Both the position numbers and the translations under genes were made by a program. From the NCBI GenBank assembly GCA_965215605.1, contig OZ244070.1, forward strand, positions 672,001 to 736,000: a stretch of 64,000 bases of DNA. The letters are read 5' to 3'. The notes under the pieces are model-generated. The model was not told the DNA's origin. It made no database searches and saw nothing but the letters and a program-made list of their open reading frames with translations. Below are positions 1 through 64,000 of the stretch, in pieces (within the stretch, counting starts at the first letter, position 1; each line of letters begins with the position of its first letter). This DNA is from an uncultured Candidatus Binatia bacterium. GTDB taxonomy: Bacteria; Desulfobacterota; Binatia; UBA9968; JAJDTQ01.

Positions 1-663
1 GGCCGTTTCCCTCACAATTTCCGCGATCTGACGATGATCGCCGGCACCATCGGGGACTACCAGGCGCTCATCACGGGCAAGAACAGCCCCTACAAGAACT
101 TCGCCGACGTGGTGGCGGCCTACAAGAAGGACCCGAAGAAGGTATCCGTGGGCGGCGGTTCGGTGCCCGGATCGTTGGACCACCTGGTTGCCGCCATGGC
201 CTTTCAGGCGGCCGGCGCCGATCCGACCAAGGTCAAGTACATTCCCTATGACGCGGGCGGCAAGCTGAACGCGGCCATCCTGTCCGGCGAGGTCTCCGCC
301 GGCTCCACCGGCTTCTCGGAGGCCGTGGCGCTGGCGAAGGCCGGAGAGATGCGCATTCTGGCGGTGACCTCGCCAGCTCGCGTGCCCGCGTTCAAGGACG
401 CGCCGACCCTGAAGGAGCAAGGCTTCGACGTGACCTTCGTCAACTGGCGCGGCTTCTTCGGCGCCCCGGGGCTGCCGGCGGACAAGGCGGACCAGTACCG
501 CAAGGCCCTCGCGGCGATGTATGCCACGCCCGAATGGAAGGCCGTGCGGGACCGCAACGGCTGGGTGGACATCCACAACCCCGGCGACAAGTTCAGCGCG
601 TTCCTGGAAAACCAGGAGAAAGTGATCAAGAAGTTGATGCAGCAGCTCGGCTTCCTGAAGTAA
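1..663 (+). CDS. tctC: Tripartite tricarboxylate transporter substrate-binding protein (5'-truncated by window edge)
   Basis: Bug/TctC-like motifs (GSLDHL, PTLKEQG, NWRGFFGAPGLP); followed by TctB- and TctA-like genes. Confidence 0.9.
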   Translation, partial: GRFPHNFRDLTMIAGTIGDYQALITGKNSPYKNFADVVAAYKKDPKKVSVGGGSVPGSLDHLVAAMAFQAAGADPTKVKYIPYDAGGKLNAAILSGEVSAGSTGFSEAVALAKAGEMRILAVTSPARVPAFKDAPTLKEQGFDVTFVNWRGFFGAPGLPADKADQYRKALAAMYATPEWKAVRDRNGWVDIHNPGDKFSAFLENQEKVIKKLMQQLGFLK

Positions 664-742
664 CCACCCGCCGTCCGGGGCGTCCTCGGTGACGCTCCGG
701 ACCTCCCCCCCCTCCGCGTGCGCAACGAGCAGGAGTGGATTC

Positions 743-1228
743 ATGACTCTCGAACGCGCCATCGCCCTGATCTTCGTCGTCGTTTGCGTGGCCTACGGGT
801 ACACGGCCTTTGTGGTGATGGAGGCCTCGCTCCTCCCGTTCGAGCGCAACATGACCTTCCTGCCCAACGTGCTGCCGAAATGGCTGAGCGTCATCGGGGC
901 GGTGGTGGGGCTCGCCGTGCTGGTCCAGTCCGGTCCGGGAACTGGCGGCCAGGCCGCCGACGACGACATCGACATCGGCAACCTGCGGCAGTACAAGCTC
1001 GGCCAGGCGGTGCTGCTGCTGGTGCTCATGGTCGCCTACGCGCTGCTGCTTCGACCCGTGGGCTTCGTGACCACCACGACACTCTTCCTGGTCCTCGGGG
1101 CGGTGATTCTCGGCGAGCGACGCTACCTCCTCCTCGTTCCGGTTGCGGTGCTGGCGGCGTTCCTGATCTGGTACCTGGTGCAGGAAGTGCTCGGCATCTT
1201 CCTTCGCCCATGGCCCTGGTTCCTATAG
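743..1228 (+). CDS. tctB: Tripartite tricarboxylate transporter small membrane subunit
   Basis: About 160 aa with 4-5 TM segments; AGGAG RBS at 731-735 before ATG 743; lies between tctC and tctA. Confidence 0.85.
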   Translation: MTLERAIALIFVVVCVAYGYTAFVVMEASLLPFERNMTFLPNVLPKWLSVIGAVVGLAVLVQSGPGTGGQAADDDIDIGNLRQYKLGQAVLLLVLMVAYALLLRPVGFVTTTTLFLVLGAVILGERRYLLLVPVAVLAAFLIWYLVQEVLGIFLRPWPWFL

Positions 1229-1241
1229 GGAGGACGGCCTG

Positions 1242-2762
1242 ATGATTGAAGGAATCCTCGCCGGTCTGTCCACCGCCTTCAGCATTCAGAACCTCCTCAT
1301 GGTCGTTGCCGGGTGCCTGATCGGAACTCTGATCGGCATGCTGCCGGGCCTCGGCCCCATGTCGATCATCGCCATCATGATCCCCATCGCCATACAGATC
1401 GGCGACCCCGCGGCCGCGCTGATCCTGTTGGCAGGCGTGTACTACGGCGCCATCTTCGGCGGCTCCACGTCCTCCATCCTCATCAACGCGCCAGGCGTGG
1501 CCGGCACCGTCGCCACGGCGTTCGACGGCTACCCCATGGCGCGTCAGGGGCAGGCCGGCAAGGCCCTGACCGTCGCGGCCATCGGGTCTTTCTCCGGCGG
1601 CACCATCGGCGCCATCCTGCTGATGGGGTTCGCGCCGGGGTTGGCCACCGTGGCGCTGCTGTTCCACTCCGCCGAGTATTTCGCGCTGATGGTGGTGGGC
1701 CTCGCCGCCATCGCCGCCTTCGCGGGCTCGGGCCAGGTCGCCAAGGCCTTGATGATGACCGTCCTGGGCGTGATGCTGGCCACCGTGGGCGAAAGCGCCC
1801 TGTTCAACGCACCGCGCTTCACCTTCGGTATCCAGGATCTGCAGAGCGGCATCAGCTTCATTACGCTGGCCATGGCGCTGTTCGCGTTGCCCGAGGCCCT
1901 GTACCTGGTCCTCAACCCGAAGCGTTCGGAACGCGAGGGAGACGACGGCCGCAAAATCGCCAACCTGCGCATCACGCGCGAAGAGGCCAGGGAGATCGCC
2001 CCGGTCATCGGCCGCCAGTCGCTCCAGGGTTTCTTCATCGGGGTGATGCCGGGCGCGGGGGCGACCATCGCATCGTTCCTCGGCTACGCGGTGGAACGCA
2101 ACATCGCCAAGGGGGAGGACCGGGCCAAGTTCGGCAAGGGTTCCATCAAGGGACTTGCCGCTCCGGAAACCGCCAACAACGCGGCCTGCACCGGCTCGTT
2201 CGTGCCGCTGCTCACCCTGGGCATTCCCGGGTCCGGCACCACCGCCATCCTGCTGGGCGCCCTCATCGCCCTCAACGTGGCGCCGGGGCCGCGCCTGATG
2301 GTGGACAATCCCTCCATCTTCTGGGCGGTGATCATTTCCATGTACCTCGGCAACGTCGTGCTGCTGATCCTCAACCTGCCGCTGATCCCGTACATCGCCA
2401 AGCTGCTGGAGATCCCCCGCAACTACCTGATCCCGTTCATCCTGTTCTTCACCATGATGGGCAGCTACATCGGCCAGAACAACGCCACCGAACTGCTGCT
2501 GCTCACCGGCATGGGGCTCGTGGCCACCGTCATGCGCATGGCCGGCTATCCGCTGGCGCCGATGCTCATCGGGTTCATTCTCGGGCCGCTGCTGGAAAAC
2601 AACTTCGCCCGTGCCATGAACCTCACCGACGGCATCAGCTTCATCTGGCAGCGGCCCATGACCCTGGCGCTGCTGGTCTTCGCGGTGGTGCTGATCTTCC
2701 TCCCGTCCATCCGCGCGGGCCTCGGACGGCTCAAGGGAAATGAAGCGGCCCAGGGCGACTGA
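1242..2762 (+). CDS. tctA: Tripartite tricarboxylate transporter large membrane subunit
   Basis: GMLPGLG, GAIFGGS, APETANNA, LTLGIPGS motifs; 506 aa polytopic membrane protein. Confidence 0.95.
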   Translation: MIEGILAGLSTAFSIQNLLMVVAGCLIGTLIGMLPGLGPMSIIAIMIPIAIQIGDPAAALILLAGVYYGAIFGGSTSSILINAPGVAGTVATAFDGYPMARQGQAGKALTVAAIGSFSGGTIGAILLMGFAPGLATVALLFHSAEYFALMVVGLAAIAAFAGSGQVAKALMMTVLGVMLATVGESALFNAPRFTFGIQDLQSGISFITLAMALFALPEALYLVLNPKRSEREGDDGRKIANLRITREEAREIAPVIGRQSLQGFFIGVMPGAGATIASFLGYAVERNIAKGEDRAKFGKGSIKGLAAPETANNAACTGSFVPLLTLGIPGSGTTAILLGALIALNVAPGPRLMVDNPSIFWAVIISMYLGNVVLLILNLPLIPYIAKLLEIPRNYLIPFILFFTMMGSYIGQNNATELLLLTGMGLVATVMRMAGYPLAPMLIGFILGPLLENNFARAMNLTDGISFIWQRPMTLALLVFAVVLIFLPSIRAGLGRLKGNEAAQGD

Positions 2763-2942
2763 CGGAGCCGCCATGAGCACTTGAACCGGCCGGCGCGGAC
2801 TTGGGGCGGAACACATCGGCAGCCTGGTCCACCCGGGCGCGCTGCGGGAGGTCTTCCTCCGGTACGACCGGGGCGAGGCCTCGGAACAGGAGCTGTTCCG
2901 AGCTCAGGATGAAGCCATCGCGCCCTGCCGACGGCGGCGGCG

Positions 2943-3791
2943 CTACCGCCCCGGCGCGATGGCGGCCTGCCCGGCCTGGGGCCAGGCCACGGGCGCGCTC
3001 GCCTTGGACAAGCGCTCTTCCAGCGGCAGGCTCTCGTCCCAATGGTGGGCAATGAAGCGGCGGCCGTTGATGCCGTCGGACGCCTCGGAAGCGAGCCACA
3101 CCACCGGCTTCTCCATGACCGGCGGCTGGATGAGCTGATCCCGGGGGTAGGGAGCGTCCTGGGGTATGAGGTTGGTGTTGGCCGGTCCGCCCGGCACCAG
3201 CACGTTGGCCGTGACGCCCGTGTCCTGCAGCTCCTGGCACAGGGTGGCCATGAAGGCTTCGTGGCCCGCCTTGGACGGCCCGTAAGGCGAGCCGTGCGCC
3301 CGGTACATGGTATCCAGGCTGGTGGTGACGCCGATGATCCGGCCCCAACCCTTCTCGATCATGTGCCCGACGGCGGCGCGCACCATGTAGAAGGGACCTC
3401 CGCAGTTCACCGCGAATACCCGGACCCATGCCTCGGGGGAGACCTCCCAGCACTTCTCGCGGAACTCGGAAGTCAGGCCCACGTTGCGCGGGTTGGTGCC
3501 GGCGTTGTTGACAAGGATGTCCAGGCCGCCCAGGTCGGAGATGGCGGTGCCCACCGCCCTTGCCGCACTCTCCCAACTACTCACGCTTTCCACGATGGGC
3601 AGGACGCTGTCCTTGCCGGCCACGGCGCACACCTCGTCCGCCGTGCGGTTGACCCACTCCTCGCTGACGTCCATCATGGCCACGCGCGCTCCCGCGGCGG
3701 TCAGGGCGAACGTCATGCGCCGGCCGAAGCCGATGGGGCTGCCGGCCCCGGTCACCAACGCCACTTTTCCTTCCAAGGGTTTGTCAGCCAT
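2943..3791 (-). CDS. SDR family oxidoreductase
   Basis: LEGKVALVTGAG Rossmann motif, LDILVNNAG, YGPSK (YxxxK). Confidence 0.9.
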   Translation of the reverse strand: MADKPLEGKVALVTGAGSPIGFGRRMTFALTAAGARVAMMDVSEEWVNRTADEVCAVAGKDSVLPIVESVSSWESAARAVGTAISDLGGLDILVNNAGTNPRNVGLTSEFREKCWEVSPEAWVRVFAVNCGGPFYMVRAAVGHMIEKGWGRIIGVTTSLDTMYRAHGSPYGPSKAGHEAFMATLCQELQDTGVTANVLVPGGPANTNLIPQDAPYPRDQLIQPPVMEKPVVWLASEASDGINGRRFIAHHWDESLPLEERLSKASAPVAWPQAGQAAIAPGR

Positions 3792-3904
3792 CAGCAGGTG
3801 CCTCCTGTTCCGTGATCTTTCGAACCGCACGCGTCACCGCGCGCCACGAAGGACCCTACACCGGCGACCTGCAACATACAAATTGGCGGCAGGAGGACGG
3901 TTCC

Positions 3905-5107
3905 TTAGCGCGGCGTTTCCAGCCGCGCCTCCAGGAAAGCGGGCCGGGCCGCGTTCCGGACGCGCGGGGGCCGTGCGCCGCCTGCGTCGAGGAGTCCCCG
4001 CAGGAAGGCGTCCTGGCGCTCCCGGGCGGCCCGCAGGGGAATGCCCCGGATCATGACGGCGAACAGCGTCCGCCCGAACTTCCGGGTGTACGCGACCCCG
4101 GCCAGGCTCGAGATCCGGAGCACGCGCACCGTCCCCGACTTGCCGGCCACGGCCCCGCGGTAGCGAGACTCCGCGAGCCGGTACTCCAGGGTGCCCGGAG
4201 TCAAGCCGGCCACCGGCAACACGTCCGGGAAGGACAGACCACGCGCAGCGAGGGTGCTCTCCAGCGCCTGGAACATGGCCACGGTGGCGCGCGGGGTCAG
4301 TTGGTTCGTCCTGCCGTCGCCCGCCGCGTTGTCGATGACCATCGAAGCCCGGGGGACCCCTCGAACGCTTTCCCGGAGGATGCGCTGGACGGTTTCCGGC
4401 CCGCCGATCCGGTACGAGAATTCATGGAAATTGTCGTTGGAGTGGCTGTTGAAATCCTTGAGGTGCCGCAGCAAGGGCGGCGACGCGTGCACCACCAGGA
4501 CACGCACCCGGCGCTGTTCCCGGGCGACCCGGCGGCCGAACCGGAGCTTGTAGTCTTCCAGCGGCAGGGGCTTGCCCGGGGACACCGCGGCGGTCACCGC
4601 CGGCCAGCGCTGGGCGCCCAGGCGACCCGTCCACGCGCGCTTGAGCCGGTCCCCGGCGGGATCGGGAGTCCAGTCGAAGTAGAACGGCCCCTCGACCCGG
4701 ATGGCGCCGTTGACCCGGCGTACACCCTCTTTCCGGAGCCTCAACAGGACCAGGAACGCGTTCTCGAACAGGAAATAGGGGTCGCCCTCCGCCCGGACCA
4801 CGAGGTCTCCCTGAAGGGTCCCATCGGCCAGGGGGCCGGCGGCGAGGAACGTCGTGCGAAAACGGCGCTCCGGCGGAAGTTTCGAGAGAAAGGCCAGCGT
4901 CGTCGCCACCTTCGTAACCGAGGCGGGGTGGTACGCGCGCCTGGAGTTCAACGCCGCCAGCGCCCTGCCGTCCTCCGCGCGCACGAAGACTCCGTGGTCG
5001 GCGCCTATCCGCGTCCGCGCCAGCGATTGCAACGGCAACTCGGCCGCGGACGCCGGCGCGGCGAAGAGGTGAACGGCCAGGAACGCCAGCCCCAGCGGTC
5101 GGTACAT
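3905..5107 (-). CDS. dacB: D-Ala-D-Ala carboxypeptidase/endopeptidase (peptidase S13, PBP4/DacB-like)
   Basis: Signal peptide, PASVTK (SxxK), GDPYF, AGKSGT (KS/TG). Confidence 0.8.
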   Translation of the reverse strand: MYRPLGLAFLAVHLFAAPASAAELPLQSLARTRIGADHGVFVRAEDGRALAALNSRRAYHPASVTKVATTLAFLSKLPPERRFRTTFLAAGPLADGTLQGDLVVRAEGDPYFLFENAFLVLLRLRKEGVRRVNGAIRVEGPFYFDWTPDPAGDRLKRAWTGRLGAQRWPAVTAAVSPGKPLPLEDYKLRFGRRVAREQRRVRVLVVHASPPLLRHLKDFNSHSNDNFHEFSYRIGGPETVQRILRESVRGVPRASMVIDNAAGDGRTNQLTPRATVAMFQALESTLAARGLSFPDVLPVAGLTPGTLEYRLAESRYRGAVAGKSGTVRVLRISSLAGVAYTRKFGRTLFAVMIRGIPLRAARERQDAFLRGLLDAGGARPPRVRNAARPAFLEARLETPR

Positions 5108-5211
5108 CGTTTCCCTAACGGACATGGGACATGGAGGATAACGACGCTTCGCGAAACGCACAACACTCCGGCCCCTTGCGGCCCCGGACAGGCCGGAGTA
5201 TTCAAGGACGC

Positions 5212-6189
5212 ATGGGCGTCTTGATCGACGGGAAGTGGCACGAGGACGGCCAGGTGCAGACGGACTCCCGCGGGAGCTTCGTTCGAGACGACTCCGTCTT
5301 CCGCAACTGGATCACCATGGACGGCGCGCCGGGAACCACCGGCGAGGGCGGCTTCGGCGCGGAGGCCGGCCGCTACCACCTGTTCGTCTCGCCGTCGTGT
5401 CCGTGGGCGCACCGGGCCATGCTCCTGCGCAAGCTGAAGAAGCTCGAAGACGTGGTCTCCATGTCCACCGCGGACCGGCCCAAGACCGCGAGCTGGTCCT
5501 ATTCCCGGGGCATCGACGACCTGCAGGCCGGCCGCGACGGCATCTTCCGGCTCCACCAGGTCTACACCGCCGCCAAGCCGGACTACACGGGGAAGGTTAC
5601 GGTCCCGACCCTATGGGACCGCCAACGCCGCACCATCGTCAACAACGAGTCGTCCGAAATCATCCGCATGTTCAACGCCGCCTTCGACGGCCTGACCGAC
5701 GCGGGGCAGGACTACTATCCGGCCGACCGGCGCGAGGAGATCGACCGCATCAACGACTTCGTCTACGAGCACGTGAACAACGGCGTGTACCGGGCGGGCT
5801 TCGCCAAGTCGCAGGCAGCGTACGAGGAGGCGGTCAAGAAGGTGTTCCACGGCCTCGACACCATGGAGGGGTGGTTGTCCCAACGCCGCTACCTCGCCGG
5901 CGACCGGATCACCGAGGCGGACTGGCGCGCGTTCCCGACGCTGCTGCGCTTCGACCTCGTCTACCACGGCCACTTCAAGTGCAACCTGCGGCGCATCCAG
6001 GACTACACCCACCTGCGGGGCTACCTGCGGGAGCTCTACCAGTGGCCGGGAGTGCGGGAGACCTGCGACCTCGACAGGATCAAGGCCGGCTACTACGGCA
6101 GCCAGTCCCATGTGAACCCCACGGGCATCGTGCCCCTGGGCCCGTCCATGGACCACCTGAACCAACCGCACGGACGGGGCGGACTGTAA
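5212..6189 (+). CDS. Glutathionyl-hydroquinone reductase (YqjG/Xi-class GST)
   Basis: CPWAHR, VTVPTLWD, IVNNESSEIIRM, NNGVYRAGFA motifs. Confidence 0.92.
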   Translation: MGVLIDGKWHEDGQVQTDSRGSFVRDDSVFRNWITMDGAPGTTGEGGFGAEAGRYHLFVSPSCPWAHRAMLLRKLKKLEDVVSMSTADRPKTASWSYSRGIDDLQAGRDGIFRLHQVYTAAKPDYTGKVTVPTLWDRQRRTIVNNESSEIIRMFNAAFDGLTDAGQDYYPADRREEIDRINDFVYEHVNNGVYRAGFAKSQAAYEEAVKKVFHGLDTMEGWLSQRRYLAGDRITEADWRAFPTLLRFDLVYHGHFKCNLRRIQDYTHLRGYLRELYQWPGVRETCDLDRIKAGYYGSQSHVNPTGIVPLGPSMDHLNQPHGRGGL

Positions 6190-6209
6190 ACGTAACAAGG
6201 AGACCGATC

Positions 6210-6929
6210 ATGAGCGAACGCGTATGGGAGCGCTTTCTTACGGAACAGGACAAGGCCCACGTGGCGATGAAGGCCCCGAGGCCCATCGGCTTCGGCAAGA
6301 AGCCCGCCCTGCTCCTCATCGACCTTTACCGCTGGGTCTTCGGCGACAAGCCCGAGTCCGTGCTGGAAGCCACCAAGGAATGGCCCGGGAGCTGCGGCAT
6401 GGCCGGGTGGAACGCCATCCCCCACATCCAGAAGCTGCTGGCAACGGCGCGCGAGGTGGGCATTCCCGTCATCCACATCTCCGGCCTGCCCGAGGCCGGC
6501 GTCGACGAGTGGTCGTTCCGGCGTGACGCGGGAACCGACAACCTCTCGGCCGAAGCCCTGGAACGGCGGCGCACGAAGTTCGACATCATCGACGAGGTGC
6601 AGCCGCAGTCGGGAGAGGCGGTGCTGCGCAAGCTCTCGCCCAGCGCCTTCTGGGGCACCCCGCTGGTGGCGCACCTGAACCAGCACGGCATCGACACCGT
6701 CATCGCCTGCGGCGAGAGCACCAGCGGCTGCGTGCGCGCCAGCGTGGTGGACGGCTGCACCTACCGCTTCCGCATGGTGGTGGCCGAGGAATGCGTGTTC
6801 GACCGGCACGAGGCCTGCCACGCCATCAACCTGTTCGACATGCACCAGAAGTACGCCGACGTGCTGCCGCTGGACGACATCGTGCAGTACCTGCACGCGT
6901 GGCGCGCGGAGCGGCCGGCGGAAGCGTGA
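6210..6929 (+). CDS. Isochorismatase-family cysteine hydrolase
   Basis: PALLLIDL, K..PSAFWGT, ESTSGCVRASVVD (D-K-C triad); AGGAG RBS; true start is inside the 5235 ORF. Confidence 0.9.
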   Translation: MSERVWERFLTEQDKAHVAMKAPRPIGFGKKPALLLIDLYRWVFGDKPESVLEATKEWPGSCGMAGWNAIPHIQKLLATAREVGIPVIHISGLPEAGVDEWSFRRDAGTDNLSAEALERRRTKFDIIDEVQPQSGEAVLRKLSPSAFWGTPLVAHLNQHGIDTVIACGESTSGCVRASVVDGCTYRFRMVVAEECVFDRHEACHAINLFDMHQKYADVLPLDDIVQYLHAWRAERPAEA

Positions 6930-6973
6930 GTCGCGCCCGCGGCCGCGCCCGGCACGAAACGCCACCCCACCCT

Positions 6974-6999
6974 GTCGTTCCCGCGAAAGCGGGAATGAC
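6974..6999. repeat. REP-like palindrome (GTCnTTCCCGCGAAAGCGGGAAT type) between convergent genes
   Basis: GTCGTTCCCGC-GAAA-GCGGGAATGAC hairpin with a GAAA tetraloop. Confidence 0.7.
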
Positions 7000-7016
7000 G
7001 TTCCGGAACTCTCAGG

Positions 7017-8159
7017 TCAGCCGTTGGACAGGTTGCTGGGGCGGCCATTTTCCGGCAGCTTCACGCCGCCCTCGCCCGCGGCCTGACGCAGCCGGTCCCA
7101 CTCGTCCCTGAAGCCGAAGGTATGGCCGCGGAAATGCGGCACGACGTAGCGGGCGAACAGCTCCAGGGATCGGCGCAGGTTCTGGCTGCCGGTCCACTCG
7201 TGGGTGGTGAGCATCAGGCCGCCGAAGCCGCCGGTCTCCTGCTGCATGCGCTCGATGTGGCGGATGGCGTCGTCCGGGGTGCCGATGATCCAGTCCCGCC
7301 GGTCCGCGGCGGAACGGGCCGTGATCTCCGACGCCGGCTGGTCGGGATAGGACTCGTAGGGCCTCTTGAGGCCGATGGCGAAGAAGTACTGCATGTCCCG
7401 GGCGATGCCCGCCTCCACGTCGGCCCAGGCCTGCTCGCGCGTCTCGGCCAGGTAGACGCTGGTGGCGATGCGCCAGTTGTCCCGGTTGGCGGTCTTGCCA
7501 TACCTGGCGGCGGCGGCCTCCACGGTCTTCCACTGCTCGGAGTGGGCCGGGTTGCGCCAGCGGTTCTTGCCCGCGGGGGACAGCAGCATCATGTCGTGCT
7601 TGCCCACCATCTCGAGGCTCTCGGAGGTTCCCGAGGAGGCGACGGCCAGGGGCATGCGCGGCCGCTGATACGAACGGAGTTGCAGCCGCATGCCCTCGAA
7701 GCTCCAGAACTCGCCGTGGTGGTCGATGGGCTCGGGCGACTCCAGCAGCCGCACAATGACCTCCACCGACTCGTTCAGCATGGCATGGAGCTTCTCGTTG
7801 GGAAGGCCGAACAGCTTCTTGTCGGTGACCAGCGCGCTCGGCCCCACGCCCAGGATGGCCCGCCCGCGGGTCAGGTGGTCGAGGAAGGCCATGCGCTCGG
7901 CCACGTGGAACGGATGGTGGAACGGCGTGTTGATGACCGAGGTGCCGAGGCGTATGCGCTTGGCGTGGGCCGCGGCCTTGGCCAGCGCCAACTCCGGCGC
8001 CGGCATGTTCTCCCAGCCCCCGGAATGGTGCTCGCCGATGAAGAACTCGTCGAAGTCCAGTTCCTCGGCGTAGTGGATGAGCGAGATGTCCCGGTCGAAG
8101 GCCAGCGCCGGGTTCTCCGACGGGAGATGGATCGGCATCATGAAAAAGGAAAACTTCAT
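7017..8159 (-). CDS. Luciferase-like (LLM class) flavin-dependent monooxygenase, LimB-like
   Basis: GEHHSGGWE, IRLGTSV, HHPFHVAER..LDHLTRGR; start overlaps the stop of the upstream gene. Confidence 0.9.
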   Translation of the reverse strand: MKFSFFMMPIHLPSENPALAFDRDISLIHYAEELDFDEFFIGEHHSGGWENMPAPELALAKAAAHAKRIRLGTSVINTPFHHPFHVAERMAFLDHLTRGRAILGVGPSALVTDKKLFGLPNEKLHAMLNESVEVIVRLLESPEPIDHHGEFWSFEGMRLQLRSYQRPRMPLAVASSGTSESLEMVGKHDMMLLSPAGKNRWRNPAHSEQWKTVEAAAARYGKTANRDNWRIATSVYLAETREQAWADVEAGIARDMQYFFAIGLKRPYESYPDQPASEITARSAADRRDWIIGTPDDAIRHIERMQQETGGFGGLMLTTHEWTGSQNLRRSLELFARYVVPHFRGHTFGFRDEWDRLRQAAGEGGVKLPENGRPSNLSNG

Positions 8160-8161
8160 CG

Positions 8162-9523
8162 TCATACCTCGAAGTAGCCGCCGGCGATGGCGTCGTTCCA
8201 CAGCTTGACGGCGGCCGGCGCGACCCCGTGCGGCAACCCCTCCTCTGCCTTCCAGAAGGCGTGCACGCCGGCGCCGAGGTGCGTCAGATGGGTCCTCGGC
8301 GCGGGCCGCATGGCGGCGAACGCGGGCAAGATCACTTCCCGGTAGACATCGGGGCTGTGGTCCCGGCTGTCCTTGGTGATAATGAACAGGAATGGCGGCA
8401 GCGGCGGCGCGTCCGGCCCGGACAGCTCCCGCGGATAGCCCCGGTAACGCTCCATCAACGCCTGGGTCTCGTCGGCATTCATGCCGAGGCGCCCGGCGCT
8501 GACCCTGGCGGCCTCGGTCAACGACGCGGCGATGTCGTGGGTGATCACATATTCCGCCTTGAACTGCGGACGGGCCTTCCCCCGGTCCCAGTTGTCCAGG
8601 ATCTCTTCCATCAGCATGGGCAGTTGCATCAGCGCCGCCGGCCCCTGCTGCCCCAGGGCCTCGGGCCCGGCGTAGCGCGCCAGGTCGCGCCAGGTGCGGA
8701 TGTACAGCTCGTTGAACGGGTCGCTCCGGACGGCGTCGTCGGTGCTCACCCGCTCGAAGCCGGAGACCTTCCCCAGCGAGCCGCTCCAGTTGTCCCGCAT
8801 GGCGCCCACGTGGCCGAAGGGCGTGTGCTCGGTGGCCACCACGCCGACGAAATTGGGCACGCGCTGGGACAGCATGGAGACGAAGGGCCCGCCGGTGGAG
8901 TGGCCTTCGCCGTAGATGGAAAACGTCCCTTCCGGCAGGTGCCTGCGCATGGCCTCCTTCATGCCCTCCTCGAAGGCCACGGGCCACGCCGCCATGCGGT
9001 AGTAGAAGTTGGTGCCGGGTTTGGCCCTGGCGACGGTCCGGGTGCCGTAGCGCGGCCGCATGGACACGTCCCGGGTGACCTCGTACTCGTCGCGCCCGAT
9101 GGGCTCGCCCTGCTTCCAGATGGGCGTGCGGACGCCGCCGTCGGCGTGGATGGTGTCGTCCGGCCAGTCCCGGCTCGCGTCCGGGAAGTAGAAGCGCCCC
9201 GGAAAGGTGCCGCTCAAGACCTTGAAACCGAACTTGCCGGCGGCCAGCGTGGCGACCCGGTCCATGGTCTTGTAGTCGCCCGAGCCGCCGTGGAGCAGAA
9301 AGATCCCCACCCTCCTGCCGTCGGCGCCGCAAGGGATCCTGGCTTCGTCCCGGGGCTGGTAGATCGCCATGCCGAGGTCCCATTCCATACCGAGGGCGTC
9401 GATCCGGACGATATCTTCCTCGACGCTCAACGAGATATCGGGCATGGACAGCACCGCGTCGGAGTCGCGGATGATCTGCTCGCGGGAGACCGCGGCCGGC
9501 AGTTCGATCTGTGAAACGGTCAT
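8162..9523 (-). CDS. Putative alpha/beta-hydrolase fold protein
   Basis: LLHGGSG oxyanion-like motif, GHSTG nucleophile elbow, late Asp (KDSRD) and His (GVH). Confidence 0.6.
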   Translation of the reverse strand: MTVSQIELPAAVSREQIIRDSDAVLSMPDISLSVEEDIVRIDALGMEWDLGMAIYQPRDEARIPCGADGRRVGIFLLHGGSGDYKTMDRVATLAAGKFGFKVLSGTFPGRFYFPDASRDWPDDTIHADGGVRTPIWKQGEPIGRDEYEVTRDVSMRPRYGTRTVARAKPGTNFYYRMAAWPVAFEEGMKEAMRRHLPEGTFSIYGEGHSTGGPFVSMLSQRVPNFVGVVATEHTPFGHVGAMRDNWSGSLGKVSGFERVSTDDAVRSDPFNELYIRTWRDLARYAGPEALGQQGPAALMQLPMLMEEILDNWDRGKARPQFKAEYVITHDIAASLTEAARVSAGRLGMNADETQALMERYRGYPRELSGPDAPPLPPFLFIITKDSRDHSPDVYREVILPAFAAMRPAPRTHLTHLGAGVHAFWKAEEGLPHGVAPAAVKLWNDAIAGGYFEV

Positions 9524-9712
9524 GGGGCTCCTCCCGCAGTCTCTCTACTACAGACGGCCACCGCCTGCCACAGGATTGCCGACGGTCGGGGTTGCCGGCG
9601 GTCGGCCACACGGCCCGGTCCGCGTCGCGTCCCGGAAGTTGTCGTGCCTTGCCGACTACAGGGAATCCTGCGCATAGTGGTCTGCGAGCTTCAGGTGGAG
9701 GACACTGGCGTC

Positions 9713-11212
9713 ATGTTCCGCTTCTCCCCCAATCCCAACAGCGCCCATCGGATCCCTTGGACCGACTGGAGCCCGGCCGCCTTCGACCGCGCCCGCGCCG
9801 AAGGCAAACCGGTGATGCTCTTCCTGGGCGCCTTCTGGTGCGGTATCTGCCAGCGCATGGACGAGACCACCTTCTCCGACACCGAGGTCGTCGCGCTGCT
9901 GAACGCCTACTTCGTCCCGGTGCGGGTGGAGGACGCCCAGCGCCCGGACATCGACGTGCGCTACAACCGCAACGGCTGGCCCACCATCGTGTTCCTGAGC
10001 GCGGAGGGCGACTACCTGGCGAGCGTCAACTACCTTTCACCCCGGGACTTCAGCGACGTGCTCGTGCGGGTCCACGTCGGCTATCAGGAGCGCGCATCTT
10101 CCAGCGCGCCCGGTCCGCCGGCGCCCGCCTCGCCGGCCGCCGACCCGGAGTTGCGACCCGAGGCGGCAAGCGAGATCGCGGGAATCGTCTGGGACCTGGC
10201 CGATCCCGTCCACGGCGGCTACGAAACCGAACGAAAGTTTCCCCACTGCGGGGCCAACGAGCTGCTGTTGCGGCATCATGCGGCCACCGGCGACGCGCGT
10301 TACCTGAACCACGTGCGGCTGACCCTCTACAACATGCGCCTGAGCAAGACCCATGACCCCGAGGGCGGCTTCTTCCGCTACTCATCGAAGCCGGACTGGA
10401 GCGAGCCCCACCACGAGAAGCTGCTGTCCGACCATGCCGGCCTGCTGGACAACGCCCTGCACGTGTTCGAGCTCACCGGCGAAGCCTTCTTCCGGGAGCT
10501 GGCGGAGGAGATCCTGGACTACCTGGACCGGGGCTTCCGCGACGCCGCCGAGCCGTATTTCCACGGCTGCCGCGATTACATCCGCATCACGCCCGGCCGG
10601 GACACCCCTCCGGGGTCCCTGCTCCACGGCAACCGGGGCATGTTCTCCATCACCGATCCCTGGATGTACACCGACGCCAATGCCCGCGCCGTTTCCGCCA
10701 GCCTTCGGGCTGCCCGGACCCTGGGACGGAAGGACTGGAAGGAACGCGCCCTGGAGACGCTGCGATTCCTGCTGGAGCGCTGCTGGGACGACTCCCGCGG
10801 CATGGCCCACTACTTCGACGACGGGCCCCGGTTGCGGGGAGTCCTCACGGACCAGGTCCTCACGGGAAGAGCCCTGGCGGAGGGGTTCGAAGCCACCGGC
10901 GAACGGGTCTTCCTCGACCGCGCCGAAGCGCTGGCGGTGTTCATTCGGACCCGTCTGAACAATCCGGCCGGGGGCTTCTTCGACATCGCGGAGAAAGGGC
11001 CCGCGTTTCTCCAGTATCCCCTGACCCTGGTTGACGGGAACGGCGCCGCGGCGCGTTTCTTCCTGAAGCTCCACGATCTGACGGCGGAGTCGCATCTCCT
11101 CGACGCCGCGCTGTGGGCGTTCAAGTGCTATCACGGCGACTTCACCGACCACGGGGTCCACGCGGCGGAGTATGCCACGGCGCTGGCCGCCTATGCCGAA
11201 GGGGCCATATGA
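9713..11212 (+). CDS. Thioredoxin-domain/(alpha/alpha)6 protein, YyaL/SSP411 (DUF255) family
   Basis: IPWTDW..AFDRARAEGKP, WCGICQRMD, RPDID, GWPT, GGFFRYS, PHHEKLL. Confidence 0.88.
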   Translation: MFRFSPNPNSAHRIPWTDWSPAAFDRARAEGKPVMLFLGAFWCGICQRMDETTFSDTEVVALLNAYFVPVRVEDAQRPDIDVRYNRNGWPTIVFLSAEGDYLASVNYLSPRDFSDVLVRVHVGYQERASSSAPGPPAPASPAADPELRPEAASEIAGIVWDLADPVHGGYETERKFPHCGANELLLRHHAATGDARYLNHVRLTLYNMRLSKTHDPEGGFFRYSSKPDWSEPHHEKLLSDHAGLLDNALHVFELTGEAFFRELAEEILDYLDRGFRDAAEPYFHGCRDYIRITPGRDTPPGSLLHGNRGMFSITDPWMYTDANARAVSASLRAARTLGRKDWKERALETLRFLLERCWDDSRGMAHYFDDGPRLRGVLTDQVLTGRALAEGFEATGERVFLDRAEALAVFIRTRLNNPAGGFFDIAEKGPAFLQYPLTLVDGNGAAARFFLKLHDLTAESHLLDAALWAFKCYHGDFTDHGVHAAEYATALAAYAEGAI

Positions 11213-11276
11213 CGTTTTGCCATTGCCAGGGGAATGTGGAATCATGTGGCCGACTCGGCGAGATTGAGGTGAATCC

Positions 11277-12557
11277 GTGAACCTGACACTGGCGTACCAC
11301 CCGGTGGAGGCCCTCCGTTTCGGCGCATCCACCGGGCTCGACGGCACCACCCTCGACATCGACGTGGATGAGCTTCGCGGGCTGCTGCTCGAGGACGAAG
11401 CGATCGAGGACGTCGCCTTCGAGCGCGTGGCTCCCGGCGAGGACTGCCGCGCCGGACCGGTGTTCGACATCATCGAGCCCCGGGCCAAGGCGGCCGGCTC
11501 CAGCCCCGACTTCCCGGGCATCCTGGGGCCTCCGTTGACCGCCGGCATGGGCACCACCCACGTGCTGTCGGGCATGGCCGTCGCGGTCCTCGACGAGCAC
11601 GCCGCGGGAGGATCGCGGGGCTCCATCGGCCGCGTCCTGGAGATGACCGGACCGGCCGCGGAGGGTTCCTGCTACTCGAAGCTGCACCACCTGGTGGTCA
11701 TCCCGCGCATGGCCCCGGGCAGGGACGGACCGGCGGCCCAGCGGGCGAAGCGGGTGGCCGGTCTCAAGGCTGCCGTCCACCTGGCCCGGGCGGCGGCTTC
11801 GGACGCACCCGCGGAAAGCGTAACCTTCGCCCCGGTGGACCCCGGGCCGCCGGGGCGGCAGGGTCTGCCCCGGGTAGCGTACGTGGGGCAGATCTTCTCC
11901 CGCCAGAGGCGGTCGGAACTGGACGAACCGGTGCTCTACGGCCACAACACCACCGGCATGCTGCCGGTGCTGCTGCATCCGGACGAGTGGCTGGACGGCG
12001 GCGTGGTGACCTCCTACTACACATCCATGGGAGGCGCCGAGACCTACCTCTACCAGAACCATCCCATCATCACCGAGCTCTACCGGAGACACCGCGCGGG
12101 CGAGCTGAACTTCGTCGGCACGGTGGCCAGCATCGCCGGCTCGGACAACACCGACCGCGACCGGAACTGCCGCACCGCCGCCGCCCTGGTGCAATGGGCG
12201 CTGAAGGCCGACGCGGCGGTACTCACCAAGTACGGCGGCGGCGTGCCCCACGCCGACCTGGCGGAGACCGCGCGCTTGCTGGAGTCGGCCGGCATCCGTA
12301 CCTCGGTCATGGTCTCGGACGTGTCGCGGGACCGCCGGGTGGAGTCCGCCCTGCTGTTCAACTTCCCCGAGCTGAACGCCATCGTCTACGGCGGCGGCAA
12401 CGACACCCGGTGGCAGGTGCCGCCGGCCACGCGGGTGATCGCGGCAACGCCGGCCGTGGGCGAACTGTTGGCCGGCGTACGGGAGCTGGGCGCCATGAAC
12501 GTGGCGGGCGTCACCAACCAGCAGGGCGCGTCGCGGCTGCGGGCGGTGGTTTACTAA
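11277..12557 (+). CDS. Glycine/sarcosine/betaine reductase component B subunit (GrdE/GrdG/GrdI-like)
   Basis: DIIEPRAK...FPG, GTTHVLSG, LHPDEWLDG, YQNHPII.ELY..H, LNFVG, AGVTNQQG match the GrdE family layout. Confidence 0.85.
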   Translation: MNLTLAYHPVEALRFGASTGLDGTTLDIDVDELRGLLLEDEAIEDVAFERVAPGEDCRAGPVFDIIEPRAKAAGSSPDFPGILGPPLTAGMGTTHVLSGMAVAVLDEHAAGGSRGSIGRVLEMTGPAAEGSCYSKLHHLVVIPRMAPGRDGPAAQRAKRVAGLKAAVHLARAAASDAPAESVTFAPVDPGPPGRQGLPRVAYVGQIFSRQRRSELDEPVLYGHNTTGMLPVLLHPDEWLDGGVVTSYYTSMGGAETYLYQNHPIITELYRRHRAGELNFVGTVASIAGSDNTDRDRNCRTAAALVQWALKADAAVLTKYGGGVPHADLAETARLLESAGIRTSVMVSDVSRDRRVESALLFNFPELNAIVYGGGNDTRWQVPPATRVIAATPAVGELLAGVRELGAMNVAGVTNQQGASRLRAVVY

Positions 12558-12605
12558 GCGTTACCCGCGGCAGAACCGACACTGCAAGAACGGAGGTCTG
12601 CAACC

Positions 12606-13892
12606 ATGAGGATCGTTCACTACCTCAACCAGTTTTTCGGAGGAATCGGCGGCGAGGAGCAGGCCGGGAGCCCGCCGCGGGAGGTCGAGGGCGCCGTCGG
12701 CCCCGGCCGCCTGCTGGAGCAGACTTTCGGCGAAGAGGCCACCGTCGTCAAAACCGTGGTCTGCGGCGACAACTACGCCGTCGAGCACCAGGACGAGCTG
12801 GTGGTCGCGGTGCTGGATCACGTCCGGGACGCGCAGGCGGACCTGTTCGTGGCAGGGCCGTGTTTCGACGCCGGCCGCTACGGCATGGCGGCGGGCGCCT
12901 TGTGCAGCGCGGTGCAGACGGAGCTCGGCATTCCGGCCGTCACCGCCATGCACGAGGAAAACCCCGGGGTGGACCTCTACCGCGAAGGCCTCTACATCAT
13001 CGACTCCGGAAAGAACGCGGCGAAGATGAAGGAGGTCGTGGGGCGCATGGCCGGACTGGCACGTAAACTGGCAGGGGGAGAGGCCGTCGGCCTGCCCGAA
13101 GAAGAGGGCTACCTGACCCGGGGGCTGATACGGGACCGGTTCGTCGACAAGTCCTCGGCCGAGCGGCTGGTGGACATGGTGCTGGCAAAGGCCCAGGACC
13201 AGCCGTTCGACACCGAGATGCCTGTCACCTCGTTCCAGCCGGTGGCCAAGCCCCGGGGCGTGGACGACATCTCCAAGGCCACGGTGATGCTCATCACTGA
13301 CGGCGGCCTCGTGCCCAAGGGCAACCCGGACAACATCGAGGGCATGGCCGCCACCCGCTGGGGCGCCTACGACATCTCCGGCGACGACGACTTGGCGGGC
13401 GATGACTACGAAATCTCCCACGGCGGCTACGACCCGCGCTTCGTGCAGGCCGACCCCGACCGCCTGGTCCCCCTCGACGCCCTGCGGCAGTTGGAGAGAG
13501 AGGGTGCCGTGGGCAGGATACACGGGGAGTTCCTGTCCACCTCCGGCCTGTCCAACCCCCTTTCCAACACCCGCCGGCTGGGCCGGGAGATGGCCGAGAA
13601 AGTCAAACGCGAGGGGGTCGACGCCGTCATCCTCACCTCCACGTGAGGCACCAGCACTCGCAGCGGCGCTGCGATCACCACCGAGCTGGAAAAGGCCGGC
13701 GTCCCGGTCGTTCAACTGACCTCCGCCCTGCCCATCGCCAAGATGGTGGGCTCCAACCGTGTCGTGTTGGGAACCGGCATCATCCACGTGGCCGGAGACG
13801 CGAACCTGCCGCCCGACGAGGAGAAGGCGCTGCGGCGCAAGCTCGTGGAGGAGGCGCTGGATTCGCTGAAGGCCGAGGGGGGCGCGGACTAA
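12606..13892 (+). CDS. grdB: Glycine/sarcosine/betaine reductase selenoprotein B (GrdB-like), 428 aa with Sec at TGA 13644-13646
   Basis: MRIVHYLNQFFGGIGGEE, CGDNY, AGRYG, HGGYD, PDRLVPLD, VILTST-TGA-GT; GrdB-like sequence (ELEKAGVPVV, VGSNRVV) continues in frame to TAA 13890-13892. Confidence 0.92.
13658..13674 (+). promoter_or_regulatory. Putative bacterial SECIS hairpin
   Basis: TCGCAGC-GGC-GCTGCGA perfect stem with G-containing loop, starting 11 nt after the in-frame TGA. Confidence 0.7.
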
Positions 13893-15079
13893 CCCCCGGC
13901 CGGCTCGAGGCGCGCGAGCACACCCGGCTGCTCGTCGCTCAGAAGGTAGACGTATCCGTTGGGGCCCACCCGGACATCGCGGATCCGGCCGATGACCCCC
14001 TCCAGAATCCGCTCCTCGCGCACCACTCGCTCTCCGTTGAGCTCGAGCCGCGCGAGCAGGCGGAACGCGAGCGCGCCCACCAGCAGGTTGCCGCGCCAGC
14101 CGGGGAACTTGTCACCCTCATAGAACGCCATGCCCGAGGGCGCGATGGATGGCGTCCACTGGTGCAGCGGCTGGGCCATGCCTTCCCTGTGGGTCCCCTC
14201 GCCGATGCGCGTGCCGATCCCGTAGTTCCTGCCGTAGGTGATCACCGGCCAGCCGTAGTTGACCCCGGCCCGGATGATGTTGATCTCGTCACCGCCCTGC
14301 GGGCCGTGCTCATGGGTCCATAGCTCGCCGGTCCGGGGATGGATGGCCGCGCCCTGTATGTTGCGGTTGCCGAGCGTGTGGATTTCGGGCCTGGCGCCGG
14401 ACACGGACAGATAGGGGTTGTCCTTGGGCACGCCGCCATCCTCGGTGAGGCGGATAACGGAACCCGCGTGGTCGCCCGGGTCCTGGGCGCGCGGCCGGCT
14501 GCCCCGGTCCCCCAGGGTCAGGAACACGTGCCCCTTGGCGTCGAACACCACGCGTCCGCCGAAGTGGCGGCCTCCCCACGACTTGGGCAGGGCCCGGAAC
14601 AGGACCTGGACGTCCTTGAGCTGGTGGCCGTCAAGCCGCCCCCTGGCCAGCTCGGTGCCGTAGCCGCCGGTGCCGCTGCCGGCATACGCGAGATAGACCA
14701 GGCGGGTCCGGGAGAAATCCGGATGCAGCGCCACGTCGTGCAGCCCGCCCTGCCGCCTCGCCGCGATGTTTTCGGGAAGACCGGAGATGGGAGCAGGATC
14801 CAGCGTCCCGTCGGCGGCCACGTAACGGAGCCGCCCGGGCCGCTCGGTGACCAGCATCCGCCCGTCGGGCAGGAACGCGAGCGACCAGGGCCGGTCGAGC
14901 CCACGGGTCAGGATACGGACCTGTACGGGGTGCCGCTCCGTCCGTTCCACCATGTCCGCTGCCCCAGCCCCGTACCAGCCGAGGATCAGCACAAGAGCGC
15001 CGGCAACGAGGCGAGGTGACAGGCGTCGGAACCGCGACTGCTGCCGAGTCAGCCTTATACTACCGGTCATCGACATCAC
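13889..15079 (-). CDS. PQQ-dependent sugar dehydrogenase (YliI/Asd-like)
   Basis: PWSLAFLPDG.MLVTERPG, HFGGR, GNRNIQG, HEHGPQGGDEIN, NYGWP, SIAPSG; start uncertain. Confidence 0.92.
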   Translation of the reverse strand: MMSMTGSIRLTRQQSRFRRLSPRLVAGALVLILGWYGAGAADMVERTERHPVQVRILTRGLDRPWSLAFLPDGRMLVTERPGRLRYVAADGTLDPAPISGLPENIAARRQGGLHDVALHPDFSRTRLVYLAYAGSGTGGYGTELARGRLDGHQLKDVQVLFRALPKSWGGRHFGGRVVFDAKGHVFLTLGDRGSRPRAQDPGDHAGSVIRLTEDGGVPKDNPYLSVSGARPEIHTLGNRNIQGAAIHPRTGELWTHEHGPQGGDEINIIRAGVNYGWPVITYGRNYGIGTRIGEGTHREGMAQPLHQWTPSIAPSGMAFYEGDKFPGWRGNLLVGALAFRLLARLELNGERVVREERILEGVIGRIRDVRVGPNGYVYLLSDEQPGVLARLEPAGG

Positions 15080-15194
15080 CTTTCCTGTATTGAAACATCT
15101 TCCGGCGCAACCGCCTCTACGTCATCGAACCGGGCAAAATCGTCGAGGTTCGGGACGCAAACGGCGGGTCCCGTCACTTGGCTACCGGACCATG

Positions 15195-15950
15195 CTACGG
15201 CATGACCATGCCGCCGTTGACGTGCAGCGTGGCGCCGGTGACGTAGTCGCTCTCCTCGCCGGCAAGGAAGAAGATGCCGTCCGCGATCTCCTCGGGCATG
15301 GCGGCACGTCCCATGGGCAGCGTGCCCGACAGGGCGGCCCATTCATCCTCCTCGTACTTGCCCCGCACCCGCTCGGTGCCGGTGAGTCCGGGGGCGATGG
15401 TGTTGACGCGGATGCCGTGGGGGGCCAGTTCGGTGGCCAGGGACTTCGAGAAAGCGATGATGGCGGCCTTGGAGGCGGCATAGTGAGTGCGCTCCGCGCC
15501 GCCCGTGACGCCGAAGTTGGACGCGGTGTTGACGATGGTCCCGCGGCCCGCCTGCTTCATGGGGGCGATGACCGCCTGAGAGCACAGGAACGTGGTCTTG
15601 AGGTTGAGATCGAGGCACTCTTTCCACTGGGCCGAGGTGACGTCCTGGATGGCGCCCTTGTGGAATGTGCCGCCAGCGAGGTTCACGAGGACGTCGATGC
15701 GGCCGCAGGCGGACAGGATGCGCTCGAACGCGGCGGTCACCTCGGACTTCCGGGTAAGATCCGCCTGGATGAACTGGCCTTCCACCTTCCCCGCCTCGAG
15801 CCGCGACAAGGTCGCTGCTCCTGCTTCCGCATCCCGGTCCAGAAGCACGGGCACGTAGCTCTCTTCGCTGAAGCGCAGCACCGTGGCGCGCCCGATGCCG
15901 CTGGCGCCGCCGGTCACGACAACCACCTTGGTTTCCATCGCGCTAAACAT
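15195..15950 (-). CDS. SDR family oxidoreductase (FabG-like)
   Basis: TGGASGIG, YAASK, RVNTIAPG, VNGG. Confidence 0.9.
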   Translation of the reverse strand: MFSAMETKVVVVTGGASGIGRATVLRFSEESYVPVLLDRDAEAGAATLSRLEAGKVEGQFIQADLTRKSEVTAAFERILSACGRIDVLVNLAGGTFHKGAIQDVTSAQWKECLDLNLKTTFLCSQAVIAPMKQAGRGTIVNTASNFGVTGGAERTHYAASKAAIIAFSKSLATELAPHGIRVNTIAPGLTGTERVRGKYEEDEWAALSGTLPMGRAAMPEEIADGIFFLAGEESDYVTGATLHVNGGMVMP

Positions 15951-16170
15951 GTGCCTTGAATCCCTGCCCTACGTGCGCAACAGGCCGCAGAGGCATCATA
16001 AATCGTTGTTTTTCGCTGGGTTATTTTTTGATCCCAAACGTCCCAAAGCCTTGCATCGCCGCCACCGATACTCCTCAGACGCCACCAGTTTGACCCCAGT
16101 CACTTTCAGACACGCTTATGGTGCACATGCCGCCTCAGCCTGTAGGTGTCTTGTGTCAGGAGATGGCGAC

Positions 16171-16310
16171 GTGGCCGAAAACGAGTACCGTAGTCTCTCC
16201 GAACACATTATCGAACGTCTATCGGCGGATGACAAGGACACCGCGTTCTGGGGCCATCGACCGCAAGGTGGCGGAGAGCATCGGGGCGGACATCCTGCGG
16301 GAGGCGCGCG
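16171..16310 (+). pseudogene. Internally deleted tyrosine integrase remnant (extreme N-terminus joined to extreme C-terminus)
   Basis: AGGAGA RBS then GTG-AENEYRSLSEHIIERLSADDKDTAFW (resembles the start of an arm-binding DUF4102 domain); after a frame switch, KVAESIGADIL (resembles an integrase C-terminal tail). Confidence 0.55.
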
Positions 16311-16324
16311 ACCGCGCCCGGCGG

Positions 16325-16618
16325 TCAGGCGGTGGCGAACCTCCTGACCTCGACCGGCTCGCGGTCATGCTGCGCGTGCCAGAGGTCGTACTGCATCTGC
16401 TGGGTCAGCCAGCTCTCGGGGCTGCCGCCGAAGGCCTCCGACAACCGGATGGCCATCTCAGGGGATATGCCGAGGCGGCCATTGAGCAGCAGGGACAGCG
16501 TGTTGCGCGATACCGCGAGCCCCTTCGCGGCCTCGGTCACGGTCAGGCCCAGGGGTTCGAGGCACTGGCGCCGGATGAATGCGCCCGGATGGGGCGGATC
16601 GTGCATGAGCATGGGCAT
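16325..16618 (-). CDS. higA: HigA family antitoxin
   Basis: [44 protein letters not shown]. Confidence 0.93.
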
Positions 16619-16625
16619 TGCCTCC

Positions 16626-16904
16626 CTAGTGATAGTCGAGGTAGTCGACGTCGGCGGCGTGACCTTCGTCAAACCGGAAAATGACCCGCCAGTTGGCGCG
16701 TACCGTCACCGCCCAGAAACCGGCATATTCGCCACCGAGCCGATGAAGCCGGAAACCCGGCAGGTTCATGTCGTCCGGGCTCGCCGACGCGTTGAGGCGC
16801 ACGAGGATGTCGCCTACGGTCTCGCGGTGCTCCGGGTGGATGCGCCGCGCGTCGCCACGCTCCATGAAGCGCCGGAGCGTCCGGCTCCTGAAGTTGCGTA
16901 TCAT
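16626..16904 (-). CDS. higB: HigB family (RelE-like) toxin
   Basis: [36 protein letters not shown], terminal DYH. Confidence 0.93.
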
Positions 16905-16909
16905 GATGG

Positions 16910-16938
16910 AGCGTAATGTGCACTATGGCGCATGTCAA
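16910..16938 (-). promoter_or_regulatory. Sigma70 promoter of higBA, probably leaderless
   Basis: TTGACA-17 nt-TACGCT, with the ATG 5 nt downstream of the -10 box. Confidence 0.7.
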
Positions 16939-17073
16939 CATCGGACGTCCGCCAGGATGTCTGGCCGACTGCGGACGGCGTGATTCATGGCCTGCCGCTC
17001 TCTTCGGTGTGGAGCCGCGGGGGAAACACCAGGCTTAGCCGGTGCATCGTCGGGCAGAACCCGAAATCGTCGC

Positions 17074-17160
17074 TGAGGCGTCCATCTTGCCGCGCAGAAT
17101 GTCCGCCGCCTTCAGGAGGAAGGACTCGAGCTGGGCGAGGGTGATTTTCTCTTGTCTCAT
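17074..17160 (-). pseudogene. hsdM: N-terminal remnant of type I R-M methyltransferase HsdM
   Basis: Translates MRQEKITLAQLESFLLKAADILRGKMDAS, the typical HsdM N-terminal motif, then similarity is lost. Confidence 0.8.
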
Positions 17161-17399
17161 CTTCTGCCCCGTCTCACGCGCACCGGCCGCGGCATTTACG
17201 AAAAAGTCTAAACTCCAGGGACGTGCGCGCGATGGGGGACGTGGTCCTTGTGCTCACTCCGCTTGCGATCCGCGTGCGGCATCATGGCAGCTAGACGGCC
17301 CACCGGAAAGAATACCCCAAAATCAAAAAGTTACGCGTGTTTGAGAGATGCTAGTTCCGATTGATCCCTTCGTTCCAGATTGCATGCGAGGGCGCGGCC

Positions 17400-18149
17400 C
17401 TACATCATGATCGCCCCGCCGTTGACCACCACGGTCTGCCCGGTGACGAACCGCGCCCGGTCGCTGGCGAGAAAGACCGCAGCCTTGGCCATGTCCCGGG
17501 GCTGGCCGATGCGCCCCAACGGGATCCTGGCCGCGTTGGCATAGAGCTCCTCTTCGGTTCTGTGGCCCCGGGGCTGCGCGGTGTCGGAGACCCCTGGACA
17601 GATGCAGTTCACGGCGATGCCCGCGGGCGCCAGCTCCAGTGCCAGGCTCTTGGTGAAGCCGATGATGCCGCCCTTGGTGGCCGCGTAGTGGGCGCCGTTT
17701 CCGGCCCCCTGAAGGCCCCGGCCGGAGGTGATGCTGATGATACGGCCGCTGCGCTGTTGCAGCATCCCCGGCGTCACCGCGCGGCTGCACAGGAACGTCC
17801 CGAACAGGTTGGTGCCGATGACCCGCTCCCATTCGTCCTCGGGCATGTCCTCCACCGTGTTGGTGGGATAGATGCCGGCGTTGTTGACCAGGATGTCGAC
17901 CTGGCCGAAGCGGTCGAGGCAGGCCCGCACCATGGCGTCGACGGAGGCCTCTTGCGAAACGTCGGTGGGGTGGCAAGAGGCCGTACCGCCGCCCTCCTCG
18001 ATCTTCCGCTGCACCGCCCTGGCGTTGTCCTCACGCAATTCCGCTACCATTACCGCGGCACCCTCTTCGGCCATGGCCACGGCGATAGCTTCGCCGATTC
18101 CCTGGCCGCTCCCGGTGACGATGGCCGTCCGCCCTTCGAGTCTACGCAT
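17400..18149 (-). CDS. SDR family oxidoreductase (FabG-like)
   Basis: TGSGQGIG, DILVNNAG, YAATK, VNGG. Confidence 0.92.
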   Translation of the reverse strand: MRRLEGRTAIVTGSGQGIGEAIAVAMAEEGAAVMVAELREDNARAVQRKIEEGGGTASCHPTDVSQEASVDAMVRACLDRFGQVDILVNNAGIYPTNTVEDMPEDEWERVIGTNLFGTFLCSRAVTPGMLQQRSGRIISITSGRGLQGAGNGAHYAATKGGIIGFTKSLALELAPAGIAVNCICPGVSDTAQPRGHRTEEELYANAARIPLGRIGQPRDMAKAAVFLASDRARFVTGQTVVVNGGAIMM

Positions 18150-18247
18150 AGGAATGCTATTTAGAACCTTCGCTCCGCGCTGGCAAGACGGTCCGCGGCA
18201 TGGCCGCGCCCCCGCGACGGCGTTTCATCCGAGGAGAACCGGGAGAA

Positions 18248-19042
18248 ATGAACACGGCAGTGCCCCTCGACATCCGCAACGTCTCGTACGCGGCGGCGCA
18301 GCACACGATTCTCGATTCCATCGACTGGACCGTAGGCCAAGGCGAGCACTGGGTGATCCTGGGGCCCAACGGCTCGGGCAAGACCACTCTGCTGAAGATG
18401 GCCTGCGGCTATCTGTGGCCCAACCAGGGCGGGGCCATCTACCGCAACGGCAGCCGGCGGGTGGACCTGCGGGAGTTGCGCAAGGGTATCGGCTGGGTCA
18501 CGGTCTCCCTCACCTCGCAGATACCGGCCAGGGAACGGGCGCTCCGGACGGTGGTGTCCGGCATGTTCGCCCAGATCGGCCTGCTGGAGATGTCCACCGT
18601 CCATCCAGTTGACGAGGACTTCGCGCGGGCCGAGGCCATCATGGACCGCATGGGGTGCCTGGGGCTCAAGGACCAGGCTTTCGGCACTCTCTCGCAGGGC
18701 GAGCAGCAGAAGGTCCTCATCAGCCGGGCGCTCATGGCCCGTCCCTACCTGATGTTCCTGGACGAGCCTTGTGCGGGGCTGGATCCGGGGGCGAGGGAGA
18801 GCCTGCTGGCGGCGCTCCAGGAGCTGGGGCGCACCACCGACGCCACGGCGCTGGTGTATGTCACCCATCACATCGAGGAGATCCTGCCCGCCTTCGAGAA
18901 GACCCTCGTGCTCAAGGGCGGGAGGGTCTTCCGGTCAGGGGAGACGGCCAAGGTCATTACCGAGACGTTGTTGCAGGAGCTTTACCGGACCCCGCTGGCC
19001 CTGAGACGAAGCAATGGGCGGTACTGGACGGTGGGCGCCTGA
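18248..19042 (+). CDS. ABC transporter ATP-binding protein (ModF/YlmA-like)
   Basis: GPNGSGKT, LSQGEQQK, LDEP, VTHH. Confidence 0.9.
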   Translation: MNTAVPLDIRNVSYAAAQHTILDSIDWTVGQGEHWVILGPNGSGKTTLLKMACGYLWPNQGGAIYRNGSRRVDLRELRKGIGWVTVSLTSQIPARERALRTVVSGMFAQIGLLEMSTVHPVDEDFARAEAIMDRMGCLGLKDQAFGTLSQGEQQKVLISRALMARPYLMFLDEPCAGLDPGARESLLAALQELGRTTDATALVYVTHHIEEILPAFEKTLVLKGGRVFRSGETAKVITETLLQELYRTPLALRRSNGRYWTVGA

Positions 19043-19060
19043 AGAACAAGGGAGGATACC

Positions 19061-19834
19061 TTGAAGGTCGTAACGTGGAATCTGAACTCCATCCGCGCGC
19101 GGGAGGAACGCTTCCTGAACTGGCTCTCGCGCCAAGGCCCGGACGTGGTCTGTCTTCAGGAGACCAAGGTCACCGACGAGCAGTTTCCCTACGACGCCGT
19201 GAAGGAGCAGGGCTATCACGCCGCCGTGCACGGCCAGAAGACCTACAACGGCGTGGCGATCCTGTCGCGGGAACCCATCGACGACGTCCGGGTCGGCTTC
19301 GGCGACGGCGTCGACGACCCCCAGGCCCGCTGCATCGGCGCGATGATCCAGGGCGTCCGTTTCATATCGGTGTATGTTCCCAACGGGAACAAGGTCGAGT
19401 CGGACAAATACGTCTACAAGCAAGAATGGTTGGAGCGCATGTTCGGCTACCTCGACAAGACCCACGCACCCGGGACGCCGCTCCTGATCTCCGGCGACTT
19501 CAACATCGCGCCCGACCTGGCGGACGTGGCCGAGCCGGACGTGTGGCGCGGCACCGTGCTCTTCAACCCCGACATGACGGACGTGATGACGCGGCTTTCG
19601 GATTGGGGGCTCGAGGACGTGGTCCGGAAGCACAATCCGGAGCCGGGGCTCTATTCATGGTGGGACTACCGCCAGCTCGGGTTTCCGCGCAACAAGGGAC
19701 TCCGCATCGACCACATTCTCGCCACCCCGGAGCTGGCGTCGCGCTCGACGTCGGCCGGTGTCGACCGGGACGAGCGCAAGGGCCCGAAGCCGTCGGACCA
19801 CGCGCCGGTGATGGCGGAGCTGGACTGGCCGTAG
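19061..19834 (+). CDS. xth: Exodeoxyribonuclease III
   Basis: TWNLNSIRAR, LQETK, YNGVAILS, GDFNIAP, SWWDYR, RIDH, SDHAPV. Confidence 0.95.
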   Translation: MKVVTWNLNSIRAREERFLNWLSRQGPDVVCLQETKVTDEQFPYDAVKEQGYHAAVHGQKTYNGVAILSREPIDDVRVGFGDGVDDPQARCIGAMIQGVRFISVYVPNGNKVESDKYVYKQEWLERMFGYLDKTHAPGTPLLISGDFNIAPDLADVAEPDVWRGTVLFNPDMTDVMTRLSDWGLEDVVRKHNPEPGLYSWWDYRQLGFPRNKGLRIDHILATPELASRSTSAGVDRDERKGPKPSDHAPVMAELDWP

Positions 19835-19852
19835 AACTAAGGCGGGTATGGA

Positions 19853-19895
19853 GTCATGCGGGGGTCCGCCGGCTTGCCGGGGACCCCCGCATGAC
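19853..19895. terminator. Long inverted repeat between convergent genes (bidirectional terminator or REP-like)
   Basis: GTCATGCGGGGGTCC...GGACCCCCGCATGAC 15-bp outer stem with an inner CCGG-CTTG-CCGG. Confidence 0.7.
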
Positions 19896-19906
19896 GTTTC
19901 AGACGT

Positions 19907-20419
19907 CTACTTCTTGCGGGGAACCGCCGCCCAGGCCTCGATCTCGATGAGCATGTCCTGCAGATCGATGCCGACGCCGCGCAGCAGGGTGGCGGGACGG
20001 GGATGGGCCCGCAGATCGGGCTCGTGCTCCTCGAAGAACGCGTACATCGCGTCGCGCATGTCGAAGACGTCCTCACGGCGCGTGAGGAAGTAGCGGATCA
20101 TCACGATGTGCTTGAGCTCTCCGCCCATCATCTCGAGATTGTCCTTGATGTCCTGCCAGGCCTGAGTGGTCTGCTCCTTGATGCCGCCGACGACCTTGCC
20201 GCGGCCGGCCCGCTCCTCGTTGGGCTCCCGGCAGGGCGCGTCCTCGAACGGATCGCGCCCAGTGGAACCGGAAAGGAACAGGATGTCCACGTCGCCCCGG
20301 GTGCGGAAGCCCGTGGCCCAGTTCATCCTCTCCTTGTGATAGTGCGGCCACAGCGTGCCCCAGTCGTACTCGGTCTTCTCGGCTTCCTGCCGTTTGACCG
20401 CTTCTTCGTTCGTTGCCAT
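19907..20419 (-). CDS. RidA/YjgF family protein (divergent)
   Basis: LFLSGSTG, IKEQT.QAW..IK..LE..G..LKHIV, LIEIEAWA. Confidence 0.8.
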   Translation of the reverse strand: MATNEEAVKRQEAEKTEYDWGTLWPHYHKERMNWATGFRTRGDVDILFLSGSTGRDPFEDAPCREPNEERAGRGKVVGGIKEQTTQAWQDIKDNLEMMGGELKHIVMIRYFLTRREDVFDMRDAMYAFFEEHEPDLRAHPRPATLLRGVGIDLQDMLIEIEAWAAVPRKK

Positions 20420-20486
20420 CGTGAATCGCCTCCTTGTGGTTTGAGTTGATACTTCGGAATTCGCGGACCCGGGATGGGGCGGAACC

Positions 20487-21089
20487 CTATCCCAGGCCGA
20501 CGAAAGGAATGGTAATGCCCTCGGTGCGCTCGATGTAGCGGACGAACCGGTACTTGTACTCCGCCAGATCGACGTTGGGGCGCGGGATCTCGCGGTGCCA
20601 GAGGCTCTCTTCGACCTTGCACACCACGTAGTGGAGCCCCTCTCCGGTGACGCCAGGCAGGCCGTGCTCCTTGAAGCCCTCGATGTCGTCCACGGTCACG
20701 GCGTTCTCGATTCCCGAGGCGCGGGCGATGGCGGCGAGGTCGGTCTTGCCGGCCGTTGCCGTGGGCTCGCTCATGGTGCTGCCGCTGTAGACCTCGTTGT
20801 CGAACACCAACACCGTCAGGTTGGACAAGTCGAGGTTGCCCAGGGTCGGAAGATTGAACAGCGACAGCAGCACGCTGCCGTCCGACTCGAGCACGATGAC
20901 GCGGCGGTGGGGCAGCGCCAGCGCCAGTCCCATGCCCACGCCCGTGGCGCACCCCATCATGCCCACCAGCAGGTTCCCCTCGTGCTGCGACAGGTGGAAC
21001 CACTCGATGCGCTGGCCGCTCTGGGAGGAGAGCACCAGTTGATCGGTCATCAGCGGCGCCATGAGCTCGAGACAGTCGCGCCGGATCAT
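20487..21089 (-). CDS. TPP-dependent decarboxylase beta subunit (ComE/sulfopyruvate or phosphonopyruvate decarboxylase-like)
   Basis: GMMGCATGVGMGLALA, VLESDGS, VFDNEVY, TDLAAIARASG; ATG overlaps the upstream stop. Confidence 0.85.
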   Translation of the reverse strand: MIRRDCLELMAPLMTDQLVLSSQSGQRIEWFHLSQHEGNLLVGMMGCATGVGMGLALALPHRRVIVLESDGSVLLSLFNLPTLGNLDLSNLTVLVFDNEVYSGSTMSEPTATAGKTDLAAIARASGIENAVTVDDIEGFKEHGLPGVTGEGLHYVVCKVEESLWHREIPRPNVDLAEYKYRFVRYIERTEGITIPFVGLG

Positions 21090-21592
21090 CGGGCGAACTC
21101 CCCGGAGAAGATCAGGGCGGCCGGCGCCCGCATGGAGTCGCTGACCCGCTGGGCGTCCCGGATGTGCCGATCGAGATTGTCGGCGTTCTCGATGACGCGG
21201 TATTCGAGGCCCAGCCCTTCGAGGGTGGGGATCATGCGCATGCCGATGGTCACGTAGAGGAAGCTGTTCCGTTGATCGGCGAAACTGCCCAGAAAGCCGA
21301 TGAGCAGCAGGATCGGCACGCCCATCTGCTTGCCCACCGTGAGCAGGGAGTAGGCGGAAACGTAGGGCCCGGTGCTCTCCATGTAGCAGGCCACCCGCTT
21401 GCCGCCGAGGGCCGCGCCCGCGGCGATGGTGATGGCCTCCTGCTCGCTGGCGGCCGCCACCATCTGGACGGTGCCGTCCTCGCGCAGGAGCGGCAGGATC
21501 TGGCTGAGCCGGCTCTCCGGCAGGTAGGTCAGGAAATCGATGCCGGCCGCCTTCAGGCCGTGGACGATCTTCTCGGCGAGTACGGGTTCCAT
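21086..21592 (-). CDS. TPP-dependent decarboxylase alpha subunit (ComD-like)
   Basis: LKAAGIDF..YLPES, EQEAITIAAGAALGG, MESTG. Confidence 0.85.
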   Translation of the reverse strand: MEPVLAEKIVHGLKAAGIDFLTYLPESRLSQILPLLREDGTVQMVAAASEQEAITIAAGAALGGKRVACYMESTGPYVSAYSLLTVGKQMGVPILLLIGFLGSFADQRNSFLYVTIGMRMIPTLEGLGLEYRVIENADNLDRHIRDAQRVSDSMRAPAALIFSGEFAR

Positions 21593-21613
21593 GAGCGGTT
21601 CCTGTCCTGACGG

Positions 21614-22888
21614 CTATCGCGCCCAATTGCAGATGGTCGCCGCCGAAAGCGCATAGATCTTCGCCGCGCGCACGATCTCGTCGATGTCGATCTGCTCCGA
21701 CCGGGTGGTAAAGCGGCCGCCGCCGAGGCCGAACTTGCAGGCGGGAATACCCATCTCGTTGTAGATGTTGGTGTCGGTCCAGATGCTGGAACGGAAGGTG
21801 TTGGCCGGGGTGGTATTTTCGCCGAACAGCTCCTGGTGGGTCTCCTCGATGACATCCACCACGGGCTCGATGCCCTTGGCCTCGTAGCCCATCTTCGACG
21901 TGTACATCTCGATGTCGTACTCGTAGCCGGTGGCGTCCATCACCGCGCGCAACTGCCGCTGCACCTCGAGGGGCCGAAGCTCCGGCGGGATGCGCACGTC
22001 CAGGTACAGCGAGCAGATGCCCGGGTGGTAGTTGGGCCGGTAGGGCGCGCCGCCCTGCACCGAGCCGAGGTTGACCTTGGGGATGATGGGGCCGTTGGCC
22101 GACTGGTACACGTGGTTCGCCTCGAACTCCTCCGCCCAAGCGTCCACCGCCTGCACCACCCTGGACATCTTCAGCACCGCGTTGTGCTCCTCCGGCGGTT
22201 CCTGCTGGCGAGTGACGCCCCAGGCCGCGTGGGGATTGCCGAAGGTGTCGATCTTGAACTGGGCCACGCCAGCCTGGGTCCAGATGATGGACAAGGCCGA
22301 GCGGTCCGCGACGATGGCGTAGTCGGACTGGACGCCGTAGGTGAGCAGGTGGCGGGTGCCGGTGCCCTCGCCGCGGTACAGTCCGGACTGGTACGGCCCG
22401 ATGGGGGTGCGGGATATCTCGCCCGCCACCGCCGCCAGGATCAGGTCGCCCTTGACGGCCACGCCGCTCTTCTTGAGCGCCTTGCCGGCCACCATGAAGG
22501 CCGCCAGCCCGGACTTCATGTTGGACGCCGCCAGGCCGAACACCTTGCCGTCCCGGATGGCGCCCCGGAGCTCGCTCTGCGGCTCGAGCTCCCGGCACAG
22601 CATGAGGTCGTCTTCCTGCCCGGTGAAGCTCGTGTCCATGTGGCCGTTGATCATCAACGACACGCCGCCGCCGGTGCCCTGGAGCACCCCCACCGCGTTC
22701 ACCCGGTTGGGGTCGATCTCCTGGCGCACGGGCTTGAGACCGTTGCGGCCGTACCAGTCGAGAATGAACTCGCCGATCTCCTTCTCGGACCCGGTGGGGC
22801 TCAGGATGTCCACCAGATCCCGCGTGAGCTCAGCCAGCTCCTGGCCGTCGATGTGCTGGAGTATCTGTTCCTTGGTGCTGTCGTCCAT
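21614..22888 (-). CDS. M20/ArgE-like peptidase-fold protein with altered metal ligands
   Basis: SPTGSE, NGHMDT, dimerisation-domain layout (LDVRIPP), TDTN. Confidence 0.8.
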   Translation of the reverse strand: MDDSTKEQILQHIDGQELAELTRDLVDILSPTGSEKEIGEFILDWYGRNGLKPVRQEIDPNRVNAVGVLQGTGGGVSLMINGHMDTSFTGQEDDLMLCRELEPQSELRGAIRDGKVFGLAASNMKSGLAAFMVAGKALKKSGVAVKGDLILAAVAGEISRTPIGPYQSGLYRGEGTGTRHLLTYGVQSDYAIVADRSALSIIWTQAGVAQFKIDTFGNPHAAWGVTRQQEPPEEHNAVLKMSRVVQAVDAWAEEFEANHVYQSANGPIIPKVNLGSVQGGAPYRPNYHPGICSLYLDVRIPPELRPLEVQRQLRAVMDATGYEYDIEMYTSKMGYEAKGIEPVVDVIEETHQELFGENTTPANTFRSSIWTDTNIYNEMGIPACKFGLGGGRFTTRSEQIDIDEIVRAAKIYALSAATICNWAR

Positions 22889-22904
22889 GGTGTGGCGGGG
22901 TGTT

Positions 22905-23081
22905 TCAGCTCTTCCGTTGCTTGTCGATCTTCATGATCGGCATGACGCCGGAAACGTCGACCTTGTAGAGGTCCTGGAGCAGCCGGTGGGTTTCCTCCGC
23001 CTGCCTGGCGATGGACTCGATCTCGTCCTCGCTGAGATTGAACCCGTACTCCTTGTCGATCTCTCGAATTCGATCCTTCAC
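22905..23081 (-). CDS. Small helical protein, GatC-like (58 aa)
   Basis: GGAGGA RBS, GTG start, KDRIREIDKEYGFNLSEDEIESIARQ...VDVSGVMP; first gene of the M20 operon. Confidence 0.6.
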   Translation of the reverse strand: MKDRIREIDKEYGFNLSEDEIESIARQAEETHRLLQDLYKVDVSGVMPIMKIDKQRKS

Positions 23082-23218
23082 GGCCGCTCCTCCGATCTGC
23101 CAATGTCCGTCAGGGGATTGCGCGTGGCGTGAGCCTGTGGCCCTCGAACCGCTCGTAACACGCGGCCCCATGCGTGTCAACGCGAGGTTAGCGGGCTTTC
23201 CCACCAACACACAGAGGG

Positions 23219-25075
23219 TCACCGTCTCCCGCTTCTTTGGCGGGTTTCCAACTTGTCCAGCTCTTCCATCAAACGTCGCTTGGCCTTGTGTCGAAGGCGC
23301 AACGCCGAAATATAATCGCGGTACTCGTCGCTGCGGCCAAGACTCTGCAGGAGCTTTTCCATCCTCGACAAATGAGGCACGGCCTCCCGATACGCGCGCG
23401 GCTGGACTCGGGCGATCAGATTTTCCGCCTTGCGTCTCCAAACCTCGAGACTCACGTCGGGATGGGTTCCCGCCACAGCCTTGGCGACAGCTTCGGCATG
23501 ATAGTCCTGATTGGGTGCCTCCCGAAACCACCGTAAGGCGTCCTCGGTTCGACTCTCGTACAGCGCGATAGCGATCAGGTCATTGTGATCAGGGAAGGTT
23601 CGCGGAACTCGCGGGTCGGACCACTGAAGCCCGGTGTCGGGCAACGGCCACCCAGCCGTAGACGAAGGTGCGGCTCCCGTCTCCAGGAAGCGCAACAACG
23701 CGTGCCGCACCGGTTGCCAGCGGTCTGCCTTTCGGCCTGCTATTTCGGCATCTCGATAGTTGTCCATATGGGTATGCCACACGAACGCCTCCGCTCGCAG
23801 GGCCGCAACCAGCAACCAATCCCTCCGCTTCCGGGCAATTTCGACCAACAGTTCCACCAGCTTCCATGCGATGCCGGGCTGATCGTCCAGGGTCTTGTGG
23901 AAACCTTGATGGGCCCAGTGCGCAGCCTGATCATAGGTTTTGCTTGCCAACAGGCGTTGAACGAGCTCGACGTAGTTGTCGCAATAGGGCAACTCCTCGA
24001 TCATCAGCCTTATCGCCCGCTCATCCTCGCCGGCGTTGAACAACGCCGACTGCGTGCAGGCCAACAGCCTTTCCCGACGGTACTTTTTCGAAGACCAGCC
24101 GTCGTCGCTTGCAGGCTTGGGGGAAGAAGCCAACCGATTCCCGAATGCTTCGGCAACCTCACGCCAGTCGGTCCGGCTCAGTCGAGCCTCATCCACTGGC
24201 GGCCCCAGCCCCTCCAGCAAAGCGTACTCGTCGTTGATCAGCTTGTCCCAATACCAGATCATGAGCTTTGCGGCCGGTTGTTGTGTTTTCCCCCTCGCGT
24301 TCAACACCACGGCCAGGCATTCTCTGATCTGCCAAGCGGTTTCACCCTCGTCGTCCGACTCCTCGACCTGCGCGGTTCCCCGTTCGAATATCTCTTCTCC
24401 CAACTCCGCCACCACGGCTTCATGCCCGCCCTTCAACAGCTCTTCAAGTTGTACCCGAATCGGCGCATAGTCCGGCGTGTAGCCCCGGTGGTCCCAATGA
24501 TCCCGCCAGCCTCCCTCACTCGCCGTCTCGCGGATCCGCCGTCGCAGCCGGGCGACTGTCTGAGCCAATGCCTTATCGGTCAGCGGCGACGCCAAAGGCA
24601 ATGTATCGAGGAGCGACGGATCGTCAGCAAATCTGTCCAACGCCCACTCGACAAGCTTCGCCTTGGACATGGCCTTGAGGGCAACGCGCGCCTTCTCGAC
24701 ATCGAGGGCCTGCTCCGGCCCGCCCGCCAAGCCATACGCGGACAGCCGGACATCCAGTTCGTCAGACTCGATCTTCGGAACCGATTTCCCCGAACTGAGG
24801 TAGTCAAGATAAGTCAGGACCACGGCAACGGCGTGTTTGCATGGGCCTGCGTAAGGACAACTGCACTGGTGGTCAGGCGTGTCGCCGGTCATCCATACGA
24901 GGGTGAGATAGCTCTCGCCCCCCACAACATCGGCGACCAGATGCTCGTCCTGGGTCACGGCAAGATCGTGCACGCGGCGCCGGTAGCTCCGGCCGCGCTC
25001 CACGACCGCTGATCCCGCCCATTCCTCAAGGTCTTCCCAGCCGAGGGATGCAACGGATGCTATCGACATAACCAT
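23219..25075 (-). CDS. SWIM zinc-finger protein with helical C-terminal region
   Basis: ERGRSY, CSCPYAGPCKH (CxCxnCxH), C-terminal LRLRHKAKRRLMEELD. Confidence 0.88.
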   Translation of the reverse strand: MVMSIASVASLGWEDLEEWAGSAVVERGRSYRRRVHDLAVTQDEHLVADVVGGESYLTLVWMTGDTPDHQCSCPYAGPCKHAVAVVLTYLDYLSSGKSVPKIESDELDVRLSAYGLAGGPEQALDVEKARVALKAMSKAKLVEWALDRFADDPSLLDTLPLASPLTDKALAQTVARLRRRIRETASEGGWRDHWDHRGYTPDYAPIRVQLEELLKGGHEAVVAELGEEIFERGTAQVEESDDEGETAWQIRECLAVVLNARGKTQQPAAKLMIWYWDKLINDEYALLEGLGPPVDEARLSRTDWREVAEAFGNRLASSPKPASDDGWSSKKYRRERLLACTQSALFNAGEDERAIRLMIEELPYCDNYVELVQRLLASKTYDQAAHWAHQGFHKTLDDQPGIAWKLVELLVEIARKRRDWLLVAALRAEAFVWHTHMDNYRDAEIAGRKADRWQPVRHALLRFLETGAAPSSTAGWPLPDTGLQWSDPRVPRTFPDHNDLIAIALYESRTEDALRWFREAPNQDYHAEAVAKAVAGTHPDVSLEVWRRKAENLIARVQPRAYREAVPHLSRMEKLLQSLGRSDEYRDYISALRLRHKAKRRLMEELDKLETRQRSGRR

Positions 25076-25113
25076 TCAGGCGTGGGTCATGCGCATCGGC
25101 TGCAGGTCCCCTA

Positions 25114-25262
25114 TCAAACCGCTCCCTCTTCGTCGTCGGGCAGCCGCAGCAGGCGTTCGCCACGCCAGACCCGAACGATCCGAACGGCATTCCGATCCCG
25201 TCGATAGATGATCCTGAATGGCGGGTTCGTCAGTTCCCGAAGTGAAGCCTGCCCGAACTCCG
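25114..25262 (-). pseudogene. C-terminal half of a RelE/ParE toxin (N-terminus deleted)
   Basis: PEFGQASLRELTNPPFRIIYR....VRIVRVWRGERLL begins right after the antitoxin stop, with no start codon. Confidence 0.8.
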
Positions 25263-25264
25263 GT

Positions 25265-25528
25265 CTACTTGAGGCCGAGCCGGGATTTCGCTTCCGCCAA
25301 CGAAACCTCGCGTCCCTCTTCGATATCTGACAACCCTTCGACGACCGCCAGCATGAAGGTGCGCTCATCGTCGGCTGCTCCGAATTCTTCGACGGACTGG
25401 ACGACCGCGCCGCCTCGCCCGCGACTGGTGACAAGAACGGGACGGCGAGTTTCTGCGGCATGTTTCACTACGCGGCCGGGGTTGGTTTTCAGGTCGGTCA
25501 GGGGAACGATGTCTTGAGAGAACCTCAC
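25265..25528 (-). CDS. Phd/YefM family antitoxin
   Basis: GTG with AGGAG RBS; DIVPLTDLK...RPVLVTSRGR...GLSDIEEGREVSLAEAK. Confidence 0.88.
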   Translation of the reverse strand: MRFSQDIVPLTDLKTNPGRVVKHAAETRRPVLVTSRGRGGAVVQSVEEFGAADDERTFMLAVVEGLSDIEEGREVSLAEAKSRLGLK

Positions 25529-25563
25529 TCGCGTCTCCTCTATTGGACCTGTTGAACATACGC

Positions 25564-25593
25564 ATAATAGGTACTGTAAGTACATGCTGTCAA
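25564..25593 (-). promoter_or_regulatory. Sigma70 promoter with palindromic operator for the phd gene
   Basis: TTGACA-18 nt-TATTAT enclosing GTAC-N5-GTAC. Confidence 0.65.
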
Positions 25594-25660
25594 TGAGTCT
25601 TCTTCCCGGCACGGTCCGGCGGCCCTCGTGGACCGTCAGCTCTCCGATCTTCGCGTACAA

Positions 25661-25830
25661 AAGCCACTGGCCGAACCAAGACCTTCTACGCCCGTGAAGC
25701 CGTCCTGATGTACCTGGAGGATTTCGAAGACATGTAACCTAGCCGAACAGCGGCTGACCGAGAGCCGCGCCGGCAGATCCGATAGCCTTCCGCTTGAAGA
25801 TGGAATGAAACGCTATGGCATGGAGGAGCG
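25661..25830 (+). pseudogene. Remnant of an RHH/RelB-like (DUF6290-type) antitoxin
   Basis: ATGRTKTFYAREAVLMYLEDFEDM, a frameshift at about 25735 (ATG TAA C), then LAEQRLTESRAGRS..LPLE..MKRYGME; no N-terminus. Confidence 0.7.
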
Positions 25831-25991
25831 AGCTTGACCGAAGCCTGACGCCCGATGGGGCTTGTCGCGTGCGGCTGCTCCTACCAAGGCCGCACAAGAA
25901 GGCCTTCCGTTTGAGCCGCTGGTCCGGCTTGACATAGCGCCCTACATCTAGTCATATTATTAGCTAAGCTTCGACTCAGGGAGGCCAAACC

Positions 25992-26222
25992 ATGTCCGTG
26001 GTCAACGTCCATCAAGCCAAGACTCAGCTTTCTCGCCTGTTGGCGCAGGTCGAGGCAGGCGAAGATGTGGTCATCGCGCGGCGGGGTGAGCCGGTCGCGC
26101 GGCTCGTGCGTTGCAACCCGCGCGGCAAGCGGCAGTTTGGCGCCATGCGAGGACAAATCGTGGTGGACGACAGCATCCTCGATCCACTGCCCGAGGAAGA
26201 ATTGGCAGCTTGGGAGAGCTGA
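25992..26222 (+). CDS. Phd/YefM family antitoxin (VapB role)
   Basis: VNVHQAKTQLSRLL..VEAGEDVVIARRGEPVARLV; upstream GGAGG. Confidence 0.92.
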   Translation: MSVVNVHQAKTQLSRLLAQVEAGEDVVIARRGEPVARLVRCNPRGKRQFGAMRGQIVVDDSILDPLPEEELAAWES

Positions 26223-26228
26223 ATCGGC

Positions 26229-26615
26229 ATGAGGCTCCTTCTCGACACCCATGCTTTCATGTGGTGGCTGGCAGGCAACAGGCGGCTCTCCTCAGCGGCT
26301 CGTCGCGCAGTGGACGACAGTTCGAACGACGTGGTGGTCAGCGCGGCCACGGCTTGGGAAATCACTACCAAGCACCGCGTCGGCAAACTACAGGAAGCGG
26401 CGGCCGTCGCTCGCGACGTGACCGCCAGCATCGCCAGCCAGGGCTTCGAGGAACTGGCAATCACCGTTCAAGACGCGGAACGCGCAGGCCGATTGCCCGG
26501 CGCACACCGCGATCCTTTCGATCGAATGCTGATAGCCCAGGCATTGACGCACGACTTGACCGTTGTCTCAATCGACTCCGTGTTCGACAGGTACGGCGTC
26601 CCTCGTCTATGGTGA
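26229..26615 (+). CDS. vapC: PIN-domain toxin
   Basis: LLLDTH, SAATAWEI, HRDPFDRMLIAQA. Confidence 0.93.
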   Translation: MRLLLDTHAFMWWLAGNRRLSSAARRAVDDSSNDVVVSAATAWEITTKHRVGKLQEAAAVARDVTASIASQGFEELAITVQDAERAGRLPGAHRDPFDRMLIAQALTHDLTVVSIDSVFDRYGVPRLW

Positions 26616-26649
26616 TTCACCCCTTCGGTGACTTGACGAAGGAGGCACC

Positions 26650-26883
26650 ATGGCCCTGAACCCCGTCGCCGACACCGGCCTCCGGTTCACGGTGAAGCGC
26701 TATCGGAGCGAGAAAACCGCCGACGAGGACGGCTGGTGACACGTCAGAATCGTCCTTGAGCCGGCCAACCACGAATACGCTCCCATCGAGTTGAAGACCG
26801 AAGACGAGGAGGCCGTGGCGGTTGTGGCCGAGTTCGTGGAGGTGGTCGGCACGGATTTCCCCAGCGACCTGCCTCGCGAGTGA
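26650..26883 (+). pseudogene. Remnant of an S24 peptidase-like C-terminal domain, with in-frame TGA at 26737
   Basis: FTVKRYRSEK...GW*HVRIVLEPAN.EY.PIEL...VAVVAEFVEVV resembles C-termini of helicase/DUF3427-associated S24-like domains. Confidence 0.55.
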
Positions 26884-26926
26884 ATCACCGGCAAGGCCGA
26901 TAACCGATCAGCGCTTTCCCTTCACC

Positions 26927-26955
26927 TTGACACCCCGGAAACCGAAGCCCACAAT
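26927..26955 (+). promoter_or_regulatory. Putative sigma70 promoter
   Basis: TTGACA-17 nt-CACAAT. Confidence 0.5.
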
Positions 26956-27016
26956 AGGCTACGGTGCAAAGCCGCCCGAAATGCTTCCGGGCGGACCGGG
27001 CAACCGGACCCGTATA

Positions 27017-27163
27017 ATGATCGAAATGCTGGTGACCTATCCGGGCCTCGTCTTCATCGGGCTGTCGCTGCTGGTGGTTGTCGACACGGTGAGCGGGAAC
27101 CTGCCTCCGGCGGCGCTGGTCCCGTTTGCCCTGGGTACGGTGCTGGCGGTGATATTGCTGTGA
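27017..27163 (+). CDS. Small hydrophobic protein (48 aa, two TM segments)
   Basis: MIEMLVTYPGLVFIGLSLLVVV...PFALGTVLAVILL; host-like codon use. Confidence 0.45.
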   Translation: MIEMLVTYPGLVFIGLSLLVVVDTVSGNLPPAALVPFALGTVLAVILL

Positions 27164-27170
27164 CAGGCTC

Positions 27171-27935
27171 GTGGGAACAACGATGAGCGCAAAAGCGGAT
27201 ACGATCCCGAGGGCGGGAGAAGGGACGTTCCCCTTCGCGCGGGCAGCGTCGGGGGCGGTATTCCTGACGGCAATCCTGGCGTGCGGGACGGCCTTCCCGC
27301 AAAACGCTCCCACCAGCCAGGACGCGCCGTCTCCGGCTCTCCGTCAGGGCACGATCATTGAAGAGGACCTGTCGGCAACCGTACCCGCGCCGGCTCGGCG
27401 CGACCCGCTCCCCGACCCCGTAACCGCGCCGGTGGTTCCGGAGGCCACGGTCGAGAGCGGTCCCCGGCAGGACCCGGTCGACACTCCTGTCCCGGACGGC
27501 TCGTACGAGTTACCCTCTCTGGCGGCTTTCGACAGCACCACCATGCCCCGGCGAAGGGCGTCCGTGAAGCTGGTGCAACAAGGCCGGGATCTTCTCCGGA
27601 CCGAAAACTACGGGGCCGCGCTGAGCCAGTTCGAACGCGCCATCGGCGTGGACGCCACCAATCCCTACAGCCACTACTTCGTGGCCCGGGCGCACTACTT
27701 CCTGAAGCACTACCGCGAATCCCTGAATTTTCTCGACGTGGCGGAGTCGAGACTGGCCGCCGATGACCGCTGGCAGGCGGAGATCCATGTGCTGCGGGCG
27801 CGCAACGCCACCGCCCTGGGTTTTCACGGACAGGCGGACGTCAACTACATCCGCGCCCTCTCCCTCCAGCCGCGCCACGGATTCGCCCTCGCCCAACTCA
27901 CCACCCTGGACACCCCGGACCGGACAGGCCGCTAG
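27171..27935 (+). CDS. Exported TPR protein with Pro-rich linker
   Basis: Hydrophobic N-terminal segment; ALSQFERAIGVDATNPYSHYFVARAHY TPR repeats. Confidence 0.75.
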   Translation: MGTTMSAKADTIPRAGEGTFPFARAASGAVFLTAILACGTAFPQNAPTSQDAPSPALRQGTIIEEDLSATVPAPARRDPLPDPVTAPVVPEATVESGPRQDPVDTPVPDGSYELPSLAAFDSTTMPRRRASVKLVQQGRDLLRTENYGAALSQFERAIGVDATNPYSHYFVARAHYFLKHYRESLNFLDVAESRLAADDRWQAEIHVLRARNATALGFHGQADVNYIRALSLQPRHGFALAQLTTLDTPDRTGR

Positions 27936-28951
27936 GGCTCACCGTCGGAGCCGGCCGGCAGCTTGTAGCTGATGGCCAGGCGAACGGTCAGAGGGCCCGG
28001 AGTCGCGCGGGCGGGCACGGGACCGAAGGGCGCGGACTCCCTGACGTTGCGAAGGGCTTCCACATCCAGCACGATGAAGCCGGACGATTCGGACAACTCG
28101 ACGCCGGCGAGTTCGCCATTCTCGCTCACGGCAACCACAAGAGCGACAGTTCCCTGCTGACCCGTTCGCCTGGCGTAGGCCGGATATCGCGTTTGGCCGC
28201 CGATCTTCCTCTTGAGGGATTCGACGTAAGCCCACTCCCGGGGATTGTCCGCCGCGGACCGGGGCTGGGCTTGCGCCACGTGGACCGATGGCTCCGGCGG
28301 TTCCACGGGCTGGGTTGCCGGGCCCGGCACGGGCGATTCTACAGGCGCCGGCGGCTCCTCGGTCCGGAGTGCCTCCCCGGGTGCCGGCGACGGCTCCCCG
28401 GGCGCTTTCTGACCGGCGGCCTCGAGACGCGCGCGGATTCGCTCCACCGCCTGATCGACGGGCGAAAGGCGGGCCGGCGTCTTCGCCGCGGGTTTCTCTT
28501 GAGACGGGGCGGCCGCCGGCTCTTCGGGCTTGTTGACCAGCCGCGTCAGCATCCCGATTCGCTTCCGCGCCAGCGCGGCGCCGGCCTCGTGCCCCAACCG
28601 CCGGTAGACCCCCAGGACCCTGTAGTAGGCTTTCAGGGCATCCAGCGGCCGGCCCCGGAGCAGCTCCACTTCTCCCTTGTTGTGAAGCGCCAACGCCAGC
28701 GGCAGCTTGTCTTCCAGTTGCTCGGCCAGCGTCACCGCATCGTCCAGCCGGTTCAGCGCCTCGGGGTAACGCTCCGCCCGCGCGCTGCCGCGGGCCTCCA
28801 CGATCATGGCGTAGGCCTGCTTTTCCAACTCGGCGGCGGGCAACCCCTCCGGGTTGGCCCGCGCGTGCTCGGCCGTGACACCGCCGGCGAGCGCCAGCAA
28901 CAGCGCGGCGCGCATGAGGCGGCGCCAAGGGAACGGGTGGTGCTGGATCAT
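27932..28951 (-). CDS. TPR + Pro-rich linker + TonB C-terminal domain protein
   Basis: Signal peptide; LALALHNKGEV..GRP.DAL..Y TPR; YPAYARRTGQQG.V...SSGF..LD.EAL..VR...PF TonB_C. Confidence 0.8.
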   Translation of the reverse strand: MIQHHPFPWRRLMRAALLLALAGGVTAEHARANPEGLPAAELEKQAYAMIVEARGSARAERYPEALNRLDDAVTLAEQLEDKLPLALALHNKGEVELLRGRPLDALKAYYRVLGVYRRLGHEAGAALARKRIGMLTRLVNKPEEPAAAPSQEKPAAKTPARLSPVDQAVERIRARLEAAGQKAPGEPSPAPGEALRTEEPPAPVESPVPGPATQPVEPPEPSVHVAQAQPRSAADNPREWAYVESLKRKIGGQTRYPAYARRTGQQGTVALVVAVSENGELAGVELSESSGFIVLDVEALRNVRESAPFGPVPARATPGPLTVRLAISYKLPAGSDGEP

Positions 28952-29003
28952 GCCTCTGCTTCTCGCTCGTCCAGCGGCACGGCGCGCCTGCGGCCAGGGC
29001 GCA

Positions 29004-29822
29004 CTAGTGTTCCCCTCTTCCCAGGGCTTCCGAACGTTCCGTGGCCTGCACGACCGCGTCGATGACCGTCGCGCGAAACGCGCCCTGTTCGAGGGCGAAA
29101 AGCCCCGCGGCGGTGGTTCCGGCCGGGGACGTAACGGCGTCCCGCAATTCCGCCAGATGCGCGCCGGCGTCTCGGGCCATGGCGGCGGACCCGTACACCG
29201 TCTGAAGCGCCAGCTTCAGGGCGACGTCCCGGCTGAGCCCCATCTGAACGCCGGCGGCGGCGAGGGACTCGATGAAAAGAAAGACGTAGGCCGGCCCGCT
29301 CCCGCTCAACCCCGTGACGGCGTCGAGTTGATGTTCCTCCACGGCAACCGCGACCCCGACGCTCGAAAGAATCTTGCCCACCCTTTCGAGGTCCTCATCC
29401 CTGGCCCACCGGCCTCCCGCATACGCGGACGCCGCCTGACCCACCAGACACGGCGTGTTGGGCATGACCCGGACCACGCGCGTACCATCGGGCAACAACC
29501 CCTCGATGCGACTCAACGGCACCCCGGCCGCGATGGAAACCAGCAGCCTGCCTTCCAGCGGCGCCACGGCGAGCTCCTTCAGAACACCGTCCATGACCTG
29601 GGGCTTCACCGCCAGCACCACGATGTCCGACGATTCCACCAAGCCGATGTTGTCTTTCATGAAATGGACGCCGGTTTCCTCGACGAGAGCCTTCCCCAAC
29701 GCCTCGACGGGATCGCTGGCGGCCAGGTGGCTCCGGTCCACCAGCCCGGCCTTGAGTATCCCCTTGATGATGGCGCTGCCCATCTTGCCGGCGCCGATGA
29801 ACCCGATCTTGTCGTCGAGCAT
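29004..29822 (-). CDS. proC: Pyrroline-5-carboxylate reductase
   Basis: GFIGAGKMG, LAVKPQ, RVMPNTP, GLSGSGPAY, VTSPAGTT. Confidence 0.97.
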   Translation of the reverse strand: MLDDKIGFIGAGKMGSAIIKGILKAGLVDRSHLAASDPVEALGKALVEETGVHFMKDNIGLVESSDIVVLAVKPQVMDGVLKELAVAPLEGRLLVSIAAGVPLSRIEGLLPDGTRVVRVMPNTPCLVGQAASAYAGGRWARDEDLERVGKILSSVGVAVAVEEHQLDAVTGLSGSGPAYVFLFIESLAAAGVQMGLSRDVALKLALQTVYGSAAMARDAGAHLAELRDAVTSPAGTTAAGLFALEQGAFRATVIDAVVQATERSEALGRGEH

Positions 29823-29927
29823 GGAAGCCTCCTTGCGGACCATGCGCGGACCGTCGCCGTTCGAACGTCTTCGCGGAAACGCCGGACGCGCCCGTGAGCA
29901 AGGCGCATGCCCCGGCCGTGGGAGCCG

Positions 29928-30326
29928 CTACACGGTCTTGAGCTGTACGGTGCCTTGCGCCACGCCGCGGATGTAGCCCTCGAACCCCTGGGGCGAGAAG
30001 GTCCAGGTCAGCCACAGGGGCTCGTCTTCGTCGTTGACGAAACCGTGGTTGGTCTTGGGGGGTATGAACACGACGGAACCCGGCACGATCTCTGCGGTGT
30101 CGTCTCCGACCGTGGCGACGGCACGGCCGCCGATCACGAAGAGGATCTCTTCGGCCTCGTCGTGCGAGTGCAGGGGAATCTTGCTGTGAGGATCCACCTG
30201 CTGCAGGCCCATGGAGAACTGGCGGGTCCCGGTCGTGCCCGGCTCGACGCACGGGTACAGGGTACGCGGCGCCTCGCCTTCGATGCGGACGACTTCAGCT
30301 TCATCCTTGGAAAAGAAGTACTTCAT
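29928..30326 (-). CDS. Cupin domain protein
   Basis: PLHSHDEAEE, GSVVFIPPKTNHGF. Confidence 0.88.
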   Translation of the reverse strand: MKYFFSKDEAEVVRIEGEAPRTLYPCVEPGTTGTRQFSMGLQQVDPHSKIPLHSHDEAEEILFVIGGRAVATVGDDTAEIVPGSVVFIPPKTNHGFVNDEDEPLWLTWTFSPQGFEGYIRGVAQGTVQLKTV

Positions 30327-30368
30327 GGCGTCCTCCTCGGGTTTCCGCCGGCAGGGTGGGTCAGGATA

Positions 30369-30794
30369 CTAGTAACTCTCCTCTTCCGTGTCCGTCGTCG
30401 TGAGCCGGCGAAAGGTTCGATCCTCGTCGAAGTTCTTCGTCATGCGGGATTCCTTCTCCAGCCCTTCCTGGCAGCGCACGCACAAGCGCGTGAACGGCAT
30501 CACCTTGAGCCGGCCGACCCCGATATCTTCCCCGCACTCGTCGCAGATGCCGTAGGAACCCTCGCCGAGCCGGAGCAGCGCGTCCTCGATGGCCATGAGT
30601 TTCGCCCGTTCGCGATCGTTCAGTATCATGTTGATTTCACGATCCCGCTCGTCGCTGGCCAGATCGTAGGTGTCGCGTCCCTCGTCCTTGGAGCTCTCCA
30701 CCTCGTGCTTGAGCCGGTCCGGGATATCCTCCAACAGTTGACCCTTCATGCCGAGAAGGGTCTCCCGGAATTTCTTCAGAACGTCTTTCCTCAT
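30369..30794 (-). CDS. dksA: DksA/TraR C4 zinc-finger regulator
   Basis: DTYDLA (DxxDxA), YGICDECGEDI...RL...P...LCVRC. Confidence 0.85.
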   Translation of the reverse strand: MRKDVLKKFRETLLGMKGQLLEDIPDRLKHEVESSKDEGRDTYDLASDERDREINMILNDRERAKLMAIEDALLRLGEGSYGICDECGEDIGVGRLKVMPFTRLCVRCQEGLEKESRMTKNFDEDRTFRRLTTTDTEEESY

Positions 30795-30897
30795 TGTCGT
30801 CTCTCCTGGAAGCGACTCAATTCACCACTATTTCGAGTCGGAGTCAATACGGGAGACGGGGCCGCCACCGTCGAGTCTTGCCAAATGGTACGCGACC

Positions 30898-31620
30898 CTA
30901 AGAGCCAAACTCAACGATATCAACGTCTTGCGGTGTCCGCAATTCGAACAGCGCCGGATCCAGCCCTACCCCGTGGCGGACGTTTTCGAAACGGAAAGTC
31001 CAGCGATTGCCCGCCGAATCCTCGATCAGGATTTGTCGGATATCATGACTGTCCGGCGCGACCGAGAGCTGGATCTCGCCCACGCCGGTGTTGGCCTTGC
31101 GGGGAAAGAGCTTCAGCACGTGGGCGTCCGGCGTGGAGGCCGTCAACTCGGCGCTGAAATCCCGGTCGAGATCGCCGATGCCCAGCAGAAAGGAGAGCGG
31201 AAGGTCGGATCGAAACACCGATTCAAGGGCGGTCTTGATCACCTGCCGTTCGGCCGGCTGATAGAAGTAGAGGGCGCGCCCGTCGGACAACACGAACTGC
31301 CCGGCGGGCTCCTCGTAACGCCACAGCATCTTCGCCGGCTTGCTGAAGTAGACCCGGCCCTCGCCCTCGATGCGCCGGTTGAGGGTACGGTACTCGGTGG
31401 TCTGGCGGAAGTCGGCGCTGTAGTCCCGCGTGGCATCGTAGCGACGCTGCACTTCCCGGACGATTCCGGCGGCTTCCTGCGCGCGGGGACCCTGCAACGG
31501 CAGCAACAGGATCGCGGCGCACAGTGCCGCCGCGGTCCAGCCGGGGAAGACTGCCACGCCGCCGCTCACGAGGAGGGCACCTCCGGCGCCGCGGCCACCC
31601 CCCGGTCTGTTCGTCTCCAT
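30898..31620 (-). CDS. lolA: Outer-membrane lipoprotein carrier
   Basis: ADFRQ, G.VYFSKPAKMLWRYEEP, SDG; downstream of ftsK. Confidence 0.88.
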   Translation of the reverse strand: METNRPGGGRGAGGALLVSGGVAVFPGWTAAALCAAILLLPLQGPRAQEAAGIVREVQRRYDATRDYSADFRQTTEYRTLNRRIEGEGRVYFSKPAKMLWRYEEPAGQFVLSDGRALYFYQPAERQVIKTALESVFRSDLPLSFLLGIGDLDRDFSAELTASTPDAHVLKLFPRKANTGVGEIQLSVAPDSHDIRQILIEDSAGNRWTFRFENVRHGVGLDPALFELRTPQDVDIVEFGS

Positions 31621-31623
31621 GGG

Positions 31624-33885
31624 TTACTCCTCGACCTTCTGCGCCAGGACCTCGCGCGGCCTGGCTCCATCCGCCGGTCCCACCACGCCGTCCCGCTCCA
31701 TCTTCTCGATCATGCGCGCCGCGCGGTTGTAACCCACCCTGAGGCGTCGCTGCACCATGGAAATGGACGCCTGGCGGGTCTCCGTCACCACCGCCACGGC
31801 CTGATCATACATCTCGTCGTAGTCGTCGTCCGTGTTGAGGAGGTCGCCGTTGGCATCGTCCCGGGCCTCCAGGATCTCCGGGCGGTACTGGGGCCGTCCC
31901 TGCTGCTTGATGAACTCGGTGACCTTGCGGACCTCCCTGTCCGACACGAAGGGACCGTGAAGCCGGATCAACCGCGCCGTTCCCGGCGGCAGGAAAAGCA
32001 GGTCCCCGTTGCCCAGGAGCTGCTCCGCCCCCTGTCCGTCCAGGATGGTGCGTGAATCCACCCGCGATGTCACCTGGAAAGAGATGCGCGCGGGAAAGTT
32101 GGCCTTGATCAGACCGGTGATCACGTCTACGGACGGCCGCTGGGTCGCCAACACCATGTGGATGCCGGCCGCCCGCGCTTTCTGCGCCAACCGCGTGATG
32201 TGCTCCTCGATGTCACGCCCCACGGACATCATGAGATCCGCCAGCTCGTCGATGAGGATGACGATCCGGGGGAGCCGTCCGTGCTCCAGTTCCTCGCGCC
32301 CGTCCAACCGGCCTCCCGGCTCCGCACCCTCGGTGGAACCGTCGTCTCCGTCCTCGCCCGCCGGCTTCTCCGGCGGCGGCTCCCGTTCCAGGATGCGGTT
32401 GTAATTGTCGAGATTGCGGGCGCGCTTGTCGCGCATGAGCCGGTAGCGGCGGTCCATTTCCTCCACTGCCCAGAACAACGCCGCCCGCGCCTCCTTCGGA
32501 TCGGTCACCACCGGGGTCAACAGATGCGGCAACCCTTCATAGGGCGTCAGCTCGAGCATCTTCGGGTCGATCATGATGAAGCGCGCGTCGTCCGGCGTGG
32601 CCTTGTACAGGATGCTGAGGATCATGGAGTTGAGCGAGACGGATTTGCCCGTGCCGGTGGCGCCCGCCACCAGCAGGTGCGGCATGCGGGCGAGATCCGT
32701 GGCGAAAGGCGCCCCGGAGATATCCTTCCCCAAGGCCAGGGACACCATCGAGTCGGAGCTCGCGTAGACCGGATCTTCCAGGATCTCTCTCAGGTAGACC
32801 GTCTCGCGTCGGGCATTGGGCACCTCGATGCCCACCACCGACTCTCCGGGAATCGGCGCCAGGATACGGATGCTGACGGCGCTCAGGGCCATGGCAAGAT
32901 CGTCCGCCACGCCCACGATGCGGCGCACCATGACGCCGGGGGCGGGCCGGAACTCATACACGGTGATGACCGGCCCCGGCCTCACCGCCAGCACCTCGCC
33001 CTCGATGCCGAAGTCCTGGAGTTTCCGCTGCAGCATCAGGGAGTTGGCTTCCAGCGTGCCCTTGTCGATGCTGGCCTTTTCTTCCGGAGGTGCGTCGAGA
33101 AAGGCCGTCGACGGCAGCGTGTAGCCGTCGGTGAGCTCGGGAAACACGAACTGTTCGGTTTCGGGCCTGGACTTCGCCTTGCTCTTGGCCTTCTTCCGGC
33201 GCCCCTTGGCCGTTTCCTCTGGAGCCGCAGGTTCCTCTTCGACGATGATGGAAGGCGCCTGGAACTCCCGGCGGTCCTTCTTGACGTTGGCGGACGGCTT
33301 GCCCTCCACCTTCCTCCGCCGCGCCGATGCCGTGGGCGCGCCCATCCTGGAGCGGAGTTGCCCGGGGGCGTCCACGAGGTGATTCCACCAACTGAGCATG
33401 GACGTCTGGGACATCAGCATGACCGCCGCCAGCAACAGGAACAGCGTGATGGCGCAGGTTCCGGCATAGCCGAACATCTCCGTCAGGAACTGTTCGGAAA
33501 ACCCGCCCAGGACGCCGCCGCTCTCCCGCGCCGCGTCCACCTCGTGCACGAGACTGACCAGGATGGCCAGACCCCACAGGAGCATCCCGTATCCTGCAAC
33601 CTTCAGGAGCCCAAGCCTCCGGGGCTCCCGGCGGAAGAGCCGGACCGCGAGCAGGGCCAGGACGACGGGCAGCAGCCAGGCCGTGAGGCCCAGGCCCTGC
33701 AACAACACGTCCGCCAGATAGGCCCCCACCACCCCACCGAGGTTCACCGGGTCCCGGTCTCCGGACGGGACGTTGATGGACTGGTCCAGGGGGCTGTGGG
33801 AGACCAGGCTGAGCACGGCGAAACAGGCCGCCACGAGAGCCACCGAGCCCCAGAGTTCACGACTGAGCCGCGAGCCGTTCTGCAT
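31624..33885 (-). CDS. ftsK: DNA translocase FtsK
   Basis: N-terminal TM segments, PHLLVAGATGTGKS, IDELADLMM, ATQRPSVDVITG, gamma domain GYNRAAR. Confidence 0.97.
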   Translation of the reverse strand: MQNGSRLSRELWGSVALVAACFAVLSLVSHSPLDQSINVPSGDRDPVNLGGVVGAYLADVLLQGLGLTAWLLPVVLALLAVRLFRREPRRLGLLKVAGYGMLLWGLAILVSLVHEVDAARESGGVLGGFSEQFLTEMFGYAGTCAITLFLLLAAVMLMSQTSMLSWWNHLVDAPGQLRSRMGAPTASARRRKVEGKPSANVKKDRREFQAPSIIVEEEPAAPEETAKGRRKKAKSKAKSRPETEQFVFPELTDGYTLPSTAFLDAPPEEKASIDKGTLEANSLMLQRKLQDFGIEGEVLAVRPGPVITVYEFRPAPGVMVRRIVGVADDLAMALSAVSIRILAPIPGESVVGIEVPNARRETVYLREILEDPVYASSDSMVSLALGKDISGAPFATDLARMPHLLVAGATGTGKSVSLNSMILSILYKATPDDARFIMIDPKMLELTPYEGLPHLLTPVVTDPKEARAALFWAVEEMDRRYRLMRDKRARNLDNYNRILEREPPPEKPAGEDGDDGSTEGAEPGGRLDGREELEHGRLPRIVILIDELADLMMSVGRDIEEHITRLAQKARAAGIHMVLATQRPSVDVITGLIKANFPARISFQVTSRVDSRTILDGQGAEQLLGNGDLLFLPPGTARLIRLHGPFVSDREVRKVTEFIKQQGRPQYRPEILEARDDANGDLLNTDDDYDEMYDQAVAVVTETRQASISMVQRRLRVGYNRAARMIEKMERDGVVGPADGARPREVLAQKVEE

Positions 33886-33894
33886 GGGCGCCGC

Positions 33895-35550
33895 CTACAT
33901 CTCCATGATATAAGGCACGATCACCGGCCTGCGCCGGAGCCTCTTCTCGAAGAACCTGCGCAGCGACCGGCGTATGCCTTCCTTGAGCTCGGCCGAGTCC
34001 ATACGCATCTCGACACCACAAGCCTCGACGTATTCGCGCAACGACTCCCGGGCGGTGCCGAGAACGTCATCCTCCTCTTCCAGCCGCATGAATCCACGGG
34101 CCATCAGATCCGGGCCCGCGGCAACCTCCCCGGTTCGCTGGTGGACCGCCATGACCACCACCACCAAGCCATCCTCGCTCAGATGCTTGCGGTCCCGTAT
34201 GACCACGTCCCCGACGTCGCCGATGCCATTCCCGTCCACGAAAACCTTGCCGGTGGCCACCGGCTCCACGCGCCAAGCGTCGTCGCCGGTGAGCTCCAGC
34301 ACGTCGCCGTTCTCCATGAGAAAGCAGTTGTCGGCGGGCACGCCCACCGAGCGCGCCAGCTCGATGTGCTTGCAGAGTTGGCGGAACTCTCCGTGAACGG
34401 GCACGAAGTACCGCGGCCGGGTGAGTTGAAGCATGGTCTTCAACTCTTCCTGGCTGGCGTGTCCCGATACGTGGATCTCCGAGGTGCGCTCGTAGTGGAC
34501 CCGGGCGCCCCGCCGGTAGAGGTGGTTGATGAGGTTGCTGATGATCTTCTCGTTTCCGGGGATGAACCGCGCCGACAACACCACCGCGTCTCCGGGCCGG
34601 ACCTTGATGGAGCGGTGCTCGTCGAAGGCCACCCGGTGGAGCACGGAAAGGGGCTCCCCCTGGCTTCCGGTGGTGAGGAAACAAAGCTGGTCGTCCGCGA
34701 GGTCCCGCCAGCCCTGGCTGTCCGTCATGACGTCGGCCGGCAGGCGCAGATAGCCCAGATCGGCGGCGATGGCCGTGTTGTTGATGATGCTCCGCCCGCT
34801 GAGGACCAGCTTGCGCCCGAAGTCGGCGGCCAATTCCGCCACCTGCTGGATGCGCGGGATGTGGGAGGCGAACGTCGACACGAAAACCCGTCCCGGACTG
34901 GCGCTGAAGATGCCCCGGAGCCCCTCGCCGACCGTGCGCTCGGAGGGCGTGCTGCCGGCGCGCTCGACGTTGGTGGAGTCCGACAGCAGCAGCAGAACGC
35001 CCTTGTCGCCGTAGGCCGCGAAACGGTGGAAGTCGAAGCTCTCCCCGGCCATGGGCGTGTTGTCGATCTTGAAGTCGCCGGTGTGGACGATGACTCCCGC
35101 GGGCGTTTCGATGGCGAGGGCGATGCAGTTGACCAGACTGTGGGTTACGGGAATTCCCTCGATGGTGAAGGGGCCCACGGGGAACCGCTGTCCGGGCGCG
35201 ATTTCCACCAGCTCGGTGGACTCTTCGAGCCGGTGCTCCCGCAACTTGTGGCGCAGGAACCCCAGGGTCAGCCGCGTGCCGTAGACCGGCACCTGGAAAC
35301 GCCGAAGGACATAGGGCAAGGCGCCGATGTGGTCCTCGTGGGCGTGGGTCAGTATGATCGCCTGGGGAGCCTTTCCCCGCTCCTCCAGATAGCTGATGTC
35401 CGGGATCACCAGATCGATGCCCAGCAGCTCGGGACCGGGGAACATCACGCCGCAGTCCAGGACGATGACGGAGTCGCCCCACTCCACCGCCAGCATGTTG
35501 CCGCCGAACTCTCCCAGCCCTCCCAAGGGAACAATCCTCACGGACTTCAT
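33895..35550 (-). CDS. rnj: Ribonuclease J
   Basis: PLGGLGEFG, THAHEDHIG, HTGDFK, HVSGHAS, PVHGE. Confidence 0.96.
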   Translation of the reverse strand: MKSVRIVPLGGLGEFGGNMLAVEWGDSVIVLDCGVMFPGPELLGIDLVIPDISYLEERGKAPQAIILTHAHEDHIGALPYVLRRFQVPVYGTRLTLGFLRHKLREHRLEESTELVEIAPGQRFPVGPFTIEGIPVTHSLVNCIALAIETPAGVIVHTGDFKIDNTPMAGESFDFHRFAAYGDKGVLLLLSDSTNVERAGSTPSERTVGEGLRGIFSASPGRVFVSTFASHIPRIQQVAELAADFGRKLVLSGRSIINNTAIAADLGYLRLPADVMTDSQGWRDLADDQLCFLTTGSQGEPLSVLHRVAFDEHRSIKVRPGDAVVLSARFIPGNEKIISNLINHLYRRGARVHYERTSEIHVSGHASQEELKTMLQLTRPRYFVPVHGEFRQLCKHIELARSVGVPADNCFLMENGDVLELTGDDAWRVEPVATGKVFVDGNGIGDVGDVVIRDRKHLSEDGLVVVVMAVHQRTGEVAAGPDLMARGFMRLEEEDDVLGTARESLREYVEACGVEMRMDSAELKEGIRRSLRRFFEKRLRRRPVIVPYIMEM

Positions 35551-36323
35551 CTAGTGTCCTCTCGCCTTGTCGCCGGCGGAAACCCTTCGGCGCGCCGGGC
35601 GCTGTCGCCGTCCCCCGGGGCGGCGCCCGGACGCGCCAGGTGTGAGCCGATGGCCTCCCGGACGCGGCGCATCTGCTGGCGGGAACGGGCGTCGCCGTCG
35701 TCCGGCGGGATCGCGTCCCCGACCACGACTTCCACTTCCCCGGGCCTGAGACGCCAGTCTCCCCGTCGCATCAAGACCCCCGACCCGTTGAGCGTAATGG
35801 GCACGATGGGAACCCCCGCCTGCTCCGCCAGGCGAAATCCTCCACGCTTGAACGGCAGCAGCCGTCCGTCCACGCTCCGCGTCCCCTCCGGAAACACCAC
35901 GACGGAGATGCCCCGGCTCAGCTTGTCGCACGCGCCTGCCATGGCGGCCGCCACATCCTTCGACCGGGTGCGCTTGACGATGATGTGCTTGGAGGCCCAC
36001 AGCGCCCAACCGAAGAACGGCACTCGAAGGAGCTCCCGCTTGGCTATCCAGCGCAATTGAAACGGCCCCAGCACCCGCACCAGCACCGGGATGTCGATGT
36101 TGCTCTGGTGATTGGCCATGAAGACATAGGCCCGGCGGGGATCCAGATGCCCCGTCTCCCGCACTCTCAACGCCACCCCGCCGGTCTTGAGAACGCACCA
36201 CGACCAGAACCGGAACATCGGATAGACCCGCTTGCCGTAGGGGTCCACGAGCCCGAGGGCAATGATGGGAATGCTCTGGAGTATGCTTGAAAGAACGATC
36301 AGCGCCAGCTTTAGGATGTACAT
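35547..36323 (-). CDS. plsC: 1-acyl-sn-glycerol-3-phosphate acyltransferase
   Basis: NHQSNID, FPEGTRS, PFKRGGF. Confidence 0.9.
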   Translation of the reverse strand: MYILKLALIVLSSILQSIPIIALGLVDPYGKRVYPMFRFWSWCVLKTGGVALRVRETGHLDPRRAYVFMANHQSNIDIPVLVRVLGPFQLRWIAKRELLRVPFFGWALWASKHIIVKRTRSKDVAAAMAGACDKLSRGISVVVFPEGTRSVDGRLLPFKRGGFRLAEQAGVPIVPITLNGSGVLMRRGDWRLRPGEVEVVVGDAIPPDDGDARSRQQMRRVREAIGSHLARPGAAPGDGDSARRAEGFPPATRREDTR

Positions 36324-36452
36324 GCGGGTGAAGGCGTGTGTGCCCGGACTTGTCGGCGGCCTGAATGTACGGGCCGTTTCATTCTATGGGATATGCGCGG
36401 CGAATGCAATTTTGGCCGCGCCGGCAAACGGCCGAAGGGAAGCGGAAGACGT

Positions 36453-36524
36453 GCAGGGGCAGGGTTCGAACCCGTCCGCAAATGGCGCCATGCGAACACG
36501 GGCGGGCTTGAACCCCGCCTCTAC
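36453..36524. repeat. Inverted pair of GTAG-family REP elements
   Basis: GCAGGGGCAGGGTTCGAACCCGTCC and GGGCGGGCTTGAACCCCGCCTCTAC; related copy at 39927. Confidence 0.7.
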
Positions 36525-37528
36525 AGCTCGATCTTCTCGGAGTACAGTCCCTTGATGAAGCCCGCCTGCTGAAGGCGCTTCAGGGCCTCCAATTCCAGGA
36601 GCCGATGCGGCATGAGCTTTCTCGCCCGCGAGTCCGTGACCGAGACCGCGTCGATGAGCGCCTGCACGCCTTCGGCGCGCGGCAACGGCAGCGGGTCCAG
36701 CCGGTTGGCCAGGGAGCGGTATGCGGTGGGAAGAGACGTTCCCTCCGCGAGGGTGACGTATTTCTTCATGATCCGCATGCTGTCGGCGCGCTGGGTAAGG
36801 AAGTGCTGCACGCCGTTGAGATAGGCCATCAGGAAACGGCGCAACACGTTGGGGCGGCCCTCGGCAAAGGACCGCGTGGTCACCAGCAGGTCGGTGACGA
36901 GATGGACCTCGCCGACGTCCAGCACCTTGATTCCCGCCTGCTGGGCTTGCGCCGCCACATGGGGGACCAGGGGCGCCCCCTGCACGACATTCCGAAAGAC
37001 GGCGACGGCGCGATCGGGCGAAAAGCCGATGGGGACCATCTCCACATCTTCCACCGGATCCAGGCCCGCCCGTCTCAGCAACACCCGCGCGATCAGGTCC
37101 GACTTCCTGCCGAGGCCCGACACTCCCACCTTCTTGCCCTTGAGCTGCGCCAGATGATCGACGTACGAGGCCACGCCGAAACGGTAGTTCTCCGTGCTCC
37201 CGTGCCCCCCGAAGAACACCAGGTCGGCGCCGTTGCTCACGGCCTCCAGCGGAGGCAGCACGCCCTGGGACGACACCAGGATGTCGATCCCGAGCAGCGA
37301 TTGCACACCGCCGGCCGCGGCTCCCTCGATGTAGACGGCCTCGACGTCGACGCCGTACTTGGCGAACAGGTCGGTGTCGTTGGCGACCCAGGTGATGACG
37401 GTGCCCACCCCGAACCCGGTCAAGCCGATCCGGACCGGCGCCCGTGCTTCGGCTCCGAGAACAACGGAGACGGCCGTCAACGTCGCAACCGTTGCCGCTG
37501 CAAGCGACTGCAGGAATCTCGAGAACAT
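36521..37528 (-). CDS. NMT1/SsuA-like ABC substrate-binding protein (orphan)
   Basis: Signal peptide, LFAKYGVDVE, LKGKKVGVS..G..SD, LRRAGLDP..DV. Confidence 0.85.
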   Translation of the reverse strand: MFSRFLQSLAAATVATLTAVSVVLGAEARAPVRIGLTGFGVGTVITWVANDTDLFAKYGVDVEAVYIEGAAAGGVQSLLGIDILVSSQGVLPPLEAVSNGADLVFFGGHGSTENYRFGVASYVDHLAQLKGKKVGVSGLGRKSDLIARVLLRRAGLDPVEDVEMVPIGFSPDRAVAVFRNVVQGAPLVPHVAAQAQQAGIKVLDVGEVHLVTDLLVTTRSFAEGRPNVLRRFLMAYLNGVQHFLTQRADSMRIMKKYVTLAEGTSLPTAYRSLANRLDPLPLPRAEGVQALIDAVSVTDSRARKLMPHRLLELEALKRLQQAGFIKGLYSEKIEL

Positions 37529-37624
37529 GATCCCCTCCCCCGCCGTGGACATGAATGAGAAGCACGGTCCACCGGGCGACCGCACCAGAATCCTATCGGC
37601 AGGCCGCCCCCGGGTCAATACAGA

Positions 37625-38584
37625 TTAGCGGCCTGAAACGAGGGCGGCGAGCAGGTCGATGAACAGCGGATGGTCGTTCACCGCGGGGGCCCGGTAGAAG
37701 TCCATTCCCAGCGCCTCCGCCCGTTGCCGCGCCTCGACGTCGAGGTCGTAGAGCACCTCGACGTGGTCGCAGACGAAGCCGATGGGCACCACCACCACCG
37801 CCCGCTCCCCTGCTCCCGCCAGGGTCTCCATGACGTCGCCCACGTCGGGCTCGAGCCACGGGTCGTTGGGGTTGCCGCTGCGGCTCTGGTAGGCCAGCGT
37901 CCACCGGGGCCGTCCCAGTCTCTGCGCCACCCCTTGGGAAGCCTTCCGAAACTGCGCCGCGTATGGGGAGTCATCGGCCATGGAACGTGGAATGCTGTGG
38001 GCGGTGAAGACGAGATGGGCATCCCGCCGGGCCGGCGGAATCCGGTCGATGGTGGCGGCCACCCGGTCGGTCACCGCCTGCACGTAGAGAGGGTGGTCGG
38101 ACCAGGCGCCCGCGTACTCCACCGCCGGCTCGCCGGCGGCTGTCCGGGCTGCCTCCACGCTATCGAGGTAACGGTCCCATGAGGCCTCCGTCCGGAACGC
38201 GGAGAGGATGATCCCCGACACGCGGCGGCAACCGTCCGCCCGGAGCCCCGCCAGGGCCTGGGCCAGAAAGGGGCGCCAGTTGCGCATGCCGACGTGGACG
38301 GGGACGGCGACGCCCTCCTGCGCGAGCCTGTCGCGCAGCGCCGCCGCCTGCCTGCGGGTGATCTCGTTCAGCGGCGAGCGGCCGCCGATGATCTCATAGT
38401 GCCGCGCCACCTCGTCAAGACGGGACGGCGGTATCCGCCGTCCGGCGGTGACGCGCTCGAGGAACGGCCGGATCTCGTCGGAATTCTCGGGCCCGCCGAA
38501 CGCGATCAGGAGGACCGCGTCAAACACGTCCTTCGCGCGCCCGGGCGCCTGCCTTTTTCCCTGGGGTGATGGATTATGGGCCAT
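37625..38584 (-). CDS. hemH: Ferrochelatase
   Basis: FGGPE, GGRSPL, FTAHSIP, YQSRSG, WLEP, GFVCDHVEVLYDLD. Confidence 0.96.
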   Translation of the reverse strand: MAHNPSPQGKRQAPGRAKDVFDAVLLIAFGGPENSDEIRPFLERVTAGRRIPPSRLDEVARHYEIIGGRSPLNEITRRQAAALRDRLAQEGVAVPVHVGMRNWRPFLAQALAGLRADGCRRVSGIILSAFRTEASWDRYLDSVEAARTAAGEPAVEYAGAWSDHPLYVQAVTDRVAATIDRIPPARRDAHLVFTAHSIPRSMADDSPYAAQFRKASQGVAQRLGRPRWTLAYQSRSGNPNDPWLEPDVGDVMETLAGAGERAVVVVPIGFVCDHVEVLYDLDVEARQRAEALGMDFYRAPAVNDHPLFIDLLAALVSGR

Positions 38585-38604
38585 GGAGTTGATACACTGG
38601 AGTT

Positions 38605-39543
38605 GTGGTTACCATCCACATCCCGTTTCGTCGAGCTTTCCAAGACTGCGGCGGTACCCGCGCCCTGCCCCTGATCCACGGACTGCTGCACCAAGGCGTC
38701 GTTCTGTTGCTGGCCCTGTTCCTCGTTGGCGGCAGCGGCCCTGCCCGCCACGCATCCGCCGCCGACGGCCCGCCGCCTGTCCCCAACGAGAACGGAACCG
38801 CTCGGGACGACGGCGGAGAAGCGGCCAAGGCCGTGGCGCGCGCGGCGGCCCTTTACGGACAGTTCAAGTCCTCGGAAGCCCTGGTCCAGCTCAAGAAGGC
38901 GCTGGCGCTGGCCCCCGACGACCCCGAAGTCCTCGTCTGGACCGCGCGGACCTACATCGACGTGGGCGACATGATCCCCGAGACGGCCCCCGACTGGCAG
39001 AAGACACGCCAGGAGCAGTACCGCATCGCCGAGCGCTACGCGCGCGCGGCGGTCAAGGTCGATCCGAAATCGACGTGGCCTCACTTCTTCCTGGCCGTGG
39101 CATTGGGGAAGGTGGCCGAGTTCTCCGGCGTCAAGAAGCAGATCGCGCTGGCCGGTGACATCCGCAAGGCTACCGACACGGCCATCGCCCTCGATCCCGA
39201 CAACGGCTTTGCCTATCACGTCCTGGGCGTATGGCACCGGCGCATGGCGGAAATCAACCAGGCCGAGCGCCTGGTGGCGAAGTTGTTCCTTCTGGGTTCG
39301 GTCCCGCCCGGGCGCATGGACGACTCCGTCCGCAACCTGAAGAAGGCGATCGAGTACAACCCCGACGTCATCAACCACCACCTGGAGCTGGCAAGGACCT
39401 ACCAAGCCCTCGGCAAGCCGGAACTGGCCCGCCGGCACCTGGAGACCGTCGCCAAGCTACCGATCAAATTCTCCGACGACGCGATACACAAGCGGAAGGC
39501 GCAGCAGTTGCTGCGGGAAATCAGCCGCAACGGAAACGGCTGA
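38605..39543 (+). CDS. Exported TPR protein resembling the RMDN (regulator of microtubule dynamics) TPR domain
   Basis: Signal-like segment; HFFLAVALGK..IALA..I....D.AIALDP...AYHVLG.WH...A.....ER.VAK; start uncertain. Confidence 0.7.
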   Translation: MVTIHIPFRRAFQDCGGTRALPLIHGLLHQGVVLLLALFLVGGSGPARHASAADGPPPVPNENGTARDDGGEAAKAVARAAALYGQFKSSEALVQLKKALALAPDDPEVLVWTARTYIDVGDMIPETAPDWQKTRQEQYRIAERYARAAVKVDPKSTWPHFFLAVALGKVAEFSGVKKQIALAGDIRKATDTAIALDPDNGFAYHVLGVWHRRMAEINQAERLVAKLFLLGSVPPGRMDDSVRNLKKAIEYNPDVINHHLELARTYQALGKPELARRHLETVAKLPIKFSDDAIHKRKAQQLLREISRNGNG

Positions 39544-39574
39544 GGCGAGTGTGGTCAGGGACGGCGCCGCCGGA

Positions 39575-39892
39575 CTACCACTCGATACGGACGCACACCT
39601 CGTCTCCCCTCTCCTCCACGGGCAGAACCGTCAGCGGGTCGCCGCCCTTGGGCAGCACGCATTCTCCGGTGCCGAGATCGAAACAGTAGCCGTGATTGTC
39701 GCAGCGGACCTTCCCCGCCGCGATGACTCCGCCCATGAGATCCGCGCTCTCGTGCGGACAATAGCGCGAGAACGCGAAGTAGCCGCCCTCCATGCGCGTC
39801 AGCACGAGCGCCCGCCCGTTGAGGTCCACGGCCTTCCGCTCTCCGGGCTCCAACTCACCGGCGCGGGCCACCGGAATGTACGTCAATCCCAC
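39575..39892 (-). CDS. Rieske [2Fe-2S] ferredoxin
   Basis: CPH...CDNHG.CFDL.TG; GTG start after AAGGGGG. Confidence 0.9.
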   Translation of the reverse strand: MGLTYIPVARAGELEPGERKAVDLNGRALVLTRMEGGYFAFSRYCPHESADLMGGVIAAGKVRCDNHGYCFDLGTGECVLPKGGDPLTVLPVEERGDEVCVRIEW

Positions 39893-39926
39893 CGGGTCTC
39901 CCCCCTTGTTTCCAGCCCTCAACCAC

Positions 39927-39955
39927 GCAGGGACGGGTTTGAAACCCGCCCCTGC
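39927..39955. repeat. GTAG-family REP-like palindrome
   Basis: GCAGGGACGGGTTTGAAACCCGCCCCTGC. Confidence 0.7.
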
Positions 39956-39999
39956 CCGTATCGAACGACAAGGCTCCCGGGAGCCTGTCCGAGCCGGCG

Positions 40000-41700
40000 C
40001 TACGCGGCCGCCGCTCGGCTCGGGGCATACGCCGAGCCCCGCAGCACCTGGCCCGGGAGCTCGCCGCTGAGACGGCCGTCCTCGTAGATCACGCCGCCGT
40101 TGACGATGGTGTAGTGGATGCCGTCGGAGCGCTGGATCAGGCGCTTGGTGCCGGCCGGGTAGTCCGCCGCCCACTCGGGTTCGTAGGCGCGCACGGTGTC
40201 GGGATCGAACAGGGTCAGATCGGCAGCGTAGCCGGGCCGGATCAGGCCCCTGCCCTCGAGGCCGTACACCGAGGCGACGTGGAAGGTGAGCTTGTGCACC
40301 GCTTCTTCCAGCGTCATGAGGCCGCGCTCCCGGACCCACAAGCCCAGCAAGGTGGTGCCGTAACCGAAGTCGGCGCCGTACATCACGTGGGCGCCGGCAT
40401 CCGAGGTGCCCACCAGCACGTAGGGGCTGCGCAGGATCTCTCCCATGGCCTGCGAGTCGCCGCCGGTGTTGGCGTTCTGGAAGGTGGTCAACAGGCCCTC
40501 GTCCAGCGACAGGTCGAGGAGGGCGTCAACGGGGTGCTGGTTCCGCATGGCCGCCATCTCCGCCACGCTCTTGCCCTCGTAGCGCTTGTTCTCTTCCTTG
40601 ACGACCTTTTCCACCTGCACGATGTCCCAGCGCCGGTGGAAATTGGTCATGCGCTCCGTCTCCAGATCCGCGCGCAGCTTCACGCGCGTGGCCGGGTCGG
40701 AAAAAGCCTGCTGCCGCACTTCCACGGGCAGAAACATGATGTTCTTCCAGTTGGGGAACTCGTCGAAGAGCTGTGCGTTCTGCAGGTTGAAGTGACGGAC
40801 CAGGGGAACCGTCTGGGTGAGACCGTAGGCGCGGTAGCCGTCGCGGAAAATGCGCGACACCGCATCCAACTGTTGCTGCCAGAGCGTGGGCTCGGCCCAA
40901 CGATGGTGGACGCTCTGCCAGATGATCGGCCGCTGCGTACGGCTGGCCAAGTCGTAGTAGGCGTCGAAATGCTCCATCTTGTTGCGGCCGAGAATGGTCT
41001 CGATGATGCCGCTGTTGAGCTCGCCGAGCACGTCGCAAAGGGCGTAGAGCTCGTTGTCGTCCGCGAGCCGGCTGGCCACGGGCTTGCCGTCCTCCCGCAT
41101 GTGCCGCTCGTTGCGGTTGGTGGAGAAGCCCAGGGCGCCCGCATCCATGGCGTCCCGCACCAGGCCCTTCATCTTCTGGACTTCGGGCGCGGTGGCCTTC
41201 CGCTCCACCGACTCCTCGCCCATGACGTTCTGCCGCACCGCGATGTGGCCCACCAGGCCGCCGGCGTTGATGCCGAGCTTGCCCTCCAGGGCATCGAGGT
41301 ACTCACCGTAAGAATGCCAACGCCAGTCAACGCCCTTTTCCAGCGCAAAGCGCGGAATCGCCTCCACCCGCACGAAGCTCTTGACCAAAGCGTCCTCGCC
41401 GCCGTCGCTCACCGGCGCCAGCGCCAGGCCGCAGTTGCCCATGACGATGGAGGTGATGCCGTGCTGCGGCTCGGAGGTGCCGTAGGGATCCCAGAGGATC
41501 TGCGCATCCATGTGGGTATGGTGGTCGATGAAACCTGGAGACACCACCAGCCCGGCGGCGTCGATGGTGCGGCTCGCCGAGCCCTTGAGACGCCCCACCT
41601 CGGCGATCTTGCCGTCCTTCACGGCGACATCCGCCGTGTGGGACGGCAGTCCCGAGCCATCGGCCACGCGCCCGCCGCGTATCAGCAGATCATATTCCAT
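40000..41700 (-). CDS. N-acyl-D-amino-acid deacylase family amidohydrolase
   Basis: PGFIDHHTHMD, MGNCG, SDAGAH, GYAADLTLFDP. Confidence 0.92.
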   Translation of the reverse strand: MEYDLLIRGGRVADGSGLPSHTADVAVKDGKIAEVGRLKGSASRTIDAAGLVVSPGFIDHHTHMDAQILWDPYGTSEPQHGITSIVMGNCGLALAPVSDGGEDALVKSFVRVEAIPRFALEKGVDWRWHSYGEYLDALEGKLGINAGGLVGHIAVRQNVMGEESVERKATAPEVQKMKGLVRDAMDAGALGFSTNRNERHMREDGKPVASRLADDNELYALCDVLGELNSGIIETILGRNKMEHFDAYYDLASRTQRPIIWQSVHHRWAEPTLWQQQLDAVSRIFRDGYRAYGLTQTVPLVRHFNLQNAQLFDEFPNWKNIMFLPVEVRQQAFSDPATRVKLRADLETERMTNFHRRWDIVQVEKVVKEENKRYEGKSVAEMAAMRNQHPVDALLDLSLDEGLLTTFQNANTGGDSQAMGEILRSPYVLVGTSDAGAHVMYGADFGYGTTLLGLWVRERGLMTLEEAVHKLTFHVASVYGLEGRGLIRPGYAADLTLFDPDTVRAYEPEWAADYPAGTKRLIQRSDGIHYTIVNGGVIYEDGRLSGELPGQVLRGSAYAPSRAAAA

Positions 41701-41884
41701 GGACCAGTCCTCCTTCGTCGCAACGCCCGGGACGGAACGGGCGGACCGGGCATCCGCCGTGACCTTCCTTCGCGGAAAGCAGCATATTGAATCGCATGCG
41801 CGAGTGCAACCATTTCATGCTGTACCGCCTTGGGAAGAAGGATGCAGCGCGTTCTTGACGAACTCAATTAATGTACGTACATAA

Positions 41885-42003
41885 ATGAGGTGGACGGGGC
41901 CATGGTGGCGGTTGTCTGGACGCTCCGCGGCGACGCCCGCCGGATCATCGGCATGAGGAAGGCCAATGAACGGGAAAGAGAACTTTACTGCCCGCGATTT
42001 TGA
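41885..42003 (+). pseudogene. brnT: BrnT toxin remnant (N-terminal/central part deleted)
   Basis: MVAVVWTLRGDARRIIGMRKANERE is the BrnT C-terminus; the ATG at 41885 is out of frame; palindrome ATGTACGTACAT at 41871-41882. Confidence 0.8.
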
Positions 42004-42223
42004 TCCGGATGCCGCACCGGATCTGGCCCGCGGCGGGTGGCCGGAGAAGTTCGCAAGGGCCACGGTGCGCCGCGGGCGACCGCCGGTAGCGAGACCCAAA
42101 ACGGCGATCACGATCCGGCTGTCGGCGAATGTCCTCGACCATTTCAAGGCGGACGGTCCTGGATGGCAGACGCGGATCGATCAAGCGCTTCAGGAATGGG
42201 TCGCGACACATCGCCGCACCTGA
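41966..42223 (+). CDS. brnA: BrnA antitoxin
   Basis: RRGRPP..RPK..ITIRLS..VLDHFKA.GPGWQTRIDQAL. Confidence 0.92.
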   Translation: MNGKENFTARDFDPDAAPDLARGGWPEKFARATVRRGRPPVARPKTAITIRLSANVLDHFKADGPGWQTRIDQALQEWVATHRRT

Positions 42224-42302
42224 TCCTCTCGATCGGCCGCACTTTCCAGCCGGCATCGCCTGCCCGATGGCGGCGCCACCAATACAACCAACAGGAGCAA
42301 CC

Positions 42303-44519
42303 ATGGATCTCAAGGTCGTAGGGCAACCGGTAGGACGCGTGGAGGGTCCGGACAAGGTTTCGGGCACGATGGTTTACACGGCTGACGTGGCGGCGCCGGA
42401 GGCGTTGTGGGGCAAGTGCCTGCGCAGCACCATGGCCCACGCCCGGCTGGCTTGGGTGGACGCATCCCGGGCCCGGCAGGTTCCGGGGGTCCACGCGGTG
42501 CTGACGGGGGCGGACGTCCCGGACGTGCGCGTGGGCATCAGCCTTCAGGACCTGCCGGTGCTGACGCGCGACAAGGTGCGCTTCATCGGCGACAAGATCG
42601 CGGCGGTGGCGGCGGAGACCCTCGAAGCGGCCGAGGAGGCGCTGGCGCTCATCGAGGTGGAGTACGCGGAGCTGCCCGCCGTGGCCGGCATCGAAGAAGC
42701 CCTGGCGGACGGCGCCCCGGCGATCCACGAGCAACTCGCCGGCTATGCCGGCGTGCCCAGCCGCCCGGAGCACCAGCCCAACGCCCTGTCCCTCAAGGAA
42801 CACACCGCCGGCGACGTGGCGCAGGGAATGGCGGCCGCCGAAGTCGTCGTCGAGCACACCTTCCGCACGCCCGGCGTGCACCAGGTGTACCTCGAACCCC
42901 ACGCCACCGTGGTATCGGCCGCCGACCCGGGCCGCACCGACGTGTGGGCGTCGTGCAAGGCGCCGTTCCGGCTCAAGCAGATGCTGGCCGCGCAGCTCGA
43001 TCTCGAAGAGAAGCACATCCACGTCCACGGCGTCGCCTTGGGCGGCGACTTCGGCGGCAAGGGCTCCCAGATGGACGTGCCGGTCTGCTACTACCTCTCC
43101 AGGGCCGCGGGCCGCCCGGTGAAGATGGTGATGAACTACACCGAGGAACTCATGGCCGGCGACCCGCGCCACCCCTCGGTCATGCGCGTCAAGCTCGGGG
43201 CCAGGCGGGACGGAACCCTGGTGGCCCTGGACAGCGACATCTACTTCGACAGCGGCGCCTACTCGGGCTTCAAGCCGTCCGAGATCGACGGCACCTTCAT
43301 CGTCAACGCCTACCGGATCGCCCACTACGCCATCCGCACCTACAACGTCTACACCAACGGCGTGCCCGGCGGTTACATGAAGTCGCCGGGGCAGCCGCAG
43401 ACCGTGTTCGCCATCGAGTCGCTGCTGGACATGCTGGCGCGGAAACTCGGGATGGACCCGGTGGCGCTTCGCCTCAAGAACCTGATGCAGGACGGCGACG
43501 AGCTGCCCAACAAGCGCGCCATGCAGAAGATCCGCTGCCGCGAGACCGTCGAGGCCGCCCTGAAGGCGGCGGGATGGGACACGGAGCCGGCCGGGCCGGA
43601 CACCGGCCGAGGCATGGCCCTGTCCTTCCGCCACACCGGCGGCAGCGGCACGGTCAACCTGGAGATCACTTGCGACGCCGGCGGCGAGGTTACGGTGCTC
43701 ACCGCCATCCCCGACATCGGCACCGGCACGCATACGTTGCTGCGCCAGATCACCGCGGAGATGCTGACCCTGCCGGCGGACCGGGTCCAGGTGGCGCGCG
43801 GCGACACCGACACCTTCGACACCGACGCCGAGCCCGGCGGCAGCAAGATCACCGCCATGGTGGGGCGCGGCCTGGTGGAAGCGGTGGAGGAGCTTCGCGA
43901 CCGGATGACGGAGGCCGCCGCCCAGGCGCTCGGCTGCAAGCCCGAGGCGGTGACCCTGGCGGACGGCCGCTTCAGCGCCAACGGCGCGGCCCTGGCGTTC
44001 GCCGACGTGGCCGAGAAGCTCATCGCCGAGGAGCAGGCGCTTTCGGTTCGCAAGTCCTACCGGCCCGAGCGCTCCCCGGTGCCTGCCTTTTTCGTCCAGG
44101 TGGCGGAGGTCGAGGTGGACCGGGAAACCGGCACCGTGGACGTGAAGAAGGTGGTGACGGCCCACGACGTCGGCACCGTCATCAACCCGTTGGGCCACCA
44201 GGGCCAGATCGACGGTGGCTTCGTACAGGGCCTGGGCTACGCGGTGATGGAGGAGATGGTCAAGGACGGGCCGCGGGTCACCACCCTCAATCTCGGCGAC
44301 TACTGCGTGCCGTGCGTCAAGGACCTGCCGCCGCTGGAGACCGTGCTCGTGGAGGACCAGACCGGACCCGGCCCCTACAACGCCAAGGCCATCGGCGAGA
44401 TGAGCATCGTGCCCACGGCCCCGGCCATCGCCAACGCGGTGGAAGCGGCGGTGGGGGTACGCATCCTGGACCTGCCCATCACCGCGGAGAAGGTGTTCAA
44501 CGCCCTGCGGGAGGGGTGA
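42303..44519 (+). CDS. Xanthine dehydrogenase family molybdopterin-binding subunit (CoxL-like, not a CO dehydrogenase)
   Basis: KVSG...Y..D, HQVYLEPH, GGDFGGK, GQIDGG..QGLG, AKAIGE. Confidence 0.92.
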   Translation: MDLKVVGQPVGRVEGPDKVSGTMVYTADVAAPEALWGKCLRSTMAHARLAWVDASRARQVPGVHAVLTGADVPDVRVGISLQDLPVLTRDKVRFIGDKIAAVAAETLEAAEEALALIEVEYAELPAVAGIEEALADGAPAIHEQLAGYAGVPSRPEHQPNALSLKEHTAGDVAQGMAAAEVVVEHTFRTPGVHQVYLEPHATVVSAADPGRTDVWASCKAPFRLKQMLAAQLDLEEKHIHVHGVALGGDFGGKGSQMDVPVCYYLSRAAGRPVKMVMNYTEELMAGDPRHPSVMRVKLGARRDGTLVALDSDIYFDSGAYSGFKPSEIDGTFIVNAYRIAHYAIRTYNVYTNGVPGGYMKSPGQPQTVFAIESLLDMLARKLGMDPVALRLKNLMQDGDELPNKRAMQKIRCRETVEAALKAAGWDTEPAGPDTGRGMALSFRHTGGSGTVNLEITCDAGGEVTVLTAIPDIGTGTHTLLRQITAEMLTLPADRVQVARGDTDTFDTDAEPGGSKITAMVGRGLVEAVEELRDRMTEAAAQALGCKPEAVTLADGRFSANGAALAFADVAEKLIAEEQALSVRKSYRPERSPVPAFFVQVAEVEVDRETGTVDVKKVVTAHDVGTVINPLGHQGQIDGGFVQGLGYAVMEEMVKDGPRVTTLNLGDYCVPCVKDLPPLETVLVEDQTGPGPYNAKAIGEMSIVPTAPAIANAVEAAVGVRILDLPITAEKVFNALREG

Positions 44520-44523
44520 CCCG

Positions 44524-45171
44524 TCAGGACTTGGGCCAGGACCTGATCTGGGACTCGGGGCGCAGCCTGCTCTTGTCGTAGGTTTCCCAGTGGACGAAGT
44601 CGTCCACCTTGCGGCGCGGCTTGGGCTTGGGCCGGGCGCGCGGGGTCCCCACCGGCATCACCCAGAGCAGGCGTAGCGAGCGCGGCACCTTGAACAGCGC
44701 GCGCAACTCCGGCTCCACCTCCCTGCGAACCGAGACCCACACCGTGCCGAAGCCCATGCTCGCCGCCGCCAGCATCATGTGTTCCACCGCGTTGGCCACG
44801 TTGGCCTGGAACAGCTTCTCCCGGTCCGCGGGCTGGCGCGTGGTGAGGTAGACCCGCTTGGTGCGCGCGTCGCCGCAGACGAGGACGAGCGCGCTCACGT
44901 CGCCCACGTAGTCCTTCTTCAGCCCCTTGTAATGCACCGGGTCTTCGAGCTTGCGCTGCTTCCACTCGTTGGAATAGATCTCCCGCACCCGCCGCATCTT
45001 CGCCCGGTCGCGCGTCACGACGAACTCCCAGGGCTGGCTGTTGGCGCCGGATGGCGCCAGCCGGGCCGCCTCGAACATGAGCTCAAGCTGCCCGTCGGTA
45101 ATCTGCCCGCTCCTGTACACGCGGACGCTGCGCCGTGTCGCCATCACCTCCAACAATTCCCCTGCGTCCAT
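44524..45171 (-). CDS. Nitroreductase family protein
   Basis: RRSVRVY, APSGANSQPWEFVV, LAAASMGFGTVW. Confidence 0.9.
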   Translation of the reverse strand: MDAGELLEVMATRRSVRVYRSGQITDGQLELMFEAARLAPSGANSQPWEFVVTRDRAKMRRVREIYSNEWKQRKLEDPVHYKGLKKDYVGDVSALVLVCGDARTKRVYLTTRQPADREKLFQANVANAVEHMMLAAASMGFGTVWVSVRREVEPELRALFKVPRSLRLLWVMPVGTPRARPKPKPRRKVDDFVHWETYDKSRLRPESQIRSWPKS

Positions 45172-45266
45172 GTCTGTCCCCCCTTGCAGCCCCTTCCTAT
45201 CCCATGGCAGCCGCCGCACACAAATTGGCATCCTTCGCCACCCTGTGGTAGTTGTCCCGCAGGACC

Positions 45267-46118
45267 ATGGTCAAGACCGTCGGAATCGTCGCCAAGTACG
45301 GGGAGGAAAAGGCCGAGCAGATCATGAGAACCACCATACCGTGGCTCGAGGGCCGCGGCATGGAGGTGCTGGTGGAAGCCGAGTTCGGCACCACCGGGGG
45401 CCGGGTGGCGCTCAAGGCGGAGATGGCGGCCCGGGCCGATCTCATCATCGTCCTGGGAGGAGACGGTACGCTGCTGAGCATCGCCCGTCTGGTGGAGCGG
45501 CCCGAAGTGCCCATCGTCGGCGTGAACCTGGGCGGGCTCGGCTTCATCACCGAGATCGCCCTCGACGAACTGGAGGAGGTCCTCGACAGCACCATCTCCG
45601 GAAACTACACCATCGAGAAACGGATGACCCTGAACGTGAGCATCTCGGGCAAGGCCGGCTCGCAGCACTTGAGAATACTCAACGAGGCGGTCATCACCAA
45701 GGGCGCCCGTTCGAAAATCATCGACCTGGAGACCTACGTCGGCAGCGACTACCTTTGCACCTACCGGGCCGACGGCCTGATCATCTCCACGCCCACCGGC
45801 TCCACCGCCTACTCGCTCGCGGCCGGCGGTCCGATTCTCCATCCCGCCATGGGAGCCATCATCCTTTGCCCCATCTGCCCCCACACCCTTACCACCAACC
45901 GGCCCATCGTCATCGCCAGCGACGCCAGGATCCGGTCCACGCTGGCGTCCGCCGGCGACACGGTGGTGCTGATCCCGGACGGTCAGGAGGGCATCCTCCT
46001 GCACAACGGCGACCGCGTGGAAGTGCGCCGCCACAAGTCGCCGGTTTCATTGGTGAGGATACCCACCCGATCCTACTTCGACGTGCTCCGCAACAAGCTC
46101 AAGTGGGGCGAGCGGTAA
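45267..46118 (+). CDS. nadK: NAD kinase
   Basis: LGGDGT, NE, DGLIISTPTGSTAYSLAAGGP. Confidence 0.96.
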   Translation: MVKTVGIVAKYGEEKAEQIMRTTIPWLEGRGMEVLVEAEFGTTGGRVALKAEMAARADLIIVLGGDGTLLSIARLVERPEVPIVGVNLGGLGFITEIALDELEEVLDSTISGNYTIEKRMTLNVSISGKAGSQHLRILNEAVITKGARSKIIDLETYVGSDYLCTYRADGLIISTPTGSTAYSLAAGGPILHPAMGAIILCPICPHTLTTNRPIVIASDARIRSTLASAGDTVVLIPDGQEGILLHNGDRVEVRRHKSPVSLVRIPTRSYFDVLRNKLKWGER

Positions 46119-46125
46119 GACGCCG

Positions 46126-47832
46126 ATGCTGCAGCAACTCCGGATCAGCAACGTCGCCGTCATCGATAGCGCCGAACTGGAGCTGGGGCCGGGACTGAAC
46201 GTCCTCACGGGAGAGACCGGGGCGGGGAAGACCATCGTGCTGTCCGCCCTGGGGCTCATCCTCGGAGCCCGCGGCTCGTCCGACCTCATTCGCGAAGGAG
46301 AGGACGAGGCCATCGTGGAGGCCCTGTTCTCGGACCTGCCCGCGGCCACCCACGACGCCCTGGCGGCGGCCGATTGCAATGCCGACGACGAGCTGGTGTT
46401 GAAGCGGGCGGTCACCCGCGGCGGCCGGAACCGAATCTACCTCAACGGGAGCCTGAGCCCCCGGTCCGTCCTGTCCAAGGTCGGCCCCGGCCTCATCCAC
46501 ATCTACGGGCAGCATGAGCAGCACACCCTGCTCCGCACCGAGAGCCACCTGGGGCTGCTGGACGCACACGGGGATCTTGCGGAGAAGGCCGGGGCCATGA
46601 AGCAGCGGTTCGGTGAGTTCGCGACGGCGTGGAAACGGATGTGCGGTCTCAGGGAGATGCTGGCGGACAAGGCCCGGGAGGAAGCCCTCCTGCGCGCGCA
46701 GCTCGAGGAGATCGAGGATGCCAGGCTCGATCCCGAAGAAGAAGGGACGCTGCTGCACCGGCGCGACATCTTCTCCCATTCCGAGAAGCTCTACCAGACC
46801 TGCAAGGAGGGCGAATCGATCCTCTACGAAAGCGACAACGCCGTGGCCGGCGAGATGGGCCGATACCTCCCGCGGCTTCGGGACATGGCGGCCATCGACC
46901 CGACCCTGGCCGAGGCCGTGACGCTGCTGGAAGGGTCGGCCGCGCAACTGGACGAAGCCATCGCCCTGATCCGCCAATACTCGGACCGGCTGCAGTTCGA
47001 CCCGGGAGAATTGGAACACATCGAGGAACGCTTGGCGGAGATCCACCGGCTGAAGCGAAAATACCGGATGCCGGTTGAGGAGATCCTGGCCCTGGCGGAG
47101 ACGGCGCGGCAAGAGCTGGCGTTACTCGAAACCGGCGAGGAAGAGCTTGCCGTCCTCACGGAAGGATTCGAGACCGTGCGGGATGCGGCATGGAAGATGG
47201 CGAAGGAGCTGTCCCGGGCGCGGAAGCGCGCCGCCAAGGCCCTGAAGAGCGGGATGGAGCGCGAGGTCCGCGATATCGGCCTCTCCGGAGCCACCTTCGA
47301 GGTGCGTTTCCACGACGGCGACCCGGCCCGGGACGTCCCTCCTTTCGTCATGGGAGGCGTTCGGATCGGCGAGGAAGGCGTCGACCACCCCGAGTTCTAC
47401 TTCTCTCCGAACCCGGGAGAATCCGCGAGGCCGCTGGCCCGGATCGCCTCCGGCGGCGAACTGTCGCGGCTCATGCTGGCGATCAAATCGCTGGTTCTGA
47501 CCCGGAGCGGGATTCCCACCCTGTTGTTCGACGAGGTCGACGCCGGCATCGGCGGCAGGGTGGCCGAGATGGTGGGAAAGAAGCTGGCCGCGGTGGCCGA
47601 GGCCCATCAAGTGCTGTGCGTCACCCACCTGGCCCCCATCGCCGCCCTGGCGGACTCCCACCACGTGGTGGAGAAACAGGTGCGGGGCGGCCGGACCTTC
47701 ACCACCGTCCGCCGGCTCGACGATACGGAGCGCATCCGGGAACTGGCGCGCATGCTCGGGGGTGCCGAGATCACCGCGCAGGCAGAACGCCACGCGGCCG
47801 AGATGCTCAGAACCCATGGCGCCGGCCGGTAG
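46126..47832 (+). CDS. recN: DNA repair protein RecN
   Basis: TGETGAGK, GQHEQ, ASGGELSR, FDEVDAG, VTHL. Confidence 0.97.
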   Translation: MLQQLRISNVAVIDSAELELGPGLNVLTGETGAGKTIVLSALGLILGARGSSDLIREGEDEAIVEALFSDLPAATHDALAAADCNADDELVLKRAVTRGGRNRIYLNGSLSPRSVLSKVGPGLIHIYGQHEQHTLLRTESHLGLLDAHGDLAEKAGAMKQRFGEFATAWKRMCGLREMLADKAREEALLRAQLEEIEDARLDPEEEGTLLHRRDIFSHSEKLYQTCKEGESILYESDNAVAGEMGRYLPRLRDMAAIDPTLAEAVTLLEGSAAQLDEAIALIRQYSDRLQFDPGELEHIEERLAEIHRLKRKYRMPVEEILALAETARQELALLETGEEELAVLTEGFETVRDAAWKMAKELSRARKRAAKALKSGMEREVRDIGLSGATFEVRFHDGDPARDVPPFVMGGVRIGEEGVDHPEFYFSPNPGESARPLARIASGGELSRLMLAIKSLVLTRSGIPTLLFDEVDAGIGGRVAEMVGKKLAAVAEAHQVLCVTHLAPIAALADSHHVVEKQVRGGRTFTTVRRLDDTERIRELARMLGGAEITAQAERHAAEMLRTHGAGR

Positions 47833-47933
47833 CCTTCCGCGCTTGCCTCCCGGCGGGTCGATCCGGTATGCTGAAAGTCCAACGGGCGGTGGACCTCACC
47901 CGACTCCGCCACCGCTTCGATTCGTGTGAGCGT

Positions 47934-48009
<76 letters not shown>

Positions 48010-48034
48010 CGAGTCGGGATCATCCGGAGGCCGC

Positions 48035-49495
48035 GTGTCCCAGATTCCAGCAGCGGATGGGGGAGTTTTCGCAGACTACGATCTGGACCCCGCCTGGTAC
48101 GACGAGATGTTCGGTCCGGACGGGAACCCGCGAGAGGCATCCAGCCGCCTGAACGCGGCCCTGGCGGAACTCGCGCCCGATGATCTGACCAAGCTCCAGG
48201 AAGGCGTCTACCGCCATTTCCTCCACGAGGGCATCATCTTCACCGTCCTCGACGCCGACAAGGCCACCGAGCAAATCATTCCCATCGACTGTGTGCCCCG
48301 CCTGCTGACGGCGGCCGAGTGGGATCACATCGAGCGCGGCCTCAAGCAACGGCTGGCGGCGCTCAACCTGTTCCTGAAGGATGTCTACCACGACGGACGG
48401 TGCCTGCGGGACGGGATTGTACCCATCGACCTGGTGCTGGGCTGCCCCCAGTACCGCATGGAAATGCGGGGGCTGAAGGTCCCGCACGACGTCTACGTGG
48501 CCGTGTGCGGCACCGACATCGTGCGCACCCACGACGGTTTCGCCGTCCTCGAGGACAATCTCCGGGTTCCCTCCGGCGTGTCCTACATGCTCGCCTGCCG
48601 CAACGCCATCAAGGATGCATTCCCGAGGCTTTACCGCGCGCATCGGGTCCGCGAGGTGGCGGACTATGCCGAACGCCTCTACGCCACGCTCGCGTCTCTG
48701 CGCCCGTCGTTGCAGGATCCGCAAGTGGCGATCCTGACTCCCGGCCACCATAACGCCGCATTCTACGAGCACGCCTTCCTGGCAGGGGAAATGGGCATCG
48801 ATCTGGTGGAAGGACAGGATCTCGTCTTGCGCGACGGCGCGTTGCACGCCCGCACCACGGCGGGGCTCCGCCGGGTCGACGTGCTGTACCGGCGCATCGA
48901 CGATGACTTCCTCGATCCGGTGCTGTTCCGAAGCGAATCGATCCTGGGGACGGCAGGGCTCTTCCACGCCTACCGCTCGGGCAACGTCGTGCTGGCCAAC
49001 GCGCCGGGCACCGGCGTGGCCGACGACAAGAGCCTCTACTCCTACGTGCCCCGCATCATCCGTTACTTTCTCGGTGAAGAACCGATCCTGGCCAACATCG
49101 AAACCCATCTCTGTCGCGAGCCGGAGGGGCTGGCCTACACGCTGGAACATCTGGACGAGTTGGTCGTCAAGGAGGTCGGCGGAGCGGGCGGCTACGGAAT
49201 GCTGGTGGGACCCCACGCCTCCGCGGACGAGCGGGCCCGCTACGCCGAACGGCTGCGCGCCGATCCGGCCAACTTCATCTCGCAGCCGGTGCTGGCCCTG
49301 TCCCGCGCGCCCTGCTTCATCGACGGCGCCATCGAGCCGCGCCACGTGGACCTGCGGCCGTTCGTGCTGCAGGGACGCGACGAGCAGCACGTGGTGCCGG
49401 GCGGGCTGTGCCGGGTGGCGCTCCGGCGCGGCAGTCTGGTGGTCAACTCCAGCCAGGGAGGCGGCTGCAAGGATCTGTGGATACTTGAGGACTGA
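48035..49495 (+). CDS. Circularly permuted type 2 ATP-grasp protein
   Basis: YDEM, VLEDNLRVPSGVSY, VDVLYRRIDDDFLDP, NAPGTGVADDK, PRHVDLRPF, VVNSSQGGG.KD.W. Confidence 0.95.
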   Translation: MSQIPAADGGVFADYDLDPAWYDEMFGPDGNPREASSRLNAALAELAPDDLTKLQEGVYRHFLHEGIIFTVLDADKATEQIIPIDCVPRLLTAAEWDHIERGLKQRLAALNLFLKDVYHDGRCLRDGIVPIDLVLGCPQYRMEMRGLKVPHDVYVAVCGTDIVRTHDGFAVLEDNLRVPSGVSYMLACRNAIKDAFPRLYRAHRVREVADYAERLYATLASLRPSLQDPQVAILTPGHHNAAFYEHAFLAGEMGIDLVEGQDLVLRDGALHARTTAGLRRVDVLYRRIDDDFLDPVLFRSESILGTAGLFHAYRSGNVVLANAPGTGVADDKSLYSYVPRIIRYFLGEEPILANIETHLCREPEGLAYTLEHLDELVVKEVGGAGGYGMLVGPHASADERARYAERLRADPANFISQPVLALSRAPCFIDGAIEPRHVDLRPFVLQGRDEQHVVPGGLCRVALRRGSLVVNSSQGGGCKDLWILED

Positions 49496-49501
49496 GGGAT
49501 C

Positions 49502-50476
49502 ATGCTCGCACGGGTAGCCGCCGAGTTCTATTGGCTGGGCCGTCACGTCGAACGCATCGAGCACACGGCGCGCCTTCTCCGATTCCAGCTCACCCGTCTC
49601 GCCGACTCCCCGGCGGACGATTTGAACGTCGGCTGGCAAGCCGTGTACCGTATCCTCGGGCAGGCGCCGGTGGGCACGACCGCGAGCGGTGATGAGGCGG
49701 AAGCCATCGTCATCCCCGACGCCTACACGCTGGCCGGCGAACTGGTGGAAGAGCGGTCCAATCCGGACTCGCTGCTGTCATGCTGGGAGTTGGGGCGGGA
49801 GAACGGGCAGCGCGTGCGCGCGCAGTTGCCATTGCCCGTGTGGACGTGTCTCAACCAAGGCTACCTCTGGATACGGGACAGCCATTTCAGCGTGGCCTGG
49901 TCCAAGGGGCCGGCCGCCTTGGTGAACGAAGCCATTGAACGGCTGCGGCTGTTGGCCGGGGTGGTGGAAGACGTCATGCCGCGGGACGACACATGGCGTT
50001 TTCTCGAGCTAGGCCGGTTCACGGAACGGGTCCAGCATCAGGCGGCGCTGCTCGCCTCGTGGGTCGAGCTGAATTTCGAGGAACGGGCCAGCGGCCTCTC
50101 GTGGGCCGAGCTTCTGCGGGTGTGCGGGGCCTACGAAGTCTATTGCCGCCGCCACTCTACCGACGTGGGGAAGAAGGAGGCCGTCAGCCTGCTCACCCAG
50201 GACCCGGGACTCCCCCGCTCGCTGCGCTTCTCGGTCCAGCGCATCGAAGAGTTGCTGGCGGGTATCGACCCGGTGGGTGCCCGTTACCCCTTGGCGCCGC
50301 CGCATCGGATGGCGCTCCGCCTCGTCGCGACCGTCGAGATGGAACCCGCTGGCCTTTCGGCGGAGTCCGCCGCCAGCGACTATTTTCGCTCGGTGGAAAA
50401 TGATGCCCGGGTCCTCCACCGACTGACCATGGCCGCCTACGTGACCCATTCTCCGGCCGAGGGGCTTGCCACTTGA
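49502..50476 (+). CDS. Alpha-E domain protein (DUF403)
   Basis: MLARVA..YWLGR.VER.E.TARLL, second LGRFTER repeat, PRSLRF. Confidence 0.92.
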   Translation: MLARVAAEFYWLGRHVERIEHTARLLRFQLTRLADSPADDLNVGWQAVYRILGQAPVGTTASGDEAEAIVIPDAYTLAGELVEERSNPDSLLSCWELGRENGQRVRAQLPLPVWTCLNQGYLWIRDSHFSVAWSKGPAALVNEAIERLRLLAGVVEDVMPRDDTWRFLELGRFTERVQHQAALLASWVELNFEERASGLSWAELLRVCGAYEVYCRRHSTDVGKKEAVSLLTQDPGLPRSLRFSVQRIEELLAGIDPVGARYPLAPPHRMALRLVATVEMEPAGLSAESAASDYFRSVENDARVLHRLTMAAYVTHSPAEGLAT

Positions 50477-51327
50477 TCGTCACCTACGCCATCGAGCACC
50501 GGATGCATTTCAGGTACGCCGCGCCCGCCAGGGACTCGGTGATGACGCTGTATGCGTGTCCTGTCCGCGACCGTACCCAGCTTGTCCGTGAGTTCTCCAT
50601 ATCCACCGACCCGGATGGGTCGCTGTTCGATTTCACCGACCCCTTCGGCAATACGGGGTATTTCCTGGACCGGGCCCGCGACCACGAACGGCTCGCGGTC
50701 ACCGTCCGTGCCACGGTGGAGGTGGGCCCGTTGGCGCCCACGCCCGAGCGGCTGGAGGCCGGCGCGGCCGAGGCGATCCGGAGCGCGGCAGCAACCGTCG
50801 AACTCTGGCCGATGGCCCACCCCAGCCGTTTCACCGGCTGGACCCCTGCGCTGGGAGAGTTCATGGAGACCCACGACATCGCCCCGGGAGAGGACCCGCT
50901 GGTGGACGCGCGGGCTCTCTGCGCCAAGCTTCACCGGGTGTTCGAGTACGTTCCGGGAGAGACCCGGGTCGATTCCCCCATCGACCGGATTCTCGAAACC
51001 GGGCGGGGCGTGTGCCAGGACTACGCTCACGTCATGGCCGCCGTCCTGCGCGGCTGGGGGCGGCCCTGCCGGTACGTATCCGGTTACCTCGGTCCTCCCG
51101 CGGCCGGGGTGGCGAGGTGCGAGAGCCACGCCTGGGTCGAGTGCTGGTTTCCCGGACTCGGCTGGATCGGGTTCGACCCCACCAACGACACCGAAGGCGA
51201 CGAGCGTCACATCCGGGTAGCGGTCGGGCGCGACTATGCCGACGTCCCGCCGAGCCGCGGCGTCTTCCGGGGAGCGGCCGGTTCGATCCTCGGAACCGAG
51301 GTCTTCATCGAGAGATTCGCAGACTAG
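50473..51327 (+). CDS. Transglutaminase-like protein
   Basis: GVCQDYAH, RYVSGY, SHAWVE, GFDPTN, GRDYADV (C-H-D triad intact). Confidence 0.94.
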   Translation: MIVTYAIEHRMHFRYAAPARDSVMTLYACPVRDRTQLVREFSISTDPDGSLFDFTDPFGNTGYFLDRARDHERLAVTVRATVEVGPLAPTPERLEAGAAEAIRSAAATVELWPMAHPSRFTGWTPALGEFMETHDIAPGEDPLVDARALCAKLHRVFEYVPGETRVDSPIDRILETGRGVCQDYAHVMAAVLRGWGRPCRYVSGYLGPPAAGVARCESHAWVECWFPGLGWIGFDPTNDTEGDERHIRVAVGRDYADVPPSRGVFRGAAGSILGTEVFIERFAD

Positions 51328-51344
51328 TGTTGCGCTCGCCGTAC

Positions 51345-51415
51345 GGCATGACGCCCCATCCGGTCAACACGCGCGCCACCTCCGTGACGTCCCGCTGCGT
51401 GTAGCCGCCGTGAGC
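51345..51415 (-). pseudogene. Short internal remnant of a DUF1800-family gene
   Basis: GGYTQRDVTEVARVLTGW matches the DUF1800 signature YTQxDVxExARxLTGW. Confidence 0.65.
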
Positions 51416-51619
51416 TGGTCCTCGCTGGCGATCCTCCAACGACCTCGCGACCTCCCTGGCGACCCCGGGTTGGTCGAACGTGCATGACAACGTATCCTGG
51501 TGAACATATCCAATCTGTGATCCTCGTTACCAGCTGCGATATGTGATATGCGATAGCAGAAAAATCCCCATTCTCCGACTGGCAACGGCGGGGAGCAACC
51601 GAGTGAAGGAGGCTGCAAC

Positions 51620-53035
51620 ATGACGATCGAGGATGTTCAGAAACTGATTTCAGACAACAACGTACAGCGTGTCGACCTCCTGGTCACCGACCTTATCGGC
51701 CGTTGGCAACACTTCTCGATACCTCCTTCCAAAGTGAAGGAGAGTCTCGTCGAACGCGGCCAGGGCTTCGACGGCTCCAGCCTGCGCGGCTTCCAGTCCA
51801 TCGACCAGTCCGACATGCTGCTGGTTCCGGATCTGGACACCGCCCGGATCGATCCGGTGGAGCCGAAGCCGTCGCTCAAGCTCATCTGTGACGTCGTCGA
51901 CCCGGTGAACGGGGATCGCTACACCCGCGACCCGCGCTACGTCGCCACCAAGGCGGAAGCCCATCTCATCGCCTCGGGCATCGCCGACAAGGCGTTCTTC
52001 GGCCCGGAGCTCGAGTTCTTCGTGTTCGAGAACGTGCGCTTCGGCATGAAGCTCAACTCGTCCTTCCACATCGTCGACTCCAACGAGGCCGATTGGAACT
52101 CGGCCCGTGAGGAAGACGACCACAACCTGGGCTACAAGATCCCGCCCAAGCAGGGCTATTCCCCCGTTCCCCCGTTCGACCAGACCGCGGACCTGCGCTG
52201 GGAGATGGCGGAGAAGATGGAACAGGTCGGCCTCGAGTTCGAGGTCCACCACCACGAGGTGGCGACGGGCGGCCAGGGGGAGATCGCGACCCGTTTCCAG
52301 ACCCTGCGCCGGAAGGCCGACGAGACCCAGTGGTACAAGCACATCGTCCGCAACGTGGCCAGGGCCCACGGCAAGACCGCGACCTTCATGCCCAAGCCCC
52401 TGTTCGGCGACAACGGCAGCGGCATGCATGTGCATCAGTCACTGTGGCTCGGCGACACGCCACTCTTCTACGAGGCCGGCAGCTACGCCGAGCTGTCGGA
52501 GGTGGCTCGCCACTACATCGGCGGACTGCTCAAGCACAGCCCGTCCTTGCTGGCCTTGTGCGCCCCCACGACCAACTCCTACAAGCGTCTGGTCCCGGGC
52601 TTCGAAGCGCCGGTCTATCTGGCCTACTCGGCGCGCAACCGCTCGGCCGCGATCCGCATCCCCACCTACGAGACTTCGGCCGCCAGCAAACGCATCGAGT
52701 TTCGTCCTCCGGACCCTTCCGCCAACACGTACCTGGCCTTCTCCGCCATGTTGATGGCGGGCCTTGACGGCATACGCAACCGCATAGATCCGGGGGAGCC
52801 CACCGACACGGACATCTACGAGCTCTCCGCCGAAGAAGCCGCCATGATTCCTTCCGTTCCCACTTCCATGGAGGAAGCGGTAGCCGCCCTCGGAGTGGAC
52901 CACCAGTACCTGCTGGAGGGGGGAGTCTTCACGCAGGACGTCATCGACCACTACATCGCGTTCAAGGAGCAGGAATCGAGGGATGTCTTCATGCATCCCG
53001 TCCCGGCGGAGTTTTTCCACTACTACCACATCTAG
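51620..53035 (+). CDS. glnA: Glutamine synthetase type I
   Basis: FDGSS, GPELEFF, HHHEVA, FMPKP..DNGSGMH, NSYKRLVPGFEAP, RNRSA.IRIP, RIEFR; adenylylation-type DIYEL. Confidence 0.97.
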   Translation: MTIEDVQKLISDNNVQRVDLLVTDLIGRWQHFSIPPSKVKESLVERGQGFDGSSLRGFQSIDQSDMLLVPDLDTARIDPVEPKPSLKLICDVVDPVNGDRYTRDPRYVATKAEAHLIASGIADKAFFGPELEFFVFENVRFGMKLNSSFHIVDSNEADWNSAREEDDHNLGYKIPPKQGYSPVPPFDQTADLRWEMAEKMEQVGLEFEVHHHEVATGGQGEIATRFQTLRRKADETQWYKHIVRNVARAHGKTATFMPKPLFGDNGSGMHVHQSLWLGDTPLFYEAGSYAELSEVARHYIGGLLKHSPSLLALCAPTTNSYKRLVPGFEAPVYLAYSARNRSAAIRIPTYETSAASKRIEFRPPDPSANTYLAFSAMLMAGLDGIRNRIDPGEPTDTDIYELSAEEAAMIPSVPTSMEEAVAALGVDHQYLLEGGVFTQDVIDHYIAFKEQESRDVFMHPVPAEFFHYYHI

Positions 53036-53131
53036 CAGCATGGCCGGCCGGACAGGATCAGCGGAACCCTGGACCGGCCCATAGTTTGGAGGTTTGCAGG
53101 CGCATTCGATGAAACCGGAGGTACCGTAGAC

Positions 53132-54559
53132 ATGAGAAAGTACGGCATTCCCACAAACGTATTCGACCTCGGCGGACACTTCGGCCGCCTGGCCGTGGCG
53201 GGGGCACTCGCCGCGGCATTGGGGTTCTTCTGGTTGGCGACGGCGGCGGACGCCGCCCTGGACAAGGAGGCGCAGTTCGTTCTGAACACGTTCTCCTTCC
53301 TTATCTGGGGCGCCCTGGTGATGTGGATGTGCGCGGGCTTCACCATGCTCGAGTCCGGCTCGGTGCGGACGAAGAACGTGTCCATGATCTGCCTCAAGAA
53401 CATGGGCCTCTACGCCATCGCCGGGATCATGTACTTCTTCATCGGCTACAACCTGATGTACGTGGAGGTGGGCAGCTTCATCGGCACCTTCACTCCTTTC
53501 TACGGACCCACGGCCGAGGAAGTCGCGCTGTTGTCCGCAACGGATCAGACGAGGGCGGCGGCAACCGAGGCGGTGATCAAGTCCGACTACGCGACGATGT
53601 CGGACTGGTTCTTCCAGATGGTGTTCGTGGCCACCACCGCCTCCATCGTTTCCGGAACGCTGGCGGAACGCGTGAAGCTCTGGAGCTTCTTCGTGTTCAT
53701 CGTCCTTCTGACGGGCGTCTTGTACCCCATCGTCGGCGCCTGGACCTGGGGCGGCGGATGGCTGGGCGCCATGGGCTTCAAGGACTTCGCCGGCTCCACC
53801 ATCGTCCATTCCACCGGCGGCTGGGCCGCCCTGGCGGGCGCCATCGTGGTGGGGGCCCGGCGCGGCAAGTTCCGTGCCGACGGCAGCGTCAAGGCCACGC
53901 CTCCTTCCAACATCCCCATTGTCACCCTGGGCGTCTTCATCCTGTGGTTCGGGTGGTTCGGGTTTAACGGCGGATCGCAACTGGCCCTGGGCGGCGCCGC
54001 CGATGCGGTGGCCATCAGCCACATCCTGGTCAACACCAACCTGGCCGGGGCCGCGGGGTTTCTGGTCGCCCTCGTGATCGAGCGGCCCCTGCTCGGGCGC
54101 ATCGACCTGATGGCGGGCCTCAACGGCGCCCTGGCGGGCCTGGTATCCATTACCGCGGGACCCGACTTCGCCAGCCACTACTGGGCGGTGATCATCGGCG
54201 CGGTCGGCGGCGGCATCTGCGTGGCCGGCTTGAGGCTGCTGGACCTGCTCAAGGTGGACGACGTCGTCGGCGCCATTCCGGTCCACCTGTTCGCGGGCAT
54301 CTGGGGGACCCTTGCCACCTGCATCGTGGCCGGCGGACACTTCGGCGTGCAACTGCTCGGAGTGGTGGCCGTCGGCATCTTCGTGTTCGCGGCGTCGTGG
54401 CTGACCTGGATGGCGCTGAAGCAGGTCTTGGGAGCGCGGGTATCGCTGTCGGTGGAGGAGCTCGGACAGGACGCCGGGGAGCTGGGCATCGAAGCCTACC
54501 CCGAATTCGTGGTCATGCCCGATCCCGACGACGTCGACGCGCTCCGCAACAGCGGCTGA
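53132..54559 (+). CDS. amtB: Ammonium transporter
   Basis: FFQMVF, DFAGSTIVH, WFGWFGFNGGS, DD...AIPVH; both pore His residues present. Confidence 0.96.
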   Translation: MRKYGIPTNVFDLGGHFGRLAVAGALAAALGFFWLATAADAALDKEAQFVLNTFSFLIWGALVMWMCAGFTMLESGSVRTKNVSMICLKNMGLYAIAGIMYFFIGYNLMYVEVGSFIGTFTPFYGPTAEEVALLSATDQTRAAATEAVIKSDYATMSDWFFQMVFVATTASIVSGTLAERVKLWSFFVFIVLLTGVLYPIVGAWTWGGGWLGAMGFKDFAGSTIVHSTGGWAALAGAIVVGARRGKFRADGSVKATPPSNIPIVTLGVFILWFGWFGFNGGSQLALGGAADAVAISHILVNTNLAGAAGFLVALVIERPLLGRIDLMAGLNGALAGLVSITAGPDFASHYWAVIIGAVGGGICVAGLRLLDLLKVDDVVGAIPVHLFAGIWGTLATCIVAGGHFGVQLLGVVAVGIFVFAASWLTWMALKQVLGARVSLSVEELGQDAGELGIEAYPEFVVMPDPDDVDALRNSG

Positions 54560-54569
54560 ACTGCCAAGT

Positions 54570-54608
54570 GGGTTGCCAGCCGGGACTGTCGGCCCCGGCT
54601 GGCAACCC
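54570..54608. terminator. 15-bp hairpin between convergent amt and kinase genes
   Basis: GGGTTGCCAGCCGGG-N9-CCCGGCTGGCAACCC. Confidence 0.75.
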
Positions 54609-54653
54609 GGCGCCGACAAAACACCTTGACCCGACAAACGGGGATCAGCCCGG

Positions 54654-56810
54654 CTAAACGTCGGCGGATGCCGAGCCGTCGGCCGGGATGGTGATCCAGA
54701 ACTCCGCGAACACGCCCGGCTCCGAGTTCACGCCCATAAGGCCTCCGTGCTGGGACACGATGTCCTGGGACAGGGACAGTCCGAGTCCTGTGCCTTCTCC
54801 GGTGGGTTTGGTGGTGACGAAAGGCTCGAATATCTTCTTGATCATGTCCGGGGAAATTCCGGGTCCGTTGTCCCAGATCCGGAACTCCACCTGATTGCCT
54901 TCGAGCCGGCTGAACAACCGGATCCGCGGCTCATAGGCGGCGCCCTCCGACTTGGCCCGTTCGAAGGTCGCATGACAGGCGTTGGTCACGAGATTGAGGA
55001 AGACGCGGCTCAAGTCCTGGGGCACGACCTCGATCTCTCCTATCTGGCCGTCCATTTCCTCTTCCCAGGTCACGTTGAACTGCTGATCCTTGGCGCGCAT
55101 GGCGTGGTAGGCGAGATCGGCATACTGCTTGAGCAGCGCGTTCAGGTCCACCGCGCGCCGTTCGCCGGACTGAGCCCGTGAGTGGTCCAGCATGCTGCGT
55201 ACGATGCCGTCGGCGCGCTTGCCGTGCTGGTTGATCTTCTCGAGATTGGCGGTCAAGTCGCCGAGGATCCCCTCGATCTCGTCCCGGGCGTCGTCGGGGA
55301 CCTGCTCACGGATCTCACCCAACACCTCCCGGGCCTCCTCGATCAACTCGCCGGAAACCTCGGAGAAGTTGTTCACGAAATTGAGAGGGTTCTTAATCTC
55401 GTGGGCGATACCGGCGGTGAGCTGTCCCAGCGACGCCAACTTCTCCTGCATGACGACCTGGTGCTGGGCGGTCTTCAAATCCTCGAGCGTCTGCTCCAGC
55501 TCGACGTTCTTCTCCTGCAACTCGTCGGCGAGCTTCTCCACCAGATTGAGCCGCTGCACCTCCAGGGCGTGCTTCCGGAACACTTCCAGAGCATCCGCCA
55601 TGTCGTTCACCTCGTCGTTGCCCCGGACCTCCACGGGCACCTCGAGGTTGCCCTCGGCCATGGAACGCATGGACGCGGCCAGTCCGGTCAGGCGGCGGAT
55701 CAGGTAGCGGCCGACGAAGATCCAACCGAGCGCGACCACCCCGATCACGTTCACCACGTTGAGGACCACCAGCACGATCATGCTCGTGTTCACGGCCGAC
55801 GTGGAGGCGTTGCTGGCTTCGTCCGCCTGACGGTCCGCCACCGCCACCACCCTATCCATGGCCGCCAGCAGTCTGGACGCGGTGGCCCGGTTCTCCTCGA
55901 TGTAGCGGTTCTCCAACTCCGCTTCTCTCAGGATGGCTTCCTGAATGCTGAATATCCCCTCGGGACCCTCCCCCAAAGACTTGAGCCGTTCGAACTCGAA
56001 GTCGAGCATCCGGGTGGGAGAAGCACGGGACTCGGAGGACCGGAACGCGCGCTCGAACGAGCCGAGGGCGGCGTTGTAGCGCTCCCGGAGAGGCTGGATC
56101 AGGGTCCGGTCGTTCAGCACCGTGGCCTCCGCCAGCAGCCTCGCGGCAAGGTTGGCCTGGGTATGCAGGGTCAGCAGATCCCGATAGCGCACCAGCTCCG
56201 CGTAGGACGTGCGCTCCCCCGGAGGCACCGGCCGGTCGTGGATCGCCCTTAGCCCGGTGGCGAGAAAGAACTGCTGATCGTCGATCTCCGGTACCAGAAT
56301 ACGATCGATCTGCCGGGTCATGGCCAGGATCTCGGCTTCGCGGGCATCCAGCCGCCGCTGGGTCTCCCGCCGTAGCGACGAAGACTGCTCGATCTTCTCC
56401 AGCGTGGTGGCCAGGGCGCCCGAAAGGGTACGGAGGGCGAGCGCCTGTTCCTGATTTTCCAGCGACTCGCGCACCCGGAGCTCGTCGATCAGCTTGTCGA
56501 GCAGTTCGCGGTCCTTGGCGATGGCCGCCTTGACCTCGGCGAGCTCGGCTTCGGAGGAGGCGGAAACGAGGCGCGGTGCCGCGTCGACCAGAGCCGAGCT
56601 CGCCTGCGCGGCGCGGATGGCAGCCACCAGGGTGGGGACGCTCTGCTCGGTAATGTAACGCTGTGAATTGCTCACGACCCCGAAAGCCACCAGGGCCACG
56701 GCGCTGGCTGCCAGCATCAGCAGCACTCCGGCGCCGAAAGCGACATACATCTTGGCGCCGAGGCCGATACGCCAGCGCTCCACCCGCTTGAAGAGGTCTG
56801 CGAGACTCAC
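54654..56810 (-). CDS. Membrane sensor histidine kinase (long helical TorS-like periplasmic domain, HAMP, NtrB-like HisKA/HATPase)
   Basis: Two TM segments, GNDEV.DMA.AL HAMP, EKLASLG..AGIAHEIKNPL, NL..NA, DNGPG, FVTTK..GTGLGL. Confidence 0.9.
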   Translation of the reverse strand: MSLADLFKRVERWRIGLGAKMYVAFGAGVLLMLAASAVALVAFGVVSNSQRYITEQSVPTLVAAIRAAQASSALVDAAPRLVSASSEAELAEVKAAIAKDRELLDKLIDELRVRESLENQEQALALRTLSGALATTLEKIEQSSSLRRETQRRLDAREAEILAMTRQIDRILVPEIDDQQFFLATGLRAIHDRPVPPGERTSYAELVRYRDLLTLHTQANLAARLLAEATVLNDRTLIQPLRERYNAALGSFERAFRSSESRASPTRMLDFEFERLKSLGEGPEGIFSIQEAILREAELENRYIEENRATASRLLAAMDRVVAVADRQADEASNASTSAVNTSMIVLVVLNVVNVIGVVALGWIFVGRYLIRRLTGLAASMRSMAEGNLEVPVEVRGNDEVNDMADALEVFRKHALEVQRLNLVEKLADELQEKNVELEQTLEDLKTAQHQVVMQEKLASLGQLTAGIAHEIKNPLNFVNNFSEVSGELIEEAREVLGEIREQVPDDARDEIEGILGDLTANLEKINQHGKRADGIVRSMLDHSRAQSGERRAVDLNALLKQYADLAYHAMRAKDQQFNVTWEEEMDGQIGEIEVVPQDLSRVFLNLVTNACHATFERAKSEGAAYEPRIRLFSRLEGNQVEFRIWDNGPGISPDMIKKIFEPFVTTKPTGEGTGLGLSLSQDIVSQHGGLMGVNSEPGVFAEFWITIPADGSASADV

Positions 56811-58009
56811 GGCCGCTCCAGGCGCTGGATCGAACGAAACCGCTCGGAGTCGTCGATCACGGTCAGATAGACCCGATCGGAGCCCTGGTTGTCCGCTTCC
56901 CCGTAGAGCAGCATGAAGCCGCCCAGATCCATGTTGCCGGCCTTCTGGAGGGCGGCAATGAACCCCTTGCGGGTGAGCCCGGGTCCCGCCCGGCGAAGCG
57001 CCTCCACCGCCACCCGGCCCGTCAGGTATCCTTCGAGTGAAACGAAGCCGGGCTCCGCGTCCGGGGCCACGGCGTGAAGGGACTCATGGTATCGGGCGAC
57101 TACGGGAATCCGCTTGTCGTGGGGGAAAGGCACCACCTGGGTGACGATGATGTCCTTGCCCGAAGAGCCCAGGGCCTTGGCCAGCGCCGAGCTTCCGACG
57201 AAGGAGATGTTCACGAAGACAGGGTTGAAACCGAGGCGCCGGGACCACTTGATGAACGTGGCCACCGGCTGGTAGGCGCCCACGATGATGACCGCCTCGG
57301 GGTTGCCCAGCCTGAGGTCCAGTACCGCGGTCTTGACGGCCCGGGTGTTGCGCGGATAGGTGGCCTCCGCGGCCAGCGTCATGCCGCGACGTTGCAGCGC
57401 CTGGAGCGTGCCCGAGAGCCCCGCGCGGCCGTAGGAGTCGTCCTGATATAGGATGCCGATGCGTTCCACCCCCAGGTCACGAGTAAGCCGCTCCACCATC
57501 TCTTCGGTCTCCTGATAATAGGAGGCGCGTACGTTGATGACCGTGGGCCGTTTGCGCGCGTCGCGGAGGAACTCCGCGCCGGTGAAAGCGCCCACGTAGG
57601 GAACGCCGGCTTCCGTCGCGATGGGCTCCGCCGCCTTCGAGGTCGGCGTCCCCACGGCGCCAATCAGCGCAAAGACATGCTGTTCGTTGATAAGGAGGTG
57701 GGTATTGGCGATGGCCGCCTCGGGCTCGTAACGGTCGTCGAGGGTGTTGAGACGCAACTGCCGGCCGTGGATGCCGCCGGCTCGATTCGCTTCCTCGAAA
57801 GCGGCCGTGATGCCCAGCCGCATCCCTTTGCCCAAGGCCTTGGCGGGCCCGCTCAGGGCACAGGACTGGCCGAAAATGACGCTGGACGGACCGATGCCCG
57901 GTGTGAGGGAACCCGGCGGCGGTGTCTGTGCGGTGGATTGCGGAACGGCGGCCAACACCGTCATCGCCACCAACAAGGGCACGACAGCGAACCGCGCGAA
58001 GACGTACAC
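56807..58009 (-). CDS. Type-1 periplasmic binding protein (LivJ-like), no cognate permease
   Basis: Signal peptide, GQSCALSGP, NRAGGIHGR, DDRYEP, GAVGTPT, VRASY, YQDDSYG. Confidence 0.9.
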   Translation of the reverse strand: MYVFARFAVVPLLVAMTVLAAVPQSTAQTPPPGSLTPGIGPSSVIFGQSCALSGPAKALGKGMRLGITAAFEEANRAGGIHGRQLRLNTLDDRYEPEAAIANTHLLINEQHVFALIGAVGTPTSKAAEPIATEAGVPYVGAFTGAEFLRDARKRPTVINVRASYYQETEEMVERLTRDLGVERIGILYQDDSYGRAGLSGTLQALQRRGMTLAAEATYPRNTRAVKTAVLDLRLGNPEAVIIVGAYQPVATFIKWSRRLGFNPVFVNISFVGSSALAKALGSSGKDIIVTQVVPFPHDKRIPVVARYHESLHAVAPDAEPGFVSLEGYLTGRVAVEALRRAGPGLTRKGFIAALQKAGNMDLGGFMLLYGEADNQGSDRVYLTVIDDSERFRSIQRLERP

Positions 58010-58021
58010 GGACTTCAGTTC

Positions 58022-59230
58022 CTAGCTTCCGTGATAACGCAGGGCCACGCAGGTGATATCGTCCGACTGCGGATTCTCGCCCGCGAACTCCCGCACATGA
58101 TCCAGCACCCGCGAAGTCACCTCGGCGCAGTCGGCCTGATCGATCCTGGCAAGCAAGGCGTCGAGTCGTCCTTCGCCGAACTCCTCCGAGCCCGGCGCCT
58201 CGGCCTCGGTGACGCCATCCGTGTAGAGGAACAGCGTGTCCTCGGCCTGGAGTTGGAAGGAATCGCGTTTGAACACATGGCCGGGAAGCACTCCCAGCGC
58301 CACGTCGTGCGTGGTGGGCAGGGGCGCGACTTCACCGTCCCTGTGCACCACCCTCGGCGGATTGTGTCCCCCGTTGCAATAGTGGAAGACGCCGCTCCCG
58401 GTGTCGAGCACGCCGTAGAAGAGGGTGACGAACATGCAGTTGTCGTTGTCCTCGGACAGCAGGTCGTTGACATAGCCCAGGCACTGGTCGGGTGTCCCAC
58501 CCTCCAGGGCCCGGCTCCGGAGCAAAGTGCGGCAAGCCATCATGAAAAGCGCGGCGGGGATGCCCTTGCCCGACACGTCGCCGATGGCCACGCCGATCCT
58601 GTCCCCCTCCAGAGTGAAGAAATCGTAGAAGTCGCCGCCCACCTCCTTGGCCGGGATCATCAGGCCGTGGGTCTTGTAACGGTCGGTGGCAGGAAAGCTC
58701 CGGGGCAACACCGAAGCCTGCATGTCCCTGGCCACATCCAGCTCATGGCTGAGGGCCACCAACTGGTCCCGGTTGGACAGCGCCTCACGCACCAAGGCCA
58801 GGTGCTTGAGGGTCTTGTCGATGGTGATCTCGAGGTCGGTGAAGTCAATGGGCTTGGTGACGAAATCGAACGCGCCCCGGTTCATGGCGGTCCGAATGTT
58901 GTCCATGTCGCCGTAGGCGGACACGATGACGGAACGGATGTTGGGCTTGGTCTCGCTGAGTTGCTTGAGCAGGGCGAGGCCATCCATCACCGGCATGTTG
59001 ATGTCGGAAATGACCATCGCGATGTCGTCATCGTCGTCGAGCATGGCGATGGCCTCTTTGCCGTTGTGGGCAAAATCGAACACCAGCTCGTTCCGGCGGA
59101 TACGCCGGCGAAACTTTTGAAGCATCAGGGCTTCAAGGTCCACCTCATCGTCCACCACCAGAATCTTGATGGGTTCACCAGCGGACGACAAAACGGCCTC
59201 CGCTATCGCTGCTTCCAACTCATCCGGCAT
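58022..59230 (-). CDS. Response regulator with PP2C/SpoIIE phosphatase output (RsbU-like)
   Basis: REC (LVVDDE, SDINMP, KP) plus GGDFYD, GDVSGKG, YTDGVTE, DDIT. Confidence 0.93.
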   Translation of the reverse strand: MPDELEAAIAEAVLSSAGEPIKILVVDDEVDLEALMLQKFRRRIRRNELVFDFAHNGKEAIAMLDDDDDIAMVISDINMPVMDGLALLKQLSETKPNIRSVIVSAYGDMDNIRTAMNRGAFDFVTKPIDFTDLEITIDKTLKHLALVREALSNRDQLVALSHELDVARDMQASVLPRSFPATDRYKTHGLMIPAKEVGGDFYDFFTLEGDRIGVAIGDVSGKGIPAALFMMACRTLLRSRALEGGTPDQCLGYVNDLLSEDNDNCMFVTLFYGVLDTGSGVFHYCNGGHNPPRVVHRDGEVAPLPTTHDVALGVLPGHVFKRDSFQLQAEDTLFLYTDGVTEAEAPGSEEFGEGRLDALLARIDQADCAEVTSRVLDHVREFAGENPQSDDITCVALRYHGS

Positions 59231-59570
59231 CGATCGCGTCCTGACGCGTGGGGTGGATGGCGAGGATCTCACTGAAGCCGCTGATCTTGAACACCTCGGC
59301 AATATGGTCTCGCATGGCACAGAGGACGATCTTCCTGCCGCTGGCCTGGAGCTGCTTGGCGGCAAGCAACAGGACCCGGAGCCCGGCGCTGCTGATGTAT
59401 TCGATGTTCTCGAAATCCACCACCAGCGAACCCTTCCCTTCCTCGATCAACTTCAGAAGAGCCTCCTGGAACGGGCTGGCCGTACTGCCGTCGATGCGGC
59501 CGGTGGGAGTTACGATCGTGGTATCGCCGTCCTTATCCATACTGAGATCCAAAACGCTTCCGTTTGCCAT
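59220..59570 (-). CDS. STAS anti-sigma-factor antagonist (RsbV/SpoIIAA-like)
   Basis: GRID, YISSAGLR phosphoacceptor motif, EVFKISG. Confidence 0.93.
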   Translation of the reverse strand: MANGSVLDLSMDKDGDTTIVTPTGRIDGSTASPFQEALLKLIEEGKGSLVVDFENIEYISSAGLRVLLLAAKQLQASGRKIVLCAMRDHIAEVFKISGFSEILAIHPTRQDAIDAG

Positions 59571-60010
59571 CAACTGTCTCCTTTCACAGGTGCACGCAGG
59601 GTAATACGGTTGAACCCATCGGTGCGTTGGTAGTCGGGATTCGGAAACAGGGTCTTGGTCAGGAAAACGCCGAGACCACCGATGGGCCGGTCGTCGAGCG
59701 CCGCATGTATGTCCGGCTCCGCGGCTTCCTCGAACGGGTTGAAAGGGATCCCCGTGTCATCCAGTTGCGCGACGACCTCGTCCTCCTCGATGCGCAACTC
59801 GACCCGGAGTTCCTGTCGCTCCGCCTCGACTAAACCGTACGATATGGTGTTGGTCGCCAACTCGTCCAAGGCCAAGCTCAAATTGTGGATATGCGCTTGT
59901 GAAAGGCCGTTGGCTTCTCCGAAGCGCGCCACGGCCTCGGCCAACTCCTTGAGGGCGGACGAGAGTTCCGGCTCGAGGTCGAGCGAAAGACGGGGAAGCG
60001 CTGCCTTCAT
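59570..60010 (-). CDS. Anti-sigma factor Ser/Thr kinase (RsbW-like)
   Basis: LALDELATNTISYG, DTGIPFNP, RPIGGLGVFL. Confidence 0.92.
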   Translation of the reverse strand: MKAALPRLSLDLEPELSSALKELAEAVARFGEANGLSQAHIHNLSLALDELATNTISYGLVEAERQELRVELRIEEDEVVAQLDDTGIPFNPFEEAAEPDIHAALDDRPIGGLGVFLTKTLFPNPDYQRTDGFNRITLRAPVKGDS

Positions 60011-60288
60011 GAGGCCTATCCCGAGCCAATGGCGTCAGTCATGCCGGAACTTGCCATCAGTTTGACCGATCAGTGAAAGACCCTCGCAAAAAAAAGAGCG
60101 GTCCGGGCTCACCCGCCTGCCGCATCCACGCCACCCCGGAAAACGCCACAAATGATAGTCGATGGAACGACGCCGTGTCAACTGTGTGCCTTTGACCGCG
60201 CTGTCCCCTTTGACGGATGGAAACTGCCTGTGAAACAAGCAACGTGACAACGACCGGTGTACGGATGGTGGAACCGCCCAGAGGAGCA

Positions 60289-60780
60289 CTACGGCTTGCG
60301 GATGCTCTCCGTGTTCACCCAACGCACCAGCGCCTTGTCAGGGTCGGCGATCTCCTCCACCGACGCATACCAGTAGGCTTGCCACCCGGCCTCCGGAAGG
60401 CCGCTGAACACCATCAGGTTCAAGGGATACGCCTCGCTGTCCGTGCAGCGGCGAAAGTCGTCCCGGAAGAGAAAGACCGGCTTCTGCCAGGCAACGGCCA
60501 TGCCCAGCTCGACCATCACCCCCTCGTCCGGAGGGCAGCCGTTGACCACGGCGAACAAGCCGTCCGCTTCGCGCACGTCGCTCAGGTCGGCCTGTCCGAT
60601 GCGGTACGCCCAGCCGGCCTCGGCCTTGTCCACCTGGTTATTGCGCGCGAACGGCTCCCACACCTCTACCCCCAGCGCTTCCAGCGCCGCGACCAGCGTT
60701 GGCAGCGGACCCTCGCGCTGCTGCGACGAGAAGCCGTAGGGATTGGCGAGGTAAAGGGTCTTCTTGGAAGGCTGGTTCAT
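60289..60780 (-). CDS. Nucleoside 2-deoxyribosyltransferase family protein
   Basis: LYLANPYGFS, D..DV..AD, PDEGVMVELGMA.A..KP, NLM. Confidence 0.9.
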   Translation of the reverse strand: MNQPSKKTLYLANPYGFSSQQREGPLPTLVAALEALGVEVWEPFARNNQVDKAEAGWAYRIGQADLSDVREADGLFAVVNGCPPDEGVMVELGMAVAWQKPVFLFRDDFRRCTDSEAYPLNLMVFSGLPEAGWQAYWYASVEEIADPDKALVRWVNTESIRKP

Positions 60781-60827
60781 CGGAGCATCATGAAGGTTGA
60801 TAGAGGTAGAGTGACGATCCGCGGATC

Positions 60828-61083
60828 GTCCGATTTGCCGTGGTCCTCGAACTACGACAATCGGCGCCACATCGGCATCGAGGCGCCGGCGAATCTGCCC
60901 CACCAAGTGGCGTCGGGTGGGCGGCTGTACCGGCATGGCCTCGCCCTCCCACCACGGATTGAAACGCCGCACGTTGTCCACGAGGGCGGGAGGGAGGTCG
61001 GAGTCTGCCGTAGTATCTTCCACACCGTGAAACAGTGCTGGCGGCTCGTCGCCTCGCGAGCCCGGCTCAGGGGCTGGCTTCAT
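60828..61083 (-). pseudogene. N-terminal remnant of an AAA_14/DUF4143-type ATPase, in frame with the NDT gene
   Basis: FNPWW...RR...IVVVRGPRQIG breaks off inside the Walker A motif (normally GPRQxGKT). Confidence 0.75.
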
Positions 61084-62371
61084 TGCTCCGTGCCTTGGTG
61101 GTGACCACCAGCAGCACCAGCATGACCGCCAGCAGAAATGCGCAGCTCAGCCCAAGGGACCACTGGATGCCGATGACGCCGCCCGCGATCCCCACGGTGA
61201 CGCCGCTGAAGGTGCGCAGCCCGAGGCCGGACATGATGAACAGGCCGATGAGCTGGCCGCGCAGGTGGGCCGGAGAGACGAGCTGCACCAGGGTCTGCGA
61301 CATGGTCAGGTAGGCCAGGTTGAGGAAGCCGGCGGCGAACAGAAGCGCCACCGCCAGATAGTAGTGACGCGTGAACGCGAACATACCCAACGCGGCGCAC
61401 CAGAGAAGCGCCAGGACGATGGCGGTACGGGCCCGGGCCTGAAGGAACCCCCGGCTCTCCAGCAGGACGCCGCTCACGAAGGCGCCGGCGCCGTTGGCGG
61501 CGAGCAGCACGCTGTAGCCCGCCTCTCCCACCCCGAGGTTGATGGCGAACCCCGGCATCTGGGCCTGGAAGGCGTTGCCGACCACCAAGGAGGAGAGTCC
61601 CACCAGACACACCATCGAGACGATGACGCGGTTGCTCCGGGCCTCCCGGAGCGCCTCCAGGGCCCGGGCCCAGGTGACCCGGCGCGCCTGCACCGCCTCG
61701 GCGCCGCGGCCGGTATAGGGGACCCGCGACAGCCACCAGGTCAAGGGTATGTAAAAGAGGGCGTTCACCACCAAACTCCACCCTGCTCCCATCCAACGCA
61801 TCATGTAGCCACCCAGCGCGGGCCCCGCGAGGATCCCCAGTTGCCGGCTGGTGGCGCTGAGGCGGACGGCGCTCTGGAGATGCTCCGGACCCACCATGTC
61901 ATGGAGGATGAGCTGGCTCCCCGGACTCCACAAGACGCCGGCGATGCCGTGCACCACCAGCAGCGCGCAGGCGTGCCACACGCGGAGCGTCCCGGTCATG
62001 ATGAAGTACGCCCAGGCGATGGTGAGGACGAAATAGAGAACCATCGCCCACTGGATCACCCGGCGGCAGTCGAAGCGGTCCGACAGGAGGCCGACGTACC
62101 ACGACAGCAGCAGGAACGGCGACCAGTGGCTGATGACGGCAAACCCCTGCAGTTCCTCCCACTTGAACAGGTCGTAGATCACCCAGTAGCTGATCACGTG
62201 CTCGATGTTGTCGGCCATCATGGCCAGCATGGTGTAGGAGAAGTAGGCGCGGAAGTGCGGTTGCCGGAGGGCGCCGAAGGACACGCTGGACTGTTTCACA
62301 TCCTTGAGGGACCGCTTCTCCGTGGGATCGTTTGCGGGATCGCCGGGCGGTGTGGGTGACGATGGCGGCAC
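61067..62371 (-). CDS. MFS transporter (MFS_3/DUF894-like)
   Basis: About 12 TM segments, GLLSDRFDCRR motif A, P.HLRG. Confidence 0.9.
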   Translation of the reverse strand: MPPSSPTPPGDPANDPTEKRSLKDVKQSSVSFGALRQPHFRAYFSYTMLAMMADNIEHVISYWVIYDLFKWEELQGFAVISHWSPFLLLSWYVGLLSDRFDCRRVIQWAMVLYFVLTIAWAYFIMTGTLRVWHACALLVVHGIAGVLWSPGSQLILHDMVGPEHLQSAVRLSATSRQLGILAGPALGGYMMRWMGAGWSLVVNALFYIPLTWWLSRVPYTGRGAEAVQARRVTWARALEALREARSNRVIVSMVCLVGLSSLVVGNAFQAQMPGFAINLGVGEAGYSVLLAANGAGAFVSGVLLESRGFLQARARTAIVLALLWCAALGMFAFTRHYYLAVALLFAAGFLNLAYLTMSQTLVQLVSPAHLRGQLIGLFIMSGLGLRTFSGVTVGIAGGVIGIQWSLGLSCAFLLAVMLVLLVVTTKARSNEASP

Positions 62372-62535
62372 GCCCGCAGTGTGGCACGAAGCCCGTCATG
62401 GAGACAAGATCCAGACCTCGGACGGTCCACAAGACCGTTGCCTTTCGGCCGGGGTTTGTGGTAGTGGTTCCTCAAATGGGCGGCCTTCTTGCGCGGCCCG
62501 GTCAACACGCAAATCCCAAAGACAAGGAGAGCACG

Positions 62536-63453
62536 ATGAAGAAGCTGGTTCTTGAGAGCACCGCACCGTTTCAGGGCTTGTGTGAGTTGGTGGCCTATAA
62601 AGAGGGCCTGTTCGAGAAGGAAGGGCTTGAGATCGAGTTCGCCGACCGCGGGACGGGAGACAAGGACACCCACACCGATGTCATCGATCCCAAGGACGCG
62701 AATCCCCATGCGAGTCACGGCATGCTCTTCGAGCAGGGCAAGGCCGACATGTACAACGCCTGCGAATGGGGCAACTACTGCCGTGTGCAGGACTCCAGCG
62801 TGGACACCGGCCGGCAGATCGGCAGGCGTTCCATCATCGCCTACGCCGGACTCGTGGTACGGCCCGATTCACCGGTCTACACGGCTCAGCAGCTCGCCGA
62901 CCGGCTGGTGGGAGTACCGTTCTTCTTCGGCACCCACTATCTGACGCTCCACATGCTGGAGGGCTTCCTCACCCGTGACGCGATCAAACTCTGCCAAGCT
63001 CCGCGCGGCTCCCGCCACCGTCTCGAATCGGTGATGAAGGGGGAGATCGAAGCCACGCCGCTGACCGAGCCCTACCTCACGCTGGCCGAGAAGAAGGGTT
63101 GCCGCATCGTCGTCTCCGCTTCTCTCCACGGCACCGAGGTCGCCTCCGACAACGTGGACGCGGAGACCTACGGGATGTTCAACCGAGCCGTGCGCGAGGC
63201 CGTACGCCGCGTCAACGCCGACAAGAAGAAGTACATGCAGTACTTCATCGACTACCACAGCGACGATCCGGAGATCGCCGCCCTGACCGCGGACGAGTTG
63301 CGCGAGAGCCGCATCGTGGTGGTGGACCCGGCGCCGATTCCCGCCGACGAGCTGGAGCGCACCGCGGCCTGGATCAAGAGCTGGGGCATGCTGGACGAGC
63401 AACTGGCCCCCACGGAACTGGTGAACCTCGACGTCCAGGAGTCGGCTCACTAG
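62536..63453 (+). CDS. NMT1/SsuA-like substrate-binding-fold protein, no signal peptide
   Basis: AGGAGA RBS; VAYKEGLFEKEGLEIEF, VRPDSPVYT..QLA, LTEPY.TLAEKKG. Confidence 0.8.
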   Translation: MKKLVLESTAPFQGLCELVAYKEGLFEKEGLEIEFADRGTGDKDTHTDVIDPKDANPHASHGMLFEQGKADMYNACEWGNYCRVQDSSVDTGRQIGRRSIIAYAGLVVRPDSPVYTAQQLADRLVGVPFFFGTHYLTLHMLEGFLTRDAIKLCQAPRGSRHRLESVMKGEIEATPLTEPYLTLAEKKGCRIVVSASLHGTEVASDNVDAETYGMFNRAVREAVRRVNADKKKYMQYFIDYHSDDPEIAALTADELRESRIVVVDPAPIPADELERTAAWIKSWGMLDEQLAPTELVNLDVQESAH

Positions 63454-63509
63454 AACCGCCCGCGCTTGCGCCGCTCCGGGACGGTTCTCCCAAAGGACTG
63501 CCCGGAAAC

Positions 63510-64000
63510 ATGCACACAGCAGCAGCCAATTTCATCCGAATCGGGAAGGTCCACACGGGCCTTCCCGATTTTGTTTTGCCGAAGCCGGCGTCGCGCCGGC
63601 CGGGGATAGGTCCGAAGCCTCGCCGGACGCTGGCGGCAGCGACGCTGGCGCTGGCCGCTCTCTGGTTCGTCGCCGGCAACGCCGCGGGAGAGTCCGGCGG
63701 CCGTCTCGCCGCATCGCGCCCTCTTCCCCACAAGACCGGAACCCTTGCCGGGACGGTGCGCCTTTCCGGCCCGCCGCCTCCTCCCGGCGTCCTGCGAGTG
63801 CACAAGGAGCAGGCCTTCTGCGGCTCCCTGGTGCCCGACGAGAGCCTGGTGGTGGCTTCCGGAGGCGCCTTGAAGAACGTCGTCGTCACCCTGCAAGGGC
63901 CGGGCCTCGACGGGCGCACGGGGCAACCCCGGAATCTCCTGCTCGACAACATCGGCTGCCGGTTCGCGCCCCACGTCCAGGCCGCCCCGGTTGGCAGCCG
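63510..64000 (+). CDS. Exported carboxypeptidase-regulatory-like/cupredoxin-associated protein (3'-truncated)
   Basis: Open frame to the window end: signal segment, GTLAGTVRL.G, C......ESLVV...G.LKNVVV.L, LDNIGCRFAPHV. Confidence 0.65.
   Translation, partial: MHTAAANFIRIGKVHTGLPDFVLPKPASRRPGIGPKPRRTLAAATLALAALWFVAGNAAGESGGRLAASRPLPHKTGTLAGTVRLSGPPPPPGVLRVHKEQAFCGSLVPDESLVVASGGALKNVVVTLQGPGLDGRTGQPRNLLLDNIGCRFAPHVQAAPVGS

Follow-up and report, generated by a model that had tools for sequence, protein, structure and literature searches.

The chemistry of glycine reductase is considered to belong to anaerobes and to be tied to acetyl phosphate, the acetyl-phosphate-forming cysteine being carried by GrdD. 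Its component B pairs a selenoprotein B of the GrdB, GrdF or GrdH type with an alpha subunit (GrdE, GrdG or GrdI), and the role of the two cysteines in the UxxCxxC site of protein B is unsettled. General background on the family is available in PMC10298544, PMC3091704, PMC12366334 and bioRxiv 2022.07.06.499078; the family motif is given as UxxC in the relevant part of PMC13188914, and the passage of PMC6778437 on a CxxC-less grdB uses this absence to call the gene a likely pseudogene. Two further systems are close enough to be instructive. The far operon of Cloacibacillus porcorum, as described in the text of PMC10838667, is induced by its substrate fluoroacetate and encodes a FarB without CxxC after the selenocysteine and a FarE without pyruvoyl cysteines, with FarBE proposed to feed a complete GrdA/C system. 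D-proline reductase (PrdB and PrdA with PrdC) provides the model for cysteine-resolved cleavage of a selenoether without acetyl phosphate, with PrdC as the reductant in the account of PMC3091704. A search of the openly accessible literature recovered no paper on a branch with a UxxSxxS site, and the term 'UxxSxxS' was absent from the matching papers.

We analyzed a stretch of 64,000 nucleotides from an uncultured Candidatus Binatia bacterium (the window), in which an initial annotation had proposed a hidden selenoprotein B with serines in place of both cysteines. The relevant features are:

9713..11212, plus strand: DUF255 / YyaL-SSP411-like protein of 499 aa, with an N-terminal thioredoxin-like domain and a helical barrel (Pfam PF03190, PF13899)
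11217..11245, plus strand: sigma-70-like promoter match between the DUF255 and alpha genes (a consensus match only; 1 found against 0.1 expected in shuffles)
11277..12557, plus strand: GrdE/G/I-like alpha subunit of component B, 426 aa (PF09338 at 241 bits; below the GrdG and FarE cut-offs)
12606..13892, plus strand: GrdB-family beta subunit, selenoprotein B, 428 aa, with predicted Sec347 (profiles, conservation, codon statistics)
12861..12863, plus strand: codon of Cys86 (GPCF for GPAF), diagnostic of the branch and candidate relocated resolving cysteine (alignments, profile comparison)
13644..13646, plus strand: UGA, predicted selenocysteine 347 (selenocysteine machinery over cut-off in the genome; TGA in 52/52 loci)
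13653..13664, plus strand: Ser350 and Ser353, in place of both UxxCxxC cysteines (AGY in 52/52 loci, AGC in 52/52)
13659..13673, plus strand: SECIS hairpin with a 6-pair stem and a 3-nt G-G-N loop, overlapping codons 352-356 (comparative covariation)
13889..15079, minus strand: convergent gene of the glucose/sorbosone dehydrogenase family

The beta protein matches TIGR01918 over residues 2-424 with 490 bits against a cut-off of 65 and Pfam PF07355 with 451 bits against 22, and is 47% identical to the annotated GrdF of Peptoclostridium acidaminophilum and 40% to the GrdH of Enterococcus gilvus. It misses the specific NCBIfam cut-offs for GrdB (447 of 602 bits), GrdF (486 of 800) and GrdH (444 of 775), and the GrdB and GrdF motifs, as published in the pertinent part of PMC9751293, both fail in it while the controls pass. 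The PrdB model TIGR04483 reaches 79 bits against a cut-off of 300; of the two domains of the beta protein, the C-terminal one is homologous to PrdB. PrdB itself, unlike the beta protein, is a single-domain protein with a UxxC site that needs the pyruvoyl subunit PrdA. A PF09338 alpha-subunit gene adjoins the beta gene, and both GrdA with a CxxU site and GrdC are encoded in the same genome. Classified by these profiles and motifs, the protein is a member of the selenoprotein B family distinct from GrdB, GrdF, GrdH and PrdB and, going by its alpha subunit (138 bits against the FarE cut-off of 675), also from FarBE.

With the GrdB, GrdF and GrdH systems it shares full-length homology, the STUG site, the position of the SECIS element, an alpha gene upstream and the presence of GrdA (CxxU) and GrdC in the genome. 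In contrast to them, it has the UxxSxxS site, has gained Cys86 and lost Cys96, and lies under all three specific cut-offs; the alpha subunit is devoid of pyruvoyl cysteines, GrdD was not found, GrdC is tail-less with a His for Gln in its E-x-(H/Q)-N-P motif, a DUF255 gene lies nearby instead of trxA/trxB, and the host lineage is described as aerobic. The losses of the CxxC and of the pyruvoyl cysteines are the same two as in FarB and FarE (NF053623; FarB and FarE as described in the text of PMC10838667); unlike in the far operon, no radical-SAM or MFS gene (farA, farC) recurs beside the cassette.

The beta gene starts with an ATG at 12606, preceded by GGAGG at 12592-12596, and under translation table 11 ends in ...ILTST followed by the TGA at 13644-13646. 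Public gene calls stop at residue 346, and 117 of the 120 best database matches cover at most 81% of the protein because gene callers end at the UGA. The frame nevertheless stays open for 81 codons past the TGA, running through GTSTRSGAAITTELEKAGVPVVQ...VGSNRVV... up to the TAA at 13890-13892; the convergent gene at 13889-15079 has its own stop, a TAG on the minus strand, at 13889-13891, so that the two stop codons overlap. With the TGA read as selenocysteine the site becomes STUGTSTRSG, in which the UGA is codon 347 and the codons of both serines are AGC (13653-55 and 13662-64). The read-through part is homologous to the C-termini of GrdB, GrdF and GrdH, and each of the 30 best matches in 41 relatives shows a single TGA at the codon 347 site together with an extension of 77-103 codons. 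In 51 loci compared with the window, the 70 codons after the TGA show 1069 synonymous and 510 non-synonymous codon differences, the same excess as in the part before it (1279 and 596). The hidden read-through frame, the overlap of its stop codon with that of the convergent gene (at 13889-13892), the AGC serines and the conservation of the frame beyond the TGA in close homologues, which the initial annotation had claimed or proposed to check, all hold, and the serine codons are moreover AGC in 52/52 loci. The possibility of an assembly error or a dead gene was rejected on the basis of conservation across relatives, loci and genomes of the order.

The survey for selA, selB, selC and selD that had been suggested was carried out on the host genome, which is 97% complete: tRNA-Sec (selC), selB, selA and selD are all found over their cut-offs, and selD itself contains one TGA. 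ARAGORN additionally calls a second tRNA-SeC at C1:2086515-2086611, which is absent from the Rfam tRNA-Sec search and has the look of a palindromic repeat. The SECIS hairpin begins 12 bases downstream of the UGA. Single-sequence folding of the hairpin is unremarkable (z -0.92), and the case for it is therefore comparative. In 32 chosen sequences 96% of the cells in its stem are paired, 9 cells are changed on both sides, none of 500 shuffles pairs as highly and slid controls give 13-58%, figures that are inflated by kinship and refer to a structure drawn from the same 32 sequences; RNAalifold recovers the same stem. The second serine codon (Ser353) pairs inside the stem, and the change from Cys to Ser at +6 is compensated there, with a U-A pair in cysteine genes and an A-U pair in serine genes. 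The paired Ala codon at +8 is GCT in 52/52 loci, against a background of 5%. Taken with the profiles and the conserved site, we strongly infer that UGA347 is a selenocysteine codon, i.e. that this is a selenoprotein B with a conserved UxxSxxS site.

To place this site among its homologues we fetched 73 loci from GTDB genomes, 72 of which are readable at the selenocysteine position. The survey for UxxSxxS that had been proposed gave a uniform result at close range, with all 52 loci at 60% identity or more carrying UxxSxxS; the remaining readable loci comprise 17 with UxxCxxS, 2 with UxxCxxC and 1 with UxxSxxG, and a second gene in one locus has UxxSxxC. A quick tree with 75 rows unites the UxxSxxS proteins in a single branch (SH-aLRT 100, stem 0.88) that excludes the annotated GrdF, GrdH and GrdB-motif references. 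Its members are mostly labeled Candidatus Binatia or delta-proteobacteria, with a few from SAR202/Dehalococcoidia and Nitrospinota. Searched as DNA, the exact UxxSxxS pattern is found in 90 of the order's 123 genomes and in all 27 others of the genus (reversed control 0); hence a branch devoid of both cysteines is kept by most genomes of an order. Across 401 genomes of the phylum that contains the clostridia the cysteine pattern matches 127 and the serine pattern, restricted to AGY serines, matches none. A metagenome sample, in which 72 of 80 loci could be scored, contains 28 loci of the UxxSxxS branch; the 44 other GrdB-family genes in it all keep the second Cys, while the first is replaced in 24 (Ser in 13, Gly in 8, Asp in 3). 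Replacement of the first cysteine is thus frequent, while the lack of both is for the most part restricted to the UxxSxxS branch.

Several more distant homologues deserve mention. The short proteins P0254, P0268 and P0228, which have neither the N-terminal domain nor the UGA break, carry CxxSxxS, CxxSxxA and TxxGxxS at the site and, as aligned, are other CxxC losses. Four longer proteins of 774-798 aa (P0134, P0145, P0164, P0220) match the beta protein with their C-terminal part, P0164 being an alpha-beta fusion. The UxxSxxG gene lies in an alpha-beta-grdC-grdA operon (L159:1294-6829) of a genome with no GrdD over cut-off, and its hairpin retains the pairing with different bases.

The most conspicuous change elsewhere in the beta protein is at residue 86, which is Cys in 50/50 proteins of the branch and Ala in 27/27 others, whereas Cys96, present in the same 27/27, is lost in the branch. 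Among representatives clustered at the 50% level, Cys86 is found in 10/10 at 58% identity or more and in 5/118 below; in the metagenome loci it is found in 28/28 of the branch and 1/44 of the others. This correlation with UxxSxxS amounts to one evolutionary event. Two exceptions lie outside the branch, namely a gene with Cys86 and UxxCxxC (L192) and the UxxSxxG gene (L159) with Ala86; L192 is the only outside Cys86 gene that yielded DNA, and there the CxxC is kept. A DCMF protein with Cys86 (P0214) was considered as independent support and set aside, being from another locus than the CxxC-less gene discussed in that part of PMC6778437.

An AlphaFold model of the beta protein (pLDDT 94.6; pTM 0.68, or 0.92 for the C domain alone, so that the domain arrangement is unsure) shows two alpha/beta domains with strands and helices in the same order. 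Local hhalign comparison of the N-terminal and C-terminal halves sets C86 opposite U347 and R91 opposite R352 with a score of 24.4 (E 0.0045), above all 40 block shuffles (maximum 23.0), albeit at a weak probability of 7.7% and with nothing in global mode. Both domains retrieve CheY/LacI-type folds, which are common, and the two lists of 50 top fold matches have 18 entries in common. The best fold matches (Z 10.9, rmsd 2.9, 124 aligned; Z 9.9, rmsd 3.2, 126 aligned) are tied with many CheY/LacI-type domains. Among solved structures the best sequence match of the beta protein has an E-value of 0.1; no solved relative was recovered by sequence for beta or alpha, or by fold above the level of common folds, and no racemase-type fold is among the matches listed, which excludes nothing. 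Given the profile pairing of the halves, the same order of elements and the common folds, Cys86 probably corresponds, in the twin domain, to Sec347 and is a candidate for the resolving cysteine. With Cys86 gained, the beta protein does have a cysteine at a candidate redox position.

The novelty claimed for the site by the initial annotation is limited, FarB having been reported without a CxxC in the cited text of PMC10838667 and single-cysteine variants being common. Its proposal of a different redox chemistry or turnover route is a reasonable one, backed by Cys86, the DUF255 gene and the absence of a pyruvoyl site and of GrdD; the surprise is smaller because a CxxC-less protein B is already in print, the first Cys is often replaced and Cys86 has been gained.

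The alpha gene adjoins the beta gene in 49/52 loci. At the pyruvoyl-forming site (about 12009-12047) no Cys occurs in the aligned block of 44 alpha subunits of the branch, as against two cysteines each in the annotated GrdG and two GrdE-like references; so neither a pyruvoyl group nor a Schiff base is expected. The clade has its own cysteines at positions 57 and 298, each in 43/44 members. A fourth alpha gene of the host genome (C1:2097374-2098675, minus strand; L095:7375-8676) has no adjoining beta gene.

Together with a DUF255 gene, alpha and beta constitute a conserved unit of three genes, the only ones to recur across lineages. The DUF255 gene lies within 6 kb in 37/52 UxxSxxS loci, or 34/41 of those with full upstream DNA, and its order and orientation vary among records labeled Binatia, SAR202 and Nitrospinota. 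Its CxxC (codons at 9839-9850 in the window, where the ORF finder places the start at 9644) is present in 35/35. Of 33 related genomes that encode the UxxSxxS protein, 32 also contain a member of the subfamily, compared with 0 of 8 in which the gene is missing, these kin not being independent. Like YyaL, SSP411 and SPATA20, the protein combines a thioredoxin-like CxxC domain with a barrel (PDB 7tkv, E 6.5e-29); unlike them, it belongs to a shorter subfamily of about 500 aa, the genomes carrying a longer paralog as well. No function of the DUF255 family was found in our literature search. Neither trxA, trxB nor a betaine transporter lies near any of the 52 loci, and the neighbors give no clue to the substrate. 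Other recurrent neighbors (a peptide-binding protein, a molybdoenzyme, a ring-hydroxylating dioxygenase) are confined to sub-lineages, and the convergent dehydrogenase gene reflects local synteny only, since the 16/52 loci that have it near the cassette are all close relatives. On the minus strand of the window, divergent from the DUF255 gene, is a 453-aa ORF (8162-9523) without Pfam or NCBIfam match, and a similar-looking ORF is seen near the UxxCxxS locus of the host genome. Regions 16325-16904 and 25114-26615 hold several small gene pairs that resemble toxin-antitoxin systems from the look of their translations only.

The further components of the system are dispersed. GrdA (CxxU) and GrdC of the host genome are encoded together, 1.5 Mb from the window cassette, as a grdC-grdA pair without grdD (C1 about 2160254-2162262, minus strand; L091:8258-10263). 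Operons that unite grdA and grdC with the alpha-beta pair are found in 3/52 loci from separate lineages (L134, L138, L156) and also in G029, and GrdC is over its cut-off in 32/33 genomes with the UxxSxxS gene. The GrdA and GrdC of the host are closer to the versions from UxxCxxS operons (57-70%) than to those from UxxSxxS operons (40-50%). GrdD was recovered in 0/41 relatives and 0/123 genomes of the order, a positive-control genome scoring 592 bits, and profile, tblastn and custom-profile searches of the 97% complete host genome gave none. A divergent or split GrdD was sought with full and C-terminal profiles from 4 references and rejected (best E 0.11), as were weak NF040747 matches in 19/41 relatives, which cover only positions 112-227 and which we take to be PlsX-like. 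None of the 30 GrdC proteins compared has the C-terminal tail that is present in 3/3 GrdD-linked references, and in all 30 the Gln of E-x-(H/Q)-N-P is replaced by His, which may mean that the acyl-transfer site has changed; these features fit a real loss of GrdD. Acetate kinase has no match in the host genome and is present in 17/41 relatives.

On the best reading of these sequences, alpha and beta would form the substrate-binding component B of a distinct GrdD-less selenoreductase branch that uses no Schiff base and makes no textbook acetyl phosphate. Tentatively, with a probability of about 0.45, we propose that this component B directs its selenolate at a pre-activated carboxymethyl substrate and passes the C2 unit via GrdA to a GrdD-less GrdC, Cys86/DUF255 protecting or re-reducing the selenocysteine. 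Following the chemistry of the family, the Sec347 selenolate would attack the alpha carbon of an X-CH2-COO- substrate, the leaving group being one with no need of a Schiff base (an onium N or S, or a halide, as in betaine reductase and FarBE); the selenocysteine of GrdA would then take over the carboxymethyl group and deliver it to GrdC. Two elements would be new: protection or re-reduction of Sec347 may have moved from the local CxxC to Cys86, at the matching position of the twin N-terminal domain, and electrons may come from the CxxC of the DUF255 protein, encoded where trxA stands in clostridial operons. With GrdD missing, the C2 unit would probably not be released as acetyl phosphate, and the simplest guess is that the thiolase/FabH-like GrdC transfers it to CoA. 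With Cys86 and the DUF255 partner, 'different chemistry' becomes two specific claims, and the occurrence of a form without GrdD in bacteria that are described as aerobic hints at a substrate and a product yet to be recognized. In its most far-reaching version, which we consider speculative, the proposal would be of a widespread selenoreductase of an aerobic lineage, with Cys86 as a relocated resolver re-reduced by a dedicated DUF255/SPATA20-type thioredoxin, a GrdD-less GrdC producing acetyl-CoA and a new onium or halogenated substrate, in bacteria of sponges, soil, groundwater and the ocean. If true, this would give the DUF255 family its first biochemical role and provide a natural test of the function of the UxxCxxC cysteines.

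A less likely alternative is a route like that of D-proline reductase, wherein Sec347 attacks, Cys86 cleaves the selenoether with release of the reduced product, and the resulting bond between Sec347 and Cys86 is reduced by the CxxC of the DUF255 protein, leaving GrdA and GrdC dispensable. The genomic association with DUF255 (37/52 loci adjacent, against 3/52 for grdA/grdC) speaks for it, as do the resemblance of the host GrdA and GrdC to the partners of the UxxCxxS paralog and the precedent of PrdB, resolved by a cysteine with PrdC as reductant in the description of PMC3091704. However, GrdC is retained in 32/33 genomes with the gene, separate lineages have operons complete with grdC and grdA, and the route presupposes that Cys86 lies close to Sec347.

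It is rather unlikely that we are dealing with the conventional protein B of a betaine, sarcosine or glycine reductase, in which the cysteines were dispensable and the serines a frozen accident, the second being locked by the SECIS stem. The replacement of the first Cys by Ser, Gly or Asp in 24/44 other genes, the pairing of the second Ser codon within the stem and the substrate-induced operon of the CxxC-less FarB (PMC10838667, as described there) all speak for this reading, but the protein lies far under the GrdB, GrdF and GrdH cut-offs and fails the published motifs, and the pyruvoyl site that is needed for glycine and sarcosine is missing from its alpha subunit. The 52 loci also have neither the betaine transporter nor trxA or trxB nearby, and none has the first Cys restored, though one base change suffices.

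We consider it improbable that the main function of the complex is that of a selenium-dependent peroxidase or of redox repair in an aerobe, with the use of Sec347, Cys86 and the thioredoxin domain of DUF255. Clostridial GrdB is said, in work attributed to Grobe and dated 2007, to have peroxidase activity, and a match to heme-copper oxidase subunit I in the host genome reaches 637 bits, just under the cut-off. The Binatota are described as aerobic in PMC8262859, whose main text mentions neither grd nor glycine, betaine or seleno. Against a peroxidase stand the 426-residue alpha subunit kept alongside in 49/52 loci and the retention of GrdA and GrdC, as well as the maintenance in one genome of three paralogous B pairs that differ in their pocket motifs, which suggests different substrates. 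Finally, a true stop at the UGA, with a truncated or dead gene, agrees with the public gene calls ending at residue 346 and with the likely-pseudogene verdict on the CxxC-less grdB in that passage of PMC6778437, but is very improbable in view of the complete selenocysteine machinery, the covarying hairpin, the purifying selection on the frame and the exact pattern in 90/123 genomes of the order.

The three B pairs of the host genome, with UxxCxxC, UxxCxxS and UxxSxxS sites, are a ready comparison set. The UxxCxxC pair (C1:1888258; L092:8259-9557) is beside TctC/TctA transporter genes, and its alpha subunit, like that of the UxxCxxS pair (C1:3430935, minus strand; L093:9611-10936), is without pyruvoyl cysteines. 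The same genome encodes a single-domain PrdB-like protein (C1 about 369250-370040; L094:7251-8043), whose gene has an in-frame TGA in a UxxC motif and adjoins a cupin gene and a gene of the ornithine cyclodeaminase family.
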